From Paraspadella gotoi (Eukaryota; Animalia; Chaetognatha): a DNA stretch of 64,000 nt. How positions within the stretch are numbered: position 1 is the stretch's first letter; each line of letters starts with the position of its first letter. Under the pieces are notes generated by a model that was not told the DNA's origin, searched no databases, and worked only from the letters and a program-made list of their open reading frames with translations. The stretch spans positions 14,190,124 through 14,254,123 of the forward strand of contig CM119265.1 in assembly GCA_051294375.1 (NCBI GenBank). Reading direction: 5' to 3'. This document shows positions 1-64,000 of this stretch, one piece after another. Made by a program: the position numbers and the translations under genes.

Positions 1-485
1 CCTCTCGCCCTCGATTCCTCATTAGGATCGGCCATTTTCTCTGATTCTGTCATTTCCTTCCTTTCTCCTCATCTCAACCTCCCCTCGCTTTCCAAGTCCC
101 TGAGACCCTATTATTAATCTTATTTGGAAGATTCATCATCTCGTTTTATTCGCGCTTCTTTCGTCGACAAAATTGTCATTTCTCATCAAACGACAAAATT
201 GTCATTTCTCATCAAACGACAAAATAATGATGGATTCGATCGAAGCCGTCGAGGTCGTTGACGAGAAACTTGACGCATTGCCCGTCGCCGCCGATTCCGA
301 TTCCTCCTTTGAAACCTCCTTTCCACTTTTTAGTCGACTTTTCAAATTTGTAATGCCATCTCAAACTATTTCTCCTCTTCCTCCATTCTCTCTTCTTCTT
401 CTTCATTCTCCTCTTCTCCCTCCGTCTCTTGCTCCTCCTCTTCCTCCATCTCTTCCTCCGCCATCCTCTCTTCTTCTTCTTCCTC

Positions 486-3400
486 CTACTGCACCGGCGA
501 GTCGACGTCCGCAATCCCCGATTTCTCGCAAAAGATTCTCATGTCGTGGATTTCATCCCAATCCGACCACCACATGGAACCCTCCCCCCAGTCTTTGTCA
601 AGCTGGTGGGGATCCCCGGCGGAGAGATCCAGCATTGGAATGATGGCCTGGTGATGGTCATCGTCGCCTCTACCCAAGGCGGCCTGTGCCTTTTCAAGGT
701 TAGACGTCTTGGCCACGATTGTTTTACCGTTCTTCCCTTCTTTCACTGCGCAAAACCAGGATTCAAGATCTAGAAAAAAAAGAAGCCTTTTTTTTTTTAA
801 TGATTCAAGATTTCAAGATTCAACTTCAGTCGAACGTTTGAACTAATTTTTTTTTTTTCTGATAAGTAAACAGAGCAAACAAATAATTGCGGGAACTAGT
901 TATGATGTTTTTAATTGTGTCGGGGCGCAACCCAGGACCATTCTTGTTTTCATACTATATTCTTTTGCGATACAATTAATGGTTAATTTTAATATTCAAC
1001 CCCTTATCCAAATACAGGGCTCTAGGGCTGCACTCCCAGAAGGCCGGCAAAAAATGCTCAAAATTTTTTTTTAGAAAGTTCGTTTTTTCGTTAGGATATT
1101 GCATTGATGTCTTAATCTTATAAAAACATTTTTAAATCAATATTAATAAATTTCAGTTTATAAGTGGTCTTGATTTTTTTTAAATTGAAAATATATTTTA
1201 GTTTATAATAGTGGTCATGAGTTTTATAAAATTGGAAAAAAAATTGGACCCGTTCCATTGCTGCCGAGCTTACCTAGCGCCTTATCCACAATGTTACTGT
1301 AAATCTATATTATAATTGATGAGCAACATATTTTATTACGCTTGACCGCGAACAAAAAATATATACACTTTTACCAGTTCAATCAAAGACCTGGCCCTAT
1401 AACCTCACCTGGCATGCCCGAGTCTTCACAAGCACGCCTCATTTCTCTAATATGATCCCAATCTTTCCACCATATAGAGCCTTCTTCCCAGTCTCTGTCA
1501 AGCACATGGGGATCTCCAGAAAAATTATCCAGCATTGGAATGACGGACTGGGGGTTACTATCGGCGCCATGTGACAAGGCGGCCTGTGCCTTCTCAACGA
1601 TCGATGTCTTTGCCGTGATTATCATAGCTTCTCCGCGTTGGATCACCGAGCAAAACCAGTAATGAGGCTCTGAAAAGTTGTTAGGAAATAATTTATTGCA
1701 TCTGACCAACTTACCAGTTTGCTGTAAAATGCTCAAAATCTTTACATCATAAAATCATTGGCTTTAAACGTATATGCAGTTTACATAATTTACATAGATA
1801 CTGAATCAATCAAAGAACTTGCTTGCTTGTCTCACCCGGTGTGCCAGATTTTTCACAGACTTTTCTCATCTTGCAGATGTGATTCCAATCCCACCACCAC
1901 ATATTACCCTCCCCCCAGTCCTTGACGAGCTGGTGGGGATCCCCGGCAATTCCATCTATCATTGGAATTATGGCCTGGGGATGTTCTCTGTCGCCTTTCG
2001 ACAAGACGGATTGTGCTTTCTCAAGTTTTAAAGTCTTTGCTACAATGTTCAAAGTGTTGTTCCTATCTTCCACAGAGCAAAACCATGCTGTCGGCTCTAA
2101 AAAGTAGAAAAGGATAGATATTGATAGAGAAGGATAGATATAAGTATGGCCGAGAATTCAATTTGTGTAATTGCGTGACATATTTCCTTATTGCAAACGA
2201 TGCAGCGACTAACATAATTCCAGTCCCGGACATATCACCTGGCATGCCCGACTCTTCACAGGCGGTTCTCATCTTGGGGTTCTGCAGCCACTCTTTCCAC
2301 TTAAAGGAACCGTCGCTCGAATTTGCCACATCGTGCGGGTCCATGGCGTGATTATCGAGCATCGGAATGATGGCTTTGGTTAGCTGGGGGCCCACTATTG
2401 TAAAGGCGGATTCCGCCTTCTTGAGGTCAAAGGTTTTTATGGCAATATCCATTTTATCTCCGCTGTCGACCACGGAACAATACCAGCCCTTGGATTCTGA
2501 TATTCGGGAAGGGTTGAGAGAGGTGAGCGGCAAAAAAAAAAACAAAAAAAAAAACGCGGCAAGTTTAAAGACGTGACCATTTCCGACCTGGCATTCCCGC
2601 ATCTTCGCATTTCGATTTCATCTCATAAATGTGGAACCAATCTCTCCACCAATTTCGGCCCAAATTATCCTTAAGAGAGTGAGGATCTCCGGCGAAATTA
2701 TCGATCATTGGGATAATGGCTTGAGGATGGTATTCGGATCCGCGAAGCAATGATTTTTGAGCCATCTCGAGATCGTAGGTCTTCAAAACCACACCCTTCT
2801 CCTCCGTTAGGACGCAGTACCAGTGGACCGAGTCTAACCCAAAAGTATAAGCGAAAACCAAATGAAGATTGTAAAAAATTAATAATAACAATAATAATAA
2901 TAATAAGAAGAAGAAGAAGAAGAAAAAGAAGAATAAGAACAAGAAGAAGAACAAGAAGAATAACAAGAAGAAGAAGTAAATCAATCTTATATTCAAAACG
3001 AAGTTCGTTATTTTACTCGGATATCCCGAGTCCCGGCAATCTTTCTTCATTTCTTCGATCGCCATACGACAGACATCCCCACGATACAATGGTTCTCCGG
3101 CAAAGTCATCCATCATCGGAATGATGGCGTTTTTTGTCGAATGTCGCCGCGAGAGCGTCTGCTGGACTTTTTCGAGATCATAGGACTTGATTAAAATTCC
3201 GTCCTTCTCATCGGCCGCGCAGTACCACTTTTTGGGACCTGACAGGGTTCAGTGTTTTTTCTCTAAATCTCAATAAGAAAAAAAAAACTACCCAGTTAGT
3301 ATTGGCTCACCCGGTATTGCTGTATTTTCGCATTCCGCTCTGAGTTCGTTCAGCTGTGGCCAATTATTCAACCACATGGATCCATTTTTCCATTTCTGAG

Positions 3401-4996
3401 GAAGCGTGGTCGGATCTCCGGCCACGTTGCCCGACATCGGGATGATCGCTTGAGGAATGATTTCCTTTCCGCGAATCAGAGAATTTTGAGCCTCACGAAG
3501 ATGGGTTGTCTTCAAACGAATTCCTTTGTCTTTCCTAACGACGCAGTACCACTTTTGAGGTCTTTTAAGGTCTAAAAGAAGATTTTTGTTTTTTAATCGG
3601 ATCTGCTTTCAGCAAATCCCGACTCTATAATTCACTTTGTCGGTCCGTCGGTCCGCCCCCTCAATCTTGTCGGGCATTCACTTATATCATGTCAGAACAT
3701 CGAATTATGATAAATTATGCAGAAAAAACGATGTCCGTCCGACCGTCTGTCTGTCCGTCCGTCCCACCTTAGCAAAAAACATTAATTACTCGTGATTGGA
3801 TGGATGGATTGGAATAAAATTTCGTGTGTGGGTAGGGAAGTGTGTGATTGAGCTGGATATGAAGTTTCAATGGAATCGTCCGAGTGGAAATGAGTTTAAA
3901 TGGAAAAAACAAAAAAATATATTTTACTATTTGAACACCAATTACTCACGAGTGGATGGGGCGATTGACTTGAAATTTTGTATTTGGGTAGAAATGTGTG
4001 TTATTAAAGTGGAAATCAAGTTTTGATGGAATCGTTTGAGTGGAAATGAGTTTAAATGGAAAAAACAAAGAACCCGTTTCACTAATTGATTATGCTTCTT
4101 TTTCTTTTTATTTTCAATGTAAATGCAAGATGTATTAATAAATCAAATAATTAATCAGTTAATTAATCAATTAGTCAATTAATTAATCAATAATTAATTA
4201 ATCAGTTAATTAATCAATCAAAACAAACATTTTGGATCAAATTAATTATTTAATTGCATAATTAATTAAATAATTAACTTGAATAAATTAATTATTAATT
4301 AATTAAATAATTAATTAACTTGAATTAAATATTAATTATTTAATTAATTAATAAATTATAAATAATAAATAAATAAATAATTAATAAATAATAAATTAGT
4401 GGGCAGATCCGACATTGTTTGCTCAAACGTGTTTAATTTACAACTTTTTTTCCCCCTTTTTTCCCCCCGAATGTTAAGAAAATTGAGGAAGAGCGCGCGT
4501 TCACCTTGATCCTTGCAATTCGTTCCCTGGCAATCGTCATCGTCATCTGAATCGCTTTCTTCGACAGGCGGTCTTTGAGGAATTATCATTTCATTTTCTT
4601 CGCAGTCCGTGTCGTAGTAAAGCCGAATGTTTCTTTCAGAAAATAAACGTCAGAAGAGTCGAACACTACCGATTTCTTTGCTCGATTTATTCGCAAGCAG
4701 CGAACTTACCTCATCAACGCGAACCGATTCCCCTCCGTGTCCGGTGCGGCATCGTCAACGACCAACAGAAGGCAGTTCCACTCTCCGTTAATGGGTTGAG
4801 TAAACCTGACCTGACGGACGTCGTAGCCCGAAGCGAAGGAAGCTGTGGAGAGAGAATTTGAATTGGATTGTATTAAGGAAACGGGCTTTGGGCTACGTTG
4901 TGCCCCTCAAAGCTACATCAATTTACAAAATGATATTTAAGGATATAAACGAAAATCGGGTAGAGTTTTTATCCTAAACATGTTTCATGAAATCTT

Positions 4997-5049
<53 letters not shown>

Positions 5050-7296
5050 AAATAACCGCCGCCGTCTTGATAGAAGAGAGAATACAGCTCACCGGCAGCG
5101 TCGTCTCCTTCCTTCAATTCGTAAACGAGATTGTCGAAATAGTTGTATTTTAGCTGTTCATGAGAATAATCTTCATGGAAAAACCTTCGGCTCTCAACGC
5201 AGTCCGAATCTGTCCAAGAAAAAGTATAAAACTGATTAGAAACGGACAGTTTTTAGAGTATTTTCTTTAATAAAATAATATTCATAAAATTACCGTGACT
5301 GACGTATAATCGCATCTTCGTAGGTTGATAGTAACTCACATCCAAATGTCCGTCGTATATATCGACCGGGTATCTGAGTAAAAAAACTCGTTTTTATCTC
5401 GCGTGGTTATATCGATTCATCCAACTTTGCCAACCGATAATATTTTTCTTCCGCGAACCGAAAGATCCCTCGACCGAACCAGAGAATATTCACGTGACTT
5501 CGGCTCTTCCTTGCTCATATCTGAATTTACCAGTCACCAACTTCTTCTTACCGGCTTTGCCAGCTCATTCCCAGAATGGCCTTTCTCTTTCTCCGCGTTC
5601 CCAGATGCATCATAACGCCCGTTCTTCCCGGCCTCGGTTGACCGTCGGATGAAAAAGGCTCTACGAATAGAGAATAGTGAATCGGGACTCTAACAAACAC
5701 CCTCTCTGGATAAAGAGCCTCTCACGGCCTCACTTGAAAACCAATAGCAATGATCGCAGGTCGCGTTCCACGCCACGAATTCTGCCTTTTCGACATCATT
5801 ATAAAATTCGCCCTGAAATTCCAAATTGCATTGCATGGCTTTAAAAACGTGGTCCATCGGACCCTGGTCAACTTGTAGTCGGGCAATGCCTAGGTTCACC
5901 CCGCCAATAAGCATGACTCTTTCAGTTGTGACCAGGTGGCTCATTGAGTAAAGCCATCAGCTCATGACCACTAGGTGCGGGAAGAGTGAGGATGGCCGTA
6001 AGCCGCCTTGGGGGCGTGGCAAACCCTCAAGCCTGGTTCCAAGCCCAGGAACCGTTCCATGTCTGCTAGAGGAGGTTATAGAAATTACGGATAGTCATCT
6101 TCTGCCCACTTAGCGCCTTATCCACAAACTTTCCGCGTCTCACCTCTTCTTCCGTGAGAGCCAAGGATCCCCAATTGGGGACATCGATCCGTTCGCCTTT
6201 GGCGCCGCTGATGGTGAAGGCATGGAATGCGTCCACTTCACTAATTGTCAAAATACCTTAGGAAACATAAAAAACTTTTAAAAAGTGGCGTATCGCTGTG
6301 GGTGGGGAGTAAAGCGTAGCAAAAATATTAAAATCAAGTATAATCAAAATTCGAATAATAGATCATGAACATTTTTAAATAAAAAATATTATTTTTTGGG
6401 GGGTCAATTTTCGCATTAGCCAAAAATTATACAATATACATAGTACTCACTATAGAAAATGTCAAAATTTTAAAATGGTTTTTCCTTATTTTTAAAAGCA
6501 GATTCGAATTGATAAAAGGAAATATTGTGGACGAACATATCAAACACGCAACCTCGGTCGAACCACTTGACCTTAACAACCTGACCCCGCTCGGTTCCCC
6601 CAGTTTATACGTGGTCAAATCGTTGACCTTTGTAAATACCATTGTAATAGACTTAGCATCTGAGCATTTTGATTGTTATTGTTTATAATCTTGTTGAAGA
6701 ATAAATCATTCTTGATCTGAAACTTGTGTCGTCCATAATATAACTCTTTTTAAAAAAAAATTTCTGTAAGTGGGTCAAAATCCTTAAAAACTGTTATAAT
6801 TAACCTACAATTAAATTTTAATATAAAAATATAGTTTTTTTAATTTTTAGATAACTTAATGAAATAATTTTTGATTAAGACTTATACTTTCTTATATAGG
6901 AACTCGAATCTGTTTTCAAAACTTAAAAAAAAACTATTTTAAAAATTTGATATTTTTTATAGCCATTATAGACATTTTTTATGTATAAATATGGGCTAAT
7001 GCGAAAATTAAGAAATTCTTTAGTACAAGACTGTTCATGATCAACTATTCGAATTTTGATCTGCAACTTCCACTAGGCCTTAGTGGGGAGCCCTGCTAAC
7101 GATAGTTTCTTCTCCCACATAATCACATTGTTAACATAATTTATTTATTGCTATCATTTGGACGAAATTCACTTTGAGTGCTTTCACTGTTGATCGTTTC
7201 CCCGTGCATCCCATCGTGACGGAAACCAACGATATCGCAACATCCCGCCAGATTCACCAAAAACGTTGCTTGACAGATCAACCAGAGAACTTTCAT
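486..7296 (-). CDS. Uncharacterised secreted protein (~823 aa) with seven tandem exon-encoded Trp/Cys repeats
   Basis: 13 phase-compatible GT-AG exons: 7173-7296, 6144-6240, 5294-5373, 5093-5209, 4710-4842, 4505-4632, 3311-3571, 3017-3238, 2588-2833, 2239-2496, 1836-2096, 1409-1669, 486-769 (2472 nt, open to stop). Starts MKVLWLICQATFLVNLAGCC (signal peptide-like), has RKKR across exon 2/3, an acidic linker, then 7 repeats W[YF]C..KT..L..AQ..L..G...PQAIIPM....AGDP...W..G..WW..W....MR..CE.SG.PG. Confidence 0.85.
3605..4075 (+). mobile_element. Non-autonomous Helentron-associated (HINE/DINE-1-like) element in an intron
   Basis: GTCY microsatellite tracts (gtcggtccgtcggtccg; gtctgtctgtccgtccgtcc), the motif attgacttgaaattttg, and a ~155-bp internal tandem duplication (about 3783-3935 and 3940-4070). 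Confidence 0.5.
5877..6089 (-). repeat. Dispersed GC-rich repeat, copy 1 (inverted relative to 31480-31731)
   Basis: The reverse complement aligns along its length with 31480-31731, e.g. tcctgggcttggaaccaggcttgagggtttgcc, tagtggtcatgagctgatggctttactcaa, ggcggggtgaacctaggc. Confidence 0.9.
6343..7060. mobile_element. MITE-like element with imperfect terminal inverted repeats
   Basis: atcaaaattcgaataatagatcatgaac pairs with gttcatgatcaactattcgaattttgat; an inner pair ttttcgcattagcc / ggctaatgcgaaaa lies at about 6407 and 6994. Confidence 0.6.
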
Positions 7297-7582
7297 GATT
7301 ACCCTCCAAAAAATTACAAAAAAAACAAAAAAAAAACCAGAAATTAGTAGAAGCGAAATCCTTGGCCCCGATTTACGGCTGTTTGTTTCAGAGCGATCGC
7401 GTTTTCTCGGTATTTGTGGAACTATGGATATTTAACTATGGATTTAACTATGGATATTTATATTGGATAATACTGTTAATAAATTACATTCAGCTTTTTC
7501 TAATTACTCTCCGTTTTTTTTTATTTACACTTTGTTTTGTTAGTATAGTATCACTTTTCCCCTACGTTTTCCGCTCTTTGGT

Positions 7583-7660
7583 ATGAAATTGGTACAACCA
7601 ATACGAAATTATTGACTCAATAAATAAACAAGATATCTTGGCCCTGACTTCGGACTGGCT
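7583..7660 (+). repeat. Short dispersed repeat (second copy at 37487-37565)
   Basis: Both copies share atgaaattggtacaaccaata...aaattatt...taaataa...ccctgactt.ggac.ggct. Confidence 0.8.
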
Positions 7661-7911
7661 ATGTAAGTACGTAGATTTTATCCTCCTTTTGCTCTTCCTT
7701 TCGTTTTCCAATTCCTTTTTTCGATTTCCCGTTATTATATATATTTCAAACTTGAAATCTAAAAGTTGAGTTTTGCGAATGAAGGAATCGGTTTTTTTTT
7801 TTGGTTTTTTTTCATTCTTTACAACTTTCAGTCCACAACAAACAAAAGATTACAAAAATAAAAAAAATTTGGGAGCTGGAAGGGGGGAGATGAAATATGG
7901 GGCTCTCTTTT

Positions 7912-8193
7912 CCAAAAGCGCACCATATCTATTCTTTATACCTAAACTTATTTGTAAATTTGATATTTAATCCTAATGTATTTCCTATTGCTTAATCCTT
8001 AACCCTAATCGTTAACCTTAACCTAATTTCTAATCCTCATCCATAATTTAATCCTTAATTCCTAACCCTAATCCTTAACCTTATTTCTTAATTCTAATCC
8101 TTAACCCTAAACCTTAACCCAATCTCTATCCCTAACCCTTAACTTAATCATTAAACCTAAATTATGAATTTACGGTGAATTTGGGCGCTTTTG
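7912..8193. mobile_element. Small element with short inverted ends around degenerate telomere-like (CCCTAA/CCTTAA) repeats
   Basis: ccaaaagcgc at about 7912 and gcgcttttgg at about 8185 flank an array of ccctaa/ccttaa/cctaat units at about 7970-8160. Confidence 0.55.
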
Positions 8194-9234
8194 GGCAAAG
8201 AAAGAAACAACGAGAACAAAAAAGAAAAATCATCGGGAAAATTTTTTTTGGAAAAGATGGAAAACATGTTTCCTGGCTCCGTTTCTAAACTGCCAATATG
8301 CGCTGAAAAAGAAATTTTTAAAAAAATATTTTTTTTTTTTTTTAAATCGTGTTATGTTTAATTCTAAAAAAAAATTTGGAGGAAAAAATGTTTTTTCTTT
8401 TGGGTCAAAGATGAGAGATTCCAAAAAAAAAATTGAGATGTTTATATAAATATAGACGAACGAATGATATTTTATTTAAATATTCCGCAATAAACTTGCG
8501 CCTTTAGTTTGGCAAAATGAGAATAATAAAACGGAATAATTAACGGATGTTTTTGTCAACTGTCGCGTTCGTTTCGCCAATTCAAAATACTCTTGAGAAA
8601 TGCGATTTTCGTTGTTGTCGTTATACCTTCGCTGGAAGTCAGGTTTTCAACTCGTCGATATCCAAATCCCCTTGTCTCTTTGTCCTCACGGATGTCATTT
8701 TCTTCGCAGAGTCGTTCTTATCCTCTCAAAAACTAAAACGCTCCATCTCTCCCCGACGATTCTGAAATTCCGAATCCCGGATACAATTTCCCGCCAAATA
8801 ATCTAAATTCTTCCTCCCGTAGAGATCCCGGATGTATATATGTAGGTAAATTTCTCCTTGGTGACTTCCGTTTCGTATTCCTCGACGGCTCCAGCGACGA
8901 AAGGGGTTGCCGTCCCGCGCCGTAGGAGTTTTAGAGATTCGACGACAAGCCTGAGGGGGTCAGGGTACTGTCGTCGCAGTCGTCGTCGAAGTCATGGTCG
9001 TCGCCATTGTCATTGTCATTGTAGGCGTCGGGGTCATCGTCGCTTGCTGACGTCGTCGCCTTGCTCGTTGGTCGATTGGATCGCTTCCCGCGGGGCCGTT
9101 ACTTGCATTGTACAATTCGTTGCTTGCGTCGATGCGAGAAATGTATTTATTCGAGAAGATATATTTACATAGACATAAACACTTTCCTAATTCAAATTTA
9201 CCGTTTGTCTACATAATAGGAAATTAATAAATAA

Positions 9235-9278
<44 letters not shown>

Positions 9279-9387
9279 AACAAAGGGGAAACTTGTGGGT
9301 GGAGATTCTTATTCGGGCGGTGGGAGAGTAAATAAGATGAAATTGATACTGGGGATGCGGGGTGGGAAGTGGGAGGGAAATAACGAG

Positions 9388-9388
<1 letters not shown>

Positions 9389-9472
<84 letters not shown>
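9389..9472. repeat. (GA)n microsatellite; similar tracts at about 5000, 10770, 11050, 13965, 35560, 36680, 37315, 39585
   Basis: Pure GA/TC dinucleotide runs seen directly; they produce the RERE and SLSL ORFs in the track. Confidence 0.98.
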
Positions 9473-9474
<2 letters not shown>

Positions 9475-10762
9475 TTTTCTGAAATTATAGCGTCAAATTT
9501 TCGTTAAAAAAATTACCAAAAAATATCATTAAAAATATGCGAGAAAAAAATAATTATTCGAAACCTAAGCTAACTCGAAGGAAGATAAAATAAGAACCCC
9601 AAGATGTTAGTGTCTCGTAGCGTTTGTTCCCTTTTTTTCAATTTTCGAACACAATAGCTTTTCGATTTTATTGTGATTTTCTCCTCTTGAAAGGAGAAAA
9701 CAATCCCCCGTTGAATGAATCATCTTGTTCTTTCTCGGTTCCCTGACCTTTGTGAAATATTAACGGTGAGATAGAACTCCTTTACTTCTCTCACATATTC
9801 TTCTTCACTCCCCTATATAAAATCCTCTTCCCCTTTTCCTTTCACCAAATCCCTAGTTTCTTTTTTTCCCTCCCTGCCCCTCCCACTCCTATCCCAATTA
9901 CGATACTCATCCTGAATCCTCGACTCCTGATTGGCTGAAGAATCCGACAACGTTAAGGTCGGGATTCCTTTTCTTGCCTCCTCGGCTACGAAACCTCATA
10001 TCAGTCCCAAGACTCAAGTCTCAAGATCAGAGAGACTCGAGACCCTGAGACTCAAAGAACCCGAGACCACTTCGATGCCTTCAAAGTTCAGGATCCACGT
10101 TCCTTTATTGTCCCTCCTCTTCCTCCTCCTCTTCCTCCTCTCGCCGCTCATTCCTGCCAACGATCTTTCGGCTTTTCTTGCAGTTCTGCTTTTTTTTCTC
10201 CCTTTTGAGCTGCAATAGCGAAAAAACGAAACCACGTACAACCGTTTCAAAGAACCAAAAATCTCTAAGCCTTTAGGTTTTGATTTTAAAACCTTGCATG
10301 GTTCTTTTTTTTTTTTTTTAACCACGAAATTTACGCTCGGTAATTTGAAAAAAAAAAATCTGAAAGACTTGTTTGTTCTTAACATTAACCAAGAAACATT
10401 CGAATTGTGAGTCGAAATCGAATACGGCTCGATTTTTTTAAAGCTCTTTAACTTTGCTTAATATTTTCTTCGCGCTTATACTCTTTATTCTTTATACTCT
10501 TTATTGATTTTTTTCTCTGTCACCTTTTTTTTTCATCTAATAAATCCCATCTCAACTTTTTCATTGACATTATTCGCTCAGTCAGCAAAAAGGAGAAGTT
10601 CTTTGAAACGTGATCTTTTGTTTCCTTTTTTAATAAGTTAATTGCGTTTCGATGTTGGTGGTGGCATCCTAATCTAATCAACTTTTTTTTCACTTTTTCG
10701 AAGAAAAACTTAAGCGAATATTTTCATCGTATTTGTCTCACGCTTGTTTCCCACTAGACGCA

Positions 10763-10802
<40 letters not shown>

Positions 10803-11044
10803 CGTCTCGTTGTCCGTTTTATTACTTTGACCCCGACAACGCTCGAGTATGACGAGTGTCTGTGACCAGACCTTACCTCGCAGTCGGGCCTCACTTTTCT
10901 CAATTTGTCGAGTAAGAGAATCCAGCAACGATAATTTTAACTACGTACATTCTTTTGAAAATACCGGAATGTTTTATATTTGTTTTTCTTCTTTCTGGTT
11001 GTCATTTTCTATCTTTACCTTAATACTTTCTTTGTTACTTCAAA

Positions 11045-11103
<59 letters not shown>

Positions 11104-13461
11104 ACAGATGGACGAGAGAAGCATCATCATCCGACAATGACTGACGACGACTCGCACGAATTTCTCATCTTTCGAGTTGTACCGACTTTTTGTTTGTCCT
11201 TCTAATTAATCGACCAGACGGACGGACTTCCTGTTTACTCTTGACCCAGGGAAATTTCATCTTTGCTGGGAAGATTTTGCAATTACCTTTTGTCAAAAGA
11301 GGGAAATTCCTCGCAATTCGTGGTCATCTTTCCCTCGGACGTATAAATGACTCAATCTCAGTCAAATTCTCTGTGCACCGGATGCGGGCGCCGATGATTT
11401 TTTTCTTTCTTTCTTTCTTTTTTTTTTTTTTGTTTTGTTTCCCGATTCCTTTTCATTTCGAGTTGAGATTTTGGTTTTTCGTTTGTAGTGTGAGAATCTC
11501 TGTCGACCCTTAAAAATCTCGACCTTGCCCCTCTTTTTTTTTTCACAGCGTCCACTTTTTATGTTTTTAAGTTTAAGACTTCCCCTATTTTTCGGTTTTT
11601 CTTTTTCCAAATCCTTGACACTCCGTTCATATGTTTATTTTTGTGTGGCTTTTTTGTCGTCGTTATCGTCGTTGTCGTCGTCGACGCCGGCATTTACGCC
11701 TCATTTTCGCGTTTCCTCCCACGAGACCAAATAAAGAAAACAAACTTATAGACTAAAATTTTTTTTCGAGTGAATCAAACAAATGTTTTTATTTTTTTGT
11801 ATTTTTAGGAAAACGCTTGGCAGGCTGACAAGCGAAATTTTAATCTTGTTTAAAAAAATTTAAAGATGTAGTCTGTTAGGAGTATGCAGCGGAAAATAGA
11901 TTTTTTTTTCAATTTAATGCGCTTATATGTCATCTTTAATAACTAAACAATTACCTTTTTTCTTTGAATTTGACTTCGCATTAAATCACAATTGATCCGA
12001 ATTTCGCATCATCATCCTTGGCCAGCAAAAAGCAATCTTTCGAACTTTCCAAACTAATCAAAAACTATTTTAAGTTAATTGTTGTATGCTACATGTTTTA
12101 AAATTCAAACATAAATCATTGCCTTTTTGACTCAATAAATAGATAACAATCAAGCTCTTATTAAAGTCTATTTTTATGAGCGTCACCGCTCAGTATCATT
12201 TCCTATTTTATGTTGTTTATCAAACAAAACAAAAAACGGTTTCGATTAAGTTCGACCTCGTTCTACTTTCTTTTCAGCCTACATATGTTTAGCCATCGCT
12301 TCCTTTGCTTGTCTTCGTCTTGTCCTTGATTCTTTTCCCTCCGACTCGAAAATTTCGTGCGGCTTTTTTTTTTTTCTACCTACTGTAATCTCTTTTAATT
12401 AAATCCAAACCTCAAATTTCTTTATCATTTGATTACTTTGGATTTTCTGACGCTAACTCTGCACACAAAGACTTCCAAATACAAGTAAAAACTTATTTTC
12501 TCTCCATATCAAAATAATTTTCTACATGGTTATAGAAACTTAATTCTTTATGATATACGTCGCGTTATTGGAATTAGAGAAAAGTTTTAGCAACGATTTT
12601 ATGTTTCGACGTTAGCTTCAAGTCTTCATAAAAACTGCAAAATAAATCGTTGCTAAAAAAAAAAAATTCAAACATCTGTAAGATATAAATATCCTACAAA
12701 CCTCTGAGACCGAAAGATTATATAGTTATAAATAAAACCTGAGATAACCTTAGCAGAATAGGTTATCTGAAAAATCGTATAATTAATGAAAACGATGCTT
12801 TTATCTTCAAACCATCTTCGACCGCGACGTCTATGAAGAGGACGATAACGAAGACGACGACGAAAACGACGACGTGGCCGTCGTAAAGTCCTTTGGCTAA
12901 ACACGGGCATCAGCGACGAGTTGAGTCATGCGTTTTGACTGTTTGGGGGGGGGTGAGAGGGAGATGGGTTGAGGAGGAAAAAGAGGAAGCACGTGTCCTC
13001 CGATTCGTCGTGCGAGAGAAAAGGAGCCTCCGTATCGCGTCCTTCACGCGCATTGAATTCGTTCCCTCCGAAATCTGCCCTTTCTGATGCGAAATAATCT
13101 TCGGCCGAAATCTCTTTATCGCTAAATTTCTTTTCTTTATTTTTTTTTATTTCTTTCTTTCTCTCTCATAAAAACGAATTGCATTTACGATATTTTATAT
13201 TTATTTCATTTTATTTTGGTTTTGTTTTCCTTTGTTTATTTTACTTTACTTTTATTAATGTTTACATTTTCTGCAACGTTTCTCTTTGTTGTAACTTTTT
13301 CATCGACAAATTTTGTTTACATTTCTTTGTTTACCTTCAGACTCCGCAGGATGACCTACGAAAAAGCGTTTGGCTCGTGACTGGATACTGGATAGCGTCG
13401 TCCACCGCAAAAAAAATAAAATTAACCGAAAAATAAAACAAAAACAAAAGAAACAATTACG

Positions 13462-13959
13462 ATGTGTTACGTCATCGTAACCTGTCGATCCCTTCTGTGG
13501 ATGCTGCTGACGATCTCGGCGGCGCTGGCCATGATTTCCGCGGTGATAACGCCCAAGTGGCTCATCGGTGAGTGATGTGAGCCCGTTTTGGCAAAACGGG
13601 CGAGTTTATTTGTCTCGGTTTAGGTCTGGTCGTAACTCATAAGAGCCTAGAAAGGACGTAAATGACGCCGTAAATATCTTTGAGAGATACGTATCTGATC
13701 GGCGAACGGATGACGCACGGTAGACGCTCACTTTCCGTTCAAATCGATGAGTTGGTAGACGTAGTATGAAATTTTGCGAGTTGCTTTGCTTCCGCTCATA
13801 CATACATGTACATTGTACAATACATACACACATCACTCTCATGCATGTTCTCTCTTCCATAATCTCTCCCCATTTCTTTCCCAATATTCTCTTCATTTTA
13901 TTTCCTGCTTCGTAAAATGCCTTCCTCTCTCCCTCCTCACTTTTTCTCACTTCCCCTGA

Positions 13960-14027
<68 letters not shown>

Positions 14028-14949
14028 GAAGCGTTATATCTAACAAAAACGTTTGTAAGCTTTTACTTGACCACAGCGCGTCCAACTCCTACCTCCCTTT
14101 ATCTCCCTCAGGCTATCCGCGTTCCAACTTCCGCACGCCCGTCAACCCGAGCTCGGTTCGCCCTCAATTCGAGAAGGAGATCCTCGACTCGATCGCCGGC
14201 TCCTCCGAACTCGCGCTTTCGCTCGTTTCCACCGACGATAGCCAGGGGCGAGGCGAGGCACGAGACTCCTACCGCCCCACCCTCGGCCTCTACAACCGCT
14301 GCACCGTGATCCACCACGCCGACTTCCGCGGCGTGTCTTCGCAGCGTCTCCGCGAACACTGCGCCCCTTTCGTCGACTCCTTCGACATGCCCGACCGCGT
14401 GTTCCCGGACTTTTGGAAGGCGGCCATCGTCTTCTTGGGCTTGGGCCTGACTCTGCTCTCGGTGACAGTTCTTTCTAGCTTATTGGGGTGTTGCTGCAGG
14501 AGCATCTGCAAGAAGAGCATATTCACGGTGTCGGGGTTGGTGCAAGCCATCGCAGGTCGGAGGAAGTAAAAAAGTTTTATAATGCCTGGTATCTTTTTTA
14601 ATAAAACTTTATTTTATTTCTCAGGCCTGTTTTTCATTTTCGGACTCGTCATGTTCCCCGCTGGTTGGGGAAACGAGAAGGTTAGGGATTACTGCGGCCA
14701 AAACGCTGCGCCATTTGTCTTGGATCAGTGCGATCTGGGTAAGTTTTTTCAACCATTGACGAATCTCCAATGGCGCTTTAAACCGGAACCGATCCCTGTT
14801 TTCAAGGTTGGGCCTTTTACGCCGCCATGGGCTCCACGTTTCTGGTTTTCGTTTGTTCGATCCTCTCCGTTCAAGCAGAGATTTCGACCTCTAGCGACGA
14901 TGTGCAGGATGAAATTCTCAAGGGGAAGACGCTCATTTGTTTGCCATAA
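13462..14949 (+). CDS. LHFPL2: LHFPL tetraspan family member, LHFPL2-like
   Basis: Exons 13462-13567, 14112-14555, 14625-14738, about 14807-14949. N-terminus [16 protein letters not shown]...KWLIG, motifs [52 protein letters not shown] and C-terminus [25 protein letters not shown] match the LHFPL2 subfamily as I recall it. Confidence 0.93.
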
Positions 14950-15728
14950 TAATTATACGATTCATTCTCTGAAACAATATGAATATAGAATCATCTTATG
15001 TTGAAATGTGCCGGTCATTTTTATTGCAACCAGTGGAGACTTTTTTTGATGTGTACAATTTCAAACCCAGTATTTAAAATTTCAAATAAATCATTTAATT
15101 ATATTAAGCTCCACTACCAATTTTACGCCATTATGTTGCATTAAGACAAACGAATATATAGATTTGCTAGGTATTTTTTTATTTTACTCAGACAATGAAC
15201 TTTGTAAATTAGCTTTTTGTACATTATTCTCAGACTAGTAAGCTATTTGAATTATAGTTTGAATGGCATTATTTGCTGTTTACAATTGCATTGATACTGC
15301 AAATGCCGACTTGTCACGTTTCCATTCTCAGGAACTTATTTATTAAAATTTTGATTTGATTTTAATGTATAATTATTACAATATTAGTTTGTTGTAACTG
15401 CAATTTGTATTATTTTGCTATAAAACTACAAGTAATAAATTCTTGATTCGTAATTTGTTTGTTTGTTTATGCCACTTAAGAATAATCAGAAATCCATCAC
15501 GCATAAAACGGCGGCCCTTGTTACAGTTTGTAAGACGACTTACAAAAGCTTTGAAGTTATTTTGGCTTAAAAATTGTTAAATGAAAAAAAAAAATTTTTA
15601 AATGTTTGTTGACAAATTTTTTACTTATTCTCAAACAAATCAAATTTAGTATTTGTTATATTAGCAACAGAACAGATGAATATCAAAATTAGTATTTCAC
15701 ATAATAACAACGAATGAAGGTTACAAGG

Positions 15729-38599
<22,871 letters not shown>

Positions 38600-39581
38600 C
38601 TTAGTCGATCCGTTTGTATAAATATATGACATATATAAGATTTAATCAAGGTTTAAAAACTAAAATTTTTTCCGACTTTTTATTTTCGATTGTAGAAAAA
38701 TAAGTTCAACTCCTCGTTTGTGTTTTGGGTGACACTTTTTTTTAATCGATAGACGCGACGCGACATCGAGCCCAGATTCGTCTCTTTCGCTCCGAAGTGG
38801 AAATCGTCTCGGCGATTTTCCGATCAAAAAAAAAATTCAAAAATAGTATCACTCATTAAGTTATGAGTCAACTTTATCAATTGTTAAGTTTCTCCGATTG
38901 TTAACAACCGAATCATTCGTACGCGAAAAGAGAAGAAGTCTGGAAATCGTCCCGAATAGTTTGTTCCTCGTCGTCATGGCGACCATGAGGACGAAACCCG
39001 CAATTTGAAGAGGACGGAGACACGAGACATGGGACGAGGGGGTGGGTGGGTGGATGAGGGAAGCCAAGGTGAGGCATTCCTGGCGAATACGGAGATTCTT
39101 TCGAATCCGACGCACGAAAAAGAATGGGCAGGGGAATTTGGGTCGAGGACGGTTAGAATTCTGCCAAAGACTATTGACACGACGAGACCCCAAGTTATTT
39201 CTAATAAAGATGTTATGAAGCAATCTTCCTCGTAAGTTACGTGATCACTGATCAATCTTTCTCTTTCTCCGATTCAATTAATTTTGTTACTTCGATAGGT
39301 CCATTTGACCATTTTTCTACAGCTACAGCAAGCAAGCTATAGTTTTAAAATAAATAGTTCCTCTATAATTTATTAAATTCTAGCTTTGCAATTAACTTGG
39401 GGACTCGGTTGATATCCACTTGTGCATTTGTGATTCCTAACCTTTCACCTTTATTTATTTCGCAAAAAAGTAAGTATAAGATAATTTCCAGAATTATCTA
39501 GTATCTTCAAACTGCCAAAAATGACCCTATGATTCCACTCTTCATTACTAAAAGCAACTGAAAGAAAATTTTGAATAAACT

Positions 39582-39691
<110 letters not shown>

Positions 39692-40090
39692 CGCGTAGAA
39701 AGAATAATGGCCCCGTTAGGCGCATACACCCGCGAGACTCCGGCCCCGGTTCGAGGTAGCGAGAGCGCATCAGTTGATGCCTTCTTTTGCAATCGCAAAT
39801 GAAAAACGAGAAAGTCTCTCGGTTCCGTGGCACCCTAGGATTGGAGATACAAAGAAAAAAATTTTATCGCGTTTTCCTCGAAATTCATGTTTTGTTAATA
39901 AAAGGTAAGCATTTATTGTCTCACGTTCTCTCATCGTTTAATTATATATGCGATTTTATTCGAATACAACAAGGTTGAATAGAAACTAACTAAAAGAAAC
40001 GCTGATCAGATTTAAAATTCTGTGCTTTTTCTCTCCCACTGCTCACAACATTCCCTGTCTGCGGTTATTCCCACTAGCAGAGCCAACCCC

Positions 40091-43000
40091 ATGGAAGTGA
40101 CCCACAATGAAGGAAAGGAGGAGGCTTCCAAGGAGGCGAGTGACTCCGAAGACGAGAGCGAAATCCTGGAGGAGAGTCCCTGCGGTCGATGGCAAAAGAG
40201 GAGAGAAGAGGTAAGGAATGTGGTGAGGTGGGGGAGATGGCAGAAGATGAGAGAAGAGGTAAGTAATGTGGAGAATTGGGGGAGGTGGCAAAAGAGGAGA
40301 GAAGAGATAAGGGATGTGGTGGGATAGGGGGAAATGGCAAAAGAGGAGAGAAGTAGGGAGAGATGGCAAAAGAGGAGAGAAGAGTCAAGGTGGTTGGGTA
40401 GATAGCAAAGGAGTGATGAAGGCGAGGTGGTGAGGTGTAGGAGATGGCAAAAGAAAGGATAAGTGGTAAGACAGGTGGTATTCCGAAAACCAAAATGTCA
40501 GACGCTTGAAGTTGAAGATAAGTTTTATTCATGTCATCACTTCATTCAAAGCATCATTTTACTATATCTGTTAGGTTTTCCTACTAAACCTAGGTGCGGG
40601 CTATTCTTTTTGTATGACTTTAAGCATTATAGACGTTTAGCATCATATATAGTTGTAATATAAACGTAACATAACGAAGTATAAACGTTCAAAATAAGCA
40701 AATATCCCATTCTTTAGAACCATAATGAATTCGCGTAATAAAACCGTAAGGACAGCCGTAAAGCATCAGAAAAAGCGACCGAAAAGGGATCCGAGAAAGC
40801 AGCCGCTGGACTGTGAAACAGATTATATAACGATTTAATATAAAATGTTCGAATTATAAACGCAATAAAAACTTATTAAAAACGAATTAAGAACCATATA
40901 AACGGACCTAGTATACACGTCGAACTTTATAAAAATTTGGCGATTACATAAGCATAAAAATATACATTTTAACTTTAGAAATAAACGGCGTTGCATAAGC
41001 AGAGAATTTGGCATTAAATTCGAAGCAGCAATAAACGGTAACGTGCAGTGAAATCGTCTGTGAACCGAATTTAAAAAAATAGGACGAGAGAGAAAAAACT
41101 GGTCTCTCGCGAAAGCGGGGCAAACAAAAGATCAGAACGAAGTGACACTAGTCAATGACTAGTATGACTAGTAGTCACACTACGTTTACGTTGAATACTA
41201 TGAATAGGTTATTCTGTCTTTTGTCAAGTGTTTGTACAAATACAATGAACACTGAACACACTTTACCTAATTAATTAATTAATTAATTAATTAATTACGG
41301 AATTAAAATTTGCCATTTTTTCTTCTTTCAAACTTGTTGGCAAACGTAACACTTTCCATCACGCACGAAGTAGAAATCGAAGGTTCGGCGACATCCTTCG
41401 CAAAGAGAGACTTTCCAACCGGTCGTTCCCGCCAAACCGAACTCGATAAACAAATCGATCTTTAGCGGCAAATATTGATTCTGTTCGAACTTGTTGAAGG
41501 TTCTCGACGGGAGATCCCGGTAGTAGGCGGCGTAGATCGAGGAGACTTCGCGAGCTTTTTCCAAAAGAGCCGCGAAATCTGGGTTTTTCTTGAAAATTCT
41601 GTAGAGTTGGAAGAGACCCATGGTGTCGGACCGGCAATACTTGATCATCTCTTCGGTGATGGGGCGACTCGACCAGTATTCGCGCGAACCGATCATTTTT
41701 CCTTCCCCAATTTTCTTCTGCTTCGCAAGAGAAGAATCAACTGAGTAGTTTGCGAAGCATTTGCTCAAACCCCATAAATGGTCCACTTTTCCTCTACTAG
41801 TTGTGTCGCGCTCCTGAATTAAGGGGTGAACTTAGGTAATATTTTGCCTGATTAACTGAGCAAAGTGTTACTGAAATTGCCTAGGTAAAAAAATGATTTT
41901 TTTTTAATTAATATAGGCAATTTCTGAATCAAAATATTTTGCTTATATTTATTTTTAAAGATAAATAAAACAATATATTTTCTTTTATTGTTTTAATTTC
42001 GTTATCAACTATATTTTCAATTTGTTATTACTATATTTTAAGCCTAAAAATACTTTTCCCAGATGGCATGAAATATGAGCATCAGCATTAAGTATGTAAA
42101 CTACTTGGCTACTACCAGACCCAGAACCAATAAAATTATTAAAGAAGATTAATTCATTGATAAATAAAAAAATAACAGATAATAAAGAAATTAGTAATAA
42201 CAATAAGGATGCATACATTTAAAGAGATTTGCAATGCAATGTATCCTGATAAGATAAGATTAAAACCTTGATCAAAGATGATGTAAAAATGTACACAAGA
42301 CTCAAGACGCCCAAAAATGTTTTGTATCTTATTTAGAATGTTAAAGCTCATTAGAATTCTTTGCAGAATATGATATGGATTACTCAATACCTCCCTAGCT
42401 GATAATATTAAAAAATTCGAGCTCGATATGGAAAGTAAATATCCTATGGATATGATTTTGAAATAAAAAAATCTAAAAAAATTCTTCTATTTTTTCATCA
42501 TTAACAAAGATTTTAACTCAAAGTAATAAATGACATTCTTGAACATACTGAAAAATGTTTATCTTATTTAAAAACAACTATATAATAGACTCCAACCCCT
42601 GTCTCCAAACACCAAATACCAAACACCAAACATATTTTAGCTATTAATTTTTTTTATAAAATTATTTTATCTTTCATTAAAAACATTTGGGCTAAAACTA
42701 ATTGAATTTAAATGTTGAGCAAATTAAAGTTTTATATTTGATAAAGATTTTGTTTAGAAATTAATACAGAAAATATCCTATTTTGTTATTTTTTTAATTT
42801 TATATAAAAATTTGTGTTTTTTCCTTTCTGTTTCGTTGTGATTTGATTTAGAACAAAGTTTTGAAGAGAGATTTAACAACGATTTTTATTTCATAGTGAA
42901 ACGGACATGTTTCGACTCACATACGAGTCTTCTTTGCAAAATTACTTGTTTCACTATCTTATATTTTTATATTTTATGAATGTTTTACTATTTAAACTTT

Positions 43001-46000
43001 GTGTGTAACTCTCTCTCTCTCTCTTTCTCTCCCTCTTCTTCTTTTGTAGAAAAATTTTTGAGCATTTCACAAAAACTTTGACGCTGATGAAGGCTCAAAT
43101 TGTGAGCCGAAACATGTTTGTCTACCAATAAAAATTGTTGTTGCAATTAAATAATTCGTCTCCTTAATTTATTTAATTTATATTATTTTATTATATATAT
43201 ATTACTTTTTAAAAATATTATTTGCTTATTATATCTAATAACTCATTTTGGGAGGGGGAGGTCAGTGTTGTCTTCTGGAAATAGAAGGAGCATCTATACA
43301 ACACAAGGTTAGACTACAATAAAATACAATTAGACTACAATATTTAATTAAATATCATTTGGCTTCAAATTTTTAAAGATAACCTTTCCTTTTGAAATCT
43401 TAGCAAATTAGATCATAAGTTTATCAGTTATATCTTAGTTTTAAAGATCCTTTCCTCAATTAAAAATTGCCTACTTTTATTCAGTTAACTACTAAGTAAA
43501 CCAAAAAATTGTCTATTACCTATTAAAGAAAAAATCTTTGCCTAAGTTCACCCCTTATCCTGAATACAAATAATAAGTTCAATATTCACAACTGTCAGGC
43601 ATAAAATAGAAGCGTCGTTAAAAATAAAGAAATAAATAAAACCACCGGTCCACCAGCAGTCAATACGAAAAAGACTCAATTCCAATCTCACAAACCTTGT
43701 TTGGGTTAATTTAATAATTAAATCATAAATTTTTATTAATTTTTAATAATTTAATCATTAAATCTTAGGAATTGTTTATTGTTTGCCAATACAACGATTT
43801 TTATTAAATAAAAATCGTTGTATTGGCAAACAATAAACAATTCCTAATATTCACTTAGCAACGAAAAGAGATTTTTTATTAATTTTTTATTTTTATTTTT
43901 TATTTTTAATTTTTTATTAATTTTTANNNNNNNNNNCAGTCAATACGAAAAAAAGACTCACTTCCAATCTCACAAACCTTGTTTGGGTTAATTTAATAAT
44001 TAAATCATAAATTTTTATTAATTTTTAATAATTTAATCATTAAATCATAAATTTTTATTAATTTTTAATATTTTAATCATTAAATCATAAATTTTTATTA
44101 ATTTTTAATAATTTAATCATGAAATCATAAATTTTTCGACGGAACATGCCGGTGTAATATTTTAAATCTTTTACAAAACACTTACGTTCAAATGTTTGGT
44201 CCGATTTCTAATCGGAACCAAAGAAGTTAACCCTCTCCTCAACAAGATGTGAATAAGTTGAAGATCCAACACTCCCCGCAGCGTCACTCCCCACTGGTGA
44301 TACATCGCGTCCGAGTCGTTGCGGCAGTCGAACATCAGCTTAACAACAGCTTCGTCTTCGAGGATTCGCTTCAGCCTTTCGTCCAAAGAATCAGTCTTCA
44401 GCTCGAGCGTGTCAAAGAGATAAAGCTTCTCCGTCGTAGCGATTGACAGAATGGTGACTTTTCCTTCGCGACTGAGTTTGACCCCTTCGCAGTCGACGGC
44501 GATAAGGCGAGGCTTCTCCGGCGACATTTTCAACACTTTCTCTTGTCGCTTTTCATCGTCGTCGTCGTCGTCGTCGTCTTCGCGTTTTCGTTTGGAAAAG
44601 CTTTTATCCGGAGATTCGGCTTCGGCTGCGGTTGACGGAACCGATTCTGCCACGGTTCCTTCGACCGACGAATCCGACGGTCTGGATTCTGTCGTAGGCT
44701 GCGGCGATGAGGGAGTTTTGCTGGAGTCGCCCGATCGTGGTTCAGAAGATAATACGGTCGTCCAAAAGCTTTCTTGCGAAGGATCTTTTTCCGCTGGAGA
44801 ATTTCGTCCGATATACGCCTCCAACTCCTTGATGGCGAGATCGAGTTCCGAGGGAGACGACACCACCGCGACGTCGGAAGCGGACATTTTTCTTAATTAG
44901 TTTAGCGATTCTGGATCTTAATTTCCTTTAAAAGAAAAATATAATATCTCCGGTCCGAAGTCCGGAAGAAGTAAATAGTAGAAATCAATGGGAATAGTAT
45001 CGAGAGACATGGAATGACCGTCTGTGATTGGTCGGAATGGAATCTTCTTCAACGAATCATCATCCCTAGAAACGGCATAAAACAAGTCTTCGGGCGTCTT
45101 CCCTTACAACCGATATTTTATTTTTACTAGTTTAAAGTAAATAATTGTTCATCTATTAACCTCTTAAAACTTAGATCAACGAAGGAAACCGAGAAAAATA
45201 AAATAATGACGAGACATTTTAAAGATTTTTAGTCCCAAAAATCTTATGACAATCGACAAATAGTAAGCAGACCAAAACCTGATTTGAGGAATGTCGATAT
45301 CTTGTCTTTCTATCTCTTTTTTACTTTTCTTCTTCTTTATACGTAATATGTGCAATATGTGTAATATGTATTGTGTAGTGTTTACTTATATATTTTTGTA
45401 GTAAAAAAGTATTATTGTGATTTAGATAAAGATAAAGAGTTAAGAACAAAATATAAATCACTTTGATTGAAAAAATTATGTCTTCAGCTTCTAAAATAAT
45501 AGTTTTTATTTTAGAAGATTTTTTGTAAAATGTAATGAAAAGTGTTAATTGTAAGTAAAGTATAATTTTCCATCGTGTTTATTATCATGCGTCCACTAAA
45601 AGAGGGAGCAATAAAGTATTGTTAGATCAATAAGCTTTTATCACTCCATTCTACTGTGTACGTATATAAAGGTTAATATAAATTAAACAAGAACCAGTCT
45701 CCGACTGAACTCTAGTCATGCCTCTAGTTAATTACTATTAAAATAAATAATGTAATATTCTATGTAGATTTTGGTTGTAAAATAATGAAAAGTATCATGA
45801 CTAATTGTCTATGAGCAGTTCATTACAATTTTTCGTTTCTGATGAGATTACAAACGAGGCACATTCCTCGTCGTTCGAAGAAAAAATCATACTCTCGCCG
45901 ACAGCCATCGCATTCAAAGACACTCTCGGTCCAAGGCCCCGTCGACCCGAACTCTATGAACAAATCCAACTTGAGTGGCAGAAATCCGTTCTCTTCGAAG

Positions 46001-49000
46001 ACGTCGTTGGTTCGATTCGGGAGATCGCGGAAGAATTCCGCGTAAATACGGGACGCTTGGAAAGCGGATTCGAAGCGTGTCGTAAAGCGGGGATTCTTTT
46101 CAAAGACGTCGAAGAGATGAAAAAGACCGACCGTATTTGCATGGCAATATTGCATCATTTCGTAGGTGACGGGGCGACGATGCCAAAAATCCTTCTGGCT
46201 CTGAACTTCGTTTTCTCCCTTCTGCCTCTGAATCATGAAGGAATAGTCGACGCTATACATTCTGAAGCATTTGCTCAATCCCATCAAGTTGTCGACTAAG
46301 GAGCGAGTCGTTGATCTACGTTCCTGAAAAAAAATTTTTTTACTTCGACTACATTTATAATTTTATAACAAATGCTACAATTAAAGACTTTCCTTCATAT
46401 ATCCAATTATATTTCTCAGCGGAACAAAATCAACTAATGTTCTTCGCAAAATAATTTCCAAGAGCTCCAGATCCAGAACGCCATCTAAAAGAACATTGTG
46501 TTGACGGAACAAGGCGTTGGAGTCTAAGCGACAGTCGAACATTAACTTGACAAGGGTTTTATCTTTTATCCTTCTCAGCCTGTCGTCCATAGAACGAGTA
46601 CCCAATTGAATCAAATCGAAAATGAAGACTTTGTCCGGAATTGCGATGGAGAGGAGCGTCACTTCCCATCTACGATGACGTCGGACTCCTTGACAGGCAA
46701 CGGCGAGGACCGGGGATTCCACGGGCGCTGCTTTAGCCTTTTTACGAGGTAGTTGAGACGAGGACGCTTTTGATTCCGCATTGTCTTCCTCCTCTCGTTT
46801 CCTTTTGGTCGTCGTCGATTTCAAGAGGAATTGCGACGAAGTTGGGTCGCTCTTTGTCGTGGCCGCTCTTGAAGATTGAGATTCTTCGATAATCTTTGGT
46901 GGCGATTTCGACGCTCTCCTCAAGATCGCTTCTAACGTTTGGACGGCCCGTTCGAATTTTGATGAGGAAGAAACCACTTCCATGGCGGATGTGGACATCT
47001 TCGCGGATGAATCCACGTTGATATCATCGTATCATTTGAATCCCGAAAAATCCGAAAAACATTTTGTTGTCGTCGATGCCGATTGTCGATTTCTCAGAAT
47101 TGCGAACACAAATTTCCCAGAATTCACAGACATTACAGAATTTCTCGGAAATAGCACGTTTTAATTATTTTGTTTTTCACCTTATTAGTATCACTCCAGT
47201 ACGAACAAAGGAACATTTTTCGGGAATAAGCAAGGCCAAGGGAATATAATTTTTGTAAACCCTCCAAAAAGTATTCACAATGATTTTACATTTAATTAAT
47301 TAATATGAAACAATGAGAAAGATAAGTTTTATTCCCTTTTCGAGTTATACCGTAATACCGTAGTGCTCTGTTACCAGGTGAAGCAGCGGGATGTACCCGG
47401 CATCGATGTGGCCTACCTCGCCATGGACACCGAAGAGGGCGTCGAGGTTGTTTGGAACGAGACCCAGTTCTCCGACAGGCGGAGGAACTTCAAGGAGCAA
47501 GAGAAGAAGATCCGGAAGATCTTCGACAACCTCATCCGACTCGAGCATCCCAACATCGTCAAGTTCCACAAATACTGGACAGACACAGAATCAGAGGAGA
47601 AGCCAAGAGTGGTGAGAAAAATTTTTTTTATTGAATATATATATATATATATATATTTACTTTCGCCGACTGGGTTTGGGAGGGGTAAGGGTTAACAATG
47701 ATTTAAGGGTGGTTACCACTGGTTCGGGCCAGGGTTAGGGTAATTGGGTAATATTTTTAAATAATTTTTTAAAAGCCGCCATAACCGCGGTCGGCGAAAG
47801 TAAAATTTAGCCATATATTGTATATATTAATTTTTTAAGATTAAGCGATTGATTGATCGACCAGTGAATTTAACCTCACATTCCACACTGTTTTATCCAG
47901 GTGTTCATAACCGAGTACATGTCGTCAGGTTCGCTGCGATCGTTCTTGAGGAAAACCAAAATGAACAACAAAAGTCTCTCGGAAAAAACGTGGAAACTAT
48001 GGTGCACTCAGATTTTGTCAGCGTTGAGGTAATCAGAGGATTTTTTTTAAAAAATACTGTAATAAAGCTTATTTTTATTTCGAGATAACCTGCAATTATG
48101 TACCTAATTTAAAAAGTAATCAGTATAATCCTTACATTGTGTTTTTAGTCTTTCTTTTTCGTTGCGTTAGAATATTTAGTGAAAAGTTTAAATTGGATTT
48201 CACAACGATTTTATTTGTATTAATGAACAGGCATGTTTACGAGTCTTCATCAGCGTTAACGTAAATCTCAGAGTCGAAACATGTCCGTTCATTAATACAA
48301 ATAAAATCGTTGTGAAATCCAATTTAAACTTTTCACTAAAATCCTTACATTATAAAATTGTAATTTTTACAGCTATCTCCACGCTTGCGATCCGCCAATC
48401 ATCCACGGCAATCTCGCCTGCGACACGATCTTCATCCAACACAATGGACTGGTTAAGATCGGCAGCGTCGCTCCCGAGGCGATCCACCACCACGTCAAAA
48501 CTTGCAGAGAGGAAAAAAAGAACATGCATTACATCGCCCCGGAGTACGCAGGTTGAAAAATCTTCGTAGGCATCCTCGTCTACTTTTTAGATGTAATTTT
48601 TCCAGATGTTCTGAACTCATAAATTTATGAACTTTTCACGAAGAATAAATTTGTTGCCCGAGCACCTCTTAAAATCTGTTTGCCGGCAGGTATGGAGGAG
48701 CCTTCCCCCGCGGCTGACATCTACTCCTTCGGCGTCTGTGCCCTCGTTATGGCAGCGTTGGAGTTGAGCGAATGCAACTTCGTCGCCGACGACGTCCTCG
48801 ACGCCGCCGTCGACAAGATCGACAACCCGTTGCAGAGAGACTTTATCAAGTGAGAAAGACAACGTTCGAATGAGATGGTGGGAAGGGAAGGTCTAATCAC
48901 GGTTTACAATCCTTAAATGCTATAATTTCACTATTTCATTTTGGATCGAATTGTTACGCTTTCCCTTCGTAGGCGCTGCCTCTCCCAGGATCCGCGATCG

Positions 49001-50120
49001 CGTCCCTCGGCCAGAGATCTGCTTTTTCAACCGATGCTCTTTGAGGTTCATTCGCTTAAACTACTCGCCGCCCACGCGATCAACGCCATCTGTCAAGAAA
49101 GTGAGTAATGAAAAAGGGAGGAAATGAATGAAAAAAAGATAAAAGCTGAGATAAAATAAGGGGGAAAAAAACAACTTCATGTATTCCTTCCATACTCCAA
49201 TTACTCCATATTTAGTGACGGACGTGGCCACTCACGCCGCCGCGACGTACAAGCGCCACCTGGACGCGACGCATACGAGCGGAATCTTGGCGGAATTAGT
49301 CGCTAGTGTGAGGGAAAAAAATCGAAAATGACATTGGGTATTTTAAACGTCCTAAAAAATTATTCCAGGGAGAGCGGCACACGATGCACTTTAAAGACGC
49401 ACCGGGCATGGACGTGGAACGTCTACTGGAGGACGTAAGAAATGGCGTTTTTCCACTCACTGGTAAATTCGTATTAATTAGGAAACAGTAATTACATTAA
49501 ATGTATTTCTCTCATGTTCCTCCGCTTTCGCAGCTTTTTATGGCACGAAATTCCGCGCGAATTCTGGATTAGCTCACGGCTTAGACTCCGTCGGCCAATC
49601 AGGAGACGAGGACATGGCCTTATCTGGCGGCGAAGGGTCAAAGCGGAAGGGGCAAGAAGAATCACAGGAGCAACAAAAGTTTGAACCCGAAACGAGGACA
49701 ATAAAACAAATGTCCTGCTCGATCAAACAGGAAAAAAGGTTATATTTGACGTTGTGTATGTATAAACATTTATATACTCGAGTTAATTTTGTCTGTTTTC
49801 TCTAGTCGCAATTGGATGAATTATCTCAAATGCTGTCGATACTCTCGCACACGTCTAAAACTGAATAGCTCTACTAATTTCAATACAGGGGTTCCGACGT
49901 CTGGACTCTCACCCTTCTCCTCCGACTCTCGGACCACATGAACCGACAGCTATCCTGCGATTTTAGCGGGGAGAGCGATTCCGCGGCGCAGTTGACGAAT
50001 GAGTTAGTCGAGCTGGCCTTCATCGCCGAGGAGGATCGGGAGAAGATCTCTTCCTTCGTGGAACAAAACCTCATAATGCGCTTCCCCAATCGGTCGTCCA
50101 ATTCTTCTTTGACAGAGTAA
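40091..50120 (+). CDS. NRBP1: Nuclear receptor-binding protein (NRBP/Madm) pseudokinase
   Basis: Exons about 40091-40210, 47378-47611, 47901-48028, 48372-48551, 48690-48849, 48972-49100, 49216-49307, 49369-49462, 49534-49738, 49889-50120. Motifs DESEILEESPCGRWQKRREEV, YLAMDTEEGVEVVWNE, LEHPNIVKFHKYW, FITEYMSSGSL, PPIIHGNLACDTIFIQHNGLVKIGSVAP, LFEVHSLKLLAAH, MNRQLSCD...ELVELAFI. Confidence 0.95.
41328..44887 (-). CDS. EXD1/Egalitarian-like DEDDy 3'-5' exonuclease, paralog A (catalytic residues intact), ~395 aa, C-terminal C4 motif
   Basis: Exons 44186-44887 and 41328-41813 (phase 0, GT-AG). ExoI AVDCEGVKLSREG, ExoII KLMFDCRNDSDA, VLDLQL, W..RPITEEMIKYCRSD (ExoIII YxxxD), then CEGC-x13-CYVC. 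Nested antisense in the NRBP intron. Confidence 0.88.
41820..43557. mobile_element. Non-autonomous hAT-like DNA transposon (1738 bp)
   Basis: 17-bp TIRs taaggggtgaacttagg / cctaagttcacccctta with a perfect 8-bp direct repeat tcctgaat at 41812-41819 and 43558-43565. An 8-bp TSD and a TAAGG terminus fit the hAT superfamily. Confidence 0.85.
43078..43123 (+). ncRNA. Minimal type I hammerhead ribozyme motif of Penelope-like element type
   Basis: gacg-CTGATGA-a-GGCTC-aaattgt-GAGCC-GAAA-CATG-TT-tgtc: conserved core, 5-bp stem II, palindromic 1-bp stem III, stem I gacg/tgtc, followed by aataaaaattgttg. An inverted degenerate copy lies at 42877-42937. Confidence 0.7.
43765..43847. repeat. Perfect palindrome, 41-bp arms with 1-nt spacer
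   Basis: ttaggaattgtttattgtttgccaatacaacgatttttatt-a-aataaaaatcgttgtattggcaaacaataaacaattcctaa. Confidence 0.95.
43927..43936. other. Assembly gap with duplicated flanks
   Basis: 10 N. The sequence at about 43657-43765 recurs at about 43937-44045 and is followed by ~40-bp AT-rich tandem units. Confidence 0.95.
45823..46998 (-). CDS. EXD1/Egalitarian-like exonuclease paralog B, predicted catalytically dead (~368 aa); possibly a young pseudogene
   Basis: Exons 46393-46998 and 45823-46323 are colinear with paralog A. ExoI reads AVACQGV (D>A, E>Q), ExoIII reads YCHAN (D>N); the C4 motif CDGC-x13-CLVC is kept. The homologous intron starts GAAAGT rather than GTAAGT. Confidence 0.75.
47655..47806. 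mobile_element. Small inverted-repeat element with TTAGGG-like interior
   Basis: tttactttcgccgac ... gtcggcgaaagtaaa (15-bp inverted repeat) around gggtttggg/ggtaagggtt/agggttaggg; preceded by a (TA)n run. Confidence 0.65.
48175..48340. mobile_element. Palindromic insertion (54-bp perfect arms) enclosing hammerhead ribozyme remnants
   Basis: Arms 48175-48228 and 48287-48340 are exact reverse complements. The interior has cgctgatgaagactcg on - and gagtcgaaacatgtccg on +. Confidence 0.8.
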
Positions 50121-51064
50121 AGTCAGTGGACAAAGGACCTCGACATTCGACACTCATTCAGCGGGCAAAATTTTAAATATTTTTGTTCGCACGGAAACTG
50201 ACGCGGTGAAAGCAACAACGAAAAGAAGATAAATCTTACCACAAAACTAAAGATGAGAAAAATATCGATATTATACACGAATTAAAATACGAACTGATGA
50301 CAAAAATAACGCTGACGGTAAAGATAAACATTTTATGATTGACCAATTTTAATCACGCAATGAAATTATTTCACATTCCCTGTTCCAAGGATACTCAAAA
50401 AGTACACGCACCTAATTCTGAATTTTTTACCTGGCGTACGCAATCAATTTTACACAACCCATTGAATGGTTGTATTTCAATTACCTGTGCTATTGCTAGT
50501 CACTTGTGTGGAAAATATACGAAACCGATTACCGTTAACGGCTAAGCATTTATCTTTGTACTTCATCTTTTAGCAAGGTATTAAAATAGTAACTAGTTGA
50601 GACAAATCAATACAATTATATTTCATGACAAAGAAAAGTCGCATAAAGATGTCACCATAAAAACTAAAGTAACGAATCGTATACTTACAAAACTACATCT
50701 GGCATTTATTATAAAAAAATCGCGAAAACTAATTCGGGAAGGTTTTCGTTCAAAAAGAAAAATAAAAAAAATAAATATTAACTATTGGTAGAAGGAGCAT
50801 CTTCGTTTGAGGGCCAATGATTGTAGACAGAGAAAAATGAAAAAAAAAGGCTGATTTACGAATTTATTTTCAAAAAAAAGTCTGGAATAGAAAAAAAAGG
50901 GTAAATTTTGAACTAACAAAAAATAACAGCTCATCCTCGTCAGACGACTTACCTTATTATACTAATCTAGTAAAACGGACTACTACGATTTAGTTTGCAG
51001 TTAAAAAAAAAAAACAACAATGGGGGAAAATAAAAACAAGTTGTTATTCTACGTGGGACATCGG

Positions 51065-64000
<12,936 letters not shown>

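What the first reader, a model, noticed from the sequence alone, without database searches (positions are those of the whole stretch)
486..3571. Seven-fold exon-shuffled Trp/Cys domain of no family I recognise, in a secreted protein
Seen: seven consecutive exons (261, 222, 246, 258, 261, 261 nt plus the terminal exon), each beginning in phase 1 and all but the last ending in phase 1, each encoding one copy of a 74-88 aa module. Conserved features are W[YF]C at the start, C-x2-[ST/A][GA]-x-P at the end, a central IIPM-x4-(A/S)G(D/E)P and a Trp cluster (W-x2-G-x2-WW-x2-W). The copies are well diverged yet keep these residues, which suggests purifying selection. Established: symmetric phase 1-1 exons are typical of mobile extracellular modules. 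Inference: an undescribed disulfide-closed extracellular domain, perhaps a multivalent glycan- or ligand-binding module given the Trp cluster.
Basis: partly seen in the sequence, partly recalled or inferred. Interest (0 to 1): 0.85.

Follow-up and report, generated by a model that had tools for sequence, protein, structure and literature searches.

The report
Unnamed mobile extracellular domain, seven copies
An animal gene splices together seven exons that each encode one copy of an ~80-residue module with no Pfam family and no clear structural match; the module recurs in many unnamed proteins, often beside known extracellular domains, so it is likely an undescribed, disulfide-closed binding domain, probably for sugars.

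Summary
Contigs of two studies skip 14 GT-AG introns, giving a minus-strand gene of at least 15 exons (not 13) and 891 aa. It has a hydrophobic N-terminus, an unassigned ~270-aa region and seven modules; the six internal module exons are phase 1-1. No Pfam family matches the window's modules. A profile of them hits 136 protein clusters. Of 62 longer hits scanned, 15 carry another domain outside the module, 13 of them extracellular types such as VWA, EGF, PAN, F5/8C, TSP1, ADAM and PA14. One named hit is from the protist Bigelowiella. AlphaFold gives a confident beta-beta-alpha-beta-loop-alpha model (pLDDT 97.5; 41) with no PDB match at Z>=5. The end cysteines are both present in 115 of 123 complete copies. 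Best reading: an undescribed mobile extracellular module, amplified here by exon duplication into a likely secreted, multivalent binder. Glycan binding is inferred only. A conserved GDPH (79 of 153; 75) raises an untested self-cleavage hypothesis.

The parts
7173..7296 (-). First coding exon: ATG at 7296 and a hydrophobic, signal-peptide-like N-terminus; ends in phase 1. A polypyrimidine tract plus AG at 7305-7304 suggests a further upstream exon; 5' end unresolved.
6144..6256 (-). Exon 2 (phase 1-0), unassigned N-terminal region
5734..5812 (-). Exon 3 (phase 0-1)
5552..5660 (-). Exon 4 (phase 1-2); contains a basic R-x-K-R stretch (possible convertase site; motif recalled, untested)
5294..5373 (-). 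Exon 5 (phase 2-1)
5093..5209 (-). Exon 6 (phase 1-1)
4710..4842 (-). Exon 7 (phase 1-2)
4505..4632 (-). Exon 8 (phase 2-1); ends in an acidic, Cys-containing linker before the modules
3311..3571 (-). Module R1 exon, 261 nt, phase 1-1
3017..3238 (-). Module R2 exon, 222 nt, phase 1-1; Trp loop deleted
2588..2833 (-). Module R3 exon, 246 nt, phase 1-1
2239..2496 (-). Module R4 exon, 258 nt, phase 1-1; diverged
1836..2096 (-). Module R5 exon, 261 nt, phase 1-1; the copy folded (pLDDT 97.5)
1409..1669 (-). Module R6 exon, 261 nt, phase 1-1
196..769 (-). Terminal exon: module R7, stop TAG at 488-486, GA-rich 3' UTR covered by an X1 contig to 196; AATAAA at about 150

Best explanation
The gene is spliced into an 891-aa protein, likely secreted, whose last two-thirds are seven exon-encoded copies of an ~80-residue module that is predicted to fold on its own, is likely closed by one disulfide, and probably binds glycans, so the protein would act as a multivalent sugar binder at a cell or body surface. 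Shown: splicing, exon phases, conservation, spread of the module and its partner domains. Predicted: the fold, a three-stranded sheet with a short helix, a long Trp/Gly/Asp/His loop and a C-terminal helix. Inferred: (1) export via the hydrophobic N-terminus; (2) a Cys6-Cys80 bond joining the module's two ends; (3) amplification by tandem duplication of a phase 1-1 exon; (4) a binding face made of the loop's conserved Trp residues and polar Gln/Asp/His/Lys/Ser; (5) avidity from five or six intact copies, with R2, which lost the loop, left as a spacer. I put the mobile-extracellular-module part at about 0.9, binding of some ligand at about 0.65, and glycan specifically at about 0.4.
For: Splicing: 14 GT-AG joints in both runs; among the modules only consecutive joins were listed. 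Spread: 136 clusters at 50% identity, 91 at E<=1e-10. Of 143 sequences (136 hits plus the 7 window copies), 124 hold one copy and 19 hold 2-4, so the module can stand alone. Partners: of 62 longer hits scanned, 15 carry a Pfam domain outside the module. Thirteen are extracellular or luminal types (VWA, EGF, FN2+PAN, F5/8C in 3 proteins, TSP1+PAN, Ly6, ADAM, pentraxin/LamG, PA14, PRKCSH-like, PLA2G12) and two are C2 and ubiquitin-like. F5/8C, PA14, PRKCSH-like and pentraxin are sugar-binding families (my knowledge). Conservation over 155 copies: W4 91%, C6 99%, Q28 75%, Q40 82%, D52 83%, P53 92%, H54 66%, K58 68%, W60 83%, W67 95%, W70 65%, C80 95%. Both cysteines are present in 115 of 123 end-complete copies, 32 incomplete ones dropped; the only copy lacking both is in the Bigelowiella ubiquitin-like fusion P0130, which has no hydrophobic N-terminus. 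Model pLDDT 97.5, pTM 0.88. Indirect sign that other genomes also end the module at a phase-1 donor: G[KEMN] just after the last Cys in 25 of 56 short ORFs versus 4 of 40 long proteins, Fisher p=2.6e-4. Class 1-1 modules are mostly extracellular (PMC8001218, passages).
Against: No binding was tested, and no relative has a known function: 30 clusters looked up gave no informative name. Conserved Trp could be core residues; I could not measure exposure. 47 of 62 longer hits showed no partner domain, and only 9 of 33 Met-starting hits of 200 aa or more passed a crude signal-peptide screen; many are fragments. Partners also include non-lectin domains, and one member looks cytosolic. The pattern was chosen after I had seen the sequences, the rows are related, and 20 of 76 short and 7 of 47 long rows were too short to count. 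R1 does not group with the other six. The signal peptide rests on hydropathy alone, and the 5' end differs between runs.
Confidence: 0.45

Rival explanations
1. The module is a mobile extracellular protein- or peptide-binding (or merely spacer) domain, not a lectin. The seven copies would cross-link matrix or surface proteins, with the Trp/Met cluster mostly packing the long loop.
For: Partners such as VWA, EGF, TSP1, ADAM, FN2 and Ly6 are protein-interaction domains (functions from my knowledge). A 17-copy subgroup (SH-aLRT 99) with a G-P-[FY] motif gives weak GYF hits (E 0.007-0.011), and GYF binds proline-rich peptides (recalled).
Against: The GYF hits cover 11-14 residues and fall below the cut-off (15.8-16.5 versus 25.7 bits). 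Many conserved polar residues lie next to Trp in the loop.
Confidence: 0.3
2. The module cuts itself at the Asp-Pro bond of its GDPH motif, as VWD and MIIA domains do, and the two halves stay tied by the Cys6-Cys80 disulfide. Cleavage would stabilise the protein or create a reactive site for cross-linking. This can coexist with binding.
For: GDPH is exact in 79 of 153 copies, xDPH in 97 and xDP in 121, and in 4 of 7 window copies. The motif lies between the two conserved cysteines. GDPH autocleaves in VWD domains, where both Asp and His are needed (PMC10880436, passages), and in the bacterial MIIA domain (PMC6506597, passages). FCGBP fragments stay disulfide-linked (PMC8267560, search listing only).
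Against: In the model, Asp52-Pro53 precedes a short helix at 53-55, the ordinary position of a helix N-cap (my knowledge), which would explain the conservation. His is missing in about a third of copies. No VWD chain appears among the 50 listed structural matches (inconclusive). The VWD paper says cleavage depends on surrounding residues.
Confidence: 0.12
3. The module is a remote, loop-expanded member of a known small beta-beta-alpha-beta family (GYF, DUF6316/DUF7336, RNase H1 N-terminal-like, or the RNase PH C-terminal arrangement), not a new fold.
For: Weak local Pfam hits on the module: DUF6316 E 2.9e-5 (P0124) and GYF E ~0.01. Small phage proteins match ~50 residues at rmsd 2.4-2.9 with E 0.4-1.5. 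RNase PH-type chains reach Z 4.7, rmsd 2.9, 65 aligned, 5% identity.
Against: DUF6316 and GYF hits are below their cut-offs and partial. No chain of 48,161 reaches Z 5, against a typical best Z of 7-8 for models without a clear match. Foldseek found 0 hits at E<=0.001 in PDB or BFVD.
Confidence: 0.13

Closest known systems
Class 1-1 mobile extracellular modules (EGF, FN2, PAN, TSP1, sushi and others; PMC8001218, passages read)
   Same: Small, one exon per module flanked by phase 1 introns, Cys-closed, found singly or in tandem in many secreted architectures, next to those same modules.
   Different: No sequence or structure match to any of them was found; it is alpha+beta whereas the common class 1-1 modules are mainly beta; also present in a rhizarian protist.
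GDPH self-cleaving domains: VWD (FCGBP, MUC2, RGM) and bacterial MIIA/NopE
   Same: Conserved GDPH tetrapeptide; in VWD also extracellular and disulfide-tethered.
   Different: ~80 aa alpha+beta with the motif in a loop mid-domain, not a VWD beta-sandwich; no profile match; cleavage untested.
GYF domain (PF02213) and DUF6316 (PF19837)
   Same: Weak local match to the strand-GP[FY]-helix part of one subgroup.
   Different: Below cut-offs, 11-27 residues only; no G-Y-F signature in the alignments; the module adds a disulfide-type Cys pair, a long Trp loop and a C-terminal helix.
RNase PH / exosome C-terminal alpha+beta arrangement
   Same: Best structural neighbours, Z 4.7, rmsd 2.9 over 65 residues.
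   Different: 5% identity, Z in the range of common arrangements; part of a large intracellular enzyme.

Membership tests
Class 1-1 mobile extracellular module | Encoded by an exon flanked by phase 1 introns | tested here: met
   6 of 6 internal module exons phase 1-1, terminal one starts in phase 1
Class 1-1 mobile extracellular module | Occurs in different domain architectures | tested here: met
   15 of 62 longer hits carry other Pfam domains outside the module
Class 1-1 mobile extracellular module | Same exon boundaries in other species' genes | tested here: inconclusive
   Indirect read-through signature 25/56 versus 4/40, pattern chosen post hoc; the one locus fetched was a continuous ORF with no introns
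Class 1-1 mobile extracellular module | Folds autonomously | tested here: inconclusive
   Single-module model pLDDT 97.5 and 124 of 143 sequences with one copy; a prediction, and many of these are fragments
Class 1-1 mobile extracellular module | Secreted and disulfide-bonded | not testable with these tools
   Hydropathy and Cys conservation are consistent
VWD (GDPH-cleaving) | GDPH motif | tested here: met
   79 of 153 copies; 4 of 7 in the window
VWD (GDPH-cleaving) | Match to the Pfam VWD profile | tested here: not met
   No VWD hit for 7 of 7 window copies at E<=1 or 77 of 77 members at E<=0.1
VWD (GDPH-cleaving) | Beta-sandwich fold | tested here: inconclusive
   Model is alpha+beta with three long strands; no VWD chain listed in the fold searches
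VWD (GDPH-cleaving) | Autocatalytic Asp-Pro cleavage | not testable with these tools
   Needs recombinant protein
GYF domain | Pfam score above cut-off 25.7 and the G-Y-F signature | tested here: not met
   Best 16.5 bits in 2 of 14 proteins; no G-Y-F in alignments
Lectin / carbohydrate-binding module | Binds a defined glycan | not testable with these tools
   Inferred from residue types and neighbours only

The most novel reading that the evidence does not exclude
A previously undescribed small fold, shared by animals and marine protists, that works as a multivalent lectin module and cuts itself at GDPH while staying tied by its single disulfide. It would be a third, independent GDPH self-cleaving fold after VWD and MIIA, and a minimal 80-residue one.
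Probability: 0.1. Interest if true: 0.82.

Novelty: new member of a known kind. Interest (0 to 1): 0.56.

Why it matters
New promiscuous extracellular modules are rarely found now. This one joins VWA, EGF, PAN, FN2, F5/8C, TSP1, ADAM and PA14 domains, yet I found no Pfam family, no solved relative and no named member, apparently because its carriers lie mostly in unannotated metagenomic and transcriptomic collections (30 clusters looked up). It is small and confidently modelled, so it can be made, solved and screened directly. Its presence in a rhizarian protist and, apparently exon-bounded, in animals makes it a test case for how a pre-existing domain becomes a class 1-1 module. A compact new lectin fold or an 80-residue self-cleaving tag would also be useful as a reagent.

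Tried and rejected
Family searches: no Pfam family for the window modules (best E 0.17) or for the module in 77 aligned members, and none in NCBIfam for R5 and R7. Three longer hits gave Pfam matches overlapping the module: DAPG_hydrolase and DUF6316 below cut-off, and Rhabdo_glycop_FD in P0091 just above it (24.2 versus 22 bits, half the profile). I treat these as chance because each occurred at E<=0.001 in only 1 of 62 proteins. PDB by sequence: only PP2A HEAT and LRP6 at E>=0.054, 0 at E<=1, nothing relevant for the GP[FY] subgroup. The ESM Atlas gave no usable hit twice, which shows neither absence nor novelty. Fold searches found no clear match; this does not prove a new fold, and no AlphaFold DB library was available. 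A single-sequence model of the four-copy hit P0002 was uninformative (pLDDT 37.5). The two-copy complex job returned no verdict. Word-indexed homolog searches found 1 hit and 0, although longer relatives exist, so that tool is insensitive here. No relative was found in prokaryote genomes or viral contigs, by one or two exact peptide patterns only. N-terminal region: 8 of 8 exons gave no Pfam hit, exon 7 found no homolog, and no stored protein matched; it was not folded or scanned as a whole. Exon skipping among modules was not seen in contigs (contigs drop rare forms). X3 and X4 showed no piece on a module exon, only short or low-complexity matches. The AU test for one clade of the seven copies did not finish in three runs. 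P0018 resembled a cnidarian pore-forming toxin to me (recalled), but Pfam, NCBIfam and PDB did not confirm it, so I do not use it. The JGI name 'phosphopantetheinyl transferase' on P0002 is rejected: the protein consists of module copies and has no such Pfam hit. Papers: motif search returned 1 irrelevant listing; three descriptive searches returned 0; the GYF search gave 3 irrelevant listings. The library is partial and supplements were not read. No whole genome was held. Earlier scan notes held nothing on this module.
Full report
Observation. The region 486-3571 holds seven related blocks on the minus strand. Contigs of two runs from two studies (X1, X2; their RNA status is the tool's guess) skip 14 introns, all GT-AG, and every joint is in both runs. 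Joining these exons gives one open frame of 891 aa from the ATG at 7296. The seven module exons start in phase 1 and the six internal ones end in phase 1. The gene has at least 15 exons, not 13. Among the modules only consecutive joins were listed. The stop is real: contigs covering it show 0 other letters in both runs. A hidden-Markov search of all six frames finds no eighth copy in the window.

The 5' end is less sure. The X2 contig reaches 7307 with 33 unlaid letters, next to a polypyrimidine tract and AG at 7305-7304, which suggests one more upstream exon. An X1 contig leaves the genomic sequence at 7284; by record lengths and bin depth I infer it is the long contig and that about 770 letters are unlaid. 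Its first 20 loose letters are not in the window. They place an in-frame ATG directly before codon 5, so either version begins with a hydrophobic stretch. No other strongly hydrophobic segment appears among the top windows. Secretion is inferred from this hydropathy, the phase 1 intron after the first coding exon and 26 cysteines.

More than chance. The copies are 32-60% identical; dS is saturated in 10 of 21 pairs and dN<dS in the other 11. A profile built without them scores each copy 43.9-112.7 bits against at most 9.2 for shuffles. R2 has lost the Trp loop but is a clear member (probability 98%).

What the module is. No Pfam family matches the window copies or the module in 77 aligned members; PDB sequence searches are empty or chance-level. 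A profile of the seven copies hits 136 clusters among 1.84 billion representatives, 91 at E<=1e-10. Iterating over these plus the window copies gives 168 domains in 143 sequences: 124 with one copy, 19 with 2-4; none has more than four. I scanned 62 longer hits of the 136 with Pfam: 18 had a match, 15 outside the module. Thirteen of these are extracellular or luminal types (VWA; EGF; FN2+PAN; F5/8C in three proteins; TSP1+PAN; Ly6; ADAM; pentraxin/LamG; PA14; PRKCSH-like; PLA2G12), and two are C2 and ubiquitin-like. Three matches overlapped the module and are treated as chance, one of them just above its cut-off. Of 30 clusters looked up, none had an informative name, and one names an organism, the rhizarian Bigelowiella natans. 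That other hits are animal is inferred from their partner domains and from a read-through signature. Short gene-caller ORFs show G[KEMN], what a phase-1 donor read in frame would give, just after the last Cys in 25 of 56 cases, versus 4 of 40 long proteins and 3 of 36 further downstream. The pattern was chosen after seeing the sequences, related rows are not independent, and rows too short were dropped. Pattern scans of prokaryote and viral collections found no relative.

Structure. AlphaFold2 with 77 sequences models R5 at mean pLDDT 97.5, pTM 0.88: strands 3-11 and 14-21, helix 24-29, strand 40-46, a long ordered loop, helix 70-82. Foldseek finds nothing at E<=0.001 in PDB or BFVD. VIA-align over 48,161 chains finds none at Z>=5; the best is an exosome RNase PH chain at Z 4.7, rmsd 2.9, 65 aligned (likewise). 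The tool warns that this does not prove a new fold, and AlphaFold DB was not available. Cys6 (first strand) and Cys80 (last helix) are both present in 115 of 123 end-complete copies, 32 incomplete ones dropped. Seven lack Cys80 at that column, several in ORFs that look read-through. The one copy lacking both is in the Bigelowiella ubiquitin-like fusion, which has no hydrophobic N-terminus. This fits a disulfide; I could not measure the distance.

History. In a quick tree of 123 copies (94 columns, most forks open), six of the seven window copies group with SH-aLRT 83 and R1 lies unresolved in the enclosing group; the AU test did not finish. Tandem exon duplication is the simplest source of the array; shuffling shows in the other architectures. 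Both runs also hold a second, diverged transcript piece resembling R7 (13 differences over 93 letters in X2), which points to a paralog. Patthy's review states that most class 1-1 modules are extracellular and mainly beta (PMC8001218, passages); this one is alpha+beta.

How it likely works. The protein is probably exported, and presents five or six intact modules on short linkers. The loop between strand 3 and the last helix carries most conserved non-core-type residues: Asp52, Pro53, His54, Lys58, Trp60, Gly63, Ser64, Trp66, Trp67, Trp70, Asp72, with Gln28 and Gln40 before it. Trp beside Gln/Asp/His is typical of sugar-binding sites (my knowledge), several partners are sugar-binding families, and tandem arrays give avidity. 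I therefore commit to multivalent glycan binding, at 0.45 for the whole reading; none of the binding steps was tested. Rivals: a protein-binding or spacer module (0.3); GDPH self-cleavage (0.12); a remote member of a known small alpha+beta family (0.13). For self-cleavage, GDPH is exact in 79 of 153 copies and lies between the two cysteines. It cleaves in VWD domains (PMC10880436, passages) and MIIA domains (PMC6506597, passages). However, in the model Asp-Pro sits just before a short helix, where an N-cap would conserve it anyway. For the known-family rival, one subgroup gives sub-threshold GYF and DUF6316 hits.

Verdict. Real, spliced, conserved, and not found in Pfam, NCBIfam, PDB or the paper searches run (partial library, no supplements read). 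It works like a class 1-1 mobile extracellular module and meets the features I could test directly in this gene; it is not a VWD or GYF member by profile. It is a new member of a known kind, possibly with a new fold. Function is inferred. Interest 0.56.

Noticed in passing
window 15729-28700 (-): A single uninterrupted frame of 4,323 codons with many FN3, two LamG, laminin-EGF and galaxin-like Cys repeats, which I read as most of an usherin-like gene in one ~13 kb exon, while its upstream part (about 28760-37400) is split into small exons. The name usherin is recalled.
   Followed up: partly
window 485-360 (-): Directly after the TAG stop the same frame stays open for 38 mostly Glu codons. It may be a lost acidic tail or just a GA-rich UTR; the stop is confirmed in both runs.
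   Followed up: partly
window 227-643 (+): 138-aa ATG ORF antisense to the terminal exon and 3' UTR, Pro/Ser/Leu-rich; probably a by-product of the GA-rich UTR.
   Followed up: no
window 671-763: Both runs hold a diverged contig piece resembling R7 with different flanks (13 differences over 93 letters in X2): a likely paralogous module-bearing gene elsewhere in this genome.
   Followed up: partly
window 7284 and 7303-7307 (-): Two runs disagree on the 5' end: an X1 contig leaves the genome sequence at 7284 into letters absent from the window, and an X2 contig suggests an upstream exon spliced near 7303.
   Followed up: partly
window 4505-6256 (-): The ~270-aa region before the modules has 7 Cys, an R-x-K-R basic stretch and an acidic linker, and no family match exon by exon; it may be a second unnamed domain.
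   Followed up: partly
window 3600-4400 and 5900-6100: Intronic stretches with very high contig depth and many variants in X1, likely interspersed repeats.
   Followed up: no
window 41328-47031 (-): Two tandem, related 3'-5' exonuclease-like genes; Pfam DNA_pol_A_exo1 hit for 44174-44896, none for 46384-47031.
   Followed up: partly
window 13916-14566 (+), 54374-54775 (+), 58009-58398 (+), 61614-61931 (-): Neighbouring genes: LHFPL-type membrane protein, M14 carboxypeptidase, lytic polysaccharide monooxygenase-like, Rab-GAP TBC.
   Followed up: partly
protein P0130 (Bigelowiella natans): Ubiquitin-like domain fused to two modules that have lost one or both end cysteines: a likely cytosolic use of the module.
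   Followed up: partly
protein P0018: 586-aa protein with a signal-like start, a helical N-terminal part that reminded me of cnidarian pore-forming toxins (recalled, not confirmed) and the module near its C-terminus.
   Followed up: partly

What the first reader, a model, noticed from the sequence alone, without database searches (positions are those of the whole stretch)
41328..46998. Active plus catalytically dead DEDDy exonuclease pair with a C-terminal zinc-ribbon motif, hidden antisense in an NRBP intron
Seen: two tandem two-exon paralogs share the intron position, a disordered insert with an NLS-like KRKRE(D/E) and a CxxC-x13-CxxC tail. A has DCE / D / YxxxD. B has three catalytic substitutions (ACQ; YCHAN) but keeps both frames open, the surrounding motifs (FDCRLDS, VLDLEL, W.RRP.T.EM..YC) and all four cysteines despite high divergence. 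Established: the EXD1/Egalitarian subfamily includes non-catalytic RNA-binding members acting in piRNA biogenesis and mRNA transport, and EXD1 dimerises. Inference: an enzyme/pseudoenzyme module, possibly nuclear small-RNA trimming or transposon defence; I do not know the C4 tail from characterised members.
Basis: partly seen in the sequence, partly recalled or inferred. Interest (0 to 1): 0.78.

Follow-up and report, generated by a model that had tools for sequence, protein, structure and literature searches.

The report
RNA-trimming enzyme and its decaying twin
Inside an intron of an animal NRBP gene sit two copies of a predicted RNA-trimming enzyme: one keeps its active site; the other lost it, likely persisted for a long time as a non-cutting RNA-binding protein, and gives a broken main transcript in both RNA samples examined.

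Summary
The anatomy is real. A (395 aa) and B (368 aa if spliced) are sister paralogs antisense in NRBP intron 1. A keeps D-E-D-Y-D; B reads A-Q-D-Y-N. Three corrections. (1) Neither is EXD1 or Egalitarian. They belong to a family found in cnidarians, molluscs, echinoderms and fungi, mostly intact, whose closest solved structures are trypanosome RNase D and Egl. The C4 tail is a family trait and looks treble-clef-like, not ribbon-like. (2) B's intron donor is GA, not GT. One RNA sample retains the intron (stop at residue 205). The other splices it but carries a 7-nt frameshift. No full-length B transcript was seen. (3) The A–B dN/dS is about 0.2–0.3, and neutral decay explains the loss of 3 of 4 acids poorly. 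B was therefore probably a constrained pseudoenzyme that is now decaying, with different lesions in different samples. Dead paralogs recur in about six other lineages. A:B binding is untested. New variant of a known kind; moderate interest.

The parts
44186..44887 (-). Gene A exon 1 (aa 1-234): N-terminal helix, ~100-aa low-complexity insert with KRKRED (44579-44593), ExoI D132/E134 (44486-44494), ExoII D191 (44315-44317)
   Evidence: spliced to exon 2 in X9, X6, X7
41814..44185 (-). Gene A intron, GT-AG, 2372 nt as assembled; holds repeats and a 10-N gap (43927-43936) with duplicated flanks
   Evidence: (skip of 2372 in X9 and X6)
41328..41813 (-). Gene A exon 2 (aa 235-395): ExoIII Y293/D297 (41625-41639), linker, C4 finger (41340-41402)
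46393..46998 (-). Gene B exon 1 (aa 1-202): insert with KRKREE (46792-46806), dead ExoI A-C-Q (46690-46698), ExoII D kept; RI-KD here versus family-type RILED in X8/X9 (46564-46567)
46324..46392 (-). Gene B intron, 69 nt, non-canonical GA donor (46391-46392), in-frame stop inside; retained in sample S3 RNA, skipped in X9
45823..46323 (-). Gene B exon 2: ExoIII D>N (46135-46137), C4 finger intact (45850-45912); 7 nt left out at 46213 in X9 (frameshift)
44927..45822 (-). Probable B 3' UTR; poly(A)-like loose ends at 44927 (X6) and 44947 (X7), 40-60 nt upstream of A's ATG
   Evidence: tables 7 and 8
40211..47377 (+). Host NRBP intron 1 (7167 nt, GT-AG) that holds both genes on the opposite strand
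   Evidence: X7 loose end at 47376 is the end of NRBP exon 1; NRBP name from the translated sequence and recall, kinase-like Pfam hit only at E 0.0016, below the curated cut-off

Best explanation
A has an intact DEDDy active site and is likely a 3'-5' exoribonuclease whose C-terminal C4 finger likely helps hold RNA; its tandem duplicate B lost three of four catalytic acids, likely survived for a long time as a non-cutting RNA-binding protein, and is likely now a dispensable, decaying gene, since both RNA samples give truncated main transcripts. Shown: the gene structures, the residues, the sister relationship, transcription, the GA donor, intron retention in one sample and a frameshift in another. 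Inferred: (i) A trims RNA 3' ends by two-metal catalysis, by analogy with trypanosome RNase D, which shares the Exo + linker + C-terminal zinc finger layout. (ii) The lineage-specific KRKR insert directs both proteins to the nucleus. (iii) B's catalytic loss came before its ORF-breaking lesions, because the catalytic changes are shared by every sample whose differences were listed in full, while the lesions differ between samples. (iv) B's former job was RNA binding or substrate shielding rather than obligate partnership with A.
For: A+B form one clade with UFBoot 100; branch lengths are A 0.49 and B 0.73. Core dN is about 0.40-0.43 and dS about 1.4-2.2; bootstrap dN/dS is 0.19-0.41 over the 189 of 300 replicates that were not saturated. 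B keeps 21 of 26 near-invariant non-catalytic columns and all 4 Cys but only 1 of 4 acids (Fisher p 0.048-0.063). Neutral decay reaches 3 or more of 4 acids changed with no stop with joint probability at most 6.6e-4 at any time tested. X6/X7 (one sample) hold B unbroken through the intron with 0 differences, while A and NRBP are spliced in the same runs. X9 skips the intron but has a 7-nt gap giving about 255 aa without ExoIII or C4. The window allele also lacks a Leu kept in 123 of 130 homologs, which X8 and X9 retain. The model of the relative P0003 (pLDDT 82.6) matches trypanosome RNase D best (Z 24.4, rmsd 2.9, 231 aligned), about level with Egl (Z 23.4), then EXD1 (Z 20.1). The zinc-finger domain of that enzyme boosts RNA binding and cleavage (PMC7797062, passages).
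Against: Logan contigs drop minor forms, so a minority spliced form in S3 or an intact second allele in X9 could be hidden. X8 (DNA) has RILED and no 7-nt gap, and its donor is not covered (hole 46343-46411), so an intact allele may segregate. B's donor context AG|GAA fits the context reported for supported GA-AG introns (PMC7072748, passages). X9's own donor base is unknown. B's contigs are deep in S3 (79 and 66 versus 15 and 12 for A; the tool warns that depth cannot rank genes). dS is near saturation, and the pairwise ratio averages both branches. The Fisher test is borderline. The relative-rate excess of B is not significant with any of 7 outgroups (best p 0.059). The neutral model uses A as a stand-in for the starting gene and was chosen after seeing the data. 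No activity, localisation or binding was measured.
Confidence: 0.5

Rival explanations
1. B is a living pseudoenzyme. An intact allele or a weak GA-AG intron spliced only in some tissues makes full-length B, which binds RNA or A and tunes A's trimming, and the broken forms are minor alleles or an off state.
For: Purifying-selection signature. X8 may carry an intact allele. The intron is skipped at exactly the homologous position in X9, and GA-AG splicing is documented in animals (PMC7072748, passages). Dead paralogs persist elsewhere: the Mytilus cluster is 97-98% identical across members with G-E/Q-P-F-T at the catalytic sites, and there are dead copies in three scallops and in Mya. EXD1 is a precedent for a dead Exo domain that binds RNA (PMC4712191, passages).
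Against: 0 of 2 RNA samples show a full-length main transcript. Three different lesions (GA donor, loss of a conserved Leu, 7-nt frameshift) occur among five samples. B keeps fewer conserved non-catalytic columns (21 of 26) than any of 60 intact homologs (minimum 23).
Confidence: 0.27
2. B was an ordinary active duplicate that died recently and is a plain transcribed pseudogene; the catalytic changes are chance decay.
For: B's branch is longer, non-catalytic conserved residues near ExoI are also lost (L>R, G>W), and the enrichment for catalytic loss is only borderline.
Against: Neutral time long enough to hit 3 of 4 acids nearly always brings stops. The catalytic changes are shared across samples while the ORF lesions are not.
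Confidence: 0.13
3. B is now kept for its RNA. Its long polyadenylated transcript runs antisense through NRBP intron 1 and ends at A's 5' end, and would regulate A or NRBP in cis or give A a read-through precursor.
For: B's poly(A)-like ends lie 40-60 nt upstream of A's ATG. An X9 contig runs from B into A exon 1. NRBP contigs with 5' extensions reach 46932 (X6) and 47249 (X9), near or over B's start.
Against: A contig across two genes does not show one transcript. Compact gene spacing alone explains the overlap. No Rfam family reaches its gathering score in 40000-48400. There is no perturbation evidence.
Confidence: 0.1

Closest known systems
Trypanosoma brucei RNase D (TbRND, PDB 7C42/7C45; PMC7797062)
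   Same: Top structural match of the family model (Foldseek E 9e-13; Z 24.4). The profile match runs through the linker to the start of the zinc finger. Layout is active DEDDy + linker + C-terminal zinc finger.
   Different: TbRND has four CCHC fingers and trims guide-RNA U-tails; here there is a single C4 finger and a basic/acidic insert. Identity is about 20%.
Drosophila Egalitarian Exo domain (PDB 9UJU/9RVY; bioRxiv 10.1101/2025.08.03.668247)
   Same: Best sequence match among solved structures (E 1.7e-17; 2.5e-36 by profile). [quoted passage not shown]
   Different: Egl is about 1000 aa with a 500-aa N-terminal BicD-binding region, a helical EHD domain and a dynein light chain motif; A and B are under 400 aa and end in a C4 finger.
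EXD1 (Bombyx 5FIQ, mouse; PMC4712191)
   Same: Related Exo fold (E 3.8e-13; Z 20.1). Like B, it has lost the catalytic acids; it binds RNA through the dead core.
   Different: EXD1 has an N-terminal Lsm domain that binds TDRD12 and a three-helix dimer hook. A and B have no Lsm hit, A is intact, and B's loss is independent, since B is sister to A.
Database 'piRNA biogenesis protein EXD1-like' proteins of Exaiptasia, Dendronephthya, Clytia, Mytilus, Mya, scallops, Lingula, Lineus, Patiria, Acanthaster; 'ribonuclease H-like' of Guyanagaster
   Same: This is the actual family: 39-42% identity to A over 270-300 aa for the best matches, with the same C4 tail.
   Different: The names are automatic. 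The 73-104-aa insert after the first helix is found only in A and B (median 3.5 residues among 72 aligned proteins). Cys spacing is usually 20, and 13 here.
Stc1 domain (PF12898; fission yeast Stc1, PMC2875855)
   Same: 13 of 18 first relatives hit the domain weakly (best E 8e-4). Stc1's LIM-like fingers are needed for its association with Ago1.
   Different: The one score shown (P0001, 15.1 bits) is below the 24.8 cut-off and covers only the last third of the profile. A and B themselves give no Stc1 hit at E up to 1.

Membership tests
DEDDy 3'-5' exonuclease (gene A) | D-x-E, D, Y-xxx-D in an RNase D-type fold | tested here: met
   D132, E134, D191, Y293, D297; PF01612 above cut-off; fold of relative P0003
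DEDDy 3'-5' exonuclease (gene A) | Metal-dependent exonuclease activity | not testable with these tools
   needs an assay
DEDDy 3'-5' exonuclease (gene B) | Four catalytic acids | tested here: not met
   A, Q, D, N; no difference at these codons in X1, X6, X7, X8, X9
EXD1 | N-terminal Lsm domain | tested here: not met
   No Lsm family at E up to 1 on either exon 1; the N-terminus is about 25 aa that align to the Exo's first strand and helix, plus a low-complexity insert
EXD1 | Catalytic acids absent | tested here: inconclusive
   Not met by A; met by B through an independent loss
EXD1 | Homodimer through a C-terminal three-helix hook | not tested
   The complex prediction queue was full; no job ran
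EXD1 | TDRD12/PIWI complex, piRNA role | not testable with these tools
   needs experiment
Egalitarian | About 500-aa N-terminal BicD-binding region, EHD and dynein light chain motif | tested here: not met
   A is 395 aa with about 127 aa before ExoI and ends in a C4 finger; Egl layout from passages. An upstream coding exon was not seen in the RNA contigs
Trypanosome RNase D (TbRND) | Exo domain plus linker | tested here: met
   model 74-334 aligns to 7c42 52-292, Z 24.4; profile match 9-302 of 335
Trypanosome RNase D (TbRND) | Four CCHC zinc fingers | tested here: not met
   single CxxC-x13-CxxC; no zf-CCHC hit
Stc1 domain | Pfam PF12898 at the curated cut-off, tandem fingers | tested here: inconclusive
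   weak hits in 13 of 18 relatives, none in A or B; one finger only; the tail model found no significant structural match
C4-tailed 'EXD1-like' subfamily (unnamed) | FDCRxD motif, W..RP, YC..D, S..Y..R helix, C4 tail, nesting in the animal clade | tested here: met

The most novel reading that the evidence does not exclude
A widespread, misannotated subfamily of RNase D-like exoribonucleases, found from fungi to echinoderms, uses an Stc1-like C4 finger to dock on Argonaute or RNA. It repeatedly spawns catalytically dead paralogs (this pair, Mya, Mytilus, scallops) that shield or hand over small-RNA 3' ends, replaying the origin of EXD1. Here full-length B is switched on through a weak GA-AG intron.
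Probability: 0.12. Interest if true: 0.72.

Novelty: new variant of a known kind. Interest (0 to 1): 0.4.

Why it matters
The pair is a small natural experiment in how a nuclease becomes an RNA-binding pseudoenzyme and is then lost, the route that EXD1 and Exuperantia took (bioRxiv 10.1101/2025.08.03.668247, passages). More usefully, many invertebrate proteins named 'piRNA biogenesis protein EXD1-like' appear to be a separate, mostly intact, zinc-finger-tailed group built like trypanosome RNase D, with recurrent dead copies. Five full-text searches listed no paper on it, though the library lacks most subscription journals. If A trims small RNAs, it adds an unstudied nuclease to invertebrate RNA silencing. 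As it stands, the most exciting reading (a working enzyme/pseudoenzyme module) is weakened by the broken B transcripts.

Tried and rejected
No whole genome is held, so other paralogs and the genome-wide frequency of GA donors were not checked. The NRBP and A introns examined here have GT donors. The run search listed no holder on record as RNA; X9, X6 and X7 were treated as RNA because they splice A and NRBP, and X6/X7 also show poly(A)-like ends. Alternative GT/GC donors for B: 22 in-frame donor-acceptor pairs exist, and none appears as a joint in the RNA contigs. B's joint as genomic intron loss is unlikely: X1, X5, X6 and X7 hold the intron and X8 holds its 3' part, but a 5-nt repeat flanks it and no DNA of X9's sample exists. 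The search for longer homologs scored none of 283 candidates. The search for B orthologs found 1 distant protein among 253 candidates. True EXD1 and Egl sequences were therefore not in my trees, and their relation rests on HMM and structure scores. The P0027/P0035 'dead + active pair' was dropped because cluster member P0172 has the Asp. The tail model had no Foldseek match at E up to 0.001 (weak C2H2, MYND and PHD rows) and no Z of 5 or more. The Atlas gave no usable hit for the tail. The dimer prediction never ran because the queue was full, so there is no verdict on binding. Branch-specific substitution counts from reconstructed ancestors were not available, so the timing of B's changes rests on the pairwise ratio, branch lengths and allele comparison. 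The 3' flanks of A and B show no significant similarity. Rfam hits in 40000-48400 are all below gathering scores and the strongest lie on palindromic repeats. Earlier-findings look-ups returned nothing. PMC4778953 and PMC5408684 (passages) did not describe this family. No supplements were read; supplementary phylogenies could bear on the claim that the family is undescribed.
Full report
Observation. Both genes lie on the minus strand inside intron 1 (40211-47377) of an NRBP-like gene of an invertebrate animal. The lineage was not determined, and the NRBP name comes from the translated exons and recall. Spliced by coordinates, A is 395 aa and B 368 aa, 50% identical over the core, with the intron at the same place. 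A has D132, E134, D191, Y293 and D297. B has A, Q, D, Y and N from codons GCC, CAA, GAC, TAT and AAT, and all four tail cysteines. Both carry a low-complexity insert with KRKRE after the first helix, 104 and 73 residues long against a median of 3.5 among 72 aligned proteins.

B's intron begins AAG|GAAAGT. Of the registers that fit the 69-nt skip, only GA..AG ends in AG. DNA run X1 matches the window with 0 differences over 44595-47340. I laid six runs from five samples in two calls. X6 and X7 (one sample) splice A and NRBP and show poly(A)-like ends at 44927 and 44947, but carry B as one unbroken contig through the intron with 0 differences; that form stops at 205 aa. X9 (another study) splices A, NRBP and B, but has 7 nt left out at 46213, giving about 255 aa without ExoIII or the finger. 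X9 and the DNA run X8 read RILED where the window reads RI-KD. That Leu is kept in 123 of 130 homologs, so the window allele is the derived one. X8 lacks the 7-nt gap and its donor is not covered, so it may be intact. X5 has one substitution and one gap in this region that were not listed. The catalytic changes are unchanged in X1, X6, X7, X8 and X9. Contigs hide minor forms, so these are statements about main forms only. GA-AG introns with this flanking context are supported by RNA-seq in some animals (PMC7072748, passages), so a weak functional donor is possible.

Family. The search with A's Exo region gave 21 proteins among 81 candidates; those with names are cnidarian 'EXD1-like' proteins. 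An alignment of 18 of them shows invariant DCEG, FDCR.D, W..RP, Y...D and the C4 tail in most rows. The profile found 5996 representatives at E up to 0.001, of which the best 150 were returned. Of 168 proteins in hand, 130 of 250-480 aa were aligned, and 60 have intact DEDYD plus four Cys. I looked up 30 of them; the named ones are bivalves, a brachiopod, a nemertean, sea stars and a basidiomycete. The Atlas lists basidiomycete and echinoderm clusters at 0.96-0.98. Fungi lack the piRNA pathway (recalled), so the family is not piRNA-specific. A and B are sisters (FastTree 1.0; UFBoot 100 on 18 selected sequences), nested among the animal members, so this is a lineage-specific tandem duplication. 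Among 70 homologs with ExoI and all four Cys, 10 have at least one catalytic acid changed and 7 have at least two. Such sequences fall in about six separate clades besides B, after dropping P0027, whose cluster mate is intact, and P0127, a D>E change. They include a Mytilus cluster conserved at 97-98%, three scallops, and a Mya copy 64% identical to an intact Mya protein on a contig of the same length. Deep supports in that tree are uneven.

Structure. Joined A could not be folded, so the closest relative P0003 was folded with 81 sequences (pLDDT 82.6). Its top matches are trypanosome RNase D (Z 24.4, rmsd 2.9, 231 aligned), Egl (23.4), E. coli RNase D (20.8) and EXD1 (20.1). By sequence Egl scores best, but only TbRND matches through the linker up to the finger. 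In TbRND the C-terminal fingers raise RNA binding and cleavage (PMC7797062, passages). A's last 83 residues fold as helix, loop, short helix, then short strands ending in a helix (pLDDT 83.2). That reads as treble-clef-like rather than a zinc ribbon (my reading), with no significant structural match. Relatives hit Pfam Stc1 weakly (13 of 18, best E 8e-4); A and B do not. This is a lead only. EXD1 is defined by an Lsm domain, lost acids and a dimer hook (PMC4712191, passages), and Egl by a long BicD-binding N-terminus. Neither fits as membership.

Selection on B. Core dN is about 0.40-0.43 and dS about 1.4-2.2. The bootstrap ratio is 0.19-0.41, with 111 of 300 replicates saturated. A neutral B since the duplication would alone exceed the total dN. 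B keeps 21 of 26 near-invariant non-catalytic columns (A keeps 25; intact homologs keep 23-26) but only 1 of 4 acids (p 0.048; 0.052-0.063 at looser thresholds). Its branch is 1.5-2 times A's, but relative-rate tests are not significant with 7 of 7 outgroups. Under neutral point substitution from an A-like gene, the joint chance of 3 or more acids changed and no stop peaks at 6.6e-4 (post hoc, no indels). So the active site was most likely lost while the protein was still needed, with some general relaxation, and the ORF-breaking lesions are younger and differ between samples.

Mechanism. A is likely an RNase D-type 3' trimmer aided by its finger and possibly nuclear through the KRKR insert; all three points are inferred. 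B likely served as a non-cutting RNA binder and is now being lost (0.5). Rivals are a living pseudoenzyme made from an intact allele or a regulated GA intron (0.27), plain recent pseudogenisation (0.13) and an RNA-level role (0.10). Physical pairing of A and B is untested.

Verdict. The feature is real and partly misread. It is a new variant of a known kind: an uncharacterised C4-tailed RNase D/Egl-like subfamily with recurrent dead paralogs, here apparently caught in decay. Five literature searches listed no description of the subfamily; I saw listings and passages only, no supplements. Interest 0.40.

Noticed in passing
window 40201-40490 (+): Five decaying ~48-nt tandem copies of the end of NRBP exon 1, the first with its donor (..GAAGAG|GTAAG), at the start of intron 1; possible alternative donors or a duplicated exon end (D4/D5).
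   Followed up: no
window 48175-48340, 43720-43892, 47656-47804: Palindromic MITE-like elements in introns (64-nt arms at 97% in the first); the bins holding them show raised depth in DNA runs, so they are likely genome-wide repeats; they account for the strongest weak Rfam miRNA hits.
   Followed up: partly
window 43668-44066: 10-N gap with a 117-nt stretch duplicated on both sides (91%): likely an assembly overlap in A's intron.
   Followed up: partly
window 44926-44947 (-): B's poly(A)-like ends coincide with a pyrimidine-rich tract and AG about 40 nt upstream of A's ATG, an operon-like spacing; contigs run continuously from B's 3' UTR into A.
   Followed up: partly
window 46932-47377 (+): NRBP contigs in X6 and X9 start inside intron 1 (46932, 47249) and splice downstream: a possible alternative 5' end overlapping B's start head to head.
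   Followed up: no
P0061/P0175/P0176 (Mytilus), P0075 (Mya), P0023/P0031/P0042 (scallops): Catalytically altered members of the same family kept across bivalve species, better test cases for a living pseudoenzyme than B.
   Followed up: partly
window 13916-14566, 28765-34259, 54374-54775, 58009-58398, 61614-61931: Neighbouring genes by Pfam: LHFPL-like, laminin EGF repeats, M14 carboxypeptidase, lytic polysaccharide monooxygenase (LPMO_10), TBC RabGAP; 7 of 15 ORFs scanned had hits.
   Followed up: partly
window 500-3600 (-): Several diverged repeats of a 'WFCSV...KT..LEKAQ..L..G....QAIIPM' unit in successive exons, with no Pfam hit for the one ORF scanned; an unexplained repeat protein.
   Followed up: no
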